A stretch of DNA of 64,000 nt from NCBI GenBank assembly GCA_045863295.1, contig BTWA01000001.1:293686-357685 (forward strand), read 5' to 3'. The notes beneath the pieces are model-generated. The model was not told the origin of the DNA. It was given only the letters and a program-made list of their open reading frames with translations, and ran no database searches. The DNA comes from Candidatus Hydrogenedentota bacterium (GTDB lineage: Bacteria; Hydrogenedentota; Hydrogenedentia; Hydrogenedentales; SLHB01). The position numbers and the translations under genes are program-made. Shown in pieces: positions 1-64,000 of this stretch (within the stretch, counting starts at the first letter, position 1; the number at the start of each line of letters is the position of its first letter).

Positions 1-39
1 GCGCGAGCCTTAAAACAATTGTCAAAGGGGATTTTACTC

Positions 40-68
40 TTGACAACGGCCTTTTTCTTTAATACACT
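40..68 (+). promoter_or_regulatory. sigma70-type promoter for the pil operon
   Basis: TTGACA (40-45), 17-nt spacer, TACACT (63-68), in AT-rich sequence ~140 nt upstream of pilM. Confidence 0.75.
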
Positions 69-207
69 GGAATCAAAGATTTAGGTACCCTTTTTCTGGT
101 GTTACAGGGCAGTATTTACCCTGTGGCTTGGGATTAGTCGTGAATGCTTGCATGCCAAGGCGTTGAGTGGGGGACGTAACGGCCGCGAGCGCCGAAAAGG
201 TGACACC

Positions 208-2508
208 ATGGCGAATCTTAAACGAACCCGGGCCAAGAAGCGGTTGGTGCTGGACGTAGGGGCCAGCGCGGTACGGCTTTGCGAGCTTTCGCAGACCAAG
301 ACGGGTTACCAACTCACGCGCTACATGCAACGTGAGTTTCCCATCACGCCCGACATGAGCGAAGAAGATCAGCTCGCCGCGCGCGTCGAAGTGGTGAAGG
401 CGCTATTGAAAGAATCCAAAGTGCGCCACAAGAAAACCGTGTTCGGCGTTCCCGGTCAATCGGTGTTCACGCGTACCCGCATGTTGCCTCCCGTCCCTGA
501 GTTTAAACTTACGCAAATCGTTCGTTACGAAATCCAACAGCAAATTCCTTTCGCGCTCGATCAGATCGCCCATGATTTCCAGGTATTGGAACGCACTGAA
601 GCCGGCGGATACGACGTGCTGATGGCGGCAATCAAAGTGGACGTCGTCGAGAAGCGCCTCGAATTGGTCAAGCAGATCAAGCGTCAGATCGACATTGTCG
701 ATGTAAGCCCATTGTCCGCGTACAACTGGCTGAAGTCGACCGGCGAATTTGGCGAACAGGGCGAATGCGTCGCCCTGGTGGATGTGGGCGCCGCGACCAC
801 CGACATTGTGATTGAGCGCGAAGGCAAATTCCGCTTTACGCGCAGCCTGAATATCGGCGGCAACGACGTGACCTCCGCGCTGGCGCGCGAATTCAACATG
901 GAATGGCCCAAGGCCGAACAGTTGAAACGCGAACGCGGTTTCGCACCCTCGGGCGACGCGCAAAAAGACGGCAAGGGCGGCGAAGTCATAGGCTCGGTGC
1001 TGAACCGGCTGGTTTCCGAAGTCAACCGGTCGTTTGCCTATTTCCGTTCGCAACCCGGCGGCGGTCCAGTATCTCGCGTGATATTGACTGGTGGCGGCGC
1101 GTGCCTTCGTAACATCGTGCCGTTCCTGCAGCGGCAATTGGGCGTGGAAGTGCGCATTGCCCAGCCGCTCGCGGGCCTGGCCATCGCGCCCGGCGCGCAA
1201 GAGGCCAACGATCATCCCGAACAAGCGGCCGTGGCATTGGGCTTGGCCTTGCGCTGCCGTCAGGCGGTGGCGCTTGAGCTGAATCTCATTCCGCCGCGCA
1301 TCCTCGAAGCGGCGCGCACGCGCGAGCAGGTTTTCTATTGGGCATTGTCCGCCACCACGCTTGCGCTCATCATGCTTTCGATTATTCCCGTGGAAGCGCA
1401 GAAGAACAAGCAGGTCAATGAAAACATCGACCTGTTGAAGCGCACCATGTTCCAGTACGATCCCGATTTTCAGGCCCAGCAGAATCAGAATCCCTCGGTG
1501 TGGAATACCAAGTACGAAGCGCAACTCTCCGCGGCCAAGGCGGAAGTCGATCGATACAAGGTTGACGTGGTCACGCTGGATAACTTCTACCGCGAGCGCG
1601 TGCCGTGGGTGCGCTACATGGGCATCATTAACGATGCGCGTCCCCGCGGCCAGATGATGGTATTCGATACCATGGAATCGAGCCTGATGCGCTCCCGCGC
1701 GGAGATGGTGCGTCAGGTGGCCCGCCGCAAGGCCAGCGGCCTTGGCAACGTGCAATTAAGCGCGGGCGACATGGCCGCGCTCAGCGGCGGGTCCGGATCG
1801 CTGATTCCCAAAGGCAAGGAGCAGATTTGGGAAGCCGTGCCGTTCGACAATATCGCAGCCGGCGTACCGCTGGATTACGGCCAGCCGGGCGTGGAGGGTT
1901 TGACGAGCACCCGCGGCGGATCGAGTTCGTCTTCCTCAGAAGAGAAGCCGCTCCCCAAGCCGGATCTGGTGAACGCGATTTCCATTTACGGGTACGCACA
2001 GAACAACCAGGTGGTGCTCGAATTCGTGGAGAACATCAAGAAGTCGGGCGAGTTTCTCGGTGGCCAGGGCGTGTACTTCGATCCGGCCACGGTGAATCCG
2101 GTTCCGGTTTCCGCGTTGTACAACGCCGGTTCCGAGCGTGCCGGCGCCCAACCCAAGCCCGGCACGGGGCTCGGCGATTCCACGGCCTCGGTAAACGATG
2201 AAGACGAAGATCGGCGCGAAGGACGCCGGGGCGGCCTTCTGGGCGGCGGCGGCAGCAGCAGCAGCAGTTCCGGCCCAAGGTCGTATACCGAAAAGGATCT
2301 GGCGTTTTACAACCTGGAACAGAGCATTGTGACGTTTGAGGTTCATTTGCAGTTCAAGGACGAGGTGATTACCGAACAGAAAGTGCTTACTGCCGCGGAT
2401 GAAGCCATTGCATCCGGCACCGCGGACAGCTATGGCGCTGCAAACGATGAAGAGGGAATGGACGAGGAGACGATGGAGCGCGAGCAGCGCCGTTTCCGGG
2501 GCCGGTAA
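208..2508 (+). CDS. pilM: Type IV pilus assembly protein PilM fused to a PilN-like TM/periplasmic region
   Basis: Actin-like motifs (LDVGASAVRL, VDVGAATTDI, IGGNDVT, LTGGGA, ALGLALR), then the PilN N-terminal motif LNLIP, a TM helix and a coiled coil. Start placed at ATG 208 after AAGGTG. Confidence 0.88.
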   Translation: MANLKRTRAKKRLVLDVGASAVRLCELSQTKTGYQLTRYMQREFPITPDMSEEDQLAARVEVVKALLKESKVRHKKTVFGVPGQSVFTRTRMLPPVPEFKLTQIVRYEIQQQIPFALDQIAHDFQVLERTEAGGYDVLMAAIKVDVVEKRLELVKQIKRQIDIVDVSPLSAYNWLKSTGEFGEQGECVALVDVGAATTDIVIEREGKFRFTRSLNIGGNDVTSALAREFNMEWPKAEQLKRERGFAPSGDAQKDGKGGEVIGSVLNRLVSEVNRSFAYFRSQPGGGPVSRVILTGGGACLRNIVPFLQRQLGVEVRIAQPLAGLAIAPGAQEANDHPEQAAVALGLALRCRQAVALELNLIPPRILEAARTREQVFYWALSATTLALIMLSIIPVEAQKNKQVNENIDLLKRTMFQYDPDFQAQQNQNPSVWNTKYEAQLSAAKAEVDRYKVDVVTLDNFYRERVPWVRYMGIINDARPRGQMMVFDTMESSLMRSRAEMVRQVARRKASGLGNVQLSAGDMAALSGGSGSLIPKGKEQIWEAVPFDNIAAGVPLDYGQPGVEGLTSTRGGSSSSSSEEKPLPKPDLVNAISIYGYAQNNQVVLEFVENIKKSGEFLGGQGVYFDPATVNPVPVSALYNAGSERAGAQPKPGTGLGDSTASVNDEDEDRREGRRGGLLGGGGSSSSSSGPRSYTEKDLAFYNLEQSIVTFEVHLQFKDEVITEQKVLTAADEAIASGTADSYGAANDEEGMDEETMEREQRRFRGR

Positions 2509-2572
2509 ACCGTGTTGATGTCCAAGGCAGACCGTTTGTCGTGGCCGGTTTAATGCGAGTGGTCAAACTGAC

Positions 2573-3604
2573 ATGAAGCGTTCGCAGATAATGATGATAG
2601 TCGCCATCGTGGCCGTAGCGGCCGCGCTGGGTGCGGTATACAAATTCTACGTGCTCGAACGGCTGACCAAATTCGCCTCGGACGAGAAGTATCTGACCGC
2701 GCTCAAGACCAAGTACGAAAACATCAGCAAGACCTTTCACGGCACCAAGCCCGAAGTGGTGGTCGAGGCCTACGCCAACAAAGTACAGCCGTGGCTGGCC
2801 GCACTGGATGCCCGGACGGATTACTACACCCTTGGCGGCATCCGCGACATTGAACCGATTCCCGAGGGCGAAGACGCCCGCTGGTATTACATTCGCAAGG
2901 CCCCGGACATGGTGAGGACGATCCAGGAGACGGCGTACAAGCAGAACATCGGCGTGCCGCCCGATCTCTGGTTTCAATCGCCCCAGCCTCCCCGGCTGCA
3001 GGGCATCACCGTGGAAAAGCAGCACGTAGAACGCTGGCTCCAGAACATTCAAATGGGTTCCGGCATTGTGCAGCAGTTGCTCGATGCCAAGGCTCTGCGG
3101 GTCGATGCCATTGAACTGTGGCCCCGCCGGGAAGGATCGTTGCTGTACATCTATCACGTAGGCGTGAAGATGTGGATGAACATGGAGCAACTGGCCACGT
3201 TTCTCAACGATATGCTCAGCGATCGCCGCCGTTGTTTCTTTGTCGACAACATCCGTATCCGGAATCCGTACGTGTTGTACGAGAATCCTCCGCTCCAGAT
3301 CGATCTCGTGTATACCATGTACGAACTGAAACCGACGGCAGACAAAACCAAGCTTGCCGCTCCGGCCGCGGCTGCGCCGATGATTGCCAGTGCGGCACCG
3401 GTTACGCCTGCGCCGGCCGCGACGACGCCGGGCGTCACGCTTCCGGGCGCCACGCCGCCCCCGGCCGCCGTGCCGGGTCTGAATCCGGAAGCGGCCGCGG
3501 CGCTGCAACAGGCGGCAAGCAGCCGCGATGAAGAGCGGACCGCGCGCCAAAGCCAGGGCAGCGGCGACTTTTTGGATTGGATATTGTCCTTCTTCCCGTT
3601 CTAA
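2573..3604 (+). CDS. PilO/GspM-like bitopic inner-membrane protein with Ala/Pro-rich tail
   Basis: N-terminal TM, coiled coil, ferredoxin-like segment (EQLATFLNDM...FFVDNIRI); position between pilMN and the secretin. Confidence 0.6.
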   Translation: MKRSQIMMIVAIVAVAAALGAVYKFYVLERLTKFASDEKYLTALKTKYENISKTFHGTKPEVVVEAYANKVQPWLAALDARTDYYTLGGIRDIEPIPEGEDARWYYIRKAPDMVRTIQETAYKQNIGVPPDLWFQSPQPPRLQGITVEKQHVERWLQNIQMGSGIVQQLLDAKALRVDAIELWPRREGSLLYIYHVGVKMWMNMEQLATFLNDMLSDRRRCFFVDNIRIRNPYVLYENPPLQIDLVYTMYELKPTADKTKLAAPAAAAPMIASAAPVTPAPAATTPGVTLPGATPPPAAVPGLNPEAAAALQQAASSRDEERTARQSQGSGDFLDWILSFFPF

Positions 3605-3676
3605 TCGGGAAGCAGGTTGAACGATGGAACACAGTACAGATAGCGCGTACGGCGGAAAAACCGGGCCAAGGTAGCC

Positions 3677-4213
3677 ATGGACCAGATACAAAAATTCGGA
3701 TTGATGCTGTGGGCGGTCAAGGAAAAGATCGTCCTGGCCTGCCTGGTCGCGATCCTGAGTTGGCAGGTGTACAAGGTGGTCATGAGCGCCAACGGCGCCG
3801 ATGCCGGAGTATCCGTCGGGCCGGTGACGCCGCCAAAGCCGGAGTTGACCGATTTGCAGGCGATCGGAGCGGAATCGCCGGGGCCGCCCCCGGAGCCGAT
3901 TCGGGTGCAGGAATTTACGGCCCTGGTCCGGCGCAACCCGTTTACGGTGTATGGCAATGAGGCTGGCGAATCCAGCGGCTCCACGCAAGTGGAAGAAAAG
4001 CTGGATCTGACGCTTGAACGCATTGTTCCCTGGAGGGACAACACGGTACGGGCACAGATACGCACCAAGACATCGCGCGCAGAACCTTATTACGAAGGTC
4101 AGTCCGTGGAGGACTTCAGAGTGGACAAGATCGATGCGGAGAAGCAGGAAGTGACCATCTTTTCCTTCAAGCATCAAAAGCAGTTCGTTTTGAAAGTCGG
4201 ACAGACCAGTTGA
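3677..4213 (+). CDS. PilP/GspC-like membrane-anchored protein
   Basis: TM, Pro-rich linker, RRNPF motif typical of PilP, C-terminal beta domain (EGQSVEDFRVDKID); immediately upstream of the secretin. Confidence 0.55.
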   Translation: MDQIQKFGLMLWAVKEKIVLACLVAILSWQVYKVVMSANGADAGVSVGPVTPPKPELTDLQAIGAESPGPPPEPIRVQEFTALVRRNPFTVYGNEAGESSGSTQVEEKLDLTLERIVPWRDNTVRAQIRTKTSRAEPYYEGQSVEDFRVDKIDAEKQEVTIFSFKHQKQFVLKVGQTS

Positions 4214-4270
4214 GCGGAAGCAGAATCTTTTTGTAGTATTGACCGATAATCGCGGGAGGAATGTAATCCA

Positions 4271-7200
4271 ATGAATGGTCGACGGATGCGGAAGGCCGCC
4301 GGAATGTCGTTGCTGTGCCTGCTCGTGGCGGCAATGACGGTATACGGCGGAGCGTTGACTGCCCAGGCGCAGGGGGCATCGGGCGCCGTGGAAGCTCCAA
4401 TTGTTACCGAGCCCCAACCCACCGCCGCGGAGAGCGGTCCCGAACCCCAGGGCGTGAGCCCGGCGGACGAGGCCTACAATGAAGGGGTGGCTCTCTACAA
4501 CCGGGGCATGTTCCTGGAGGCCTTGAACAGTTTTAACAGGGCCCTTGCGAACGATCCCAATCATCCTCACGCGAAGACCATGGCGGAACGCGCCCAGACG
4601 AAGTTACAGACCACGGCCGTAGGCCAGGAACCGGCTGTGCTTCAGACGTTCGAAACCTTCGAAGCCAAGCCCGCGGAATCGGAGACGACTTCCGATGCAG
4701 GCATTCCCGAATCGGCCGAAGAACTCCGCTACCAGACGGTGAAGGAACTGCTTGAGCAAGGCCAATTCCTGCTGGAGAACCGCAAGTTCGAACGTGCCCA
4801 GAAATTATTCGAGCGCGCCCTGATTATCGATCCCGAGAACAAGACCGCGGCCCGTCTGCTGCAAGAAGCGACAATCGGCACCTTTGACGAACGGCTTCCC
4901 CGCGAATGGCAGAAACTGGAAATCGACCGCCTCCGCATTCGCGAAAAGAGCGAACAAATCAAGCAACTCCCCGACGGCGCGGACGCATACGGCATCAAGG
5001 ACATCACCATCAGCGTTCCGGTCGCCGAAGAAGAATTTGTCCGTGAAGAAGAAAAGACCGACATCGAAAAAGCGCTGGATGAATTCGTCTCCATTGAATT
5101 CGAAGAGGAACACATCAGCAATATTCTCGATTACATCGCGGAATACGCGAGCATCAACATCGTGCTCGACAGCCGCGTCGTAGACCCGCCGCGCCAACCG
5201 GTGCCGCAGGTCCAACCCGGCGTACCGGGCACAGTTCCCGGCGGCGTTCCCGGAATTCCCGGGCAGCCCGGTTTTGGCGCGCCCCAACCGTTCGGCGTTC
5301 CGGGTCAAGGATTTCAGCAACCAGTTCCCGTGCAACAGCCGGCCTTCGAACCGACCGGCGATCCCGATGAAGATCGCCGGGCGTCTCGTCGAGGCGGCGG
5401 CCTCGGCAACATTCAGTTGCAGGGCGTCAACGGCCAGTTTGCGACCGGCCCCGGCGGCCAGCCTGTGTCGGATATCGTTTCCGACGGGTACACGGGCATC
5501 TTGAAATTGGATGACGTGCCTCTTCGCGATGCCCTCAAGGCTGTGCTCCGCCCCCTGAATCTTGATTTCAGCGTGCAACCTGGTTTCCTGTGGGTGAGCA
5601 CGGCCGAAAAGATTCGGACCGAATCGTTCGAAGAAATGGAAACCCGCATCTACGAACTGAAAAATGCGGGCGCGGAAACGCTCTTCAAGATTGTCGTGCA
5701 GAACCCCGGCGGACTTTCCGGCGGCGGCGGTGGCGGCTTCGGCGGCCAAGGCGGCGGTTTTGGCGGCCAGGGTGGTTTTGGCGGCGGTCAAGGCGGTTTT
5801 GGTGGCGGTGGCTTTGGTGGTCAAAGCGGCGGTTTTGGTGGCGGTGGTTTTGGCGGCCAAGGTGGCGGTGGCTTCGGCGGCGGTGGCTTTGGCGGTCAAA
5901 GCGGTGGTTTTGGCGGCGGTGGTTTTGGCGGCCAAGGTGGTGGTGGTTTTGGCGGCGGTGGCTTCGGCGGCGGTGGCTTTGGCGGCGGTCAGGGTGGTTT
6001 TGGCGGCGGTCAAGGCGGTGGCTTTGGCGGCGGTCAAGGCGGTTTTGGCGGTGGCCAGGGCGGTTTCGGCGGCGGCTCCATCCAGGTCTCCAATATCTCC
6101 CAACTGTTCTCCAACATTAACGACCAACTCGTCGGTGAACCGCCTGCGGTCATTGGCATCAGCACGGTTGGCACAGGGCTCGATGCGCGCCAGGGTCAGC
6201 AAGGAGCGGGTTTGGGTGCAGGCGGCCGGCGTGACGACGAGTTGGGCGGCGGCGGCCTCGGCGGCGGCGGTCTTAGCGGCGGCCAGACGGTCGGTACTTC
6301 CGGCACGGGATCCAGCTTGGGCAGCTCCGGCGGCTTGGGCGGATTCCAGGGTCAAGCTGAATTGCTGACCATATTGCAGAGCGCCATTCCCGAGATTGTC
6401 GAACCGTTCACCGACGAAGTGTTGTCGTGGATGATCTTCAATCCCACAACCAACCAACTCATCGTGCACAACACGCCCAGCAATCTGAAGAAAATGGAAG
6501 CGATGATCCAGGATCTGGACATTACGCCGAAACAGGTCAGCATCGAAGCGAAGTTTTTGGCCATATCCGTGACGGATCTCGACAAGATCGGCTTCACGTG
6601 GGACCTGACCCTGAGCGATCAGAACAGCCGCAATCGCGTTATTGACGCCATCGAAACGCCCGGCGTCTCCGATGCGGACGGCAACCCCGGCTATTTTGCC
6701 GATGTCAACGGCGACGGATCGAACGAGATTCTCCCGTTCTATACGCGTCCCGACGGCACCAACGTAATTAACAACACCGTATCCACCCTTACCGGTACAG
6801 GCGCGGTGAATCCCGGACCCGACGGCACGTTTGACCTGAATGCGGTCATCCTGCAAAACGAGGACGGCGATCAATTGAGCGTTATGATGGACTACCTCAA
6901 CAGCCTGACGGAGACCGAGTTGTTGAGCGCGCCGCGCGTGACCACGATGAACCGCAAACCGGCGGTCATCGCGGATATCCTGACGCAGACGTTCCAGACT
7001 CAGGTCTTCCAAGAAATCATTGTGAGCGATTCCGGGTTTGGCGGCGGCGAAACGACTGCCTCGGTGCAGCAACCACAATTCTCCACCTTTACGTTCGGTA
7101 TCGTGTTGTCCGTTACACCGCAAATCAGCGGCAGCAATCAGGTCCGGTTGTGGCTGAACCCGCAGGTGACCACGCAACAGGGACAAGACGAATTCATCGC

Positions 7201-7498
7201 GACGTCCACGGTGGACGGAAACACGCAAACCGCGACCATCCGTTTCCCGCGCGTGTCGATTCAATCCGTCTGGACCAACGTCATCGTGAACGACGGCGAC
7301 ACGCTTGTGCTGGGCGGGCTCATCACGGATCGCACGACGCGCGGCAAGACCAAGATGCCGTACGTGGCGGACATTCCGGTGATCGGCTACTTCTTCCGTG
7401 GCAAGTCGACGGAAATCACGCAATCGAGCCTGTTGATCTTCACCACGGTGAACATCATCGATCCGACCGGTGCACGCTTCTTCGAAGCGGGCGCATAG
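4271..7498 (+). CDS. Type II/IV secretion system secretin (PilQ/GspD family) with N-terminal TPRs and Gly/Phe low-complexity insert
   Basis: Signal peptide, TPR motifs, N3 domain (TNQLIVHNTPSNL...LDITPKQVSIEAKF), secretin core (LLSAPRVTTMNRKPA, GIVLSVTPQI, VNDGDTLVLGGLI, PYVADIPVIGYFF); RBS GGAGG. Confidence 0.93.
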   Translation: MNGRRMRKAAGMSLLCLLVAAMTVYGGALTAQAQGASGAVEAPIVTEPQPTAAESGPEPQGVSPADEAYNEGVALYNRGMFLEALNSFNRALANDPNHPHAKTMAERAQTKLQTTAVGQEPAVLQTFETFEAKPAESETTSDAGIPESAEELRYQTVKELLEQGQFLLENRKFERAQKLFERALIIDPENKTAARLLQEATIGTFDERLPREWQKLEIDRLRIREKSEQIKQLPDGADAYGIKDITISVPVAEEEFVREEEKTDIEKALDEFVSIEFEEEHISNILDYIAEYASINIVLDSRVVDPPRQPVPQVQPGVPGTVPGGVPGIPGQPGFGAPQPFGVPGQGFQQPVPVQQPAFEPTGDPDEDRRASRRGGGLGNIQLQGVNGQFATGPGGQPVSDIVSDGYTGILKLDDVPLRDALKAVLRPLNLDFSVQPGFLWVSTAEKIRTESFEEMETRIYELKNAGAETLFKIVVQNPGGLSGGGGGGFGGQGGGFGGQGGFGGGQGGFGGGGFGGQSGGFGGGGFGGQGGGGFGGGGFGGQSGGFGGGGFGGQGGGGFGGGGFGGGGFGGGQGGFGGGQGGGFGGGQGGFGGGQGGFGGGSIQVSNISQLFSNINDQLVGEPPAVIGISTVGTGLDARQGQQGAGLGAGGRRDDELGGGGLGGGGLSGGQTVGTSGTGSSLGSSGGLGGFQGQAELLTILQSAIPEIVEPFTDEVLSWMIFNPTTNQLIVHNTPSNLKKMEAMIQDLDITPKQVSIEAKFLAISVTDLDKIGFTWDLTLSDQNSRNRVIDAIETPGVSDADGNPGYFADVNGDGSNEILPFYTRPDGTNVINNTVSTLTGTGAVNPGPDGTFDLNAVILQNEDGDQLSVMMDYLNSLTETELLSAPRVTTMNRKPAVIADILTQTFQTQVFQEIIVSDSGFGGGETTASVQQPQFSTFTFGIVLSVTPQISGSNQVRLWLNPQVTTQQGQDEFIATSTVDGNTQTATIRFPRVSIQSVWTNVIVNDGDTLVLGGLITDRTTRGKTKMPYVADIPVIGYFFRGKSTEITQSSLLIFTTVNIIDPTGARFFEAGA
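5720..6076 (+). repeat. Coding low-complexity repeat: 18 GGFGG units with Q/S spacers
   Basis: Direct translation of GGC/GGT/TTT/TTC-rich tandem sequence, 119 codons. Confidence 0.95.
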
Positions 7499-7523
7499 GA
7501 CAGACTCCAAAGTCGAAACGGAC

Positions 7524-7561
7524 GTGGGCGGCTTCCAAACCGGGAGCCGCCCCGCTTTTTT
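7524..7561 (+). terminator. Rho-independent terminator after the secretin gene
   Basis: Stem GGGCGGCTTCC / GGGAGCCGCCC followed by a T6 tract. Confidence 0.75.
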
Positions 7562-7565
7562 GATC

Positions 7566-8837
7566 ATGGCGACGTGGATTTACAATGCAGCGATGTCGGC
7601 GGCGGCACCCTTGGGTGCGGCCTATCTGGCGCTGCACCCGAAATACAAACCGCTGCTTGGCCGGTTCCACCCGCGCCTGCCCGAAGGCGCGCGCATGGAG
7701 CGCCCCCTCCTGTTGCACGCATGCAGTGTCGGCGAAGTGAATGTGGCCGCCACGTTACACGCGGCGATCGCCCGGCGCTGGCCGGGGATACCCGTTGCCG
7801 TGACGGTTTCGACAGTCACGGGGCGCGCTTTGGCCCATCAGAAATTGCCATCCGTGCCGGTTCTATGGTTTCCCTTTGATCATTCCCGCGTTGTCCGCCG
7901 TTTTTTCCGGGAGATCAATCCTCGGGCAGTATTCCTGCTCGAAACGGAGCTTTGGCCCAACGCGATTGCGACGGCGGATCGCCACCGGATTCCGGTGGCG
8001 GTCTTGAACGGGCGGATTAGCGATCGGGCCTATCCCCGGTACCGGCGCTACAAAGGCTGGATCCGGCCTGTGGTGGAACATATTCAGTTGGTCTGCGCGC
8101 AGACCGAGGAGCATGCCGGGCGGTTTCGTGAATTGGGAGTTTGCAGCGATTCGGTCGGAGTGACCGGCAATATGAAATTCGATGGCGTGCGCACCGCCTA
8201 TACGCCCGGTGAAATGGCGGCCATCCGCGCGTCGTTTGGCTTCGCGGCGGATGACCTTGTCCTCGTCTACGGCAGCCTGCGTGCCGGAGATGAACACACC
8301 GCGGTTGCGCTGTGGCGGGCCGTCCGGGACTCCCATCCGAGAATTCGGTTTGTGGTGGCGCCCCGCCATCCGGAGTTTGTGGATACGGTTGCGAATGCGT
8401 TTGGCGAGCCCGTGGCGCGGCGAACGCAACCGGCCGAGGATTCCCATTCCGGTTCGAGCCGCGTGCTCGTGTTGGACACCGTGGGAGAGTTGGCGGGCCT
8501 GTACAGCGTTGCCTCGGTCGCGGTTGTCGGCGGCAGCTTTCATCCCGGCGTGAACGGGCACAATCCTATCGAATCGGCTGCACTCGGCGTGCCCACGCTA
8601 TTCGGTCCGTACATGAGGAATTTCGCGGATTCCGCGGATGCGCTCCTCCGGGCGGGCGGTGCCGTTCAGACTCCTGCGGAAGCGTTGGAGGCGGAGGTCC
8701 TGCGCCTGATCGCGCACCCGGATCGCGCCTCGCGCCTTGCGGCGAACGGCAAAGCCGCCATTGCATCCGCCCAGGGGGCGGTGGAACGAACGCTGCGCGC
8801 CGTGGAAGAATCAATGCCGGCGGTGTTTCGCGAGTGA
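7566..8837 (+). CDS. waaA: 3-deoxy-D-manno-octulosonic acid (Kdo) transferase
   Basis: HACSVGE, PFD, LETELWPN, NGRISDR, TGNMKFD, APRHPE, LDTVGEL, GGSF...GHNPIE motifs. Confidence 0.93.
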   Translation: MATWIYNAAMSAAAPLGAAYLALHPKYKPLLGRFHPRLPEGARMERPLLLHACSVGEVNVAATLHAAIARRWPGIPVAVTVSTVTGRALAHQKLPSVPVLWFPFDHSRVVRRFFREINPRAVFLLETELWPNAIATADRHRIPVAVLNGRISDRAYPRYRRYKGWIRPVVEHIQLVCAQTEEHAGRFRELGVCSDSVGVTGNMKFDGVRTAYTPGEMAAIRASFGFAADDLVLVYGSLRAGDEHTAVALWRAVRDSHPRIRFVVAPRHPEFVDTVANAFGEPVARRTQPAEDSHSGSSRVLVLDTVGELAGLYSVASVAVVGGSFHPGVNGHNPIESAALGVPTLFGPYMRNFADSADALLRAGGAVQTPAEALEAEVLRLIAHPDRASRLAANGKAAIASAQGAVERTLRAVEESMPAVFRE

Positions 8838-8929
8838 ATGCGCACTCGTTGCGGGAGGCCCGTTCGCTGAACATCGAGTGACCCGAATCAAACCGGATCC
8901 GCCAGACGGCCCAGGATATCCCTGACCTC

Positions 8930-9973
8930 ATGCCCTATGTGTTGACGATCGCCTTGATGATCACGGTTGCCGCGTTGCAGCGGCGGCGATTGATTGCCTT
9001 TGCGGATTGGTGCCTGGAACGCGCGGATCAATCGCTCGACGCCGTGCGCACACGCCGCGGGGGCGATTGGCCGGTGGCGCTGGTCTTGCTGTTGCCCGCG
9101 CTGGCGGTGTTGGGCGTGTTTGGTGCTGCGCCGTTCGCTTATGCGCTTTACCTGAGCGTGCGCACGCTTGAATTGGGCGAGTGGCATTATGTGGGTCTGG
9201 ATCATTACCGCGAGGCCATTGGCAGTCAGGAAGTCTGGCGGGCCCTGCTCGTCACGACCTACTACGCGGCGTCCACCATTCCCATCGGGCTGCTGCTGAG
9301 CCTTTCCATCGCGTGGCAACTGTATCGCATGCAGTTCGGGAGGACGTTTTTTCGCACGGCCTATTTCCTGCCGTACGTCACCTCGGCGGTCGCGGCGGCC
9401 ACGGTCTGGCGCGTTTTGCTTCGCCCGCAACTGGGCGGCGTCAACGGATTTCTCGAGTCGGTTGGGTTGGAGCCGCAGCGTTGGCTTCTGGAACCGCGGG
9501 GCGTGCTGTCTCTTCTAACCGACGGCTGGGCGCCGCACTGGTTCGGCCCCAGCCTTGGGCTTGCCTGCATCGTTGCCTTCGAGATCTGGCACAGTGCGGG
9601 CTTCATGATCGTAGTCTTGCTCGCCGCGTTTACGGCGATACCCCGCGAATTGGAAGAAGCCGCCCTGATCGACGGCGCAAGCCGGTTACAGGTATTCCGG
9701 CACGTGGTGGCGCCGCTGCTTTCGCCGGTCATTTTCTTTCTATTGATCGTCGGCGTGATTTGGGCGTTTCAGGCGTTCAATAGTTTCTACGCGCTTACCG
9801 TGGGCATGCGCCGGCCGGACACACAGAATCTCATCATGCTGATCTACGCGCAGATCTATGAAAATCAGCGCTACGGGTACGGTTCGGCCATTGCCGTGTT
9901 GTTGAGCCTGGGGATTATGCTGCTGTCGTTGGCGCAATGGCGATTGGCCGGCCGCCGGGTACACTACGAATGA
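8930..9973 (+). CDS. Carbohydrate ABC transporter permease (CUT1, MalF/UgpA-like)
   Basis: YVGLDHY, FRTAYFLPYVTS, EAA loop (EEAALIDGAS), YGYGSAIA. Confidence 0.92.
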   Translation: MPYVLTIALMITVAALQRRRLIAFADWCLERADQSLDAVRTRRGGDWPVALVLLLPALAVLGVFGAAPFAYALYLSVRTLELGEWHYVGLDHYREAIGSQEVWRALLVTTYYAASTIPIGLLLSLSIAWQLYRMQFGRTFFRTAYFLPYVTSAVAAATVWRVLLRPQLGGVNGFLESVGLEPQRWLLEPRGVLSLLTDGWAPHWFGPSLGLACIVAFEIWHSAGFMIVVLLAAFTAIPRELEEAALIDGASRLQVFRHVVAPLLSPVIFFLLIVGVIWAFQAFNSFYALTVGMRRPDTQNLIMLIYAQIYENQRYGYGSAIAVLLSLGIMLLSLAQWRLAGRRVHYE

Positions 9974-10782
9974 TCTGCCGCGCGATCACCGTTGGCCTTC
10001 TTTTGTCCGGCGCAATTATTACACTCTACCCTTTTGCGTGGATGATCGGCACGGCGTTTCAGAGCGAAACGCAATCCGCGCTCACAAGGCTATGGTTCTG
10101 GCCGGCCGATTGGCACTGGGAAAACGTGGCGGAGACCTTTCGCGCGGCGCCCTTTGGCCGCTATTTCTACAATACGATGATCACGTCCGTTGTGGTGACC
10201 GTTAGCGTTGTCCTCACCTCGCTGTCCGCGGGGTATGCGTTTGCGCGGCTTCAATTTCCGGGGCGGCGCGGGCTGTTCGCGCTCATCCTCGTCACCATGA
10301 TGATTCCGTTCGAAGTGGCGCTGATTCCCAACTTCCTGCTCATTCGCGCGTTGAACTGGTATGACACGTTTGCCGCGCTCATCGTCCCGTGGTGCGCCAA
10401 CGCATTTTCCATCTTTCTGTTGCGTCAGGCGTTTCTGGGTTTGCCGCGCGATTACTTCGACGCCGCGCGTGTCGATGGATGCGGCCACCTGCGTTTCCTC
10501 GCGCGGATTGCCGCTCCGCTGGTCAAGCCCATGCTTTCCACCGTGGGCCTCTTCACCTTTTTGGGAAGCTACAATGCGCTGCTCTGGCCGATCATCGTCA
10601 CGCAGAGCGAATCGATGCGGGTCGTGCAGTATGGCCTCACCGTATTCTGGGGATCGGCCGGCGTGCAGATGAATTTGCTCATGTGCGCATCCGCGATTGT
10701 GACCGCTCCGACCGTGGCGTTATACTTCCTCGCACAACGCCATTTTGTGGACAGTGCCCTCAACGCGGGTATCAAGGGGTAG
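9970..10782 (+). CDS. Carbohydrate ABC transporter permease (MalG/UgpE-like)
   Basis: AGYAFARLQFPGR, DAARVDGC, LWPIIV; ATGA overlap with the previous gene. Confidence 0.92.
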   Translation: MICRAITVGLLLSGAIITLYPFAWMIGTAFQSETQSALTRLWFWPADWHWENVAETFRAAPFGRYFYNTMITSVVVTVSVVLTSLSAGYAFARLQFPGRRGLFALILVTMMIPFEVALIPNFLLIRALNWYDTFAALIVPWCANAFSIFLLRQAFLGLPRDYFDAARVDGCGHLRFLARIAAPLVKPMLSTVGLFTFLGSYNALLWPIIVTQSESMRVVQYGLTVFWGSAGVQMNLLMCASAIVTAPTVALYFLAQRHFVDSALNAGIKG

Positions 10783-10808
10783 CCCACCACCTTAATCGGG
10801 ACTGCACT

Positions 10809-12131
10809 ATGCGCCAAACCATTGCCGGCACGCTCACGGTCTTGTGTCTTGCTCTCCCGGGTTGCGGCGGATCCGGTACAGGGTCCGGACCTGCATCGGA
10901 GGATGCGCCGTTTAAGTCGATTGACCCTGCCGCGGTTGTGTTGTGGGACCGGCAAACACAAGAGTTTTCCGATCTCATCAAAAACATCGCGGATACGTTT
11001 AATAAAGACCGCGAAGGATTGCCCGTACGCGTCGAGTACATGGGCGACTACAGCGATATCTACCGCAAGGTGACGCTGAGCATTCAAGCGGGCGAACTCC
11101 CCTCCATGGCCGTCGGGTACGAAAGCATGACCGCCGAATACGTGCGGTTGGGCGCGGTCCGGCCCTTGGGCGAGTTCATTCGCGATCCGGAATTGGGTTT
11201 TTCGGAAGAGGAGATTGCCGATTTCTTCCCCGGTGTCGTCGACACGAACCGGTACGGCCAGTTTGGCGGCGAGTACTACTCGTTTCCCTTCTGCAAAAGC
11301 GTGCTCACCCTGTTTTTCAACAAGCGCGTGTTGAAGAAGGCCGGTTTCGACGGACCGCCGCAAACATGGGACGACTTCCTGGAGCAATGCCGCGCCGTAC
11401 GGGCCAAGACCGGCAACTACGGGTACGCCCTCAATGCCGACTGTTCCACGCTCAATGGCATGATCTTCAGCCGGGGCGGCGACATTGTCTCGGGCAATCA
11501 ATCGCTGTACGACTCGCCCCAATCAATTGCCGCATTCGAATTCCTTGAAACGCTCGCGAAAGAAAAACTCGCCTATCAAATCACGCCAGGCACCTACGAC
11601 GACCGCGAAGCCTTTGCCCAGGACAAAGCGGCCTTCTTCTTCCGGTCAAGTGTTCACAGACCGTTCACGCAAAAGTTGATGCAGGGCGATCAGGACGCGT
11701 GGGGTCTTGCCATGATTCCGCAGGCCGATCCGGCCAATCCGTCCACAGTGTTGTATGGGCCGAATGTGATGGTCTTCAAAACGGGGAATGAACAAGAACG
11801 CGTTGCGTGGGAGTTTATCCGGCACTTCACCTCTCCGGAAATTTCTTCGAATTGGGCGCTGATCACTGGGTACATCCCGATGCACAAATCGTCGGCAGCG
11901 GACCCGCGCGTTCAGGCCTACTGGAAAGAATGGGAATACAACCGCGTGCCGTTCGACAGCTTGGCCGTGGCCCGTGCCGAGCCCAATCTCGTGGGCTGGC
12001 AGGAAGTACGATCACTGGTGGAACGGGCTTGGTCCGATGTGATGTCTGAAGTCAAAACAGGCCGGGAAGCCGCGTTGGAATTGAAACAGCAGGCGGATGC
12101 GGTGCTCGCACGGTTCCAATCTGCGCGCTGA
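10809..12131 (+). CDS. ABC transporter substrate-binding lipoprotein (UgpB-like)
   Basis: Lipobox LPGC, YSFPFCKS, PQTWDDF, TGYIP; follows two permeases. Confidence 0.88.
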   Translation: MRQTIAGTLTVLCLALPGCGGSGTGSGPASEDAPFKSIDPAAVVLWDRQTQEFSDLIKNIADTFNKDREGLPVRVEYMGDYSDIYRKVTLSIQAGELPSMAVGYESMTAEYVRLGAVRPLGEFIRDPELGFSEEEIADFFPGVVDTNRYGQFGGEYYSFPFCKSVLTLFFNKRVLKKAGFDGPPQTWDDFLEQCRAVRAKTGNYGYALNADCSTLNGMIFSRGGDIVSGNQSLYDSPQSIAAFEFLETLAKEKLAYQITPGTYDDREAFAQDKAAFFFRSSVHRPFTQKLMQGDQDAWGLAMIPQADPANPSTVLYGPNVMVFKTGNEQERVAWEFIRHFTSPEISSNWALITGYIPMHKSSAADPRVQAYWKEWEYNRVPFDSLAVARAEPNLVGWQEVRSLVERAWSDVMSEVKTGREAALELKQQADAVLARFQSAR

Positions 12132-12136
12132 CCCTG

Positions 12137-12898
12137 CTACTTCGGCTCTTCAAGACCCATAATCGGCTTCAGCCAGAGCATGATTTGATCGGGCACCGTG
12201 GGCACGCCGTCGAGCAGGTCGTGGCCCTGATAGGTGCCCGCATATTCGCGAAACTCGCACTGACCCTCGGCCTCCTCTTTCAATACCATGCACGTCGATG
12301 CCGCGTACGTGTCGCCCTGGGAAGCCATCAGCAGGACCGGCCGGTTGCCGTATGCGCTCATGAGACCCGTGCTGGGCACGCCTTTGAGCGATTTGCCAGG
12401 AGAGATCATCACCAGCGCCACAATATCCGGTTGATCCAGGGCAAAGTGCAGGGCAAGGTTCGCGCCTATGTCGACGCCGATAACCGCCATATTGTCAGCG
12501 GATACCCCCTCCGCTTCCAATGCGCTCCGCGCCGCGCCGATGTCGCCCAACGTTTGAAGCCAATCTTCGGCGTCAAAATCGCGATACGCGCCTCCTTCGT
12601 GACCCCGCAAGGTCAGTGACATGACGGCATAGCCGGTTCGTTGCGCCAGCAGCGCGAGCGGCGTCATTGCATTCAAATCGCGGCCATAGCCATGAATCAG
12701 AATCAGGCCGGGAGCGTCGGGCCGCGCGGATTGGAAGTATTCGATGGGCACGGGCGCCCCATCCGCGGCAAGAATCTGCCGCTGTTGTCCAGCCGCCGGG
12801 CCTCTCGCACTTCGATTGCCGCATCCCGCGCACAACAGGCACGTGAATACCGCCAATGCAAAGGCGATTCGAGTAGAGTTGGCGATGAGTCGTTTCAT
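12137..12898 (-). CDS. Alpha/beta-hydrolase-fold lipoprotein
   Basis: Lipobox CAGC, LILIHG, LRGHEG, elbow GVDIGA, LVMISPG. Confidence 0.8.
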   Translation of the reverse strand: MKRLIANSTRIAFALAVFTCLLCAGCGNRSARGPAAGQQRQILAADGAPVPIEYFQSARPDAPGLILIHGYGRDLNAMTPLALLAQRTGYAVMSLTLRGHEGGAYRDFDAEDWLQTLGDIGAARSALEAEGVSADNMAVIGVDIGANLALHFALDQPDIVALVMISPGKSLKGVPSTGLMSAYGNRPVLLMASQGDTYAASTCMVLKEEAEGQCEFREYAGTYQGHDLLDGVPTVPDQIMLWLKPIMGLEEPK

Positions 12899-12905
12899 AA
12901 ACAAC

Positions 12906-12937
12906 CGAGGGGATCGGCCATGAGTCCGATCCCCTCG
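12906..12937 (-). terminator. Hairpin, probable terminator downstream of the SCP2 gene
   Basis: Perfect 12-bp inverted repeat CGAGGGGATCGG / CCGATCCCCTCG with 8-nt loop, followed by GTTGTTT on the minus strand. Confidence 0.6.
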
Positions 12938-12964
12938 TCACATGATTCCGTACAAAGGCCCCAA

Positions 12965-13288
12965 TTAGATCTTGAAAATGCTCTGGAGTTTCATGGCCAG
13001 GCTCATATCGCCTTTGATCTTCAGCTTTCCCGTCAAGAAGGCTGTTTGACCGTTTAGTTGTCCGGATACGATCTTCAACCAGTTTTCATCCGTTGTGGTC
13101 AACGTGATGTTTGGCGTGTCCGCCGTGCCCTGGACAATATCCACAGAACCATCGGCCAGCTTCACGTACCACTGCCCGCCGTTGTCGCCGGAGATGTCGA
13201 ATTGATAAATGCTGTTCATGCCTGCGGTCTTCGCAGGGTCAATCTTGCTGGAAAGCTCGGAAAAGAACTGTGCAACAGAGTCTGCCAT
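12965..13288 (-). CDS. SCP2 sterol/lipid-binding domain protein
   Basis: YQFDISG...GQW, AFLTGKLKIKGDMSLAMKL signature; RBS GGAGGGAG. Confidence 0.92.
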   Translation of the reverse strand: MADSVAQFFSELSSKIDPAKTAGMNSIYQFDISGDNGGQWYVKLADGSVDIVQGTADTPNITLTTTDENWLKIVSGQLNGQTAFLTGKLKIKGDMSLAMKLQSIFKI

Positions 13289-14142
13289 GTCGAAAACTCC
13301 CTCCTGGTTTTTTTAGGACCGCACCGATGGCCTTGCAATCGGTTGTCGTGCCTTGCCCCTGAGTCAAACCCTTCCAACCGTTACGCGCCGGCCCCTCCTG
13401 AATGGATTGAAACTGCGCGTGTCACCCGCTGTAAGCAAAGGCGCCGCCTATGCTTGGACGTGTTACTCTACCACAGGCGCCGGATCTGGTCAATCTGTAT
13501 ACCTAGCGGTAGGAAGGGGTTCCGCCGGATTGTGGCCGTCTGCGCGTCCCGCATCCCACGCCCAACCGGAACGCGCTTGCCCTTCTGAAAACCTCGGGCG
13601 TTCCCCATCCGGCGCGCCGCGGGCCCGTTCCGTGACGGCCGGTTTCCCTCGGCCAAAAGCATTCGGAAATCATAGCGCTCTCCAGAGTTTTTTTGTCCGT
13701 GACGTGCGCAATTTGGAGACGAGAATCGCGTGCACCTGAATGTGAATCGAACGTACATTCTTTCCTCAATCCGAAACCTCGATTTGGATCGCAGTCGCGA
13801 TCCAAACTCGCACTCGATCGCGTCGAATTTTACAACCGCGAACACACACGATTCAGGCGCGACGATTTCCGCGCGCGAGCATGCAAGCGATGCCAAAACT
13901 GTCGTTTGCCGTCTTTTTCAAAAAAATTTTTTCAGCCGGGATGAACGCCTGAAAACCGTTCTTTGCACCCTTTCGAAGGTTGGATCCGGCGATCGCAATT
14001 GGACGATCGCATCGTTCGTGATCGCAGATCGGCCTTATTTTATAGGGTGATCCACGATCGACGCCGCATTCGCACGCACGAACAAACGGGGAGCGATAAC
14101 CACTTTGAGCGGTCTCGAATGGTCGTGATCGGGGATAGTCGT

Positions 14143-14196
14143 AAAGAAATAAAAAACAAGAAAATGCTTGCTATTTTTTACGTTCTCTGCTACACA
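14143..14196 (+). promoter_or_regulatory. Candidate sigma70 promoter with UP element
   Basis: A-tracts at 14143-14164, TTGCTA (14168-14173), 17 nt, TACACA (14191-14196). Confidence 0.45.
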
Positions 14197-14749
14197 AATA
14201 CTAGTCGGTTGTACAACGGAGCGTCGATGAGGTCTCAAAAGACGACGCAACGGTGCCAACGACACGAGCGGAAGGAACAAAAATCCGCTTCCGAAAATTG
14301 AATCAAAGTGACGATGCGAACGAAAAATCTTTGCGGTCCAGGTTGGCCAATGAACCTATGTCGGAGTGCTGGTCCCACATCGACCCTGGCTTGCGAAAGA
14401 TGCGTTTCCGGGTACAATTGAGAAGTGAATCGCCGGAAGGCAGTTTGCATCACGTGAATGCATGAAGAGTCTCGGAGGAAGGCCGTACGCTCGGTGACAG
14501 TGAGCGCAAGATGGCCTTTTCGTGGGGTAGTAGGGAGCAATACGGGGTTCGACACGGCAATCTGGACGGGTTGCCGGGCGCCATTTCCCAATTTCCCAAT
14601 GAAATACCCCGGGATTTCTGTGTACAACGGGCGTCTGAGGCCGCCCGTGCCGTCAACCCAGCGCACGTCGGGAGGCAGGGAATCGCGTTCCAAGCCCCTT
14701 CCTTCCGTCGTAATACGTGGCAGAGGCATAACGAAAGGAGGAATCTGTA

Positions 14750-14929
14750 ATGGCAATGGCGAAGAAGAAGGCTGCAAAGAAGAAGGCCGCTCCGAAGAAG
14801 AAGGCGGCGCCGAAGAAGAAAGCAGCCCCGAAGAAGAAGGCCGCCCCGAAGAAGAAAGCGGCTCCGAAGAAAAAAGCGGCCCCGAAGAAAAAAGCCGCCG
14901 CGAAAAAGAAGACCGTCGCGAAAAAGTAA
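14750..14929 (+). CDS. Small histone H1-like Lys/Ala/Pro-repeat protein (59 aa)
   Basis: AAAGGAGG RBS then ATG; translates as MAMAKKKAA(KKKAAP)x6KKKAAAKKKTVAKK*; synonymous variation between repeats; below the ORF-track length cutoff. Confidence 0.88.
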   Translation: MAMAKKKAAKKKAAPKKKAAPKKKAAPKKKAAPKKKAAPKKKAAPKKKAAAKKKTVAKK

Positions 14930-15269
14930 CCCGTAGCTTCTACGGTCTGCTTTGACATTTGAACCATCCCGACTGCCAGAGGTTGCGCTTCACGGCGCCG
15001 GCTCTACGACGTAGAGCCACGGGCAGAAAAGATGGTCAAATTCACACGATTCGAGCGGTCACGCATCTGAGGCACGTTGGATTTTCCAAAAGAATTCCGG
15101 CGTGCCTCATTCTTTTAACTCGCGCACTGGATCGGCCGCCACCGTTTGTGGCATTCCTAGGGCGTACCAAGAACAACTGAACCCAACGCAACCCAACGTC
15201 CAAAGAACCGGACGGACTGCGGCTTCCCGGCCCGGCAGGCGTTGCGCGCATTTTAGAACGAGGTAAATC

Positions 15270-17465
15270 GTGCCAACCACCCCTAACCCCGACAAACTTC
15301 GAGCCGGCTTGTTACAGGCCATTGCCGAAGCCAAAGCGCCGGGTGCATGCGCCATTATCGGAGACGCCGAACACACCTATCTGCACGACGCGCAGGGAGC
15401 GCGGCAGTTGATTCCCACCCGGCTTCCGGTGGAAACCTCCACCCTGTACGACTTGGCGTCACTTACCAAAGTCATTGCCACTACGACGGCTCTCATGCAG
15501 CTTTATGAAGCCGGCGAAATCGATCTCGACCAGCCGGTATCCGATATCTATCCGATTCCAGCCTTTTCCGCATTTACCATCAGGCATTGCCTGACTCACA
15601 CCACGGGCTTGTCCGCCGGTCTGCCGTATTACAAAGACGCCAAGAGCATTGACGAAATGCTGCAGCGCTACTCCGCCCTCCCGCTCAAGTGGACGCCGGG
15701 TTCGCGCTGGTTGTACTCCGATGTCGGGTTCATGCTCCTCGGCCGCATTGTGGAACTCAAGGCCCGTGACTCCATTGATTCGTACTGCAAACGCCACATT
15801 TTCGATCCCCTGGAAATGACCCGAACCCTGTACACGCCGCCCAAGGATCTCGCGCCGCTCTGCGCGGCGACAGAGCAATGTGCGTGGCGCAAACGCGTCA
15901 TCGCAGGCGAAGTCCACGATGAAAATTGTTCGGCCGTGGGCGGCGTGGCCGGGCACGCGGGCCTGTTTGGAACCGCTGAGGATCTCGCCAGATTCTGCCG
16001 GGCGCTACTTACGGGAAGGCTGCTCAAGAGCAAGACAGTCAGTCAAATGACCGCGTTTGGCCAAACGATTCCGTACCCATGGCAGGGACTGGGCTGGCAA
16101 ATTGATCCGTGGGCCAGCAAAAACCAGGGCTATTTGCCGTCGCGAACCGCCATCGGTCACACGGGCTGGACGGGAACCAGCATTTGGATGGACACCGCAA
16201 CCGGGCTGTTTGCCGTGTTATTGGGCAACACATGCCATCCCAGCCGGACAGAGCGCGACAACGGTCTCTATCGCCGCGTCTTCTACACCGCGGTCGCAAA
16301 AGAATTCTACGTCAACACCACGACCCACTCTGGACTGGATCGCCTCCTGCGGGAAGACTTCGCCGAATTGCGCGGTCACCGTATTGCGCTCTTGACCAAC
16401 CATGCCGCCGTGGATCAACAGGGCCGCCACGCGTTGGACGTGCTCAAAATCGCGCCCGATGTCCGTATTGCCACCTTGTACAGTCCGGAACATGGCATTC
16501 GCGGCCATGCCGAAGCGGGCGAATCCGTCGCGTCGGAGAACGGCCCCATACCCGTCGTCAGTCTTTACGGCGACCGGAAATTCCCGTCCAAGGAAGAACT
16601 GGAATCCATCGATTATTTTGTCGTCGACCTTCAGGACATCGGCTCGCGATACTACACCTACATGTCCACCATGAAGGATTGTCTGGCCGCATGTGCCGCC
16701 ATGAAAAAGACCGCGCTCATTTTGGACCGCCCCAATCCCGTGGGCGGCGCCGTATTGGAAGGGACCATCGCTCAGACCGTGGGATCCCCGGTCTGTTGCG
16801 CCCCGATTCCCGTGCGCCATGGCATGACCATGGGAGAATTAGCGCTGTACTTTCTCCAAACAGAGTTCTCGGCCACTCCGCTTCGCGTTCTGGTCAGTCC
16901 GTTGGACAATTGTGAGCGCGCTCGCTTCTTCGACGAATGCACGCTCCCGTGGGTTCCCCCTTCTCCCAACATGCCCACAGCGGAAACAGCGTTGTTATAT
17001 GTGGGCACGTGCCTGTTTGAAGGCGTCAACGTCAATGAAGGCCGGGGCACCGACACGCCGTTTCATGTAATGGGATCGCCATGGATGGATGCAAAGCGCA
17101 TCGTCGAAAACGTCCACCCCGAAGATCGTCCCGGTATCGATTTGGAGCCCGTCCGCTATACGCCCAAAGCCATCCCCGGCAAGGCGGCCAATCCCGCCTA
17201 TCGCGATGAGGCATGCGAAGGCGTTCGTCTGATTGTGCGCGACAAGCGATCGGCGCGGCCCTTTCGCACGGCAATCGCCCTGCTCGCCGCCCTGCGCGAA
17301 CTACATCCCCGAAAGCTCGAATTCAAACCCATGTTCGATGTACTGGCCGGAGGCGACGCTTTGCGCACCCGCATCCAAAACGGCGACGCCGCTTCCGCCA
17401 TCGTACTGGACAGCGAAGCGGCGCTGGCGGCATTTGACGCAGTCCGGCCCAAACGCTACGAATAA
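15270..17465 (+). CDS. Fusion of beta-lactamase-family serine hydrolase (AmiE-like) and NamZ/DUF1343 exo-beta-N-acetylmuramidase
   Basis: SxxK (ASLTK), YSD, GEVHDEN, GHAGLF, GHTGWTG; then LLTNH, SPEHGIRG, DLQDIGSRYYTY, LDRPNP, RHGMTMGE, WVPPSPNMP, EGRGT. Confidence 0.9.
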   Translation: MPTTPNPDKLRAGLLQAIAEAKAPGACAIIGDAEHTYLHDAQGARQLIPTRLPVETSTLYDLASLTKVIATTTALMQLYEAGEIDLDQPVSDIYPIPAFSAFTIRHCLTHTTGLSAGLPYYKDAKSIDEMLQRYSALPLKWTPGSRWLYSDVGFMLLGRIVELKARDSIDSYCKRHIFDPLEMTRTLYTPPKDLAPLCAATEQCAWRKRVIAGEVHDENCSAVGGVAGHAGLFGTAEDLARFCRALLTGRLLKSKTVSQMTAFGQTIPYPWQGLGWQIDPWASKNQGYLPSRTAIGHTGWTGTSIWMDTATGLFAVLLGNTCHPSRTERDNGLYRRVFYTAVAKEFYVNTTTHSGLDRLLREDFAELRGHRIALLTNHAAVDQQGRHALDVLKIAPDVRIATLYSPEHGIRGHAEAGESVASENGPIPVVSLYGDRKFPSKEELESIDYFVVDLQDIGSRYYTYMSTMKDCLAACAAMKKTALILDRPNPVGGAVLEGTIAQTVGSPVCCAPIPVRHGMTMGELALYFLQTEFSATPLRVLVSPLDNCERARFFDECTLPWVPPSPNMPTAETALLYVGTCLFEGVNVNEGRGTDTPFHVMGSPWMDAKRIVENVHPEDRPGIDLEPVRYTPKAIPGKAANPAYRDEACEGVRLIVRDKRSARPFRTAIALLAALRELHPRKLEFKPMFDVLAGGDALRTRIQNGDAASAIVLDSEAALAAFDAVRPKRYE

Positions 17466-17475
17466 AGGAGCGAGA

Positions 17476-17673
17476 TTAGTCTACTGGCGCATCCGCCTTG
17501 TACATGACGACAAATACCAAGTCCCCGGAACCCGCTCGGCCACCCGGTTCGTGGGACATACACACCTTGATATCCACCACGTCAACCCGCGATTGCTGAA
17601 GCCAGCCGTTCACCGCGCCGTCCAGAATATGAATCTTGTCCTCGTAACCCTTGAATGACTTCACAAATACCAC
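17476..17673 (-). CDS. Small hypothetical protein (65 aa), Cse60/DUF2758-like pattern
   Basis: GGAGGGG RBS before GTG; VKxF...L..AVN.WL...VVDIK...Y pattern recalled from the Cse60 family. Confidence 0.6.
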   Translation of the reverse strand: MVFVKSFKGYEDKIHILDGAVNGWLQQSRVDVVDIKVCMSHEPGGRAGSGDLVFVVMYKADAPVD

Positions 17674-18020
17674 GATGAATCCCCTCCAGTTAGGCCGTCA
17701 ACCCGCATTTTGCATCACGCTTAAAGCGAGCGTGGAAGACTGAAGTACAGTCTCCGTGGTGCAAAATGCACACACAGAATAGTTTGGGCTTGAAACGCAA
17801 AGAAAATTTCACGAGCACTGCACTTGCATCGGATTGGTCAATGGCCCGGCAGTATAGTTGTTCCACAGTTAGTTGGACAAAGTCGTGAAATATACGGGTT
17901 AATCGTTGCCGGCGTCTTCCGCGCCCGGTCTCGATGCGCCGTCATTCCCAAACCAGCCGAATCGTTATACCACAGAAATCCAACGCACTCCGAAACCGGA
18001 CGTCACGCCGCGATTCCGCA

Positions 18021-18962
18021 TCAGAATAACTCCGCCTGCCGCGGGTCACCATGCTGACGGATCGAGGCCGCGCCCGTTATCCGATTCGGATCGAATTGAC
18101 CATCCGGTCCCAAAAGCGGCACCGCACCGGCGGCCTGAAGCAATCGGGCTCCCTCGGGAAACGACGGCGCCGGATACACCAGCACGGGCTTGCCTTGTTC
18201 AATGGCCGCGCGCCCTGTGCGGATGCTTCCGCCCTTCTTCTTGGGCTCAATGACACACACCAAATCCGAGAGTCCACTGATAAACGCGTTACGTTCTACC
18301 GCGGCGTGGGTTTGCCATTCCATGTCGGGTGGACACGCGCTGATCAACGCCAGCCGCCCTTCGTCCATGGCCTCAAGCGCTTCACGCGGCGGACGAAACG
18401 TCAGCACACCTTGCGGAAGTACCATCGCCGTGACGCCGCCACCCCCAATCGCAGCCGAATGCGCCGCCATGTCCACCCCTTGTGCGCCACCGCTTACGAC
18501 CGTCATCGCGGCCTCAACAAGTGCCTCCGCGCAGGCTTGCGCCAACAGCAACCCGCGCTCGCCCGCGTCGCGCGCACCCACGACCGCGCCGCACGGCGCC
18601 GCCAACACATCCATGTTGCCCGCAATCCAGAGCAATACCGGCGCGCTTTCCCCGAGCGATGACAAGAGTCCGCGCGGATAATCGTCGCTCTGTACCGTGA
18701 CCGCTTGCGCACCCGCGTGAGTCGCTTTGAGGTATATCCGCTCCGCCTGTTCCCTGTGAGAAACAGCTGCCGCAAGAGAACTCACGACGCGCGCATCCGT
18801 ATTCACGGGCAACGCCTCGGTCAATTGCCGGGGAGGCAATTGAAGCAGCGAATCCAGCGGCATGCCCGCGGCCATCCCCGCGGCAAGTGCTTGCCGCGCT
18901 ATCGCATTGCCTGCGCCCGGCGTGTTCAACACGGCAAGCAGCGCGATCGCATCAAAAGACAT
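18021..18962 (-). CDS. dprA: DNA-processing protein DprA/Smf (SLOG fold)
   Basis: DDYPRGL, AVVGAR, VVSGGAQGVD..AH, RNAFISGLS, KGGSIRTG. Confidence 0.85.
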   Translation of the reverse strand: MSFDAIALLAVLNTPGAGNAIARQALAAGMAAGMPLDSLLQLPPRQLTEALPVNTDARVVSSLAAAVSHREQAERIYLKATHAGAQAVTVQSDDYPRGLLSSLGESAPVLLWIAGNMDVLAAPCGAVVGARDAGERGLLLAQACAEALVEAAMTVVSGGAQGVDMAAHSAAIGGGGVTAMVLPQGVLTFRPPREALEAMDEGRLALISACPPDMEWQTHAAVERNAFISGLSDLVCVIEPKKKGGSIRTGRAAIEQGKPVLVYPAPSFPEGARLLQAAGAVPLLGPDGQFDPNRITGAASIRQHGDPRQAELF

Positions 18963-19248
18963 GATTCCTTGTCGCCTCCGCCTGCCAATTGCCTCGCCTC
19001 ACATACACGCCAGGCTACCCTCGACGCCACGGAAACAACGGAATTCTACATGCGGGCAGCCTATCCGGCATGGTACCATGCTGCGCCGGTCTGTATCATG
19101 GCCGGAAACATCCATTACGCGCGCCGGTTGGTGTAGCCCAATTGCAAGGTGCGCAATGGGGCTCGCGGGACGGGCCACCGGCCGGACTGAATCCAGTGGA
19201 CATACTGCGACTTTCTCCGGCCCTTTGCACCGTCGAAGGAAAGCGTCT

Positions 19249-21087
19249 ATGTCCGACAAACTTATACTTGCAGTAGACGGAGGCGGAACCGCCACACGCG
19301 CCGCGCTCTACAGCAGTGATGGCCAATTGATTGCGGAAGTGTCCGGCAGCGCCTCCAACCCGGTTACGCAAGGCGTGGACCGCAGCATTGCGGTGATTGC
19401 CGGTTTGTGCAGACAACTCCTCCAAGACCAGTCCGGTGAAGTCGCATGTCTGGCCGCGGGTCTGTCCGGGGCCGGACGTTCGGGACTTCGCGGCGCGGTG
19501 TCTCGCGGTCTGGCCAATGCCCTGCGCTTGTCACGCGTGGTAGTCACCGACGATCTGCGGCCCATGCTGCATGCCAACCTTGGATCGCGCTCGGGCATTC
19601 TCGTGATTAGCGGTACCGGGTCCAGTGTCTTGGGACAGACGAGTGATGGACGCGTGCTGACCGTGGGTGGACGGGGCACGCTGTTCGGGGACTATGGTAG
19701 CGCGTTTCATATCGCGCAAATCGCGCTGCGCGCCGCGGCCGATGCGCTCGACGGATTGGAGGAGCGCACGACTCTCGAAGATGCGCTGCTCCAGGCCGCC
19801 AACCTCGTCCGGTTTGATGATTTTGTCGATTGGACCCAGAAAGCCGACAAGGAAACCGTGGCAAACCTCGCGCAAGTCGTGGGCGACACAGCTTCGAAGG
19901 GCGATGTCGTTGCCAAGCGTTGTGTGGAACAGGCTGCGGATGCCCTGGCGCGGCAAGCCGCCGCCGCGGCGCACCGCCTGGGCTTGTCCGGTGGGTTGGT
20001 CATTCTATGTCACGGCGGGTGTTTCGACTACATATCCGGTTACTTCGAAGCGTTCGAAACGGCGGCCATTCGGATGCACGGCAGCGCCATTATTCAACGG
20101 TCGCCGGTATACGGCCACCGCGCCGTGGCATCTATGGCCTTGGCCGATCAATTGCGCCCCGCCATTATGGAAGGCGTGTCCGAAGCCGCTTACGTGGAGC
20201 AGGCCGGCCCGTCTGCGCCCATTACCTCCACGGACAAACAATCCTTTTTCGATGCACTCAACGCCGAAGACATGATCGAGCGGATGCTGATAGGCGATCG
20301 ACAGGTGGTCAATGCCGTGGCGCGCCAAAAGCGGCCCATTGCGGCGCTGATTGATCGCATCGCTGACTCATTCCAGAACGGAGGCCGGCTTATCTACGCC
20401 GGCGCGGGCACCAGTGGCCGCCTCGGCGTGCTCGACGCATCCGAATGCCCGCCCACTTTTGGCGTCGATCCCGACAGGGTGATTGGCCTCATCGCCGGTG
20501 GTGATACCGCACTGCGTGCCAGCATTGAAGGCGCCGAAGACAATGTCGATCAGGGCGAAGCCGATATCGAATCCCTCAACGTGGACGAACAGGATGTGGT
20601 CGTGGGCATCGCCGCCTCGGGAACCACACCATACACCGTCGCCGTGTTGGAACATGCCAAGGCGCGCGGCGCATTCACCGCACTCATCCACTGCTCCGAA
20701 AATGTTCCCACCGAAGCGGACATTGTCGTGGCCCTTCCCACCGGCGCGGAAATCGTGGGAGGCTCTACAAGGCTCAAAGCCGGCACAGCCACCAAATTGG
20801 TCTTGAACATGCTTTCGACGTGCGCCATGGCCATTGCAGGCCGCGTATTCGAAGGCTATATGGTCGGTGTCAAACCGCAGAATGCAAAATTGAAGAAGCG
20901 CGCCGTCCATATCGTGGCCACGTTGTGTTCCTGTTCCACCGACGAGGCGCAACAAGCGCTCGATCAAAGTGGCGGCCGGGTCGATGTCGCCGTGATCATG
21001 GGAAGAAAAGGCATTCCCGCGGACGAGGCATCGGCCATTCTCGCGAAGCACAATGGCAATCTCCGGCGGGCCTTGCATGCTTCGTGA
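19249..21087 (+). CDS. murQ: Fusion of BadF/BcrAD-type amino-sugar kinase (MurK/NagK-like) and MurNAc-6-phosphate etherase MurQ
   Basis: AVDGGGT, VISGTGS, GGRGTLFGDYGS; then GAGTSGRLGVLDASECPPTFG, EGAED, GIAASGTTPY, GSTRLKAGTATKLVLNMLST. Confidence 0.9.
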   Translation: MSDKLILAVDGGGTATRAALYSSDGQLIAEVSGSASNPVTQGVDRSIAVIAGLCRQLLQDQSGEVACLAAGLSGAGRSGLRGAVSRGLANALRLSRVVVTDDLRPMLHANLGSRSGILVISGTGSSVLGQTSDGRVLTVGGRGTLFGDYGSAFHIAQIALRAAADALDGLEERTTLEDALLQAANLVRFDDFVDWTQKADKETVANLAQVVGDTASKGDVVAKRCVEQAADALARQAAAAAHRLGLSGGLVILCHGGCFDYISGYFEAFETAAIRMHGSAIIQRSPVYGHRAVASMALADQLRPAIMEGVSEAAYVEQAGPSAPITSTDKQSFFDALNAEDMIERMLIGDRQVVNAVARQKRPIAALIDRIADSFQNGGRLIYAGAGTSGRLGVLDASECPPTFGVDPDRVIGLIAGGDTALRASIEGAEDNVDQGEADIESLNVDEQDVVVGIAASGTTPYTVAVLEHAKARGAFTALIHCSENVPTEADIVVALPTGAEIVGGSTRLKAGTATKLVLNMLSTCAMAIAGRVFEGYMVGVKPQNAKLKKRAVHIVATLCSCSTDEAQQALDQSGGRVDVAVIMGRKGIPADEASAILAKHNGNLRRALHAS

Positions 21088-22762
21088 CGAGAACCCCCTC
21101 CGCCAACTTGCCATTCGCCGATACCGGAAACATGCCTGGGCGAGTTTTATCCTGGGGTCGGTCGTGGCCCTGTCGGCCGGGTGCGTCACCGAACCGGCCC
21201 CGCTACCGTCTCCGGCACGCCCGACCACACCGCCCCCGGCCCCTGTCCAGCGGCCGCTGCCTCCTCCCCCGGTGGAAGTGCCGACACCGATGGATGCCGA
21301 TGCCGCCAGCAGCAATCCAATGTTGAAAATACAATTGCTGGCGGGCGTGAAGACGATTGCCTTCGAATCGGCCTCGCCCGTAAACGTGACTGCCGGTCAA
21401 GTGAAACAGACCTTGCCTGCAGGCCGCTTTCAATGCCGACTCGGACAGGCAATGCCCGCCCGGTACCGGTACGGTGCTTACATCAAAAGCTTCAAACCCG
21501 CCGAATTCGCGGAGGCCGAAACGCTTGCCGCCGCGTGGCGTGCGCAAGGATTTCAGTCCAGCGTGGTCACCCTGGGGCAGACCCATCAGACCGCGGAGGG
21601 CCGCACACTCGACGGCCGCACGTTCTGGGTTACCGTAGGTCACTTTGCGTCGCAGCAGGAAGCGGACGCCGTCAAGTCTCTGCTTGCCAATCGAGGTCAG
21701 TCGGTTTGGGTCCGTCCGGAGCAGGTGGAAACGGGCAAGGGCGAAGTCGCAATCGCCGTCTCGCAAGGCGCAACCTATGCAGCACAAGCGCCGTTGCGAT
21801 TGAAGGGGACCGGAGTCATTGCACTATCCAGCCACCCGGATGGAAAATCCCGGGCGTACAGAGGCGAAATGGAACTCGCCGTGGGAAAAGACGGAACGCT
21901 GGAAGTCTACGAGCACATAGACATGGAATCGTATCTTGCTGGCGTGCTCCCCGCCGAGATGCCCGCGCTTTGGCCCGAGGAAGCACTGAAAGCGCAGGCG
22001 ATCGCCGCCCGCAGCGATGTGCTCAAGCACATGGCCGAGAAGAGAATCCTCGAGGGGTTCCATTTCCTGGCCACCGTGGCCGATAGGGCGTACTCCGGAT
22101 CCGGAGGCCGCCATCCTCGTACTGACGCCGCCGTGTCGGCAACCTGCGGAGAAGTAGCCACGGACGGTCTTCGTATCTTGCCGGGCGTGTTCAGCTCTAA
22201 TTGCGGTGGTTGGACTGAAGCAAATGAAACCGCATGGACCGGTCCGCCGGACGCTGCGTTGCGATCGGTCAACGACGCACCCGGTTCCGAAGGTCCTTCT
22301 CCCATGAATGTAAATATTGCGCGATGGCTGGAACACGATGGAAATGCATACTGTGCAGCCGATGCGACCGGGTACCGCTGGATCAAACGCTTGACACAAG
22401 CGGAAGCGACCCGCCTGGTCAACCAGAAGTACGCCGTAGGCACTGTGCAGCGTATCGATCTCGGCGAACGAGGAACCGGAGGCAGACTTCTGTCCCTAAA
22501 GGTATCCGGCACAAAGGGCGCCGTCACCATTCAGCGCGAACTGCCCATCCGGCAGGCATTTGGCGGATTGCCCAGTGCGATGTTTATAATCAATGGAGGA
22601 CAATCCGCCTCCGGTACGGCCTTTACATTTGAAGGGGGCGGCCGGGGGCATGGCGTGGGACTGTGCCAACATGGGGCGCGGGGAATGGCCGAAGCCGGAT
22701 TGGACTGCCGCGCCATTATTCGCCACTACTATGTAGGCGCAAGCGTCGTGAAGTTGCGATAG
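21077..22762 (+). CDS. SpoIID/LytB-domain lipoprotein (putative lytic transglycosylase) with SPOR-like segments
   Basis: Lipobox SAGC, Pro-rich linker, ESYLAGVLPAEM, EALKAQAIAARS, FSSNCGG, GGGRGHGVGLCQHGA. Confidence 0.88.
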   Translation: MLRDENPLRQLAIRRYRKHAWASFILGSVVALSAGCVTEPAPLPSPARPTTPPPAPVQRPLPPPPVEVPTPMDADAASSNPMLKIQLLAGVKTIAFESASPVNVTAGQVKQTLPAGRFQCRLGQAMPARYRYGAYIKSFKPAEFAEAETLAAAWRAQGFQSSVVTLGQTHQTAEGRTLDGRTFWVTVGHFASQQEADAVKSLLANRGQSVWVRPEQVETGKGEVAIAVSQGATYAAQAPLRLKGTGVIALSSHPDGKSRAYRGEMELAVGKDGTLEVYEHIDMESYLAGVLPAEMPALWPEEALKAQAIAARSDVLKHMAEKRILEGFHFLATVADRAYSGSGGRHPRTDAAVSATCGEVATDGLRILPGVFSSNCGGWTEANETAWTGPPDAALRSVNDAPGSEGPSPMNVNIARWLEHDGNAYCAADATGYRWIKRLTQAEATRLVNQKYAVGTVQRIDLGERGTGGRLLSLKVSGTKGAVTIQRELPIRQAFGGLPSAMFIINGGQSASGTAFTFEGGGRGHGVGLCQHGARGMAEAGLDCRAIIRHYYVGASVVKLR

Positions 22763-22816
22763 CCCGAATCGCTGCAGGCAGTCACTGCCCGTGGGCTGGA
22801 GCCAACAGGAGCCAAC

Positions 22817-23977
22817 ATGGTTGATGCAATTCGAAAAAAACCAACCCGCTTTGCCATCGGCCTTACGGCTGGGGCCGCGGCGCGCGGCATCGATGCCGTG
22901 TTGGTTCGCATAAAGGGTTCCGGACCCGGTTCCCACATCAAACTCGTCCGGTCAAAACATTTCCCGCATTCGCAGTCGCTTCGAGCGCGAATGTTGGTAA
23001 GCCGAAAGGATGCGCGCGAGGTCGCATTGCTCAGTTTCGACCTCGGCGATGCCTTGGCGGATGCGGCCGAAGAAATGCAACGGCTCGCGCATAAGGAACT
23101 TGTGGAAGTCGACTTTGTGGCCTCCGCCGGCCACACGGTCGCGCACAATCCCGCTAGAGGATATGAAACCGCGGCCGTGGGCACTCTGCAAGTGGGCGAA
23201 TCCGCGGTTATTGCGGAGCGTACCCAGTTGCCTGTCGTATCCGATTTTCAAGCGCGCGACATGGCCGCCGGTGGACAGGGCGGACCCATTACAACCTACG
23301 GCGATTGGATACTGTTCTCCCGGCCGGATCGAACGATCCTAAGGCTGCACCTGGGCGGAAATACCAGCATGACGGTCGTCTCGCCCGCGTTCGAAATGAT
23401 CACTTCCTTCGACACAGGACCCGGTATGACCGCGCTCGACGGCACCGTGCGTATTCTTACCGGCGGCACGGCGGATCTCGATGAGGACGGCGAAGCCGCT
23501 TCCAAAGGCATGGTTATCGACGAATTCCTGGAATACCTGCTTGATCAGCCATTCTTTTCGAAAGTCCCGCCAAAGAGCACGGCCTACGGCGAGTTCGGCA
23601 CAGAGCACTATCTGCGCGATGCGCTCACCGGGCGCCGAGTACATTCGTTCGAAGACTTGACGGCAACCGTGACCGCCGCGGTCAGTTACAGCATTGTCCG
23701 CGCCTACAACCGGTTTGTAAAACCGCAATTTGGAATCTCACGCGTGGTCGTCAGCGGCGGCGGGGTGAACAACGGGGCGCTGATGCAGCGATTGCGCAAC
23801 GCAATTCCAGAAGCCACCTTCCGGTCCAGCGATGAATATGGCCTGCCCCACCAATGCGTCGACGCCATGGCCATCGCCATTCTCGGAAACGAAACCCTGT
23901 GCGGAAAGGCGTCCAATGTACCTCATGCGACCGGTGCGCAAAAGCCCGTGCCATTGGGCCGGATAACGCCCGCATAG
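22817..23977 (+). CDS. anmK: Anhydro-N-acetylmuramic acid kinase homolog with divergent motifs
   Basis: GHTVAH, TLQVGE, SDF..RDMAAGGQG, FDTGPG, PPKST, VSGGG..N, NVPHATGA; RBS AGGAG. Confidence 0.82.
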   Translation: MVDAIRKKPTRFAIGLTAGAAARGIDAVLVRIKGSGPGSHIKLVRSKHFPHSQSLRARMLVSRKDAREVALLSFDLGDALADAAEEMQRLAHKELVEVDFVASAGHTVAHNPARGYETAAVGTLQVGESAVIAERTQLPVVSDFQARDMAAGGQGGPITTYGDWILFSRPDRTILRLHLGGNTSMTVVSPAFEMITSFDTGPGMTALDGTVRILTGGTADLDEDGEAASKGMVIDEFLEYLLDQPFFSKVPPKSTAYGEFGTEHYLRDALTGRRVHSFEDLTATVTAAVSYSIVRAYNRFVKPQFGISRVVVSGGGVNNGALMQRLRNAIPEATFRSSDEYGLPHQCVDAMAIAILGNETLCGKASNVPHATGAQKPVPLGRITPA

Positions 23978-23991
23978 TCCCAATTGGCGAA

Positions 23992-26664
23992 TCAATTCGC
24001 CAGTGCCTTGTCCATCTCCACAATCAGCGATCCCAGTTCCGATCGTTTGGATTGGAGCACCGCGAAGTCGCGGCTGAACGAAACGAGACTGGGCACCAGC
24101 GAGTGCATGTTGTACCCTTGCTGCACGCGGGCGAGCAGTGACGCGTGTCCGCCTTTCTTCTCCAACGCCTCCATGCGTTCGCGAAACATCACAAGATAGT
24201 CATAGTCCTCGACACCATCTCGAATGGTCTCCCATCGGATGGACCGGACCGGACCTTCCGCGCTGGGGTACAAGAGAAATCCATCGCCGTTCACCGGTGT
24301 GATGTCGAGCAGCCCCTTGTATGGGTCGTCCTGCGGAGGTGTATAGCTCACGTTCCAATAGTGAAACCCTTTCACACCCAGCACCCAAGCCTGCCAAAAT
24401 AAAATACGGTGCTCCAAGGCGGCGAAATCGAGAAAAAAATTGCCGTACGGCCGCGGCGGCGCGTGATTCACATACCACCACACTTCTCCGCCGCTCTTGA
24501 TCCGGTCGAGCACTACCCGGTTGTTGGGCGTGTCAAACACAGGGACATGGACTGCCCAGATATCCGCCGCGTCGCTTAAGAACGGTTCCAATCCCATCGT
24601 CGCCACCATAACGGGGATATCCGGCGCAATGTCGCGCCACTGCTGGATGCGTTCGAACACACGCGGCCATGTGGCGGGTTTGGGTTCGCTCGCCACCAAA
24701 GTAAATGCGGATTCTTGGAGATTTGATCGGACAACCGCCGCATTCGCCAATTTCAACTGATCGGGGAATTCCAGAAGCGATTGCGAAGCCGAGTGCGTTG
24801 TGGCGTGATGCGCGCGCAGTGTATCCAGGCCGCGTTCGAACGTAGCCAAGGCGGCGCCGTAATCCGGACTCTCTTTAGGCAACTGCGCGGTATCGCGAAG
24901 CGTAATTCGGGACTCCGCACCCAATGCGAGATATTGTTCACGCAGCGAATCCGCGGACCCCTTGAAACCAAACCGTTTCATCAGCGCAAGGGCCTCGGAA
25001 ATGTCCAGCCCGAAGTCCGACTTGAGCGCGGGTGTGGCCGGTAACGCGAAATCGAGCACCTCCACTTCTACCCGTATGGGGATGGCCCCTGTCGCGTCCG
25101 TAGCCAGTTCTATTCCTCCAATGTACTTTCCCGCCGGCGTGTTCTCCGGAATCCGTACCGTCACCCAGATGGGCTGATTGCGTCCTCCGGACATGTCGAA
25201 CGGTTGAAAGGGCAGCAAGGCGTCCGGCCACTCTCCCGACGGTCCTTCGTAGTAGCTTGGCACGGCAACCGGCGTGTACAGCACGTTGAAAACCGAAATA
25301 CTGTCAGGTCGTATCTCCGCTTGCGCGGAAACATGTTTCATAGGCAGAACCCGGACGGACTGGACAGAGAGCAGGCTGTCATCAGGTGGGCGAACCACAA
25401 GTTGAAAAGACTCGGCCTCATTTCGCGCCAGGATCAGGCGTACCCCATCGCGAATTGTACCCGATGCAACCGGAATGTCTTCCGCAAACACTTTCTCCAA
25501 TGCGGGCTCAATCCATACTGCGGCTGCATTGTCGACCGCCATATCGCGCTTGATTTGGAGCGGCCGTCGTCTTAATGCGACGGCTGCGTCGGTCCAGGGC
25601 TCCATCGACGCATCACGGGGCTTTCCCACAATGAACTGCGCGTCAATGCCGCCGTGAGGCGTGTGAACAGTCCGCCCAAGGTCCACATTTGTTTCGTCTC
25701 GCTTCACCAATGCGAGAAAATCGTACGCGCCATCGGCTGGTGCGGCCCACGGATAATTGAATGTCGTAACGCCGCCCGCGACAAGATCGAAATCCTGAGC
25801 CGGCAGGCGGTTTACCTTTCCATTGGGTTCCATAATGCTGGCATGCAATGACAAACCGGAAATCGATTTCGCGCCTGCAATAGCAACGCGCAGTTCGCCG
25901 GTCGCGTAATCCAATTGGACAGCCAGTTCTTCGGAAGCGAAGTCCACATGAGTCAAGCCGCGTACCATCGTCAGGATATACGAGGTCTCCCACGAATCGC
26001 CCGGCCTCATGAGAAACGGAAGAAACGCAGTCTGCAATCCCGCATAAGGTTGCTTGGGCGCGATGTGCGTGACGAACGCATGGGTCTGTTCCGCGTTGTA
26101 TATCGCGCATAGCGACTCTTTGGTGGACGGGTCCGTGGCGGCAATCCAATTGCGGGATGCAACCTGATAGCCGCTGAAGGTCGCGCGTACGATGCCGTGA
26201 ACACTCGGCACATCCACGCGATCCTTGTCATCCAACGCGCCGCCCGGCGCAACGTCGTGCCGCACCCAGGGAGCCACCCATTGATCTTCCTTGCCCTTGT
26301 GTTCGACGCGCCAGCCCACCTTCAGGGCCGTCGAATCCGTCACCGGCTCCAACGTGCGTGTCGCGTGAAGACCGGTAATGTTCGGGCCGTCGCAATCGTA
26401 ATCGTAGGCTAATCCTGAACCCGCGGTTTTGACGGTTTCGTTCAAGTGACGGTTCGGCACATAGTAACTGCCCACGCCGAATCCTTCCCATGCCACGCCC
26501 AGACCCGCCGCCCAATTCTTGCCGTTGAACGTCAACTCATGCGCGGGGGCGCCTTCACCGGGATCCAACTTCAACAGAAATCCATTTCCAGTAACGACCC
26601 GCTCCTGTCCGTACGCCGAGCAAACGGACCACAAACAGACCCAACATACAACCCTAAAAAGCAT
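23992..26664 (-). CDS. Secreted DUF4091/GH123-like glycoside hydrolase
   Basis: Signal peptide, ARNEAESFQL, WPDALLP, NQPIWVTV.IP...PAGKY, GFHYW, NGDGFLLYP, SIRWETIRDGVEDYDY. Confidence 0.78.
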   Translation of the reverse strand: MLFRVVCWVCLWSVCSAYGQERVVTGNGFLLKLDPGEGAPAHELTFNGKNWAAGLGVAWEGFGVGSYYVPNRHLNETVKTAGSGLAYDYDCDGPNITGLHATRTLEPVTDSTALKVGWRVEHKGKEDQWVAPWVRHDVAPGGALDDKDRVDVPSVHGIVRATFSGYQVASRNWIAATDPSTKESLCAIYNAEQTHAFVTHIAPKQPYAGLQTAFLPFLMRPGDSWETSYILTMVRGLTHVDFASEELAVQLDYATGELRVAIAGAKSISGLSLHASIMEPNGKVNRLPAQDFDLVAGGVTTFNYPWAAPADGAYDFLALVKRDETNVDLGRTVHTPHGGIDAQFIVGKPRDASMEPWTDAAVALRRRPLQIKRDMAVDNAAAVWIEPALEKVFAEDIPVASGTIRDGVRLILARNEAESFQLVVRPPDDSLLSVQSVRVLPMKHVSAQAEIRPDSISVFNVLYTPVAVPSYYEGPSGEWPDALLPFQPFDMSGGRNQPIWVTVRIPENTPAGKYIGGIELATDATGAIPIRVEVEVLDFALPATPALKSDFGLDISEALALMKRFGFKGSADSLREQYLALGAESRITLRDTAQLPKESPDYGAALATFERGLDTLRAHHATTHSASQSLLEFPDQLKLANAAVVRSNLQESAFTLVASEPKPATWPRVFERIQQWRDIAPDIPVMVATMGLEPFLSDAADIWAVHVPVFDTPNNRVVLDRIKSGGEVWWYVNHAPPRPYGNFFLDFAALEHRILFWQAWVLGVKGFHYWNVSYTPPQDDPYKGLLDITPVNGDGFLLYPSAEGPVRSIRWETIRDGVEDYDYLVMFRERMEALEKKGGHASLLARVQQGYNMHSLVPSLVSFSRDFAVLQSKRSELGSLIVEMDKALAN

Positions 26665-27039
26665 GAAACATCGTCTCCAAAGTGAATAAAACCCCGATGG
26701 GGATGAAGAGTCACGAAGAATCGGAATTGTACACAACCACGAGAGAGAGACGAAACGGCCCCCGATAATTTCTGTACAAGAATCAGATTGCACTGTAAGA
26801 AAGTTGGACAGATCAGCGGGGCTGCTCGCCATGCGCCGGAGACATATTCCTGTAAGTGATTAGCTGAGACAGAATTACGAATATTCCCTGATTTGGGTAT
26901 GCCGGTTGCTTTCCATACCCTCGTGCGTTTTGCTTAAGGCGAATGCCCCGGCGGGCGCAGGTTTCTTGTGGTATGATACAGAAATGCATTCATCCCTGCT
27001 TGCAGGCAGGGTGGGTCGCATGCAAGGAGAGCAGTGAAA

Positions 27040-27648
27040 ATGTTCAACGGGTACAAGGGATTGCTGAAAGTGACGGTTGCGGCCGCACTGGCCGTGCTTG
27101 CCATCCTGGCGCAAGGTTGCCCCTTTGCATCCACCATGTCCGAACCGTATTTGTATACGGTCTCAGGGAAAGTGACGAGCATTGAAGACAACGGTCTGAC
27201 GCCTGCTGGTGTTCAAGTAGGTGATGCATTTACCGCCAAGATCCTGATCGATCTGAAAAGGACCCCGGTCACCGCGTTCTTCATACCCAGTTTTGTCAGC
27301 GTGACCAACGATCCGGAGAACAATCTGGAGGTGCGCTTCCTGTATACCGAATATGATTCCACGGGGTTTGACCCGATGCTGGAGTCATGGGGCATGGCAT
27401 CCATGGTCGGTGTCATCGGCGTGGGTACGCAGGGCGAGCTGACCATTGGTGGCACCCCGTACATTTACGGTCAAGCTAGTGCCGGCGCGCTTACTCTGGC
27501 CACGTTGGGCGCCAAAGTGGAAGACTGGGCCGTTGGAACGAATGTGAAGGCGTCTTTCGACATACCGAGCGCGGATCCCGAAGCCGATGAGCCGCTCGCC
27601 AGCATTATCAGCAGCGATACCGTCATTACGGCTATCGATCCCCTGTAG
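27040..27648 (+). CDS. Hypothetical lipoprotein
   Basis: AAGGAG RBS, lipobox LAQGC; upstream extended -10 TGgTATGAT near 26969-26977. Confidence 0.72.
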   Translation: MFNGYKGLLKVTVAAALAVLAILAQGCPFASTMSEPYLYTVSGKVTSIEDNGLTPAGVQVGDAFTAKILIDLKRTPVTAFFIPSFVSVTNDPENNLEVRFLYTEYDSTGFDPMLESWGMASMVGVIGVGTQGELTIGGTPYIYGQASAGALTLATLGAKVEDWAVGTNVKASFDIPSADPEADEPLASIISSDTVITAIDPL

Positions 27649-27849
27649 GGATTGGCCGGTATTCCGTTCGCTTCGAAACTGAAAACTCGACTCCCGCCCG
27701 CATCGGAAAGCATGTGTGCGGGAGTCTGTATTTGCCTCGCGAATGGATGATCGGCAAAAATGAAGAGCCGCACCACGGAACGCCAAACAGTTCCGGGTGC
27801 GGCGTCGGCTTACTCTTCGTTGTTCCCGCTTTGCGACTGAGAGAAGGCC

Positions 27850-28032
27850 TCAGGTCGCAGGCGTTTCGGTCTCGCTGAGGCCGAGCAACTCAAGAATGAT
27901 GTTGATCAAAAATATGATCAACGCGATCAGAGAATCGAGCGAAGCGCCGCTCACTCCGCCATGGTCGTCATCGTCATCGTCGCGATCTGCTTTGGCTGGA
28001 ATCGTGAACCGTGTGAACTTGCAAGCCTTCAT
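27850..28032 (-). CDS. Small protein (60 aa) with poly-Asp tract and one hydrophobic helix
   Basis: AGGAGG RBS 7 nt before ATG; lies in otherwise empty intergenic space. Confidence 0.7.
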   Translation of the reverse strand: MKACKFTRFTIPAKADRDDDDDDHGGVSGASLDSLIALIIFLINIILELLGLSETETPAT

Positions 28033-28353
28033 TGTTCAGCCTCCTACGCTGTTTGCCCCACAAGCACTCCGCTGTTATGTATAACACACAAACTCAATCT
28101 TGGCAATAAGTTGTGTGACCGGTTTTCTCTCTTTTCTCACAGGTTTTCACTTTGAGCAGTTTTCTTCGACGGTGCCTCCGTCGGCCCGAAATTACAGACT
28201 TTGTGCGTACGGTGCACACTGCGATCAACCACAAAAATCCCATCCATCGCGCGGAACAGGTTGTGCCGACTCGATTTCGCAAGGTTGATGCCTCGGCATC
28301 TGGCCGCTATCATGCGGTGCTTCGAGGGGCGGAGCCAGGGAGCATGTGGCGGC

Positions 28354-28578
28354 ATGGATTGGGCACGCGTATTACCCATTGTGTGTGAATTTGGCGTAGG
28401 GGCCATACTCTGCGGGTTAGGCCTGTGGTCTGGCTGGCGCAGCGGCTTTCTGGACCCAAAGCTTCCAGACGACCGCCGCATGATCGGTTGGATCGTGGGA
28501 GGTTATTTGGGCCTGTTGGCGTTCTACTGCGCATTTACCTTCTGGCTGCCGTTTGTGCCTCGTGAGGCCGCGCCATGA
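28354..28578 (+). CDS. Small two-TM membrane protein, probable symporter accessory subunit
   Basis: Two hydrophobic segments; ATGA overlap with the SSS gene. Confidence 0.72.
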   Translation: MDWARVLPIVCEFGVGAILCGLGLWSGWRSGFLDPKLPDDRRMIGWIVGGYLGLLAFYCAFTFWLPFVPREAAP

Positions 28579-30425
28579 GTGGTTGGTTTGATCTGAGCCA
28601 CGTAAAGGGCGCGCCGATCGATTTCGCCGTCATCGCAGTCTATTTCGTTGCCATTGTTGCATTCGGCCTCTGGTTCGGGAAATACACACGTAACACGAGC
28701 GATTTCTTTTTTGGTGGCCAGCGATTTGCCTGGTGGCTCATCGCATTTTCGGGAATCGCCACCACCGTCGGCAGTTACAGCTTCGTCAAGTACAGTGAAG
28801 TGGGCTACGAATACGGAATCAGCAGCACGCAATCGTATCTCAACGACTGGTTCTGGATTCCTATTCTGCTCTTGCTGTGGTTGCCTATCCTCTACTTTGG
28901 CCGGATTCAATCCGTTCCCGAATACTTTCTCAGGCGGTTCGGACCCGAAGCACGGTTTGCATCGCTCATCGCCATCCTCATCTATCTGGTGGGATATGTC
29001 GGCGTAAATCTGTACACGTTGGGTACGGTTATGGAAGGCATTATAGGCGTACCCGTATTGCTGGGCGCCACGATGACGGCATTCGTCGTCATGCTGTATA
29101 TGTTTGCCGGCGGCCAAACATCCGTCATCATGACGGATTTGGCGCAGGGCATCATCCTATTGATTGCCGGATTGGGATTGCTCGTATTGGGGGTGGCCCA
29201 TGTGGGCGGCGTGGTCAATTTCTGGGCGTTGCTGCCGGAATCGCATCGCTATGGCTTTTCAGAATTCAGCGCACCGGACAAGTTCAGCTTCGTCGGCATC
29301 TTCGCCCAGGATGGCTTGGCCAACACAGGCGCTTTCGTGTTGATGAATCAAGGCATGATCATGCGCTTTCTATCCATGCGCAGCGTGCGTGACGGCCAAA
29401 AGATGGCGGTGTTCTGGATCCTGGTCCTTGCGCCATTGGCCGCAATTGCCGTCAGCAGCGGCGGATGGGTGGCCAAGGTCCTGGTGGAAAACGGCGAAAT
29501 CGAGACCACCGCCAAGACTGCCTTCGTCGACGCATCGCACTATCTTGCCGTCCCCGGCGTTTTCGGTTTTATCCTCGCCGCCTTGACCGCCGCGCTGATG
29601 AGTACCGCCGATACATTGGTGTCCGCCGTAAGCGCCATCTTCATCAACGACATTTACCGTCCCTACCTCGTTAAAGGCAGGCCCGACAAGCACTACCTGA
29701 AAGTCGCCCGCGTGTCGAGCACGGTTACCGTAATCGTCGGTCTAGTGTTGGTCGTCATTTATATGAAACAAGACAGCATCTATCAGGTCCACGGCCAGTT
29801 CACGGCTGCTGTCACGCCGCCCATAGTCATGTCCATATTCCTGGGCATCTTTTGGAAGCGCTATACTTCCGCCGCCGCAATCGCCACGATTGTCGTGGGG
29901 GGCGTCGCAGTCGGACTATCTTTCGTACCTTCATTGGAGTCCGTTCTAATCAAACCGTTCGCTTTTGGAATGGGTGAAGCCAGTTACGGCTTTATGCGTG
30001 CGTTGTACGGACTTGTCGCTTGCGGCGTAATTGGCCTGGTGGTATCGCTCTTCACCCGTCCCAAAAGCGATAAAGATCTGGTTGGCCTGGTCCACGGTAC
30101 GCAATTGCAGGCCATGGAACTTTTTAAGGGAAGTCCTGTGAATCGCACTCCAGGCACAAAGGTGACGTTGCGCGTTATTGCAGATGCGTCGCTGCCAATA
30201 GCCGACGTGGCGGTATGCCCGCAGAGCGCGTTATCGGCCATGGCCGCTTCCGAGGGGGATATGCTCTACGCCTGCGATACGCGTTGGTGGTTCGGCGGAC
30301 TCCGATCCGTGCATCTCAGGGCAGGAGAGCCGGGAAGTGACGATGCAGTTCGAATGAGTCCAGAAGCGATTGCAGACGCGCACTTTACAGATGGTCAATG
30401 GGTTGTCGTCGAAAAGCTGCTCTGA
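28575..30425 (+). CDS. Sodium:solute symporter (SSS/SLC5) family protein
   Basis: DFFFGG, SVPEYFLRRFG, GGQTSVIMTDLAQ, AALMSTADT, NDIY motifs; many TM helices. Confidence 0.92.
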   Translation: MSGWFDLSHVKGAPIDFAVIAVYFVAIVAFGLWFGKYTRNTSDFFFGGQRFAWWLIAFSGIATTVGSYSFVKYSEVGYEYGISSTQSYLNDWFWIPILLLLWLPILYFGRIQSVPEYFLRRFGPEARFASLIAILIYLVGYVGVNLYTLGTVMEGIIGVPVLLGATMTAFVVMLYMFAGGQTSVIMTDLAQGIILLIAGLGLLVLGVAHVGGVVNFWALLPESHRYGFSEFSAPDKFSFVGIFAQDGLANTGAFVLMNQGMIMRFLSMRSVRDGQKMAVFWILVLAPLAAIAVSSGGWVAKVLVENGEIETTAKTAFVDASHYLAVPGVFGFILAALTAALMSTADTLVSAVSAIFINDIYRPYLVKGRPDKHYLKVARVSSTVTVIVGLVLVVIYMKQDSIYQVHGQFTAAVTPPIVMSIFLGIFWKRYTSAAAIATIVVGGVAVGLSFVPSLESVLIKPFAFGMGEASYGFMRALYGLVACGVIGLVVSLFTRPKSDKDLVGLVHGTQLQAMELFKGSPVNRTPGTKVTLRVIADASLPIADVAVCPQSALSAMAASEGDMLYACDTRWWFGGLRSVHLRAGEPGSDDAVRMSPEAIADAHFTDGQWVVVEKLL

Positions 30426-31005
30426 CCGTCCCCGTCGTGACTCTTCCTGTTCCAATTCTTCCTTGTGACGATTGACGCTATTCTTCCTTCGGTGCACTCG
30501 TGCCCTTGTATCTGAAAACGAGGCATGTCACAATCGGACTTGGGCCTCCTTCGCCCGGGCTTTAGGGGATTTATAGAATCTGCTAGACATACTTAGATAA
30601 AAATGCTAAACTATGCCCGTTGCGGGTATTTTCGTAATGAATTTATCCGCGACCGTACGACTAAAGTCAGTCGTGCCGCGCGTGAAGTTAGGTATTCGCT
30701 TTGGAACTACTTTGACAGCAGCACGTTGCGTCACATTGACACGCATGGGTATGCACGACTTTCAGGTGATTTTGGCGAGTAGAACAAGTGAAGGCCAGTC
30801 ACAAAAGTCTGTTCGCAACCACTTGCAAAAAAAGAGTTTATGGAGAGGAGTCCGATTCTAAATCCTCTCGGCGGGATGTCATACACACGGAGCTGAAGGG
30901 CACCGGGACGTCCACAGTGATTGACCCATTGAGCAGTACGCTTCCTATGACCCCTGATGGGTGACCGAGGGCATGCCCCAGAACCACAGGAGACCGGGGA
31001 CGGAC

Positions 31006-32427
31006 ATGGCAACGAAGGCGAAATCCAAAGGCAAAACGGCTTCCAAGGTCCAGGCGAAGTCGGGCCGCGACAGGTCCAAATCGGGTTTGCGCGCGGGCGG
31101 ATTGGCCAAGTCCAAGAAGGGCGTGGCCGCCAAGGAATCGGCCAAGTCGAAGGATTCCGGCAAGAACAAGTCCGCCCGGAAGGCCAAGGCGCCAGCGCCC
31201 AAGAAGTCCGTGCCAAAGCCTGCCAAGCCCAAAACGGCGGCGAAGGCCCAGAAGAGTCCCCCAAAAACCAAAGCGGTAGCCGTGAAAAAACAAGCAGTAA
31301 AAGCGGAATCCAAGAAAGCAGTTCCAAAGACCGCGGCCGCCAAGGCTGCTCCCGTCGCTGCGGCGAAGCCCGCAAAACAGGTCACTCCGGGGCCGGTGCC
31401 GGCGCCGGTCATTCCGCCGAAGCCGCCCGCGCCAAAGACCAAGATGCTGGAAAAAGAGTTGCTTTTTGGTTTGGCCAAGGCGATCAAAGACTCGGTCGAG
31501 CCGCTCGTACGCAGCGTTCGTGGCAGGGAAGTCACCGGTACGGCTCAGAGCGGCGACGCCACGTTTCAGTTGGACAAGGTGGCCGAAAAGGCCCTGATGA
31601 CCTATTTGCGCGATGCCAAAGCGCCCGTGGCTTATTACTCCGAGGACTCCGGCTATTCCACGTTTACCAGCGGTGCGCCCCAGCACTTGCTCATTGTCGA
31701 TCCGGTGGATGGCAGCCGGGCGGCCAAGAGCGGTTTCGAATCGTGCGTGGTGTGCATTGGCAGCACGCGTGTCATTGAGCGGCCTCGCATCGGCGACATC
31801 GACAACGCCGTCGTGTTGGAGATAATCGGTCCGCGGATGTTTTACGCCGAACGCGGCAAGGGCACCCGCGTGTACGTGGAGGACGGGATTAAGAAACCGA
31901 AGTTGTCCACCAATACGTACCTGGAGTCGCTTACCTGGGCCATGACGGTGCCCGCACGGCCAGCGGAATTAATCTTCCCGACCGCCGCCAAACTGATTGA
32001 CTTGTCCAGCCTCAAGGGCGGGTTTTTTGCGTGCAACAGTTCTTCGTACAGCCTTACGCGGCTTGTGACGCAACAGTTGGACGCCTGCGTCGATATTGCC
32101 AATCGGTACTTGCGCGACATTCCGGAGGCCGTGAAAGATCAGTTCATCAATGCGGGCCGCGGCGCGGTGCTGGGCATTGCGCCGTACGATATCGCCGCGT
32201 CGCTGCTGGTGGCGCTCGAGGCCGGCTGCGTCGTCACCGATGCGTACGGGAAGAGTTTGGAAGATGTGTTGTTGCTGGACAGCTCCGAAGCGAATCACCA
32301 GTCGATGATTGCCGCCAGCAACAAAGAGTTGCACGAAAAGCTCATGATCTTCTTCGACACCCGGATCAAACAGATCGAACATCTCTGGAAGCGGCGGCTT
32401 CAGATCGCGGGTGGCGACGACGCCTGA
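31006..32427 (+). CDS. Inositol monophosphatase/FBPase-family protein with long Lys/Ala-rich N-terminal extension
   Basis: GDATFQLD..AE, SED, IVDPVDGS, YDIAA..LVA.EAG.VVTD. Confidence 0.85.
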   Translation: MATKAKSKGKTASKVQAKSGRDRSKSGLRAGGLAKSKKGVAAKESAKSKDSGKNKSARKAKAPAPKKSVPKPAKPKTAAKAQKSPPKTKAVAVKKQAVKAESKKAVPKTAAAKAAPVAAAKPAKQVTPGPVPAPVIPPKPPAPKTKMLEKELLFGLAKAIKDSVEPLVRSVRGREVTGTAQSGDATFQLDKVAEKALMTYLRDAKAPVAYYSEDSGYSTFTSGAPQHLLIVDPVDGSRAAKSGFESCVVCIGSTRVIERPRIGDIDNAVVLEIIGPRMFYAERGKGTRVYVEDGIKKPKLSTNTYLESLTWAMTVPARPAELIFPTAAKLIDLSSLKGGFFACNSSSYSLTRLVTQQLDACVDIANRYLRDIPEAVKDQFINAGRGAVLGIAPYDIAASLLVALEAGCVVTDAYGKSLEDVLLLDSSEANHQSMIAASNKELHEKLMIFFDTRIKQIEHLWKRRLQIAGGDDA

Positions 32428-32597
32428 CACCGGGATCTACCCAGTGAAGATTGTCACGCCGGGGGAACAAATGAACGGTTCCCCCGGTTTTCTTTTCTAT
32501 GGGGCTTCTTGCTCCACGCCCCTCTCGCCCCCGATGCCGTATACTCGTGTTTACAAGGCCTTCGCAAGAGAACAACCGAAGCAAGGAGTACGCCGCC

Positions 32598-34148
32598 GTG
32601 TCCGGTAAGGCAGAGACTCGATTTCAAGAGAAACCCACAGCGCCCGATACCTCCATCTTCTGCATTCCCGAAGAGGCCATGGCCACGGTCGTCATATTCG
32701 GGGCCACCGGCGATTTGGCCCAGCGCAAGCTGGTGCCCGCGATGTACAATTTGTGGAAGTGTGGATATTTGCCCAAGCGTATCGCCGTCGTGGGGGTTGC
32801 GCGAAAACCGAAAACGGACAACGAATTCCGCGAAGAAATGTGCGAAGCGCTCAAAAAGCATTCGCGTACCAAGGACGGCCTCGGCGACGCCTGCGATCCG
32901 TTCGTGGGTAACCTCTATTATCAGCAACTCGAATTCTCCGACGACACCGGCTTCCGTCGCCTTGGCGAACGGTTGACCGAATTGGAGAAGAACATTGGTT
33001 TGCCGGGCCACCGGTTGTTTTATCTCAGCGTGGGTCCGGAATTCTTCGGACCCATCGTGGAAGATCTGGGCCGCGCCGGGTTGGTGACACCACACGGCTC
33101 GTCGCCTTGGACCCGGGTCGTGTTCGAAAAACCGTTTGGCCAGGATCTGGCCTCGGCGCGCGAGCTGAATGCCTGCGTATCCACCGTGCTCAATGAAGAG
33201 CAGATTTTCCGCATCGACCACTATCTGGGCAAGGAGACCGTGCAGAACATCTTCTCGTTCCGGTTCGGCAACGCCATTTTCGAACCCCTGTTCAACCAGA
33301 AATACGTGGACCACGTGCAGATCACGATGTCCGAAGCGTTTGGCATGGAAGGCCGCCGCGGCGCGTTTTACGACAAGGTGGGCGCCATGCGCGACGTAGT
33401 GCAGAACCACGTCCTCCAATTGATGAGCCTCGTTGCGATGGAGCCGCCCGCCGTATTCGGCGCCAAAGAGATTCGCGACGAAAAGGTAAAAGTGTTGTGT
33501 TCCGTCGATGTCCCGCTGGATGAAGATCCCAGTGACTGGTGCGTGCGCGGACAATACGCGGAAGGCCCGAACGCGCCGGGATACTTGTCCGAGGAAGGCG
33601 TGGCGCAAGACTCGCAAACAGAAACGTTTGTTGCGCTCAAACTGTATGTGAACAATTGGCGTTGGGCCGGCGTGCCGTTTTTTCTGCGATCCGGCAAGAA
33701 CCTGAAATCGCGTGTGACCGAAATTGCGGTCCAATTCAAATCGCCGCCAACCCACTTCTTCGCCGATTTGGGCGTGCCGCCGCCGGTCGCCAATACGTTG
33801 GTATTCCGCATTCAGCCCGACGAAGCCATATCGCTCCGTTTCAACGCCAAACCACCCGGATTGGCCATGGGCACTAAGCCCGTGGATATGGAATTCAAAT
33901 ACGAAAGTGGATTCGGCGAGGCCCTTCCGGAAGCCTACGAGCGGTTGCTGCTGGACGCGATTCGCGGCGATTCGACCTTGTTCATGCGGTCCGACGAAAT
34001 TGACTACGCCTGGCGCATCGTAACGCAGGTCATGGACACCTGGAAAGATGCGGCTGCTCCGGAGTTGTACCGGCCGGGCACATGGGGTCCCCGCGAATCC
34101 GATCGTCTTTTCCAGGGCGTGGAAGGCAAATGGCGGAATCAGGCGTGA
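32598..34148 (+). CDS. zwf: Glucose-6-phosphate 1-dehydrogenase
   Basis: IFGATGDLA, EKPFG, RIDHYLGKETVQN, RDVVQNH, RWAGVPF, EAYERLL; GTG start after AAGGAG (alternative ATG at 32679). Confidence 0.96.
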   Translation: MSGKAETRFQEKPTAPDTSIFCIPEEAMATVVIFGATGDLAQRKLVPAMYNLWKCGYLPKRIAVVGVARKPKTDNEFREEMCEALKKHSRTKDGLGDACDPFVGNLYYQQLEFSDDTGFRRLGERLTELEKNIGLPGHRLFYLSVGPEFFGPIVEDLGRAGLVTPHGSSPWTRVVFEKPFGQDLASARELNACVSTVLNEEQIFRIDHYLGKETVQNIFSFRFGNAIFEPLFNQKYVDHVQITMSEAFGMEGRRGAFYDKVGAMRDVVQNHVLQLMSLVAMEPPAVFGAKEIRDEKVKVLCSVDVPLDEDPSDWCVRGQYAEGPNAPGYLSEEGVAQDSQTETFVALKLYVNNWRWAGVPFFLRSGKNLKSRVTEIAVQFKSPPTHFFADLGVPPPVANTLVFRIQPDEAISLRFNAKPPGLAMGTKPVDMEFKYESGFGEALPEAYERLLLDAIRGDSTLFMRSDEIDYAWRIVTQVMDTWKDAAAPELYRPGTWGPRESDRLFQGVEGKWRNQA

Positions 34149-34810
34149 CGGTTCACGTATCGGAGAATCCTGCCCTCGCGGCGGCCGAGCGACTGGTGCG
34201 GCTGGCGGGCGAGAGCGGCTCATTCAGCGTCGCCGTCTCGGGCGGTTCGACGCCCCGCGCGCTGTTTACATTGCTTGCGGGAGAGTTCCGGTCCCGCATG
34301 CCTTGGAGCCGCGTTGCCGTATTTCAAGTCGACGAGCGCTGCGTTCCCCCGGATAATCCGCTGTCCAACTGGAAAATGCTGCAGGAGACGCTGTTGGACA
34401 TCGTGCCCGAGATCAGGGCTTACCGTATGGAAGCGGAGCGGGGTGTACGTGGAGCAGAAGATTATGCCCGCGTGCTGCGCGAACACATCGGCGGAGGCAA
34501 CGCCATACCGGTCTTCGACGTCGTGCTGCTAGGCATGGGTGCGGACGGGCATACGGCCTCGCTGTTTCCAGGAGCCGACGCGCTGCACGAACAAGCCAAA
34601 GCGGTCGTCTATACCGAGCCGCCGAACATCACGCCTGATCGGGTCACATTGACATTTCCTGTGATCAACGCGGCGAAACACAAGTGGTTTCTCGCGACCG
34701 GCTCCGACAAAGCGCCGGCTTTTCAGAGGGCACAACGCGGCGAAGTGCCCGCCGGACTCGTAACCGGCGCTGAATGGTTCGTGGATAGTGCGGTGGTGGC
34801 CTCGAAGTAG
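34130..34810 (+). CDS. pgl: 6-phosphogluconolactonase
   Basis: SGGSTP, DERCVP, LLGMGADGHTASLFP, RVTLT; overlaps the end of zwf. Confidence 0.94.
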   Translation: MAESGVTVHVSENPALAAAERLVRLAGESGSFSVAVSGGSTPRALFTLLAGEFRSRMPWSRVAVFQVDERCVPPDNPLSNWKMLQETLLDIVPEIRAYRMEAERGVRGAEDYARVLREHIGGGNAIPVFDVVLLGMGADGHTASLFPGADALHEQAKAVVYTEPPNITPDRVTLTFPVINAAKHKWFLATGSDKAPAFQRAQRGEVPAGLVTGAEWFVDSAVVASK

Positions 34811-34848
34811 CGCGTATCACTTTTCAGTATGGCGCCCGTTGCCGTTCC

Positions 34849-36030
34849 TTAGGTTGGCGGATTGAGGAAGCGACGCTCGACCGTCATGTGGAATAGCCAG
34901 CCCGCCACGAGCGTGCAGCCCACACACGCGGGGATCGTGAGAAACGCCGTCCATGCCGAACTCTGGAGCCCCGCCAGAAATGCCGCATGACTGAGCGCAA
35001 GCACGATGGGAAAATGGACAAGATAGAGGCTATAGCACATGCGCCCACACGCCAAAAGCGGTGGAGCGATTTTCAACGCGCAGATCGCCGAATCAAACCG
35101 GTGAAGGGCCAGGGCAAGCAGCGCGAAGCCGTACGCGCATAAGGGTTCGTTCCGGTGCATTCCCGAGAAGACCCAGGGCGGATCGAGCCAGCCGTTCAAT
35201 TTGCAGAGATCGTGCAGAATGCCTGCGGTCAGCAGCGCCGCGATTATGCATTGTCCACGATGGTCCGCATAGTTGAGGGCATAGTAGACGCCGACTCCCG
35301 CCGCGAACAAGAGCCAGCGGCCATCCCAGAAGAATCCGCTCGCGGCCCATCCCAAGGGGGTGCACGCAACAACGGCGACGGAAACCAGCGCAACACCCAG
35401 GAAGAAGCGGCGCGGCGCTGCAAGCAGCAGTATCCCGGTGACCGCATAGAATTGCTCTTCGTAACACAACGTCCACGCGTGGCCCAATAGAAGTTTGGAT
35501 CCCGGCGGAACGAGATGCATGCGCCACGTTTCGGTCAGCGTCACATTCCCAAACCATTGCCATGGATGAAGCGAACCGGGATGGGGGATGGCGTTGATGT
35601 CCTCGAAGTTACCGGTGATCCAATGCGCGTGGCCGGACCCATACAGCAAGTACACAAACACCAGACTGCACGCGAGCACAGCCCAATACGGAGGGTAAAT
35701 GCGGCGAAACCGCCGGATGAAGTATCGGGACACCGGGTGACCCCTGCGCCGTGCAGCGTCCGCCGTGGCGGAAATGCAGTATCCCGAGATCACGAAAAAC
35801 AGCGGAACGCCGATCCAACCCCGTGCGCAGACCGCCACAATCCATCCCGACAGTCCGGCCAATTGGCCGGATTGGTAACAGAACAACGAGGCGTGAAAGA
35901 CCACCACGATCAAGCAGGCAACGCCGCGCCACAGGTCTAGCGAAGGATAGCGGGGGTGGCGGGGGAGTGTGGCGTAGACCGGCGCGCTTTCAATGGCCAC
36001 CAACGCCGCTTCCGTTGGCGAGTGCGCCAA
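34849..36030 (-). CDS. Acyltransferase family 3 (OafA/YrhL-like) membrane protein
   Basis: LDLWRGVA, GVPLFFVISGY, RRFRRIYP, WTLCYEEQFY, YSLYLVHFP, VER; start codon uncertain. Confidence 0.9.
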   Translation of the reverse strand: MAHSPTEAALVAIESAPVYATLPRHPRYPSLDLWRGVACLIVVVFHASLFCYQSGQLAGLSGWIVAVCARGWIGVPLFFVISGYCISATADAARRRGHPVSRYFIRRFRRIYPPYWAVLACSLVFVYLLYGSGHAHWITGNFEDINAIPHPGSLHPWQWFGNVTLTETWRMHLVPPGSKLLLGHAWTLCYEEQFYAVTGILLLAAPRRFFLGVALVSVAVVACTPLGWAASGFFWDGRWLLFAAGVGVYYALNYADHRGQCIIAALLTAGILHDLCKLNGWLDPPWVFSGMHRNEPLCAYGFALLALALHRFDSAICALKIAPPLLACGRMCYSLYLVHFPIVLALSHAAFLAGLQSSAWTAFLTIPACVGCTLVAGWLFHMTVERRFLNPPT

Positions 36031-37639
36031 TGTCGGATTCGCTCAATGCCTCCCGGTATATGCGGACATCCTTGATGCGGCCGTTAAAGTAATCGTGTTG
36101 GCCGAAGCCGATTCGCAGCGGCGCGGAGTTGTCGAAAAGCAGATCCGAGTGCGACAACTGATTCCTCATCGCACCGTTGATGAACAATTGCAGCATACCG
36201 GTCTTGCGTTGCACGGCCAGATGAACCCAGCCCGCAGGGAGTTCATCGCTCCGGCTCATGCAGCGGCCCGTCTGGTAGCTGTAGACATGGCCCGACGGAA
36301 GCACGCCGCAAAACAGCTTCCCTTCATGCACGGCCATGCTCCACGCCCGGCGGTACTGCACGTCCGGCGTCTTGTCGAGTTGGCCCGTGTTGAACCAGCT
36401 TGTGCCGCCGTCGTACCGGTAGACTTGCGCGAGCGGCAGCGTGCCCCCATAGAGCATGCCGTTATACACGGCCATGCCCATGCTTTCCTTCTCCTCGCCC
36501 AGACGTCCGCGATCCTCCCATCGTCCGGGTTCATGCAGCACGAACACCTTGCCCGATGGCCACGACCCCACGAACAACTCGCCCCGGTATTGCATGAACG
36601 AGTAGGTTTGCGTCGTTTCCGGCGGTGCGCCGAAATCCGTCCAGCCTGGATCGTCGAAACGGTAGACGCCCGCAAAATGCTCGTCAAATCCTGTGCCGAG
36701 CAACTGGCCGTTGTGTACACCCAGCGCCTCGACGCGCCCGCCGGGGTTGCCCACGTCGGTCCACGTGGCCCCGCCTTCGTAGCGGAAAAGTCCGGCCGGC
36801 GCGTAGAGCGACGAGGCATACAGTTTGTCTTTGTACACGGCTAGTCCGTACACTGCTTCGATCTCGCCGAGCTTGCCGCAGTAGGTCCACTCCTTACCGC
36901 CCGCGTATTTGTAGACGCGCCCTCCGGGTAACGTGTTTTCTGAATCGCCCATGGCCGAACCGCGGGATCGATAGTGCGATGCCGCCACGTACAGTTCGCC
37001 TTGATAGACCGCCATCGCCGACACGGCATTGCTGGGATACGGGGAACCGCAGTCTTCCCATTGGGCATTGCCCGCGTATTTGTACACGTGGCCCGATTCG
37101 TCCTTGCCCAGTTCGAATGTGCCCGCGTAAAGCCCGCCTTTATATGTGCAGAGCGACATAGGGTAGACCGCGTTGCCCGGCCGCCCGCAATCGGTCCAAT
37201 CCACGGTCGCAATACCGTCGTCAATTCCGAAGAACAAATTGCGGTAGTTGGATTGCGCGTTGACCACGCCGTGGTAGTTCATGACCGAGAAGTTGAGGCC
37301 CTTGCGCCGCGCGAGATCAAACTTGCCCAGGATATCGCCGATGGTGTCGTCGAGTACCGATTCCGTGTGAACCCATGCCGCAATCGTGAAATCCGTGACG
37401 CCAAGGTCCAACGATTCGTTGTGCGGCACTTCGATAAATGCGCCGCGCCCGTCGAAATGCGCGCCGCCGGTCGCGTCGAACGCCACGTAGTGGGCAGTGC
37501 CGTTGTTGCCCTTGCCCGAGATGTCAGACGCATCGGATGTCAATGGCCAGTGGCCGACGAGGTAACTTTCCGCGTATACCGATGCGGCCAGGGCGCCAAA
37601 GGCTACGCATGAGGCGGTCAACGCACGCACAAGAATCAC
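35990..37639 (-). CDS. Secreted LamG/concanavalin-like protein with internal beta-propeller repeats
   Basis: Signal peptide, LVGHWPL, DFTIAAWV, WVHLAV, LRIG..YFNGRIKDVRIY; repeated Y.G.LY.G...VY.Y.G..W units; RBS AAGGAG. Confidence 0.8.
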   Translation of the reverse strand: MILVRALTASCVAFGALAASVYAESYLVGHWPLTSDASDISGKGNNGTAHYVAFDATGGAHFDGRGAFIEVPHNESLDLGVTDFTIAAWVHTESVLDDTIGDILGKFDLARRKGLNFSVMNYHGVVNAQSNYRNLFFGIDDGIATVDWTDCGRPGNAVYPMSLCTYKGGLYAGTFELGKDESGHVYKYAGNAQWEDCGSPYPSNAVSAMAVYQGELYVAASHYRSRGSAMGDSENTLPGGRVYKYAGGKEWTYCGKLGEIEAVYGLAVYKDKLYASSLYAPAGLFRYEGGATWTDVGNPGGRVEALGVHNGQLLGTGFDEHFAGVYRFDDPGWTDFGAPPETTQTYSFMQYRGELFVGSWPSGKVFVLHEPGRWEDRGRLGEEKESMGMAVYNGMLYGGTLPLAQVYRYDGGTSWFNTGQLDKTPDVQYRRAWSMAVHEGKLFCGVLPSGHVYSYQTGRCMSRSDELPAGWVHLAVQRKTGMLQLFINGAMRNQLSHSDLLFDNSAPLRIGFGQHDYFNGRIKDVRIYREALSESDIGALANGSGVGGH

Positions 37640-37861
37640 GGGCTATCTCCTTCGGACTGACGACCTACTTGCGACAAAACACGATACCGTGTTCGCCACT
37701 GTGAATTCACATCGGAATGAATGCGCAAATGGACAGCGATTTCCGCCCGTGGACGGGTGGAGTGCTTTGTGATATAGTACAGACATGAACAACAGTTGTG
37801 GCACGAAATTGAGCAAGATCGACAACCTGCTGTTCGTGGGTCAACAGCAGATTGCCTTGCA

Positions 37862-38452
37862 ATGAGGCCAGCGTGTATGGGCGAGACGAAGCGCGTAGTG
37901 CCGAATGGCATCATCTTTCGCCGGTATGCGCAAGGCCTTTTGTGCATGCTCGTACTGCTTGCCGTGTTCATTAGCTGCCTGTCTATACAGACAGCGTATG
38001 AATTGTATGCCACCGAGTTCTTTCCGTCCGAACTGATTTCTCTCGGGTGCTTTGCGGGTATGTCTGTTTGGTTGACATGGTTGTTGATCACTCGGAGCCG
38101 TCATTTTGCATTGCCCGAGAATGCGCAACAGGACGTTATTCGTCTCAGTGGACACATATCTGAATTCACGGTCTTCGTCTTGTTTCTCACCCTATTTACG
38201 GTTCCCGTGGCCAATATGCTTGCAGAAGTGATTGCCGGTGGATTCGCGATGGCGCTCCTCGCGGTAGATTTGGAATTCGTCCGTGTGCGACAAGGGGATA
38301 GCTTCTTTGTGGCGTGGTCTCGCCAATTTGGTTTCGATTTGCTCCTTTTTGCGATTGCACTGCGTTGCTGGCAGGCGCTACTCCGTCGGTACGCTTCAAC
38401 GGGCACGACCCCCTCAACACAGTCTGCCAATCCGGAAGTGACGAACGCCTGA
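37862..38452 (+). CDS. Hypothetical multi-pass membrane protein
   Basis: Four to five hydrophobic segments filling the gap between genes; lower GC; start uncertain. Confidence 0.5.
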   Translation: MRPACMGETKRVVPNGIIFRRYAQGLLCMLVLLAVFISCLSIQTAYELYATEFFPSELISLGCFAGMSVWLTWLLITRSRHFALPENAQQDVIRLSGHISEFTVFVLFLTLFTVPVANMLAEVIAGGFAMALLAVDLEFVRVRQGDSFFVAWSRQFGFDLLLFAIALRCWQALLRRYASTGTTPSTQSANPEVTNA

Positions 38453-38597
38453 TTTTGTTCAAATGCCTCTGTCACCATGCCGTCTTCCTCGCCTTTTTCG
38501 CTGGCGTTCATCTGTTGTAGGATACGCCCGCGAATCCGGTGCATCCGGGTGGGGTGTGGGTCCGGCCGCAATTCTGTCGCCTTCACAGGAGTCTGTC

Positions 38598-39014
38598 ATG
38601 AACTATCTGCGCTACTTTCCGCTGATGGCCGTGTTGTTCGCGGTGTACAACATCGCGATGCTGGCGGGGGTGAACTTTGAAGAGAATCCGGCGTTGTTCG
38701 GCATTCCCCATCTGACGCGGGAAGCGCCCATACCCTTCGGGGCATCGGACCTGCTCATCGGCATCGCCGCCATTCTCTTGTACCTCGAAATCATGAAGGC
38801 GTCGCGGGTGTCGCGATCCACGGTCGTGGATCACATGTTGTCCATGTTCGTGTTCATTGCTTTTCTGGTGGAGATGATCACGGTTGCCGGCGCGGGCACG
38901 GCGACATTCATATTGCTCACTCTGATTTCGCTTATCGATGTGATCGCCGGGTTCACCATCAGCATTGCCACGGCGCGCCGCGATTTCACCGTGGGCAATG
39001 ATGGGATGGGATGA
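38598..39014 (+). CDS. Small four-TM hypothetical membrane protein
   Basis: AGGAG RBS, hydrophobic helices, C-terminal DVIAGFTISIATARRD. Confidence 0.78.
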   Translation: MNYLRYFPLMAVLFAVYNIAMLAGVNFEENPALFGIPHLTREAPIPFGASDLLIGIAAILLYLEIMKASRVSRSTVVDHMLSMFVFIAFLVEMITVAGAGTATFILLTLISLIDVIAGFTISIATARRDFTVGNDGMG

Positions 39015-39030
39015 AACCGGAGAGACAAGT

Positions 39031-39936
39031 TTACCGCTTAACGCCGTGGGTGACGATGGCGGCGGCGTAAGGCCATACGTACCGGCCGCCGGTCATCGCG
39101 CGCAAGGCAATCCCGGGCGCTTTTACCGCCCATATGGCGTAGGCACCCAGTTTCGACGGGCTGGCGTAAGGCCGAGCGATGTCGGTTTCGATTTCCGTGT
39201 AGCCGGCTTCCCGGAAATACCGGGGCAATGTGCGTGGGGAGAAATCGTAGAGGTGGCGCGGGGCTTCGAAGGCAATCTTCGGCCCAAACGGCAATCGGCG
39301 CGACAACGTGAAGAAGTGCTGGATATACGGCACCTGAATCAGCAACAGCCCGCCGGGCTTGATCCACCGCGATACACGGTCCATGGTGGCGCGCGGATCC
39401 TTCACGTGCTCGTATACGGCAATCAACGTCACGCAATCCATGCTTTCCGGGGCGATGTCCGCTTCTTCAATCGTGGCCTGTTGAATGACGGCTCCGTGCA
39501 CGTTCGTACGCGCATAGGCCGCCGCATTGCCGCTGACTTCGAGGCCGTGCAGCGTCCAGTTGCCGCCCGCCATGGATTTCAGGAAGTTGCCGTAGCCGCA
39601 ACCGACATCCAGCAACTGGCCGCCTTGCGGTTTGCGTCTGTTCACGATTCCGCGGAGATGCCGCTCCACCGCGCCCAGCGAAGCGACCTTTGCTGCTTCG
39701 TCGCCCGCTTCGAGATACATGCCCTCGTAGAATTTGGGCAGGGCATCGAACGTGGGTTGCGGATTCACGTATACCAGCGCGCACTTCACACACCGGCGAA
39801 TCTGGTAGCCCGACTCTTCACCCAACAGACGGTACTGATCGCTGCCGCACAGATTGCAGTTGACAGGTTCTGTGTCCACATTCTCAAACGGATGATCGAA
39901 TGCGGTGTAAAACGACTTCTTGACGGATTGCGGCAT
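39031..39936 (-). CDS. Class I SAM-dependent methyltransferase with N-terminal Zn-ribbon
   Basis: CNLC...CVKC.LVYVNP, LLDVGCGYG, EHVKDP, KPGG. Confidence 0.88.
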   Translation of the reverse strand: MPQSVKKSFYTAFDHPFENVDTEPVNCNLCGSDQYRLLGEESGYQIRRCVKCALVYVNPQPTFDALPKFYEGMYLEAGDEAAKVASLGAVERHLRGIVNRRKPQGGQLLDVGCGYGNFLKSMAGGNWTLHGLEVSGNAAAYARTNVHGAVIQQATIEEADIAPESMDCVTLIAVYEHVKDPRATMDRVSRWIKPGGLLLIQVPYIQHFFTLSRRLPFGPKIAFEAPRHLYDFSPRTLPRYFREAGYTEIETDIARPYASPSKLGAYAIWAVKAPGIALRAMTGGRYVWPYAAAIVTHGVKR

Positions 39937-40088
39937 GGCCCTATGGTAGCGTGTATCCCCATGTGCGGGCAATGAACGTATACGCGACATCCTGTCGCGT
40001 CCGTGGACCTGCATGCGGATGGGATGTCTATGGGCAAATACACTTGCCTGACCGCGAAGGGTTCTGCGGAAGCGGCAGGATGCCGCTT

Positions 40089-42335
40089 CTACTTCGGGTC
40101 CTCGTCATTCTGGCTTGACCGGCAGATGAGCATGGGGGCGGAGAGCTCGGGTATCTCGAAGCCGATTCGCCAGAGACAAAGCGAACCGTCCGCGCCGGGG
40201 GAGAGCGCGGTATTTTCATCGCCACTCAAGCTGATGGGCGACGACCCGGCAAAAGTATGGAGGCAGCGGCCCGAACGAATTTCCCACAGTCGCATGGTGG
40301 CATCGGTGGTGCCCGTGACCGCGTAGCGGCCCTTCTTGCTCAGGCAGATGGATGTCAGCGGCGTGCTGTGCAGCCGCCGCGATGCCATGTGTTTGCCGGT
40401 GGAGAGTTCCCAGATGTCGATGTACCCTTTGTCTGTGCCCGAAGCCAAGTAGCGCCTGTCACCGCTCACGGCCACGCAATGGGGATAGCCGGACTTCGTT
40501 CTGTATTCGCGCACGCAGTTCCCGGTCTCCAGTTCCCAGAGCCGCAATGCGCCGTCTTTTCCCGCGGACACGATGGTGCGATTGTATTCACCGATGGCCA
40601 TGGCCGTCACGCCGTTGGCGTGAGCCACGATTGTCTTTAAGGTACGGCCCGACTGCCGGTCCCATACGCGGATCGTTCCATCCACACTGCCCGATACCAC
40701 GGCGCGTCCATCCTCCGTGAACAGCACGGCGAGCACCGGCTTCGAGTGATCTTTCAACACATGCTCGTCGCCGATTGCGCTCATCGGCCACAGGCGCACC
40801 ACGCCATCCTTGCCACCGCTGGCCGCCTGCATGCCGTCGGCGCTGAGTTCGATGCATCGCACCTGGCCCTTGTGCCCGGTGAAGCTTTGGATGAGCGTGC
40901 CGTCGTTTACGTTCCAAACGTTGATCTCTCCCGGCCCCTCCGAGGGCCCTCCCGCGGACAGGGCAAGGGCGCCATCCCAACTTAGTTTCAAAGCTTTGAC
41001 CACTTTGCCGGATTCGCCGAATTTTTTTTGCAGTTTGCGGGAGGTGTCGATGTTGGCCTCGGCGGTTTGAATGGCCTCCTGAATTTCGTGTCCTTGCAGT
41101 TCGCGCACTTCCAGATGCTTGAGAACGTTCGTGGCGCTTTCACAGTCGCCGCGCTCCAGGTGTACGTGAGCGAGCATGTAATGCGGCATCCAGGATTTCG
41201 GATACCGCTCGTGCAAGCCTTTGATATGTTTCAACAAGGTCAAATCGGTGATTTTGCCGGTGCGCCAACAGTGCAGGGCCTGGTTGTAAGACGCTTCAAG
41301 GTGATGGGGTGTCAAATCGAGGGCTTGTTTCCAGAGCTTCGCCGCTTCTTCCCGGTTTCCAAGGTCCAACAGCGACACGGCCCGGTTGTTGACCTCGTCG
41401 GCCGTGTTGACCTTGGCCTCGGGAACGATCCGCGGATATGGTTTTCCCGTGTGCTCCTCGTAGAGATCCTTGAGTGACTCCACCAGTACCGGCATGCCTT
41501 GCGGACGATTTGCAGGGTTGATCTCAAAGCATTGCCTCAAAATCAGCATCAGCTTCTCCGGCATGGGCGGAATGTAGTCCCGCTCGGGTCCCAACTCCAG
41601 ATATCCATCCAGAACCTGCGGCGCGGTTTGCCCGGCCATCCAGGTAACCTCGCCCATGAACATCTCGAGTATGAGCAGACCGAAACTCCAGACGTCCGTG
41701 GCTACGGTAATGGGATCGCGGGTGGCATGTTCCGGCGAGAAATAGACTGGTGTGCCCTGGGGCGCACTGGTGCGTTCCGTACCGGTGGCCGCTTGCAATG
41801 CGCGGGCCAATCCGAAATCGGTGACCTTGGCCATGCCTTCCGGCGACATGAGCACGTTGGCGGGCTTGACGTCCTGATGCACAATCCCATGGGCGTGGGC
41901 ATGCTGGAGGCCCCACGCGACTTGAATCATGAGATCGAACATGCGCGGGAGGGCCTGCCGCGCCCCGCCCCGGTACAGGTAGCCCCGGCTAATCCACGTG
42001 TGGATCGTACCCCCTGAAACGAACTCCGCGAACACGCGCGGAATGCCGCCCAGGCGCCGGACGTAGAAGCAACTCACGACGTGTGGATGCAGCCCAAGGC
42101 TGACCCAGGTGGAACATTCACGCTCGAACAACTCCGCGCCCCGGCTGTGGCCAATAACGTCCGGATGCGGGCTCTTGACGGCCAATTCGGTGTCCCAGCC
42201 GCGATGGCGGACACGGTAGACCGTGCCCATGCCGCCGCGTCCTAGAACCGACTTCACCTCGTAGAGATTGAGGATCACATCGCCCGGTTTCCATTCAGCC
42301 GGGGCTCTATCTTCCACGGTATTTAGATTTGGCAT
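40089..42335 (-). CDS. Ser/Thr protein kinase with TPR and WD40 repeats
   Basis: GRGGMGTV, AVK, HQDVKPAN, DFG, GTPVYFSPE; GH...WD-type repeats at the C-terminus. Confidence 0.92.
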   Translation of the reverse strand: MPNLNTVEDRAPAEWKPGDVILNLYEVKSVLGRGGMGTVYRVRHRGWDTELAVKSPHPDVIGHSRGAELFERECSTWVSLGLHPHVVSCFYVRRLGGIPRVFAEFVSGGTIHTWISRGYLYRGGARQALPRMFDLMIQVAWGLQHAHAHGIVHQDVKPANVLMSPEGMAKVTDFGLARALQAATGTERTSAPQGTPVYFSPEHATRDPITVATDVWSFGLLILEMFMGEVTWMAGQTAPQVLDGYLELGPERDYIPPMPEKLMLILRQCFEINPANRPQGMPVLVESLKDLYEEHTGKPYPRIVPEAKVNTADEVNNRAVSLLDLGNREEAAKLWKQALDLTPHHLEASYNQALHCWRTGKITDLTLLKHIKGLHERYPKSWMPHYMLAHVHLERGDCESATNVLKHLEVRELQGHEIQEAIQTAEANIDTSRKLQKKFGESGKVVKALKLSWDGALALSAGGPSEGPGEINVWNVNDGTLIQSFTGHKGQVRCIELSADGMQAASGGKDGVVRLWPMSAIGDEHVLKDHSKPVLAVLFTEDGRAVVSGSVDGTIRVWDRQSGRTLKTIVAHANGVTAMAIGEYNRTIVSAGKDGALRLWELETGNCVREYRTKSGYPHCVAVSGDRRYLASGTDKGYIDIWELSTGKHMASRRLHSTPLTSICLSKKGRYAVTGTTDATMRLWEIRSGRCLHTFAGSSPISLSGDENTALSPGADGSLCLWRIGFEIPELSAPMLICRSSQNDEDPK

Positions 42336-42381
42336 ACCCAGTCGCTTGCATTCCGTGCCGGTAGCATCAATCGCGTATATG

Positions 42382-43209
42382 CTACGTCAATCCGACAGCC
42401 GGATACACATCGGCCACGTCCGGCCAGGGTTGCTTTGCGACAACCCGCACATGCGAACCGCGCGGCGCCCACACTGTGGGGTTGGTTGGACCGAAGAGGG
42501 CGACGGTGGGGCAGCGCACGGCGGCCGCCAGGTGCGTGATGCCGCTGTCGTTTCCCACATAGACCCGAGCGTCCGCGAGGCGCTGTGCGAGGGCTTCCAG
42601 ATTGGATTCGCGGATGACCTTGGCCAGGGGCGGATACCGAAGGTCCGTCTCGGCCGGACCCGCGATAAATGCCACGGAATGGCCCATGGCATCAATCCCC
42701 GCGGCCAACTCTTCGAATCGCTCCATGGGCCAGTTCTTCTTCGGCGAACCACTGCCCGGGTGAATCAGCACTTCGCCGGAAGGGTGCCTGTCGAGTTCTA
42801 TGAACGCGTCAACCGAGTGCACAATCTCCAACTTCGAGAGGTAGTACTCTGACGCGTGCCGGGTCCAGTCTTGAGGGGGCAGGCCGGGGTGTATGTGCAC
42901 GCGGCTCACGCCGGTTTCTCCGCAGCCTCGCGCAATGGCGCAATCGTCGTCCCGCATCCACACAACAATCCGATCGAAGCGGCTGGCGAATTGTTTCCAG
43001 CGCTTACCCGGTGTCGCAAAGATTGATTCAAAACCAGTGCTGCCCAAATTGTGCGCCGCGTCCGCCCATCCGGCCAGCACGGCGATTTGCAGGCGCTCCG
43101 GCTGTCCGGCCAGTTCCACAGGGCCTTCTCTTCGAAGCGCTGCCATGGAGGGGCCGCACAGGATTAAGTCGCCGATGGCGCCGGTGTGCACGACCAGCGA
43201 ACGGATCAT
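42382..43209 (-). CDS. Glycosyltransferase family 9 (heptosyltransferase-like)
   Basis: GAIGD, IHPGSG..KNWP, GNDSGITHLAAA, LFGPT. Confidence 0.88.
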   Translation of the reverse strand: MIRSLVVHTGAIGDLILCGPSMAALRREGPVELAGQPERLQIAVLAGWADAAHNLGSTGFESIFATPGKRWKQFASRFDRIVVWMRDDDCAIARGCGETGVSRVHIHPGLPPQDWTRHASEYYLSKLEIVHSVDAFIELDRHPSGEVLIHPGSGSPKKNWPMERFEELAAGIDAMGHSVAFIAGPAETDLRYPPLAKVIRESNLEALAQRLADARVYVGNDSGITHLAAAVRCPTVALFGPTNPTVWAPRGSHVRVVAKQPWPDVADVYPAVGLT

Positions 43210-44678
43210 GGCGCTACGATTTCGTAGATGACAATGCGTGCTTCCGCCAACGGCGACAGGCCCGCTTCCACCAGTTTAAGTTCGGGCGGGGCGTGGGCGG
43301 GATCGAGCAGGGGCTTCAGCGAAGGCACCATCTGCGTGGAGTATCGTTCATCCACGACGAAGTAGCGGGCGCCCGCCGCTTGGGCGCGATCGATCGCTTG
43401 GTCGAGCGTGTCGGTCTGCGCAGGGCCGGTGGTGGGCATGCCGGCATAGTAGCCGACTTGCGGCTTGCGCGTGAAGACGAGCCCGGGTTCGAGATGGGCC
43501 TTCATCCATTCCCCGGCAATCTTGTATTCAATGGGCTGGTAGGACATGCGGCCCATCCAGCGCGGTGCCGCCACCGCGGCCATGCCCGCCACAAGCAGGA
43601 GTGCGAGCACCCAGACGGGCGCGCGGCGCAGCAGATGATGCTTGTGGCCCCAGGCGTCTCCGGCGATGATCATGCCACGGCAGGCGAAGATCGAAAGCGC
43701 GACGGTGGTTGCCATGAGGTACCGGGGTTCGGCGTGCGTGCTGAGACCCGCAACAACAAACTGAGCAGACGCCATGAGCAAGAGAAAACATTCGAGCCGG
43801 AAGTCGCGTCGAATGGCTGGGTGGGTATGGAGCAGGCCGAATCCCGCGAGGCAGAGCAGGTAAGGCCCAAGCATAACCGGTAGCGTATGTGAAAAGAGTT
43901 GAAGAAACGCTTTGGCCGTGTCTTTACCGCGATCGACAAGCGCGTACTGGAGCGCTTCGGCGGGTTGACCAATGCGAGGGCTCAATACAAATTCGCCGGT
44001 AGCAGCGCGCATCCAGAGGAGATATCCCGCGAACATAGTGGCGAATAACAGAAGGCCGCTGGCCCAACGGAGTGGGCGTGCTCCGAGTGTTGTGCGGGTT
44101 TCACGATCAATCAAGGCAACCGAGGCGGCACAAGACGCAACCGCAATGAGTACTCCTTCGGGACGCGTGAGGTGTAACAAGAAATAGAGCACGGCCGGCT
44201 TCCAGAATGATCCTTCGCCACGAACGGCTTTCGCGAACGCCAGCAGGCCTGAGAACCACAGGAGGATTGCCAGTGCATCCGGCGATACGCGGGCGGCACA
44301 GTCGACAAGCCACGGCCACAGGATGAACAGCAAGGCCATCACGCGCGCCGAGGACGGGCCATGCAGCTTGCGCGCGATACCGCAGATGGGCACGAGCGCA
44401 AGCGACCCGGCTGCCAGCGAAATGAGGCATGCGGCTGTTTCGAGATGTACCTGCAAGAGGCCGCCAAGACACGCGGTCAACAGCGGGTACAGAGGAGGGA
44501 TGCGTGGGTCCGCGCTGAGGAAACCGCCTTCGGCGAAGGTCTGCGCGGCGTTGAGGTAGTGGATTGCGTCGGCCGTATCAATCACGCGACCCAACAGCAG
44601 CCAGTAGGCAATGCGGTACGCGAACGCCGCGAGGACCAGCGCGGCCATTTCCTTCCACGGTAGACGCGGTTCAGTCAT
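43206..44678 (-). CDS. ArnT/PMT-like (GT-C) membrane glycosyltransferase
   Basis: D..HY..A, PPLYPLL, TRPEG, PRYL; multiple TM helices; ATGA overlap with the GT9 gene. Confidence 0.75.
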   Translation of the reverse strand: MTEPRLPWKEMAALVLAAFAYRIAYWLLLGRVIDTADAIHYLNAAQTFAEGGFLSADPRIPPLYPLLTACLGGLLQVHLETAACLISLAAGSLALVPICGIARKLHGPSSARVMALLFILWPWLVDCAARVSPDALAILLWFSGLLAFAKAVRGEGSFWKPAVLYFLLHLTRPEGVLIAVASCAASVALIDRETRTTLGARPLRWASGLLLFATMFAGYLLWMRAATGEFVLSPRIGQPAEALQYALVDRGKDTAKAFLQLFSHTLPVMLGPYLLCLAGFGLLHTHPAIRRDFRLECFLLLMASAQFVVAGLSTHAEPRYLMATTVALSIFACRGMIIAGDAWGHKHHLLRRAPVWVLALLLVAGMAAVAAPRWMGRMSYQPIEYKIAGEWMKAHLEPGLVFTRKPQVGYYAGMPTTGPAQTDTLDQAIDRAQAAGARYFVVDERYSTQMVPSLKPLLDPAHAPPELKLVEAGLSPLAEARIVIYEIVAP

Positions 44679-44796
44679 GTGTGCCCTTTGATCGAAGTTC
44701 ACCCCGTGCCCATCGCGGAACTGGGCTATCCTTGAACAGAATGCCTGAAATGAATTGACGGAAGCACATCGCGATGCGTGGGGCATTTCGCGCGGG

Positions 44797-45765
44797 TCAG
44801 AAGGTCAGCAATATCTTCATGGCCTCCGGCGCCGCGGCCTGACGCAACGCGGATACCGCTTCACCAAAGGCGAAGCGATGGGTGATCAGCGGTTTCACCG
44901 CGACATTGCCCATGGCGAGGGCTTCGAGCGCGGGCTTGAATGGGCCGCACCGGGAGCCGGCAATCGTTATTTCGTTGATGACAGGCACGCTCAAGTCGGC
45001 CTGGGTTTCGCCCGCCACGGTTGTCTTCAATACGATTACGCCTTGCGGCCGGACCAGTTCCAAGGCCCGGCGCAGGCCGGTTTCGGATCCCGTGGCCTCC
45101 ACGACATAGTCCGCGCCCGGATCGACGGCGTCGCTGGCAAGCGCGGTGGCGATGTTCAGGCGTTGGAGCAAATCGAGTTTCCATGAATGCTTGCCAATGC
45201 AGAGCAGCCGCTTGGTTCGCAGCCAGAGTACCTGCGCGATCAATTGCGCGAGTTTACCGTCTCCGAGAACGATGACGCGATCGGAATCGGAGATAGTGAA
45301 TTGTTCGAGGATTCGAAAGGCGGCGGCGATGGGTTCTGTGAACACAGCGGTTTCGTCGTCCACCGCGTCAGGCACGAGGTGCAGATTCTCTTCGGGAAGA
45401 CTGACGTATTCCGCGAAAGCGCCTTGCCGTTTAAAGATGCCCAGAACGGTCCGGTTCGCGCAATGGTGCGACATGCCGCGACGGCAAAAGTCGCACTGAT
45501 GGCACACGCAGTTAATCTCGCCGACGACTCGTTTACCGAGTAGCGCGGGGTTTTCACATGCTTCCACCACGCCTACAAACTCGTGACCGGGGATGCCCTT
45601 GAATCCCATGTAGCCTCGCGCAAGCTCGAGATCGGTGTTGCAGATGCCCGCTTTGGTGATGCGCAGCATCGCTTCCCCCGGTTGTGGACGAGGGCGGCGT
45701 GTTTGGATCATGCGAGGGCCGTCGTTGAACTCTAGGGCGCGCATGGCTGTGTCTGGTATGGGCAT
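44797..45765 (-). CDS. Zn-dependent medium-chain alcohol dehydrogenase
   Basis: GICNTD, GHEFVG, C..C.FC.......C, EPIAAA, GSRCGPF. Confidence 0.9.
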   Translation of the reverse strand: MPIPDTAMRALEFNDGPRMIQTRRPRPQPGEAMLRITKAGICNTDLELARGYMGFKGIPGHEFVGVVEACENPALLGKRVVGEINCVCHQCDFCRRGMSHHCANRTVLGIFKRQGAFAEYVSLPEENLHLVPDAVDDETAVFTEPIAAAFRILEQFTISDSDRVIVLGDGKLAQLIAQVLWLRTKRLLCIGKHSWKLDLLQRLNIATALASDAVDPGADYVVEATGSETGLRRALELVRPQGVIVLKTTVAGETQADLSVPVINEITIAGSRCGPFKPALEALAMGNVAVKPLITHRFAFGEAVSALRQAAAPEAMKILLTF

Positions 45766-45784
45766 TTTGCTACGTCTCCGCCCG

Positions 45785-47356
45785 TTACCGGAATTGAATC
45801 CGTCCGAAGGCGCTTTCGCCCGGCGCCCATTGAGAGACTTCTCTTTTCACGTTGGTGCGATAGCGGATGAACTGCGCTTTCCATTCGCTTCCAGGGGATG
45901 GCTCGCCGCCCAACAGGGCAAACGGGATGCGGAATTCCGCGGACCACCCCGCCGGATACTTACGGCATTCGACTTGCCAGTCGCCGTTCCACAGGGGGTC
46001 CCCGCCCCGGCTGTCGTATCGGGCGCCGACCGGGCTGGCCAAAATGCGCACGGCAGGCTGGGATCCGTTTTGCAGAACGATTTCGACGGCTTCCTCGGTC
46101 CACAGCGGATCGTCGCGATTCAACAAGTCCGCGACGACGGTGTCCATGCGCGGTTCGCGCGCGTAGATGCCGATGTACAGTGCGTCGGTTGTATGCCTGA
46201 GCCAACCGGTGGTTTCCGCTTCCGCGTAGGTGTCGCCGTTGGCCATTCCGAAGATTTGCGGTTGTTTCGTCCAACCGCTTTCCTTGAAGGTGCCGTCCAT
46301 GACGGGCGCGTCCGCGGTGAAGCGGGATTCGGCGACGGCCGATTCCTTCAATGCGAATAGTCGGATGTTTCTCAGGACAGCTGTTTCTGGTTCGGACGTA
46401 ACCTTGATGCGAAGAAACTTGGGGCGCACCCCGCTCTTCAACACAATGGGCCCTTTAATTCCTTCAATCGTTTTGGCGACGCTCATGTCCACGGTCGAAT
46501 ATTGTTTGCCGTCTTCGCTGACGGCCACTTCCGCGGACTGGGAGCCGACCGTGTCGAAGTCGATGCGAAAGATTGGCCCCGGTGCGGCTTGGAATTCGTA
46601 AATGGCGGTGCTTTCGTGGGGTTGATCCTGGAATTCGGGCGTGGCGAACAGTTCCATGGGCCGCGCATCCTTCGGCAAAACCACGCCGCGATACGGCAGC
46701 ACCGAGACGCCGAATAGAATGACCGACGGCGCAAACAGTCTTTGCTGGTCGATGATTTGTATGACGCGGGCCCATTGTTCCTGATCCCCTTTGGGATCCA
46801 ACGCGGCCTGATTTTGCACCAGGTTGATGAGCGGCTTCAGGGTGTCCTTGCTGCCCGACGCGTAGGCCCGTTCGAGCGAAATCCATGCGGTGATATTCTT
46901 GTACAGCGCCGTTACGAGATCGAGTTCCGGTTGGGCGATTTGTGGAAGTGACTTGCGCAGGTTGGCGGTCGCGGCTTCGAATTGCTGGTACGCCATTTCC
47001 GGTTGCACGCCGCGAATGGTCAAGCGATCCAGATGCGCGGCAAGCGCGGCGATTCGCTCCTGCTGGCTTGGGTCTTCCAAGTCGGACTTAAAGTAGTCGT
47101 TCAATCCCGCCGGCCAGGCCTTGGCGTCCGACGGCTCGACTTTGTTCTCGTCCTTCTTGGCCTTGCTTTCTTTCCGCTTGGGCTTTTCCTGTCTGGGCGA
47201 GTCGTCTTCTTTTTTTGCGTCCTCGCCTTTGCCGAAGGTGTAATTGCGCTGCACCTGTGCGACGCGCATTTCGTCCGCCACGGTTGATGCGACGGGGACT
47301 AGCGGCGCGGCTATTGCGACGAACGCCATGACCCTGGTGATCCGTTTCATGGTCAT
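45785..47356 (-). CDS. Secreted protein with C-terminal CBM9-like sugar-binding domain
   Basis: Signal peptide; PVMDG.....W, LYIG, RDDPLW.EEAVEI, WSAEFRIPF. Confidence 0.7.
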   Translation of the reverse strand: MTMKRITRVMAFVAIAAPLVPVASTVADEMRVAQVQRNYTFGKGEDAKKEDDSPRQEKPKRKESKAKKDENKVEPSDAKAWPAGLNDYFKSDLEDPSQQERIAALAAHLDRLTIRGVQPEMAYQQFEAATANLRKSLPQIAQPELDLVTALYKNITAWISLERAYASGSKDTLKPLINLVQNQAALDPKGDQEQWARVIQIIDQQRLFAPSVILFGVSVLPYRGVVLPKDARPMELFATPEFQDQPHESTAIYEFQAAPGPIFRIDFDTVGSQSAEVAVSEDGKQYSTVDMSVAKTIEGIKGPIVLKSGVRPKFLRIKVTSEPETAVLRNIRLFALKESAVAESRFTADAPVMDGTFKESGWTKQPQIFGMANGDTYAEAETTGWLRHTTDALYIGIYAREPRMDTVVADLLNRDDPLWTEEAVEIVLQNGSQPAVRILASPVGARYDSRGGDPLWNGDWQVECRKYPAGWSAEFRIPFALLGGEPSPGSEWKAQFIRYRTNVKREVSQWAPGESAFGRIQFR

Positions 47357-48216
47357 GTTTCCCGGTAGACGATGAAGCGCGCGAGGTCGCGGAATTGGTC
47401 CGCGTCCGAGCCAAACGACTCGAGCGAAGCGATTGCTTCCTGCATGGCTTCCTCGGCCAATTCGCGAGCGCCGTCGACGCCAAGCAGCGCAGGATAGGTG
47501 GATTTTTTGTTGGCGACATCGCCGCCGGGCTTTTTGCCCAATTTGTCTTCAGAGCCGACGATGTCGAGGATGTCGTCGGCGATTTGGAACGCCAATCCGA
47601 TGGCTTCGCCGTACAGGGACAGCGCATTGAGCTGTGCATCCGACGCACCCGCGAGCATTGCGCCGCAACGCACGCTCGAACGGATCAGGGCTCCGGTCTT
47701 GCGCGCGTGAAGTTGCTTCAGTTCTTCCAATGCCAACGACTTGTTCTCGCTTTCGAGGTCGACCACCTGTCCGCCGGCCATGCCTTCCACGCCGGACGCC
47801 CGCGCCAGTTCGCGGATTACGGCGATGTTGCCGGTTTCGGCGGCCACGTCGAAGGCCATGGTCAACAGGGCATCGCCGGCCAGAATGGCCATGGCTTCTC
47901 CGAATACTTTGTGCGCGGTTGGTTTGCCGCGCCGCAAGTCGTCGTCGTCCATGCAGGGCAAGTCGTCGTGAATGAGCGAATAGGTGTGAATCATTTCCAC
48001 GGCGCAGGCCGCGGGAATGGCGGGCGTGTCGTCTCCGGCGACGACGTCCGCGGCGCCGAGCACGAGGCCGGGGCGCAACCGCTTTCCGCCCGCGAACAGG
48101 CTGTATTCGATGGCGGTCAGCAGATTGGGGGGCGAGTTTGTCCAATGGCTGAGGTAGTGCCGCATGGCGGCTTCCGATTTGGCGGCCTTTGCGACCAGAA
48201 AGTCATCGACGGTCAT
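47353..48216 (-). CDS. ispA: Farnesyl/geranylgeranyl diphosphate synthase
   Basis: GGKRLRP, SLIHDDLPCMDDDDLRRG, KTGAL, FQIADDILD; follows xseB. Confidence 0.95.
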   Translation of the reverse strand: MTVDDFLVAKAAKSEAAMRHYLSHWTNSPPNLLTAIEYSLFAGGKRLRPGLVLGAADVVAGDDTPAIPAACAVEMIHTYSLIHDDLPCMDDDDLRRGKPTAHKVFGEAMAILAGDALLTMAFDVAAETGNIAVIRELARASGVEGMAGGQVVDLESENKSLALEELKQLHARKTGALIRSSVRCGAMLAGASDAQLNALSLYGEAIGLAFQIADDILDIVGSEDKLGKKPGGDVANKKSTYPALLGVDGARELAEEAMQEAIASLESFGSDADQFRDLARFIVYRET

Positions 48217-48533
48217 CAAAACAACAATTCTCCTTCGCCTTCCACGGGATTGCCGTCCGCGTCGAGCCGGGCTTTGGCGGGTTTTGCACTGGCGTCCGGT
48301 TTCGCCGCGGCCTCGTCTTCAAACGACGCGGCCTCCAACTCGCCTTCGGTATTGCGCAACAATATCTCGATCTTCTTTTCGGCCTGCGTCAATGCGGCTT
48401 CGCAGCGCTTGGCGAGTTTGATGCCTTCTTCGAACCGCTTCAAGGAATCGTCCAACGGCAACTCGCCGGCCTCCAATTCCGCGACGATTTGCTCAAGACG
48501 ATCCAGATCTTTTTCAAACTTGGGTTCAGCCAT
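48216..48533 (-). CDS. xseB: Exodeoxyribonuclease VII small subunit
   Basis: FE..L.RLE.IV..LE.G.L.LDDSL..FEEG..L; acidic C-terminal extension. Confidence 0.93.
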
Positions 48534-48537
48534 ATGT

Positions 48538-49884
48538 CTAGTCCTCGACCCGTTCCACGGTTGCGAATATCCGCCCCTTGCCCAATTGCACCTCGATACT
48601 GTCGCTTTTCCTGACCGTGCCGGCGTCGCGGATCACCCGGAGGCCCGGAATGGTGCGGGCCAGCGCGTATCCGCGCGATAGCACCGCCAGCGGGCTCAGC
48701 GCGTCCAGTTGCGCGATGAGCGGCCTCACCCGGGCGCGGCCTCTATCGACGGTGAGTTGTCCGCCCTGGCCGAGCCTTCGGCGCAGGTCCAGCAGACGGT
48801 CCGAGGCGCGCCGTATCTGGTTCCGAGGCGACAACAACGCCAGCGAGCGCACGGCGTGCGTGTGCCTCCGTCGCGCCGTTTCCAGGGTTGCCTGCGTCTC
48901 GCTTTCGACACGCATGCGCAATTCGTCCAAGCGCTGCCGGTATTCGCGCACCAGGAGTTCCGGGCGTTGAAACACGAACGAATTCCGCGCCATCCGAAGC
49001 CGGTTGCTGATCTGGTCGGCCTGACGCCTCAGCGCCTTCGCCTGCCGGTCGCGCAAGGCGGCCACTTTCTCGAGCAGCGCCTCCCGCTCTTTCACGACGA
49101 TTTCCGCCGCGGCCGACGGCGTTGGCGCGCGAAGGTCCGCGACGAAGTCCGACAAGGTCACGTCGATTTGGTGGCCCACCGCGGAAATGATCGGCGTATG
49201 CGCCTCGAAGATGGCGCGCACTACTTTTTCTTCGTTGAAAGGCCAGAGGTCTTCCAGCGAGCCGCCTCCGCGTCCCACGATCATCACGTCCACGCCCCAC
49301 CGGTCCAATGCCCGGATGCCTTCGACGATTTCCCCTGCTGCTTCATCCCCCTGCACCCGCGCCGGATAGAGGATGACGTGCACATTGGCAAACCGCCGAT
49401 CCAGGACGTTCAAGATGTCGCGAATGGCCGCGCCGGTGGGCGAAGTGACGATGCCAATCCGCTTCGGGAGCATGGGCAGCGGTTTCTTGTGCGCATCGTC
49501 GAACAGGCCCTCGCCGGCCAGTTTCTTCTTCAACGTTTCGAATGCGAGCTGGAGCGCTCCCACGCCTTTCGGGTGCATTTCCTCGCAGATGATCTGGTAA
49601 TTGCCCCGCTTCTCGTAGACGGTCACTTGGCCAAACACGATGACCTCGAGGCCGCTTTCCGGTCCAAATTGGACCTGCATCAGCTTGCCCCGGAAGATGA
49701 CCGCGTCAATCTGGCTGTTCTCGTCCTTCAGGGTGAAGTAGGCGTGCCCGGCGGGCGAAACGCGCCAATTGGAGATCTCGCCCGAAACCCAGGTGTAGCT
49801 GATCTGCCGCTCCAGCAGATCTTTCACCCAACGCGTAAGTTGGGACACCGTGAGCACATTGGGTTTATCGGGGGTGGTCGCCAT
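48538..49884 (-). CDS. xseA: Exodeoxyribonuclease VII large subunit
   Basis: [60 protein letters not shown]. Confidence 0.97.
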
Positions 49885-49959
49885 AGGGCGCGTATTCTAC
49901 CCGATAGCCGGCATATCGCACCACGCCCGGACCGGGCCTGGGTTTGAGGCCTTGCCCCG

Positions 49960-49995
49960 AAAAAGGAGTGACCCGCCGGAAAGGACCGGCGGGTC
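49960..49995 (-). terminator. Terminator-like hairpin upstream of xseA
   Basis: Perfect 10-bp stem GACCCGCCGG / CCGGCGGGTC, then ACTCCTTTTT on the minus strand. Confidence 0.55.
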
Positions 49996-50087
49996 GTAGC
50001 CCTGGCTCCCTTTTGCGAATGAGACGGCCATCGGCCGCCTACCCATGTGCATAGTTAGCGGGCGCCCATTGGGCTCCCGGATATTCG

Positions 50088-50116
50088 AGTATATCAAAGG
50101 TTGCGCAATTTGTCAT
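50088..50116 (-). promoter_or_regulatory. sigma70 promoter directed toward xseA
   Basis: Minus strand ATGACA, 17 nt, TATACT, with extended -10 TGn. Confidence 0.6.
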
Positions 50117-50536
50117 GGGGCCATTTTCCCACGGGAATTGTCCATGCCGGTCGCGGTCTTCGCTTCGATGCCTTCGCCGGGTATCCCCTATAGTCTGGTC
50201 TTTTCTGTTGCATTTTCTTAGCGGATTGAAACAAGGGTATATGATGGACTTACGCAGAATAAGTATTTTGCGGGCGCAATTTGGTATGCGGTAGGGTACT
50301 GATCTAATTCAGAGTCTGCTCTTACAATGCCCCACGTAGATTTCCCATTGCTGCGTAAAATCAAACCCGGATCAAGGAGTGGGCATCAGGCGGATACGAT
50401 CACTGGACAATTAGGGAGAATCTCGCGCAGAGGCGCGGGGAGGTTGTTGGAAAGCGTTGAAATGACTTACAGGGGTGGGCTGCACCTGCGCGTATTAGGA
50501 TCACTGTACAAACCGGGTGAATACGGTAGATGGCTT

Positions 50537-50821
50537 TCAACCGCTTGAGTGAAGGGTCTTGATTTTCCCGGTCAGCATTTGAACTTCCTTTAGATCGCCT
50601 CGCTTCTTGTGACACTCGATCATGCGTTGCAATGTGGCTTCTTTAGATGCCATTTTTGCTTCACAGGGAAGTCCAAAATATTCGAACTTATCGTACAAAG
50701 CCAAGAGCTTGCCGTAGGATCTGATTGCGCTGATCCACTTTGAATTCTTCTCTTCTCTTTGTACCCGGGTTGACAGTCTGGTCATTCGAAACACAAAGAA
50801 GTAAAACTGGATTCTCTTCAT
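50537..50821 (-). CDS. Hypothetical small helical protein in a low-GC patch
   Basis: 94-codon ORF co-oriented with its neighbours; no recognisable motif. Confidence 0.4.
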   Translation of the reverse strand: MKRIQFYFFVFRMTRLSTRVQREEKNSKWISAIRSYGKLLALYDKFEYFGLPCEAKMASKEATLQRMIECHKKRGDLKEVQMLTGKIKTLHSSG

Positions 50822-50899
50822 TCGCACCCCGTATTTACCGGAACTTTCTGTTCGAGACGACTTGCCTGGCTGCGCCTAGTGCAGTCTAAATGCCTTTTA

Positions 50900-52216
50900 C
50901 TACAGCTTTGATACGCGCATGCCGTCGACGAGTTCGTTTTTCACGTCGGCGACGACGGTGTCGCCTGCGGCGAGTCCTTCGGTGATTTCGGCGAACTCGT
51001 CGTTCTTGAGTCCGACTTTGACGGTTTTGAGGCGAGCGCGGCCTCCGGACACGGCGAAGACGGCCCAGTTGCCTTCGTGCCTGAAGGTGGCCCGTTCGGG
51101 GACGGTTACGACATCGGGTGATTCACCGGTGATGATCCGGACGTCGACGCTGGTGCCTGGGCGGAGGTTGAGGTTGGTGTTGTCGAAGGCGATGATGGTG
51201 CGCACGCGTTGTTGTTCGATGCCGAGTGCGGAGATTTTCATGAATCCGGAGGGATAGATACGTTTGACGGAACCGATGATGGTTTCGCCAGCGACGGCCT
51301 TACCCGAGATTTCGACGGCGTCGCCCACGTCCACGCGTCCGACTTCTTCGGAGAGTACGTCGCATTCGATTTCGATGGTGGCCACGTCGCCCAGTTTCAT
51401 GAGGGGAGTTCCGGCCATGAGGACGCGTTCGTCTTCGACATATTTTTCGAGGACGAATCCGCTGACGGGGGCGAGCACCTTGGTTTTTTCCAGGTTTTTT
51501 CGCGCGATTTCAAGTTGGGCCTTCAGGGCGTTCACTTGGGCGTTCAGGGAATCGCGGTTGAACTCATTGTCGTCCACGGAGCCACGGAGCCGTTGTTCGG
51601 TGAGCTTGGCAGCCTCGAGGCCTCGCGAGGCGGCGGACTCGGCCAACTCGGCGGCGGCAAGGCGCTGATTCAACTGGTCGAGGGTGCGTTTGGCATCGTC
51701 GTACATGTTTTGGCTGATCGCGCCTTGCTCGCTCAGCGACTTTGCTTGATCGAATTTCTTTTTGGCGTCTTCATACAGGACGGAGACCGCGGCTTTTTCG
51801 CGAGTCGCGATGCCCTGCTGGCTGGCGGCTTGGTCCACGCGGAGTTGCGCAGTTTCGAGGTCTTCCGGTTTGGGTTTGGCGACATCGACGCCGGTGACCT
51901 GTGCCTGCACTTGGGCGATTTGGGCTTCGGCGGCGGTGATTTGCTGTTCCCAGTCGAAGGTATCGAGTTGGACGATACATTGTCCGGCCTCGATTTTGTC
52001 TCCGACTTCGAGTTCGATGCGGTTTACGGTGCCCGTGAGGGGCATATCGACGATGTATTCGTCCGAGAGCCTTGTTTTGGCGTCTTCCGCGATGTATTCG
52101 CGGACGGTTTCCACGCGGGCTTCGGCCATTTCGACCGGGAGCCCTCTTCCCCGCAGGGCCCAGACGGCGGCGAGCGCCGCCAGCGCCAACCCTACGCCAA
52201 TGAATACGCGCTTCAT
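50900..52216 (-). CDS. Efflux periplasmic adaptor subunit (HlyD/MacA-like)
   Basis: N-terminal TM, lipoyl half-motifs (VGDKIEAGQ, APVSGFV), long coiled coil, LRPG, VKVGL. Confidence 0.9.
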   Translation of the reverse strand: MKRVFIGVGLALAALAAVWALRGRGLPVEMAEARVETVREYIAEDAKTRLSDEYIVDMPLTGTVNRIELEVGDKIEAGQCIVQLDTFDWEQQITAAEAQIAQVQAQVTGVDVAKPKPEDLETAQLRVDQAASQQGIATREKAAVSVLYEDAKKKFDQAKSLSEQGAISQNMYDDAKRTLDQLNQRLAAAELAESAASRGLEAAKLTEQRLRGSVDDNEFNRDSLNAQVNALKAQLEIARKNLEKTKVLAPVSGFVLEKYVEDERVLMAGTPLMKLGDVATIEIECDVLSEEVGRVDVGDAVEISGKAVAGETIIGSVKRIYPSGFMKISALGIEQQRVRTIIAFDNTNLNLRPGTSVDVRIITGESPDVVTVPERATFRHEGNWAVFAVSGGRARLKTVKVGLKNDEFAEITEGLAAGDTVVADVKNELVDGMRVSKL

Positions 52217-52257
52217 GAAATTCTCCTGCCCAAAGAAACCGGAACCAGCCGGTTATC

Positions 52258-54630
52258 TTATTCCCGTTGCTTCAATACTTCCACCATGTCGAGACTCAGG
52301 ATTTTGTGCCGCACCGCAAGGTTGGCGAGGCTCACAAAGAAAATGGTCATACAGATGGAATAGGCATATGTTCTCGGCTCGATGTGATACGGCAGCCGGT
52401 ACAATTCATTGTCGTAGAGCGAAACCAGCACGCGGCAGATTCCCATGCCAAACGGGATGCCGAAAATGATTCCGAACACGGCCAGCAGGAAGTTTTCATG
52501 ATACATGATCCGGCCGGTTTCCGCCGTGGAGAATCCGAGCACGCGCAACGAGGCGAGTTCGCGCTGACGTTCCGCGAGGGCGACGGTGGTCACGTTGTAG
52601 ATAATGGAAAACGCGATGACCGCGGCGAAGATGACGAGCATGGTGTTGGTCACCTTCATGTTTCTCCGGAGGGTCCCCAACATGCTGGCGTACGATTCTT
52701 CCTTGAGTTCCACCGAGGAGATCCCGGGGATGTCCTTGAGGATGCGGTTGACGTCTCTTTCGCGTCCGTTTTCGACTTGGAGCATGGCGGAATTCATGGC
52801 GAAGGACTGTTTTAACAGTCCGCTCAGGGTTTCGATTTGCATGTAGGCATAGGAGCCGATGTACTGGGAGACGATGCGGGTGACGGGCAAATCGGTTTCG
52901 TCGGTGACGCGTCCCATCAAGGGTTTCACTCGCACGATGTCGCCGACTTTCAGGCGCATGTCGCGGGCGAGCCGTTCGGAGAGAGTGATGCCGCGGGTTG
53001 CGATTTCGATGGGCCGGTGGTTGAGGTCCCACATGCGATGCAGTTTTGATTTCAGCGGCACGCCGATGACGATGACGTCCTTGGAGCGCCAGGCGGATTG
53101 GAGTTCGACCGGGTATTGGAGCAGGGGTTCTGCGCGTTGCACGTGATCGAATCGCATGGATTCGTAGAGGGCTTCCTTGCCGCGTTCGATGGGGAAGCTG
53201 ATTTTGACGTCTTCCCTCCGGTTTTCCTGAAACTGGAAATGGAGGGCGTAGGTGATTGAATCGATGGAGAAGGTGCCGACCATCATCAATCCTGTGGAGA
53301 CCATGACGCCAAACGAATTGAGTGCGGCCCGGAACGCGTTTCGCGACACATTGCGCACGATCATTTTCCATGTGAAGGTAAGGCGTCGCCACAGGGCTGG
53401 AATTCGTTCGATTAACGTGGTGTGAGCCGATTTGGGCGATTCGGGCCTCATGGAAAGCGCGGGATCGATGGCGGCGGCGCTAAGAGCCGCCCACAAGGCG
53501 CCGACGGTGGAAAAGCCCATGGCGATGCCCATTGAGCGGGCGAGAATTTCGGGGTAGATGCGCGATTCGAGCAGGGGGAATTGGTAGAACTGCACGTAGA
53601 GTTTGATCAGCAGATTGGCGAGGTACTGGCCCACGACGAAGCCGCCGAGGCAGCCGGTCACGCCCAGGAACAGCGCGTACTTGAGGTAATGGAGGGCCAC
53701 GGCGAAATCCGAATAGCCGTAGGCCTTCAGCAGTCCGATTTCGGTTCTTTCCTTGCGCACCATCCGGTTCAAGAGGATGAGCAGTATCAGCGCGGCGATG
53801 CCCAGAAAGATGGTGGGGATCACTTTTGCGGAGACTTCCAGGCCGCGAATTTCATCGGCGAGAAAGCGGTGTGAAATCATGTCGTCGCGTTTGGCTTTGA
53901 TGAACACGCCGTAGGGTTTGAGTATTTTTTCGGCGGCATCCAGCACGGAATCCAGGTCATCTTCGGAATCCACCGTGCCGACGACGTTGTTGCAGGCGGA
54001 GCGCATGTTGAGTGCGGTTTCCGCAAACGTTTCGGGAACCCACAGGATGCCGAAGCGTTCCGGAGCGGGTACGAGTTCCTGCACGTTGCGAATCATGTAC
54101 ACGAATTCGGGCGACAGTCCGAGGCCGACGATGCGCAGGCTGTACTTCTTGCTGTTCACGGAGATTTGCACGCGATCGCCCAGCGCGAGCCCGTTTGTTT
54201 CGGCGAATCGTTCGCTCATGATCACCTGATCGGTGACCCCTTCGTCGAAATATTTGCCCTCAACGAGCACGACATCGTTAAGCACGCCCTCGTTTGTTTC
54301 GGGCATGGAAACGATTCGGCCGACGCGCGGCTTGTCGAGCCCTTCGATGTCCACGTTGACGTCTTTGACGATGCGTGCTTCCACGCGGCGCACGGAGGGA
54401 AGAGTTTCGAGTTTGAAGAGGGCGGTGCGTGGCGCTCGCTCGAGCATGATTTCGAAATTCGCGAAGCGGTTTTGCGAGTAGTAGGTATCGCGCGTCAACA
54501 AGAGGTTCCGGTGCGCGGATGCCAGGCAGATGAAGCAGGCGGTGCCGCACAACACCACGAGAATCACGGCCAGCGTCTGGCCGCGGGTTTTCCACATGGT
54601 GCGGAGTAGTTTCTTGTTGAGGACTTTCAT
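52258..54630 (-). CDS. ABC transporter permease, double MacB-PCD/FtsX type
   Basis: [13 protein letters not shown] and [13 protein letters not shown]tsX motifs. Confidence 0.9.
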
Positions 54631-54636
54631 GGACCC

Positions 54637-55377
54637 TTACCAGACCAATTCGTCGGCGGTCTTGGGGGTTTCGTTTACCGTAATGTCGCGCACGTGGCCG
54701 TCCATCATGCGTATCACGCGGTGGGCCATGTGCCCGATGTCGGCGTTGTGGGTGATGACGACGATGGTTGTTTTCATTTTCCGGCAGACGTCGGCGAGCA
54801 CGTTCAAGACCACTTTGCCGGTCGCGAAATCGAGGGCTCCGGTCGGTTCGTCGCACAGGAGAATTTCCGGTTGCTTGGCAATGGCGCGGGCAATGGCCAC
54901 GCGTTGTTGCTCGCCGCCCGACAGTTGAGACGGAAAGTGATGTTTGCGTTCGTGCAACCCGACCAAGCCCAGCACTTCCGCCGGCACGAGCGGATTCCGG
55001 GAGATTTCCGTCGCCATTTCCACGTTTTCCTCTGCCGTCAGGTTTGGCATCAGGTTGTAGAACTGGAAAACGAACCCGATATGGTGACGGCGGTACTGGG
55101 TCAGTTGGCGCTCCGAATAGGCGCTCAATTCCTGTTTTTTGAACCACACGCCGCCGGCCGACACCGTGTCAATGCCGCCGATGATGTTCAGCAAGGTGCT
55201 CTTGCCGGAGCCGCTGGGGCCCAAAATGACCAGAAACTCGCCTTCATAGACTTCCAGCGAAACTTCCCGGAGGGCGGATACGGTGACCTCGCCCATGATG
55301 TAATCTTTCTTTACCCGATCGACCGCGAAAATGACCTTGCGGTCCGGCCTGAGGGACGGGTGATCCGCCACGGACAC
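54637..55377 (-). CDS. ABC transporter ATP-binding protein (LolD/MacB-like)
   Basis: [35 protein letters not shown] start after AGGAGG. Confidence 0.94.
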
Positions 55378-55720
55378 TGCTGCTGCCTCCTGAATCCAAC
55401 TCCAATTCCGCTGCACTTCCAGTTTATGACCCGAGAAATGGCGTTTGGGTGCCCGGTCTGTGCTCCGGCCCACTTCAAACCTTTTCGCGGACGGCGCGAA
55501 TGTATTGCGCTGGAACCCATCGTGCCGTGGCGCCGCATCTCCATAACGGAGATGTTGTATGCCAAAACCCCGCCGAGCGAGAGCCATAACCTGTGTTGCA
55601 GGGGCATTTTGCGCCCTGCTAATTTTGAGCATGGCGCTAAATGCGGATAACCCGGAATCATACGCTGTTTCGGGGGTCCGTTGCGAGAATGTTGTGGAAA
55701 ACTGCGTTGTGCCGCCCTTT

Positions 55721-56629
55721 TTATGGCAATGGAGCGCGCTTGAGGATGTCTTGGTATACCGGATCGGCGGCGAGTTTTGCGTTCAGGGCCGTACGGATTC
55801 TTGCCGCGGTAGCGGTGTCCGCGAACGCATCCAGATATGCCCAGGCCTTGTCCGGCTCTCCGAGATAGCAGGACTGGACCAAGTACCCAGTGAGGAAGCC
55901 CAGCGGTTCCAACCGGTCAATTTGGCCTGTTTCGAAGGTAAACGGCACCTTGTATTTGGGGTGCGATTCAAACGCCTGCCGCAGCCGGTTGGCTTCAGGG
56001 CGCAAAACTGACTCAAAGCGGTGGTTGGCCGTGACGAACTGGCGCGCTTGATCGTCGAACGCCATCACGAATCGCGGCCGGGGCGCATCCGCGCCGTTGA
56101 GCCCCAATAGGTCGTAGCGGTAGTGCCGGGTCGCGAAGACGATTTCGGGGAAGCCGGCCTCGTCGAGATTTGAGATCTGGATCAAATTGATGCCGTCGCC
56201 GCTACGGAATACGTTCCGGTAGCTCTCGTCGAGGCGGATGATATCGAGGTAATCGGGTCCGTCCGCGCCGCCGCCATAGCGCAGTACGAACAAGAGTCTG
56301 GGGGTTTCCGCATCCAGCGGCCACAGACCCAGCCGGATCCAATCCTCGTACTGTCCGGCGTTAGCGAAATCCTCCACCAAGGCATTTTTTGCCATCAGGC
56401 GCGCGTGCCAGAGCCCGTCTGTTGCTTTGTATTTCTCGACCGCCCACCCCTTGCCTCGAATGGCACGGACAGACAGGAAACCCTGTTCTTCCAAGTTGAT
56501 AGCCGGTGAGGATTGAGACGTGACCTGGGTCACTACAGGCATGCCGGCCGTGACCGCCGGCGCCGAAGGCTGCGCGAAGGCCGCGAGGCAGCCGAACGAC
56601 AAGAGGCCGCACCAGATCATTGTTTTCAT
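55721..56629 (-). CDS. Hypothetical exported protein
   Basis: Signal peptide (MKTMIW...AAFA); coding-like codon bias; no family recognised. Confidence 0.68.
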
Positions 56630-56857
56630 GGTATCGACTCCCGGAACCCGAATCGCATGCCGGTAAGACGAATTCTGCCCGGCATCATTCACGTTTATTT
56701 GCGTAACAGGGCCGGAGTGGGTGATATTTCGTAAAGGCCCCGAGGCGTCTATTTCCGAGTTGGTCCTGCCGGTGTTGTAGGATGAACTCCGACGTTTGCC
56801 ACCCATTTCGTGCTTTGTCTCGATTCTGACGCTGCCTGTCTTACCGGAGAGTAGTGC

Positions 56858-59797
56858 ATGTCAACTGTCCTGATTTTCGTTTCGGCCTGCCTGTTGGCGC
56901 AGGAGCCGGTGGATTTGTACACCATACCCCTGAGGCCCGATCCGCCGATTGCGGTGGACGGTGTACTGTCCGATTGGGCCTCCGTGCCGGGTCAGCGTGA
57001 TGTGGAGGAGCCGGGCCATGCGGTGTTTGGTGCGAGCGAGTGGAGTGGCCCTGACGATTGCAGCGGGCATGTAAGGATGGCGTGGCGGCAAGAAGCCCTG
57101 TTCCTGGCCGTGGAGGTTACCGATGATGCATTTTGGCAACCCAACCGGGGAGCCGACGTATGGAAAGGGGATCACGTTGAGTTGTATTTGGATCTATCGC
57201 CGCATACAGAAACGGGGAGGGCACACTTTGGCCATGGACAATTTCAGATTGCCCTGAGTCCGGGCAGCTTTGGCGGCGAGCCCGCAGTGTCTTCCGTTGC
57301 GGAGATTGTATGTTACAAGCCCGAGGGGGCAGTGCTGGAAGGAGCGCAGATAGCCTCGGTGCAAATGGAGAACGGGTATGCCCTCGAAGCGGCTATTCCG
57401 TGGCCAGCCCTTGGCATTACGGAGCCCGCCGAGGGACTGCCGCTGCGTGTGGAAGTGGGCTTGTCCGATTCGGATATTGATGGAACCCGGCAAGAGACGC
57501 TGCTGACGGTGGGGACCGGCACGTGGGAGCATGTGCGGACGCGATTGGCTTCTGCTGTTTTGTCACGCGCCGATGGGCACTACACCGGGGCGTGGGGCAG
57601 TGTGAGCATTGCTCCGTCGATCACGCTGCAGCGGGGCGAGTCGACATCGCTTGCGGCGGCGATGGCGCCTCCGCCGGGTGGTATGAGGACGATGCTCACG
57701 CTGTTGGCGCGGGTGGAGTTTGACCAGCCGGCGGGGTATACGCCCGCGTTGCGCGTTACCGTAAACGGCACGGCGCTGGAGCAAGAGCACGTCGTGAACA
57801 AGCCATTGCGCGCACGATCGCGGGGAGGCGATGTGTATTCGCTTTCGGCTGGAGACCGGTTCTCCACATTTTATGCGCCCGATTTTACGGGGTCGGACAA
57901 CGACCCGCACTATGGTTTACTGGACGGCATTCAATCGTGTCTCTTTGTATTCGACGTGACGGAACTTCAAACCGGCGATTCCTGGAATATCGAGATCGCC
58001 CATGCCGCGGACGAAGCCATTACTCAGGCGATGGTGCTGAAGGACGTCCGGATCGATTACGGGCTGCCTTCCGCTACCGCCATCGAGAAGGCTGGGCCTC
58101 CTGAAGGGCCGATTCCGTTTATCGAGCCGGATGCGACGCCGGCGGCGTTTGAGATTGAGGTTTTGCCGGAATCCAAGATTCAATTGGCCACTGCGGGAGC
58201 GGATCTCGTTGTGGAAAGCCGCTTTTCCACGCCCGATGCGCAGTGGGTGTCGGGCGCGAATTCCTATTTCGGACACGAGCGCCGTGTGGATCGGCAGGCG
58301 GAAGCGGTGTTTGTGCATGATACGTTTACGAATTTGACCGGGGAGCAATTGCCGATCATGCAGCGGCACAGCGTGCAGACGCCACAGGAGCGGCTTTGGA
58401 TTGCCGGGCTGGAGCAAGTGTCGGGCGGCGGCGGTTTGAGTTCGCCCGACAACCCGACCGTTTTTGCCGCTTGGGAAGACGGCGGAATTGGCCTGGTGGC
58501 TCTTGGCGACGTCATGCGAATCCACATGCAGGCTTTTGCCGGGAAAGGATTGCTGACGCTTGCCGACCAGCAATTGGTCATCGGGCCGCATGCAACTTAC
58601 ACCGCCACCTGGTTAATTGTGCCGGCGCGAACCGGCAGCTACTGGGCGTTTCTCAATGCCTTGCGACGAGCGACGGGCGCCAACTTCACGATTGACGGCG
58701 GCTTTGCGTTTCTCCGGAGCGGTCCTCTGACGGACGCATGGAGCGACGAGCAATACCAATCGTTCATACGATACAAAGACGCGAAGTACACGTGCATGAC
58801 GATTGATTACCCTCGTTACAACGGGACGTATACGCACGGCACCTCGTTTCAACGGATTGATCTCAACTCCTATGTGAACGGTGTTCAGCGACGAAAGCGG
58901 TTGGTGCCGGAATCGAAGAGTCTTGTGTATTTCCACTGCTTTATTGACGTGGTCGAAGATGCGGCGGAGCAGTTTGCTGATTCCCGTGTGATTGGGCCTG
59001 ACGGCAAGCAGGCGGACTATGGCCTTCCGCATGATCGGATCTTCTTTCCGACGGACAGCAATTCGTACGGTCCCGCGATTGCGAGGAATGTCGACCTAAT
59101 TCTCGATACGATTGGGGCGGCGGGCGTGTATTGGGACGAGCACGAGTATTCGCGCTGGCATTATCACTACGGAGAGCCGTGGGACGGGTATTCGGGTGAC
59201 ATCGACGGCGACACGCACGAGGTGACGCGCCTGAAGTCGTCCGTGACGTTGTTGACGGAGCCGTGGCGTGTTGCATTGGCCAAACGCATTTTGGCGAAAG
59301 GCGCGCTGATTGGGAATGGCGTGCCCTACACGCGGTCCATGGCCGATTTGCGCTTTCCTTGCTTTGTGGAAACGGGCAGCATCACGCACTGCGCGCGGGC
59401 ACACATGCATTCGCCCATTGCGCTTGGCGATCATCTTACGGAACGCAACGAGCAGGACGCGTATAACACGATGCTGGCCGCGCTTGATTATGGCTGCGTC
59501 TATCACTGGTACAACGACATGACGGTAATTCCCACGCACCATACATTGACGCAACACATGTATCCGATTACACCGATGGAGTTGCACGAGGGTTACCTCA
59601 TTGGCGAGGAGCGGATTATCACGAAGAAGAGCGGCATGTATGGATGGGGTGATATGTCCGAGCACGAAACGCACGTTTACGACGACACCGGCAGGGAGGC
59701 GGAGGGGTTTGCGGCACCACGCGTTGTGATCGACGGCAAGGCATACACCGAATTGCGCATAGGAGAGGGATGGTCGGCCGCAATTGTGAAGAAGTGA
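56858..59797 (+). CDS. Secreted multidomain protein: CBM9-like domain plus putative glycoside-hydrolase TIM barrel
   Basis: IAVDGVLSDW, LFLAVEVTDD, GDHVELYLD, YALEAAIPW; C-terminal GVYWDE; RBS GGAG. Confidence 0.72.
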   Translation: MSTVLIFVSACLLAQEPVDLYTIPLRPDPPIAVDGVLSDWASVPGQRDVEEPGHAVFGASEWSGPDDCSGHVRMAWRQEALFLAVEVTDDAFWQPNRGADVWKGDHVELYLDLSPHTETGRAHFGHGQFQIALSPGSFGGEPAVSSVAEIVCYKPEGAVLEGAQIASVQMENGYALEAAIPWPALGITEPAEGLPLRVEVGLSDSDIDGTRQETLLTVGTGTWEHVRTRLASAVLSRADGHYTGAWGSVSIAPSITLQRGESTSLAAAMAPPPGGMRTMLTLLARVEFDQPAGYTPALRVTVNGTALEQEHVVNKPLRARSRGGDVYSLSAGDRFSTFYAPDFTGSDNDPHYGLLDGIQSCLFVFDVTELQTGDSWNIEIAHAADEAITQAMVLKDVRIDYGLPSATAIEKAGPPEGPIPFIEPDATPAAFEIEVLPESKIQLATAGADLVVESRFSTPDAQWVSGANSYFGHERRVDRQAEAVFVHDTFTNLTGEQLPIMQRHSVQTPQERLWIAGLEQVSGGGGLSSPDNPTVFAAWEDGGIGLVALGDVMRIHMQAFAGKGLLTLADQQLVIGPHATYTATWLIVPARTGSYWAFLNALRRATGANFTIDGGFAFLRSGPLTDAWSDEQYQSFIRYKDAKYTCMTIDYPRYNGTYTHGTSFQRIDLNSYVNGVQRRKRLVPESKSLVYFHCFIDVVEDAAEQFADSRVIGPDGKQADYGLPHDRIFFPTDSNSYGPAIARNVDLILDTIGAAGVYWDEHEYSRWHYHYGEPWDGYSGDIDGDTHEVTRLKSSVTLLTEPWRVALAKRILAKGALIGNGVPYTRSMADLRFPCFVETGSITHCARAHMHSPIALGDHLTERNEQDAYNTMLAALDYGCVYHWYNDMTVIPTHHTLTQHMYPITPMELHEGYLIGEERIITKKSGMYGWGDMSEHETHVYDDTGREAEGFAAPRVVIDGKAYTELRIGEGWSAAIVKK

Positions 59798-59817
59798 TGG
59801 CGCCGAAAAATAGAACG

Positions 59818-59845
59818 GGGCCTCCGGCAATGTCGCCGGAGGCCC
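59818..59845. terminator. Hairpin between convergent genes, probable terminator
   Basis: Perfect 11-bp stem GGGCCTCCGGC / GCCGGAGGCCC; T-rich tail on the minus strand. Confidence 0.75.
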
Positions 59846-59858
59846 GCTTGAGATAGAC

Positions 59859-62800
59859 TCAGAAGGTAACTTTAAACGTTTTGACCTGATACGGAGTGGT
59901 GTAGTAGGCAATGCTGTTGCCGGTGATTTTGACTGGTTTGTCCTTCTCCTCCACCAGATTGCATTCCACGATTCTTTTTGGTTTACGGTCGAAGGTCACG
60001 GTGACGTCGCCGCGCCAGCCGTAGGCTTCGTAGAGCCGCACGACAATGGCGTTGCTGTCTTCGTGGCGCTTTACCCAGTCGATGCATACGTTCTCCGCGT
60101 CGACACTGGCGAATGCAGCCGCCTCGGGTTCCGCGCCCTTGGCCGGTTTTGCCACCACGCAGAAGAGGGGGACGTTGAGTTCGTAGCCGGTTTGCACAGT
60201 ACCCGTGCGCCAATCGCCCCCGTGCGGATAGAGCGAATAGATGAACTCATGATGGCCTTCGTCCGCGCGCGGATCCGGATCGATTGAGGAGCGGAGCAAC
60301 GAGAGGCGAAGGACGTTGTCCTTCACGTCATAGCCGTATTTGCAGTCGTTTAACAGGCTTACACCGTAGTTGCTTTCGGAGAGGTCGGCCCATTTGATGG
60401 CGGGTACTTCAAACCGGCCCCGATCGCGTGCGTCGTTTCGATGGGTGGGGCGTTCAATGGTACCGTATTGGATTTCGAACGCGGCGCTGCTGCTACGCAC
60501 GTCTACGGGAAACGCCACTTTCAACAAGGTGCGTTTCTCGTTCCATTCGACCTTGGTATCGAAATCGATTCGCGGGGAGTTGGCGTACATGATGACGTCT
60601 TGTCGAATAACGCTTTTTTCGGTTTTTCGCACGAATCGGACCACGGCTCTCACAGGACCTGTTTCGATGACTTTGATCGATTCCGGGGCGTCCGGTTCCC
60701 ACGCAATTTCCTCGAAGTTGTGGTCGATATCCCACGCGTCGTGATCGTATGGACGATCGTCGAAGAGCTGCAGAACGTTGCCAGTTTGCCCCGGTGCGAG
60801 CACTTCCCTCTCGAACAATTTGTCGTACAGGGTTTTAATACGGCCTTTCGCATCAAAGGTCAATCGCACGAATTCGTTTTCCATGCCGTTCTTGCTGGCT
60901 TTCAACAGCCCCGCAGAGGCGGCGGCGTCTTCCGCGGCGCCGCTCATTACGCGATACACCGCATGGCCGAGTGTGGGTACGCCATCGGCCTGAAACAAAA
61001 GAGAGCCGTCCGCGGCCACTTGATGAGGAACGGCGTCTCCATGAGGCGATACGACGTGAAATGTGCCTTTGGGTATTGCGACCGCCGCCGTGGCGATATC
61101 ATTGCGCACCCAGCTCAGGGAATTGAACACAACGATGGGGGTGCCGGGTCCAGACGTGTCAATGCGTTTGACGAGATGGGCTGCGGCGTTATCCCGCACG
61201 GAAGTTGCCAGTTGCTTTGCTTCCGCATAGTCTTTGTCGGCGGTGGTGTACACTTCGGTCAGTGAGGAACCTGGCAGGATGTCGTGAAACTGGTTTGTCA
61301 GCACGATCTTCCATGCCTTAATCAGGGTCTCGTTGTCGTATTTTCCGCCCGCGAGCAGCGCGAGCGATGAAAGAAACTCCGCGTCGCGCAGCAAGAATTC
61401 GCATTTGCGGTTGTTGCGTTTGGTTCGGGCCTGCGTGGTTTGGCAGCCTCGATGCAGTTCGAGGTACAACTCGCCGTTGTAGACGGGGATGGACTTGCCT
61501 TCGGCCTGCACCTGCATCCGATCTACCGTGTCCTCAAGACGGCCAAACTCCATTTTGGGCACGCCGACGATGTTGTTGAGACGGCGTCCGCGCTCAATCA
61601 TGGCCATTGTAGGGCCGCCGCCGCCGTCGCCCCAACCGAACGAGAAGGGGAGCTCATCCACAAGTTCCTTCTGTTTGAAGAGGTTCCATTGGGCGATGCA
61701 GTCTTTCGGCACCGGGTTGCCGTTGTAATTGAGCGGGGGCATGACGGCGGTAATGCGAGTTCCATCGATGCCTTCCCATTCGAACATGCTGTATGGAAAC
61801 GGCGCGAACTGACTCCAGTCAATTTTGGTGGTGATGAAAGCCGTTAATCCGCACCCTTTCATGATCTGCGGCAGCGACCAAGTGTACCCGAAGGAGTCGG
61901 GGACCCACGCGATGTGCGAACGGCGTCCGAATTCTTTTTCGAAGAACCGGTTGCCGTACAGGTATTGCCGGATGAGTGATTCACCGGCGGGCACATTGTG
62001 ATCGGGTTCGACCCACGGCGCGCCGCACAGTTCCCACCGGCCTTCTTTCACCCGTTGCTTGATTCGGGTGTAGAGTTCGGGCCAGTACGTCTTGATCCAT
62101 TCGTATTGGATGGGCTGACTGCAGGAGAAATGAAATTCCGGATACATATCCATGAGTTTGAGTATCGTGGAAAATGTGCGGCTGCATTTGCGCTGGGTTT
62201 CCCGGAGTGGCCAAAGCCACGCGGTGTCGATGTGTGCATGGCCCGCCAAGACGAGTTTGCCCATGCCGTAGCTGTTGGCGAATTCCTTCAGTCCGGACCG
62301 GAGATGTTTCTGGGCTTTCGCGATGGAGTGGAAGTAGGAGGTCTCGCCTTTGTGTTGGAGATCCACCGCCCATACAGCGTCGTGCAGCAACTTCACGAGT
62401 TTACGTTGTGGCGCATAGTTGACATCGAGTTCGTCAGAGACCTCAAGGGCGGTCTTCACGTCCCAATAGAATTCCCACACAAGCGGGTTCATTACGGCGA
62501 TATCGGCATACGCGAAGATATGATGCAGGTCGAATCGCGTGCTGGGACAGGCTTCGAGCACGATCTCGAATTTTTCGCCGCCCTTGGCCTTTTCAACGAG
62601 GACCAATTCATCGCGATTGCGATCAAGCCCCTGGAACGGCACTCCGTTGATGTACGCGAGCGATTCGCCGCCTTCGGTCAATCCGGTTGCCGTGGGGATG
62701 AAGGAGGATTCCGCGGCGCGCACGAGGGCGACAACCCGTTTTCCGCTGAACGATTTGGGGATGGTCAGCCGAAGTTTGAACCAGGTCGTCTGGTCGAATC

Positions 62801-62996
62801 CGCCCCACATCTGGAGGACTTTGAACGGTTTCCAGCCGGTTTTGGGCATACGTTCGGGGCCCTTCCCTTTCCCCGTAACGCAATACTGAATGTCGGCGAT
62901 GGGTTGGCGATTGGAATACAGCGTTCCGTACACTTCATTTAAGCGGCGTTCCAACTGGGCCCGTTCGATTCTTCGTTCGGCTTCCACGTGAGGCAT
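59859..62996 (-). CDS. Alpha-mannosidase, GH38
   Basis: GHAHIDTAWLWP, GESLIRQ, WVPDSFGY, GWGDGGGGP, GELYLELHRG, NQFHDILPGS. Confidence 0.95.
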   Translation of the reverse strand: MPHVEAERRIERAQLERRLNEVYGTLYSNRQPIADIQYCVTGKGKGPERMPKTGWKPFKVLQMWGGFDQTTWFKLRLTIPKSFSGKRVVALVRAAESSFIPTATGLTEGGESLAYINGVPFQGLDRNRDELVLVEKAKGGEKFEIVLEACPSTRFDLHHIFAYADIAVMNPLVWEFYWDVKTALEVSDELDVNYAPQRKLVKLLHDAVWAVDLQHKGETSYFHSIAKAQKHLRSGLKEFANSYGMGKLVLAGHAHIDTAWLWPLRETQRKCSRTFSTILKLMDMYPEFHFSCSQPIQYEWIKTYWPELYTRIKQRVKEGRWELCGAPWVEPDHNVPAGESLIRQYLYGNRFFEKEFGRRSHIAWVPDSFGYTWSLPQIMKGCGLTAFITTKIDWSQFAPFPYSMFEWEGIDGTRITAVMPPLNYNGNPVPKDCIAQWNLFKQKELVDELPFSFGWGDGGGGPTMAMIERGRRLNNIVGVPKMEFGRLEDTVDRMQVQAEGKSIPVYNGELYLELHRGCQTTQARTKRNNRKCEFLLRDAEFLSSLALLAGGKYDNETLIKAWKIVLTNQFHDILPGSSLTEVYTTADKDYAEAKQLATSVRDNAAAHLVKRIDTSGPGTPIVVFNSLSWVRNDIATAAVAIPKGTFHVVSPHGDAVPHQVAADGSLLFQADGVPTLGHAVYRVMSGAAEDAAASAGLLKASKNGMENEFVRLTFDAKGRIKTLYDKLFEREVLAPGQTGNVLQLFDDRPYDHDAWDIDHNFEEIAWEPDAPESIKVIETGPVRAVVRFVRKTEKSVIRQDVIMYANSPRIDFDTKVEWNEKRTLLKVAFPVDVRSSSAAFEIQYGTIERPTHRNDARDRGRFEVPAIKWADLSESNYGVSLLNDCKYGYDVKDNVLRLSLLRSSIDPDPRADEGHHEFIYSLYPHGGDWRTGTVQTGYELNVPLFCVVAKPAKGAEPEAAAFASVDAENVCIDWVKRHEDSNAIVVRLYEAYGWRGDVTVTFDRKPKRIVECNLVEEKDKPVKITGNSIAYYTTPYQVKTFKVTF

Positions 62997-63333
62997 GACA
63001 GTAAGACCCTGTTCTTATGAGATGTTGTTGATTGGAAAACTCGGCACACCCGGCAAAAAGCAGCGAATTATATCCGCGGACCCGTCACGAACCAAATTGC
63101 GCGCCCATCAGCGTGTAACGCGTCCAATTTTGGCTGGTATGTAGGAGTGAAGGTCGCATTCTGGTCGGAGTATGGCGCCACATGCCACGAATGCATTGTA
63201 TTACGGATTTGCCGTCACGTGTGCGTCATCACGGTGGGAGAGCCTGCCGACGCCTTGGGGAAGGAGTGCGCCACCGCAAGCGGAATCACCGGCTGCCGTC
63301 ACGTGACGGATAGAGTGTCCGTTGTCCTTATGG

Positions 63334-63433
63334 TTGTGTGGAGATCCGAACGGGATCGTGTAAGCGAACGACAACAGGGAAAAATCCAGGCCCACTGCCC
63401 TTAGTTGCCAACCCGTTCGGATCTTCCACACAA
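63334..63433. repeat. 21/22-bp near-perfect inverted repeat flanking a 57-bp spacer
   Basis: TTGTGTGGAGATCCGAACGGG (63334-63354) and CCCGTTCGGATCTTCCACACAA (63412-63433). Confidence 0.85.
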
Positions 63434-63495
63434 TCTCGAATGCACACGTTGCGCAGCGGCATCCTACTCGCCTTGGCTATGCGCAATCCATGGCG

Positions 63496-64000
63496 TCAAC
63501 GCAGGGGCAATGTGACAAGGGCCTGCGCCCCTTTTTCCGGTGAACTCGCCAGTTCAATGACGCCCCCGTGTTCTTCGATGATGCCTTTGGTTATTGCGAG
63601 TCCAAGGCCCGTGCCCGTTGATTTCGTGGTGAAATACGGGTCGAATGCCCTTTCCGCGGCTTCCTGTGTCAAACCGGGTCCATCGTCGCGAATTTCGATT
63701 TGGCATGCCACGTCATTCACTCTTGAGAAAAGCCGGACACGGCCGCCCTCGGGCGTGGCCTCCAACGCATTGATCAAGACGTTCAGAATTGCCCGGCGGG
63801 CCTGTTTGGGATCCAGCATGAGTTCCACATTGCCCGCGCGGAGGTCCGCTGTCAATTCCACCTTGCGAATACGGGCATCCTCGACAACCAGACGCACGCA
63901 CTCCTCGAGCAATGCATCAATGTGTACCGGCTCGGGCCGCAACTCGCGCTCTTTCGCGAGCGACAAAAACCCAGTCACAATTTCCTCCAGGCGATCGACC
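63496..64000 (-). CDS. Sensor histidine kinase, C-terminal HATPase part (5' end outside the window)
   Basis: N box (NVLINALEA), DDGPG, FDPYFTTK, GTGLGL. Confidence 0.92.
   Translation of the reverse strand, partial: VDRLEEIVTGFLSLAKERELRPEPVHIDALLEECVRLVVEDARIRKVELTADLRAGNVELMLDPKQARRAILNVLINALEATPEGGRVRLFSRVNDVACQIEIRDDGPGLTQEAAERAFDPYFTTKSTGTGLGLAITKGIIEEHGGVIELASSPEKGAQALVTLPLR

Follow-up and report, generated by a model that had tools for sequence, protein, structure and literature searches.

The outer-membrane secretin of a type IV pilus machine in an uncultured sludge bacterium of the phylum Hydrogenedentota carries a 217-residue disordered insert in its N3 domain, much of it a glycine tract with regularly spaced phenylalanines. 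Judged from the sequences of its relatives, the family retains an uncharged poly-Gly chain in which a hydrophobic residue recurs at regular intervals, and not Phe as such. Because such a chain occupies a loop of the secretin that points into the channel in known relatives and a matching chain occurs in a separate small protein of the genome, these results suggest a soft self-sealing plug, of a kind undescribed for bacterial channels. Our literature searches brought up no published description of a Gly-rich N3 loop or FG-repeat tract of this kind in bacterial secretins.

A PilQ-like secretin in a type IV pilus gene cluster

The window, that is, the whole stretch of DNA analysed here, is 64,000 nt long, and positions are counted from its first letter. 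It contains the following features:

148..2508, + strand: PilM-PilN fusion gene, upstream of the secretin gene and in the same orientation (PilM_2 match at 2.4e-49, weak PilN match)
2573..3604 and 3677..4213, + strand: two ORFs between pilMN and the secretin gene, in the pilO/pilP position
4271..7498, + strand: TPR-secretin gene, 1075 aa; the database copy (P0002, 1064 aa) starts at Met12, window position 4304
4460..4963, + strand: TPR and helical region, residues 64-231 (Pfam TPR_2/TPR_1 matches; modelled helices 64-116 and 149-231)
5060..5599, + strand: N0/STN-like domain, residues 264-443 (from secondary structure, pLDDT, a weak VcPilQ N0 alignment and the family consensus)
5183..5467, + strand: Pro/Gly/Gln-rich disordered insert interrupting the N0/STN-like domain, residues 305-399
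5639..5698, + strand: first half of N3 (strand 1 at 457-462, helix 1 from 464; AlphaFold model)
5702..6352, + strand: the whole insert, the N3 variable loop, residues 478-694 (217 aa, 18.3 kDa; predicted disordered)
5708..6076, + strand: Gly/Phe tract, residues 480-602 (18 GGFGG units, with Q/S in some spacers)
6077..6181, + strand: conserved island, residues 603-637 (core SNISxLFxxIxDxxVGExPAxIG, 23 residues, then GTG)
6182..6352, + strand: second, less regular Gly-rich piece, residues 638-694
6353..6517, + strand: second half of N3 (extra helix 697-705, strands 720-724 and 729-734, helix 736-749; model)
6533..7462, + strand: secretin pore domain, residues 755-1064 (beta strands 755-1063 in the model; Foldseek and HMM matches to PilQ, GspD and InvG)

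From its N- to its C-terminus the protein comprises a signal peptide, TPR helices, the N0/STN-like domain, N3 with its insert, and the pore domain. An earlier note, made from the letters of this DNA, had called it a secretin, and both profile and structure searches agree: Pfam PF00263 matches residues 877-1064 with 105.8 bits (cut-off 27.5), and the best structural match found by Foldseek is V. cholerae PilQ (6w6m, E 1.4e-19), the matches to PilQ, GspD, InvG and pIV ranging from 1e-19 to 2e-9. The cut-offs of the more specific families were not reached, neither for PilQ (NCBIfam TIGR02515, 149.9 bits against 284.35) nor for GspD (140.4 against 351.35), MshL (132.1 against 250.2) or the Amuc_1098 equivalog family NF042912 (122.6 against 750), and the protein is 25-30% identical to proteins that NCBI names Amuc_1098 family type IV pilus outer membrane protein. 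N-terminal AMIN domains are typical of proteobacterial PilQ; Pfam gave no AMIN match in this secretin, which has TPR repeats there instead. It is best described as PilQ-like, from a distinct TPR-bearing clade.

The gene neighbourhood agrees with this assignment. The PilM-PilN fusion (TIGR01175 pilM, 176.8 bits; cut-off 133) identifies the encoded machine as one of the type IV pilus type, and PilB-like, PilT-like, PilC, four N-methyl pilin and PilM-N genes all lie on one strand. The T2SSF/PilC gene and the four pilin genes are found within 20 kb upstream, and T2SSE ATPase matches, two long and one short (PilT-like), at 269-273 kb of the contig (C1). The two ORFs in the pilO/pilP position matched no family in Pfam or NCBIfam; PilO and PilP were not identified there. 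The gene codes for a PilQ-type secretin, the outer-membrane channel of a type IV pilus machine.

A three-part disordered insert in the N3 variable loop

In the AlphaFold model an N3-type domain lies directly N-terminal to the pore domain, with the order strand-helix-insert-helix-strand-strand-helix over residues 457-749. The earlier claim that N3 is split is borne out by this model, in which the strand 457-462 and a helix at 464-469 are followed by disorder and then by the helix 697-705 and the remainder of the domain; disorder spans 472-693, with pLDDT below 50 for 472-608 and 626-693. Since the insert splits the domain, Pfam Secretin_N matches the second half of N3 only: its profile positions 36-69 align to residues 722-755 and score 23.3 bits, short of the cut-off of 28.2. 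The strand 1/helix 1 pattern aligns with that of ExeD (6i1x), a solved T2SS secretin with a Gly/Ala/Thr loop at the matching N3 position, in a weak alignment that is non-significant alone (-3.2 bits for this stretch). On the model, the insert enters N3 after helix 1 and ahead of strand 2, where secretins have their known variable loop.

The tract itself had been given as 119 residues with 18 GGFGG units, which is right to within a few residues: it measures 123 residues and holds 90 G, 18 F, 11 Q, 3 S and 1 L, with zero charged residues. Successive Phe residues are 5-8 positions apart, an evenness that none of 2000 shuffles matched, although a tandem-repeat origin or duplication accounts for it by itself. 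The synonymous codon variation reported before is also present (Gly: GGC 52, GGT 37, GGA 1; Phe: TTT 14, TTC 4), and the DNA repeats are imperfect, with 60-90% matches at periods from 15 to 75. Such tracts occur in 2 of the 35,235 six-frame ORFs of at least 80 aa in this genome, which rules out a genome-wide habit of making them. RTX-type GGxGxD repeats are ruled out as well, the tract having no Asp, and a polyglycine-II sandwich fold was rejected, no confident structure being predicted for the tract. Logan contigs from the likely source run tile positions 5300-5893, 5866-5983 and 5956-6700 with 0 differences, and 5466-5874 and 5889-6039 are covered, again with 0 differences, by short contigs of a second study; as no single contig covers the entire tract, the number of units is not independently proven.

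The earlier note continued the tract with some 90 further Gly-rich residues. A Gly-rich piece does exist there, and across the family it consists of G 39%, A 13%, Q 9% and T 8%, with some D/E; residues 603-694 are not uniform, however, for they open with a Gly-poor island. This island is the sole conserved sequence within the insert. Among 83 secretins its columns are N 88%, F 88%, D 87%, V 86%, G 93% and E 96%. In the model it has a pLDDT of about 53 and a one-turn helix at 609-612, and a four-copy complex prediction of residues 596-645 (score 0.02, mark 0.42) speaks neither for nor against self-association. Both the island and the small-protein family that shares it, described below, had been overlooked in the earlier reading.

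Composition, not phenylalanine, is retained across the phylum

Of the 135 genomes of the phylum, 118 have an ortholog of the secretin; among the 86 of high quality the count is 80. We surveyed the tract in the 81 relatives with a recognisable island, 71 of which have a Gly tract with at least five hydrophobic residues. A survey of homologues had been proposed earlier, and the close ones do keep GGFGG (P0003-P0007, with 8-11 units). The regular Phe, which had been taken as the novel feature, is nevertheless not conserved family-wide: lineages differ in using F, M, Y or L as the hydrophobic residue, and the commonest non-Gly residue of the 81 relatives is M in 26, F in 23, Q in 11, S in 7, Y in 6, L in 3 and another in 5. 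Sister proteins may switch it while keeping the architecture, as in P0038 (Y) and P0066 (F), or P0055 (M) and P0062 (F).

Pooling 76 tracts (6,843 residues) gave G 70.7%, F 6.1, M 5.9, Y 4.2, Q 3.5, S 3.0 and R 1.8, with D, E, K and P each below 0.1%. Among the 2,007 non-Gly residues, those that a single nucleotide change in a Gly codon could yield number only 410 (D 5, E 2, C 0, W 0), whereas F accounts for 418, M for 406 and Y for 288; the hydrophobic residues are therefore not decay products of poly-Gly.

The remaining 10 of the 81 relatives have fewer than five hydrophobic residues in the tract, the exceptions including P0008 (R), P0044 (T), P0073 (Q/R), P0030 (Ser-rich) and P0082 (none). 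As some relatives lack the hydrophobic residues or the tract, the tract is not indispensable; the island persists even in relatives with short tracts (P0047, P0067). Tract length is 30, 37 and 132 aa in the near-identical P0048, P0049 and P0053, a scatter that fits either loose constraint or assembly collapse, the latter being possible because many contigs break at the tract. Two outgroup proteins, P0104 and P0112, have short plain poly-Gly at the matching site, and a secretin family of the Verrucomicrobiota shows the feature again.

A small periplasmic protein with the same tract and island

Small periplasmic proteins of 300-390 aa form a family that combines a tract like that of the secretin with the same island, and one member is encoded on contig C77 of this genome. 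A single-sequence search of loci found no relatives of this protein, and an alignment-based scan succeeded. Seven island positions (N, F, D, V, G, E and P) are invariant in all 70 small proteins. In the AlphaFold model of the small protein, confidence is low throughout the tract, the island and a strand and helix that resemble those of N3.

The hydrophobic residue of the small protein is that of the secretin in 15 of 15 genomes (F/F, L+F/L+F, and M/Y with M/Y), with a mean cosine of 0.92 against 0.49 for permuted pairs; none of 20,000 permutations reached as high a value. A sign test of this match is powerless, since the tree yields only 1 independent pair if branches must be well supported, and 2 if all are counted. 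Gene conversion is unsupported as the source of the match: the longest substring shared by the DNA of the two tracts is 13-27 nt, which in 11 of 11 genomes is not above that of synonymous-codon shuffles. It is probable that the small protein joins the proposed loop meshwork.

Loop position and chain density in the ring

Structural work on other secretins bears on where the loop points. In f1 pIV a disordered N3 loop is directed at the pore centre (PMC8563730), and in PulD the N3 loop is described as a constriction of the channel (PMC6882859). The variable loop 217-265 of InvG is assigned to the periplasmic constriction in the closed state; when the needle is bound the equivalent loop leaves the lumen, threading out between N3 and N1, and in open InvG a portion of it becomes a helix docked between domains (PMC6155069). 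By homology with these relatives the insert would face the channel lumen.

The earlier figure of 200-270 FG motifs per ring is arithmetically correct (216-270 for a 12-15-mer). Known relatives, in which the N3 loop faces the pore, would place them in or near the lumen, but the inserts of one ring amount to a computed 220-275 kDa, which cannot fit the lumen at the N3 level. In a chamber 90-100 Å wide and 100 Å high this mass would have a density of 465-720 mg/ml. A pilus fibre is 5-6 nm wide, and a 60 Å pilus inside the 100 Å chamber would raise the computed density to about 850 mg/ml; most of the mass must therefore shift aside. Nup98 FG phases were measured at 310-600 mg/ml; in such phases shorter uncharged spacers bring more cohesion, negative charge opposes it, and changes of motif are tolerated if hydrophobicity is kept (PMC9918544). 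In the same report GAFG, whose 12-residue repeat holds only one Phe, failed to separate into a phase at 10 uM. Cohesion of a tract with one Phe per 6-7 Gly is therefore no more than plausible.

Comparison with known systems

The N3 loops of InvG (217-265), PulD (288-303), f1 pIV and ExeD are disordered and occupy the same position in the fold, after helix 1 and before strand 2. They have about 15-50 residues and no described sequence rule, whereas the loop studied here has 217 residues, among them a regular tract of Gly and hydrophobic residues and a conserved island, and is matched by a partner protein.

With Nup98-type FG domains the tract shares disorder, depletion of charge, repeated hydrophobic motifs, a flexible backbone and many ring-tethered copies (18 FG in 123 residues, zero charge, pLDDT below 50), and the tolerance of such domains to motif change mirrors the F/M/Y/L switches of the secretins (PMC9918544). 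Unlike nucleoporins, with which there is no homology, it has a single hydrophobic residue per unit in place of GLFG, a filament as its substrate and no known transport receptors, and its spacers are pure Gly at 5-8 residues where the engineered Nup98-type units described in PMC9918544 have 12 residues with mixed uncharged spacers. The family units GGFGG, GGMGG and GGYGG are closer in chemistry to abductin, a compressive elastomer with the repeat GGFGGMGGGX and 58 mol% Gly, in which Phe and Met are likewise the main non-Gly residues, Pro is very scarce and the chain is a random coil (PMC9999432). Abductin differs in being an unrelated, non-channel protein of the animal extracellular matrix in bivalve hinge ligaments, where it is probably covalently cross-linked.

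The C-terminal (GGM)4M tails of GroEL, too, are Gly-plus-hydrophobic repeats, structurally unresolved. Each subunit of the ring sends its tail into the lumen, where the tails form a barrier for which hydrophobicity and flexibility both count (PMC11978752). In contrast to the loop, they are cytosolic chain ends of 13 residues per subunit, with a role in folding and in partitioning two cavities. The cap, or top gate, of Vibrio-type T2SS offers a parallel of another sort, as an accessory, lineage-specific second closure on a leaky secretin (PMC10550240); that gate sits extracellularly and is folded, as a beta hairpin, whereas the loop would be a disordered periplasmic mass.

Candidate functions of the insert

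Secretins are outer-membrane holes of 60-90 Å, and the mechanism that makes them tight is partly understood; to our knowledge, the sealing solutions described so far are folded gates. Secretins leak small molecules, and an optional additional gate tightens the seal (PMC10550240). Our proposal, which we hold tentatively and at a little under an even chance, is that the N3-loop inserts form a cohesive, compressible plug or gasket beneath the secretin gate, not specific to Phe. The variable loop has expanded into an 18-kDa uncharged disordered chain of three parts: poly-Gly with Phe every 5-8 residues, a short island that may serve for docking, and the second Gly-rich piece. A ring of 12-15 subunits would then tether 220-275 kDa of mutually sticky, very flexible chain at the N3 ring, and, being too big for the lumen at that level, this mass would fill the wider periplasmic vestibule under the gate, at about the density of the measured FG phases. 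Such a plug might be self-healing, shutting the periplasmic mouth of the channel in the absence of a pilus, and either be squeezed aside by a passing pilus or wrap the fibre. By analogy it would resemble abductin rubber or the GroEL Gly-Met tails more than the receptor-selective barrier of the nuclear pore.

The island admits another reading, which we regard as unlikely though worth weighing: that it binds a partner (the pilus, the alignment complex, the gate, or the N3 or N0 ring of the subunit next to it) and that the Gly tracts are flexible tethers. Its status as the only strongly conserved sequence of the insert, its seven positions invariant in the small proteins, its retention beside short tracts and the precedent of open InvG, where part of the variable loop folds into a helix and docks between domains (PMC6155069), would all suit a leash of this sort. 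A tether, however, needs no hydrophobic residue at every 5-8 positions, no exclusion of D, E, K and P and no residue types matching across two proteins, and the island is of low confidence in the monomer models. That the loops instead exit between the N3 and N0 rings and form a soft collar or elastic coupler in the periplasm, for instance cushioning or anchoring the secretin in peptidoglycan, strikes us as quite improbable. The outward threading in needle-bound InvG is a precedent (PMC6155069), the mass exceeds the N3-level lumen, Pfam finds no AMIN domain, and the small-protein gene adjoins a TPR-LysM-YkuD L,D-transpeptidase gene in 4 of the 7 loci examined; against this, the insert has no peptidoglycan-binding motif, and the pIV loop and PulD constriction are placed inside the channel (PMC8563730, PMC6882859).

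Replication slippage might simply have inflated a permissive surface loop whose only role is not to interfere. The imperfect tandem DNA repeats, the widely differing lengths in near-identical proteins, the members free of a tract and the plain poly-Gly of the two outgroups are what such tolerated expansion would produce, yet we consider it very unlikely, as the feature is kept in most of the phylum and recurs in Verrucomicrobiota, one-step products of Gly codons are depleted (D and E most), a conserved island is embedded in the insert, and a second gene family follows the rule with matching hydrophobic residues and no shared DNA. The nucleoporin-like selective gate of the earlier note, a phase admitting only cargo or carriers with FG-binding surfaces, is hardly probable at all. 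An uncharged, FG-rich, disordered, ring-tethered tract at an estimated density within the range of FG phases (PMC9918544) is in its favour, but M, Y and L replace Phe, the spacers are more like those of abductin, the substrate of a PilQ-type channel is a fibre and not diffusing cargo, and we saw neither a receptor-like candidate, or any other sign of transport receptors, nor homology to nucleoporins.

Returning to the plug, the small protein allows it to be extended to a two-component seal, a version that we find possible yet doubtful: the 12-15 secretin loops and the soluble periplasmic protein would co-assemble, through their shared hydrophobic residues and island, into a condensate-like phase through which the pilus is extruded and retracted. 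If true, prokaryotes would have evolved, independently, their own counterpart of the nuclear-pore FG phase with abductin-like chemistry, widespread in Hydrogenedentota and recurring in Verrucomicrobiota. A tethered, cohesive, disordered plug would represent a different physical principle for sealing a bacterial channel round a moving filament. The natural series of F, M, Y and L tracts, with a partner protein that tracks it, provides a ready experiment on how hydrophobic identity sets the specificity of condensates. The tract also breaks short-read assemblies, and many secretin genes of the phylum are therefore split or truncated in public MAGs.

The secretin and its pilus gene cluster

The 1075-aa TPR-secretin (window 4271..7498, forward strand) carries the pore domain PF00263 at residues 877-1064 (105.8 bits, cut-off 27.5) and TPR repeats near its N-terminus, while the Pfam family Secretin_N is matched by its second half only (profile positions 36-69 at residues 722-755). 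The top NCBIfam families, PilQ, GspD, MshL and the Amuc_1098 family, each score below their own cut-off. The AlphaFold model, built from 83 relatives, has V. cholerae PilQ as its best Foldseek match (6w6m, E 1.4e-19), followed by GspD, PulD, InvG and pIV. Its relatives are named Candidatus Hydrogenedentes or Hydrogenedentota. The secretin is the last gene of a same-strand cluster, whose other members are:

T2SSE ATPase matches, two long and one short (PilT-like)
PilC
four N-methyl pilins
FGE-sulfatase/PEGA protein
L009:4296-11717, giant ORF on contig C1 upstream of the window, between the pilins and pilMN: 2473 aa, lamin-tail domain
L009:11919-18473, giant ORF, likewise upstream of the window on C1 and between the pilins and pilMN: 2184 aa, beta-helix and TIG domains
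PilM-PilN fusion
two ORFs without family hits, between the PilM-PilN fusion and the secretin

The two giant ORFs could be pilus-associated adhesins or secreted substrates.

A glycine-phenylalanine tract and a conserved island interrupt the N3 domain

In the model, the N3 domain consists of a strand (457-462), a helix (464-469), a disordered stretch (472-693), a second helix (697-705), two strands (720-724 and 729-734) and a last helix (736-749). This order of elements places the N3 insert, residues 478-694 (217 residues, 18.3 kDa), after helix 1 and before strand 2. The 18 GGFGG units reported in the earlier note were all recovered in residues 480-602, which comprise 90 G, 18 F, 11 Q, 3 S and 1 L, with successive Phe 5-8 residues apart. 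The further Gly-rich residues that it had described are there as a looser G/A/Q/T-rich piece, but the insert is not uniform: directly C-terminal of the tract, and before this piece, lies an island that the note had missed. Its core is SNISxLFxxIxDxxVGExPAxIG, and its key positions are conserved at 86-96% in 83 secretins.

Tracts of this kind are rare in the genome (2 of 35,235 six-frame ORFs). The DNA repeats beneath the tract are imperfect (60-90% matches), and codon usage differs from that of the remainder of the gene: GGT makes up 41% of Gly codons in the tract and 15% outside it, GGG/GGA 1/90 and 18/98, and TTT 14/18 and 11/42 of Phe codons. Three overlapping Logan contigs from the likely source run tile the tract stretch with 0 differences, as do short contigs of another study (also 0 differences); because no single contig spans the whole tract, the number of repeat units is not independently confirmed. 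Window 5590..6368 also holds, in other frames or on the opposite strand, a 176 aa Arg/Trp-rich ORF, a 234 aa Ala/Val-rich ORF and part of a 920-aa minus-strand ORF, which are by-products of the GGC/GGT repeat rather than genes.

Two further insertions were seen in the secretin. A second disordered, Pro/Gly/Gln-rich insert (window 5183..5467, residues 305-399) interrupts the N0/STN-like domain, and the family consensus is likewise Pro/Gly-rich at this site. An insertion near the start of the pore domain (window about 6620..6880, residues 784-870) has the consensus YDINGDGV.E.IPFY.RPDG with D811, G814, D815 and G816 nearly invariant, and we take it to resemble a calcium-binding-type loop.

Hydrophobic residues are retained across most of the phylum

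A search with the C-terminal half located a secretin ortholog in 118 of the phylum's 135 genomes; among the 86 high-quality ones, 80 have it. Using both flanks, the insert could be mapped in 93 of the 121 proteins, 89 of them family members. Eight family members with no regex-recognisable island were set aside; their inserts are Gly/Tyr/Arg-rich (P0031, P0043, P0045, P0054, P0084), Thr-rich (P0079) or short (P0088, P0089). Among the 81 relatives with a recognisable island, 71 have at least five hydrophobic residues within the Gly tract, and in 54 hydrophobics account for half or more of everything other than Gly. By their most frequent residue apart from Gly, the 81 divide into 26 with M, 23 with F, 11 with Q, 7 with S, 6 with Y and 3 with L; the other 5 have none or a different one.

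Pooled over 76 tracts, the composition is G 70.7%, F 6.1%, M 5.9%, Y 4.2%, Q 3.5%, S 3.0% and R 1.8%, with D, E, K and P each below 0.1%. Of the 2,007 residues other than Gly, just 410 are one-nucleotide neighbours of a Gly codon (S 208, R 121, A 40, V 34, D 5, E 2, C 0, W 0), whereas F, M and Y together account for 1,112. As F/M/Y outnumber the one-step products of Gly codons, the hydrophobic residues are maintained rather than left over from decay of poly-Gly, and acidic residues are purged.

Spacing was more even than in shuffles for 63 of 69 tracts (p<0.01); tandem duplication by itself would be enough to yield even spacing. In a quick IQ-TREE tree, clades tend to share one residue type, with switches between some well-supported sisters (P0038 Y vs P0066 F; P0055 M vs P0062 F). 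The F-G periodicity that the earlier note proposed to look for in homologues is thus retained as regular hydrophobic spacing in most tracts, but F itself is swapped for M, Y or L by lineage. Tract length is highly labile, at 30, 37 and 132 aa in the relatives P0048, P0049 and P0053, whose flanks are identical. In many of the phylum's genomes, contigs often stop at the Gly tract and the secretin frame that is left, 400-600 aa long, begins near a contig end; some 'partial' secretins begin within the tract (e.g. P0015, P0074, P0076): the Gly repeat breaks short-read assemblies, and assembly collapse may therefore add to the length variation.

A family of small proteins carries the same tract and island

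The genome's second tract-bearing ORF, which the earlier note had missed, is C77:4226-5311 (locus L010) and encodes a periplasmic protein of 362 aa. It consists of a signal peptide, a small beta domain, a long helix, half an STN/N0-like domain and an N3-like strand 1 and helix 1, followed by a 50-60-aa GGFGG/Q tract, the same island as in the secretin, about 30 residues and the stop. A search gave 91 proteins at E<=1e-5, of which about 75, 295-470 aa long and in Hydrogenedentota, reached E<1e-30. These close members share the architecture of the C77 protein, several sit on 0.2-6.6 Mb contigs, and 70 of 70 have N, F, D, V, G, E and P unchanged in the island. The C77 protein belongs to this family and is not a fragment. 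Its gene lies outside the pilus cluster; at 4 of 7 loci examined it is divergent and adjoins genes for a MoxR AAA+ ATPase, a Ser/Thr kinase, a TPR-LysM-YkuD L,D-transpeptidase and a GAF-GGDEF cyclase.

For comparison of the two tracts, 16 further genomes with a long secretin frame and a full-length small-protein match were chosen blind to the tracts; two (G067 and G065) had no small-protein tract in the stretch of their genome that was analysed and were left out, giving 15 pairs with the window's genome. The hydrophobic residues of the small protein were those of the secretin in 15 of 15: F with F in 8 genomes, M/Y with M/Y in 5, L+F with L+F in G099 and Y+F with Y+F in G100. Some spacer details agree too (N-F in G059, for example). 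Hydrophobic-residue vectors gave a mean cosine of 0.92, against 0.49 for permuted pairings, and 0 of 20,000 permutations, in which relatedness is ignored, reached the observed value; as the tree offers one independent contrast on well-supported branches and two on all branches, this is not statistical proof of co-evolution. Recent gene conversion is an unlikely source of the match, since the longest DNA substring common to both tracts (13-27 nt) was in none of the 11 genomes compared longer than in synonymous-codon shuffles.

Glycine tracts at the same site outside the family

At this N3 site the outgroup P0097 has an Ile-containing Gly tract, and the outgroups P0104 and P0112 have short plain poly-Gly. 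The P0097 family gave 1,749 matches at E<=1e-20, which, where named, are Limisphaerales, Verrucomicrobiales or Verrucomicrobiota. Among the matches listed, 64 of 120 proteins have a Gly tract of at least 30 aa, and 52 of these 64 tracts contain at least five hydrophobic residues (L 17, V 16, F 11, I 6). Verrucomicrobiota relatives (P0213-P0331), with L/V/F/I in their tracts at the same N3 site, have a mid-tract island that is PRVDVTG-like, unlike that of Hydrogenedentota.

Possible role of the insert

A Gly/Ala/Thr loop of ExeD (6i1x) aligns to the insert site in a profile alignment, with an insignificant score. In a ring of 12-15 subunits, the tethered inserts would add up to 220-275 kDa. At the level of N3, the lumen is reported as 60 Å wide in VcPilQ (PMC7545093) and 74 Å in pIV (PMC8563730), and the dry volume of this mass alone exceeds a cylinder 60-75 Å wide and 50 Å high. 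In a chamber 90-100 Å wide and 100 Å high its concentration would be 465-720 mg/ml, and with a 60 Å fibre in a 100 Å chamber about 850 mg/ml. Nup98-type FG phases are reported at 310-600 mg/ml (PMC9918544). According to the same source, their cohesion rises with shorter uncharged spacers, the motif is exchangeable as long as it stays hydrophobic, Tyr acts more strongly than Phe, negative charge works against phase separation, and 12-mers with one Phe (GAFG) gave no phase separation at 10 uM. Hydrophobic density here, one per 6.5 residues, is near that of GLFG 12-mers. Cohesion of the tract is plausible.

We propose that the secretin inserts would together make up a mass in the periplasmic vestibule that is cohesive, compressible and self-healing, and that might plug the idle channel and act as a gasket or displaced collar while a pilus passes. 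The island may anchor or organise the insert chains, and the small protein may join the mass via like-with-like contacts. An extra seal has a plausible benefit, since secretins are reported to let small molecules through and an optional top gate to make them tighter (PMC10550240). The chemistry closest to the tract is that of abductin (GGFGGMGGGX, 58% Gly), described as a compressive elastomer (PMC9999432), and the closest bacterial architectural analogue is the (GGM)4M tails of GroEL, described as a barrier within the ring lumen (PMC11978752).

Rival readings are that the tract is a leash for the island, that the insert forms an external collar, that it acts as a selective FG-like gate, as the earlier note had proposed by likeness to nucleoporins, or that it is a tolerated expansion. 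The N3 loop site is already known, as are variable N3 loops, some of them Gly-rich. At the level of titles and abstracts, we found no description of a long Gly-plus-hydrophobic tract in secretins, of an island embedded in a secretin N3 insert, of a tract-bearing secretin nearly universal in a phylum, or of a matching partner family.

Other secretin-like proteins

The genome has 8 secretin-domain matches, 7 of them above cut-off. Two adjacent short ORFs (427 and 441 aa; C3:97728-98186 and 99089-99571, loci L006 and L007), each with a secretin-domain match, may be a split or duplicated secretin. The search that gave the small-protein family also yielded P0198-P0203 and P0207-P0212, proteins of about 220-260 aa in which a complete STN domain and an N-domain-like strand and helix are followed by a C-terminal GGFGG/GGLGG tail with 11-20 Gly-flanked Phe and no island; they may come from split secretins, as the N-terminal halves, or form a further family with such tails.
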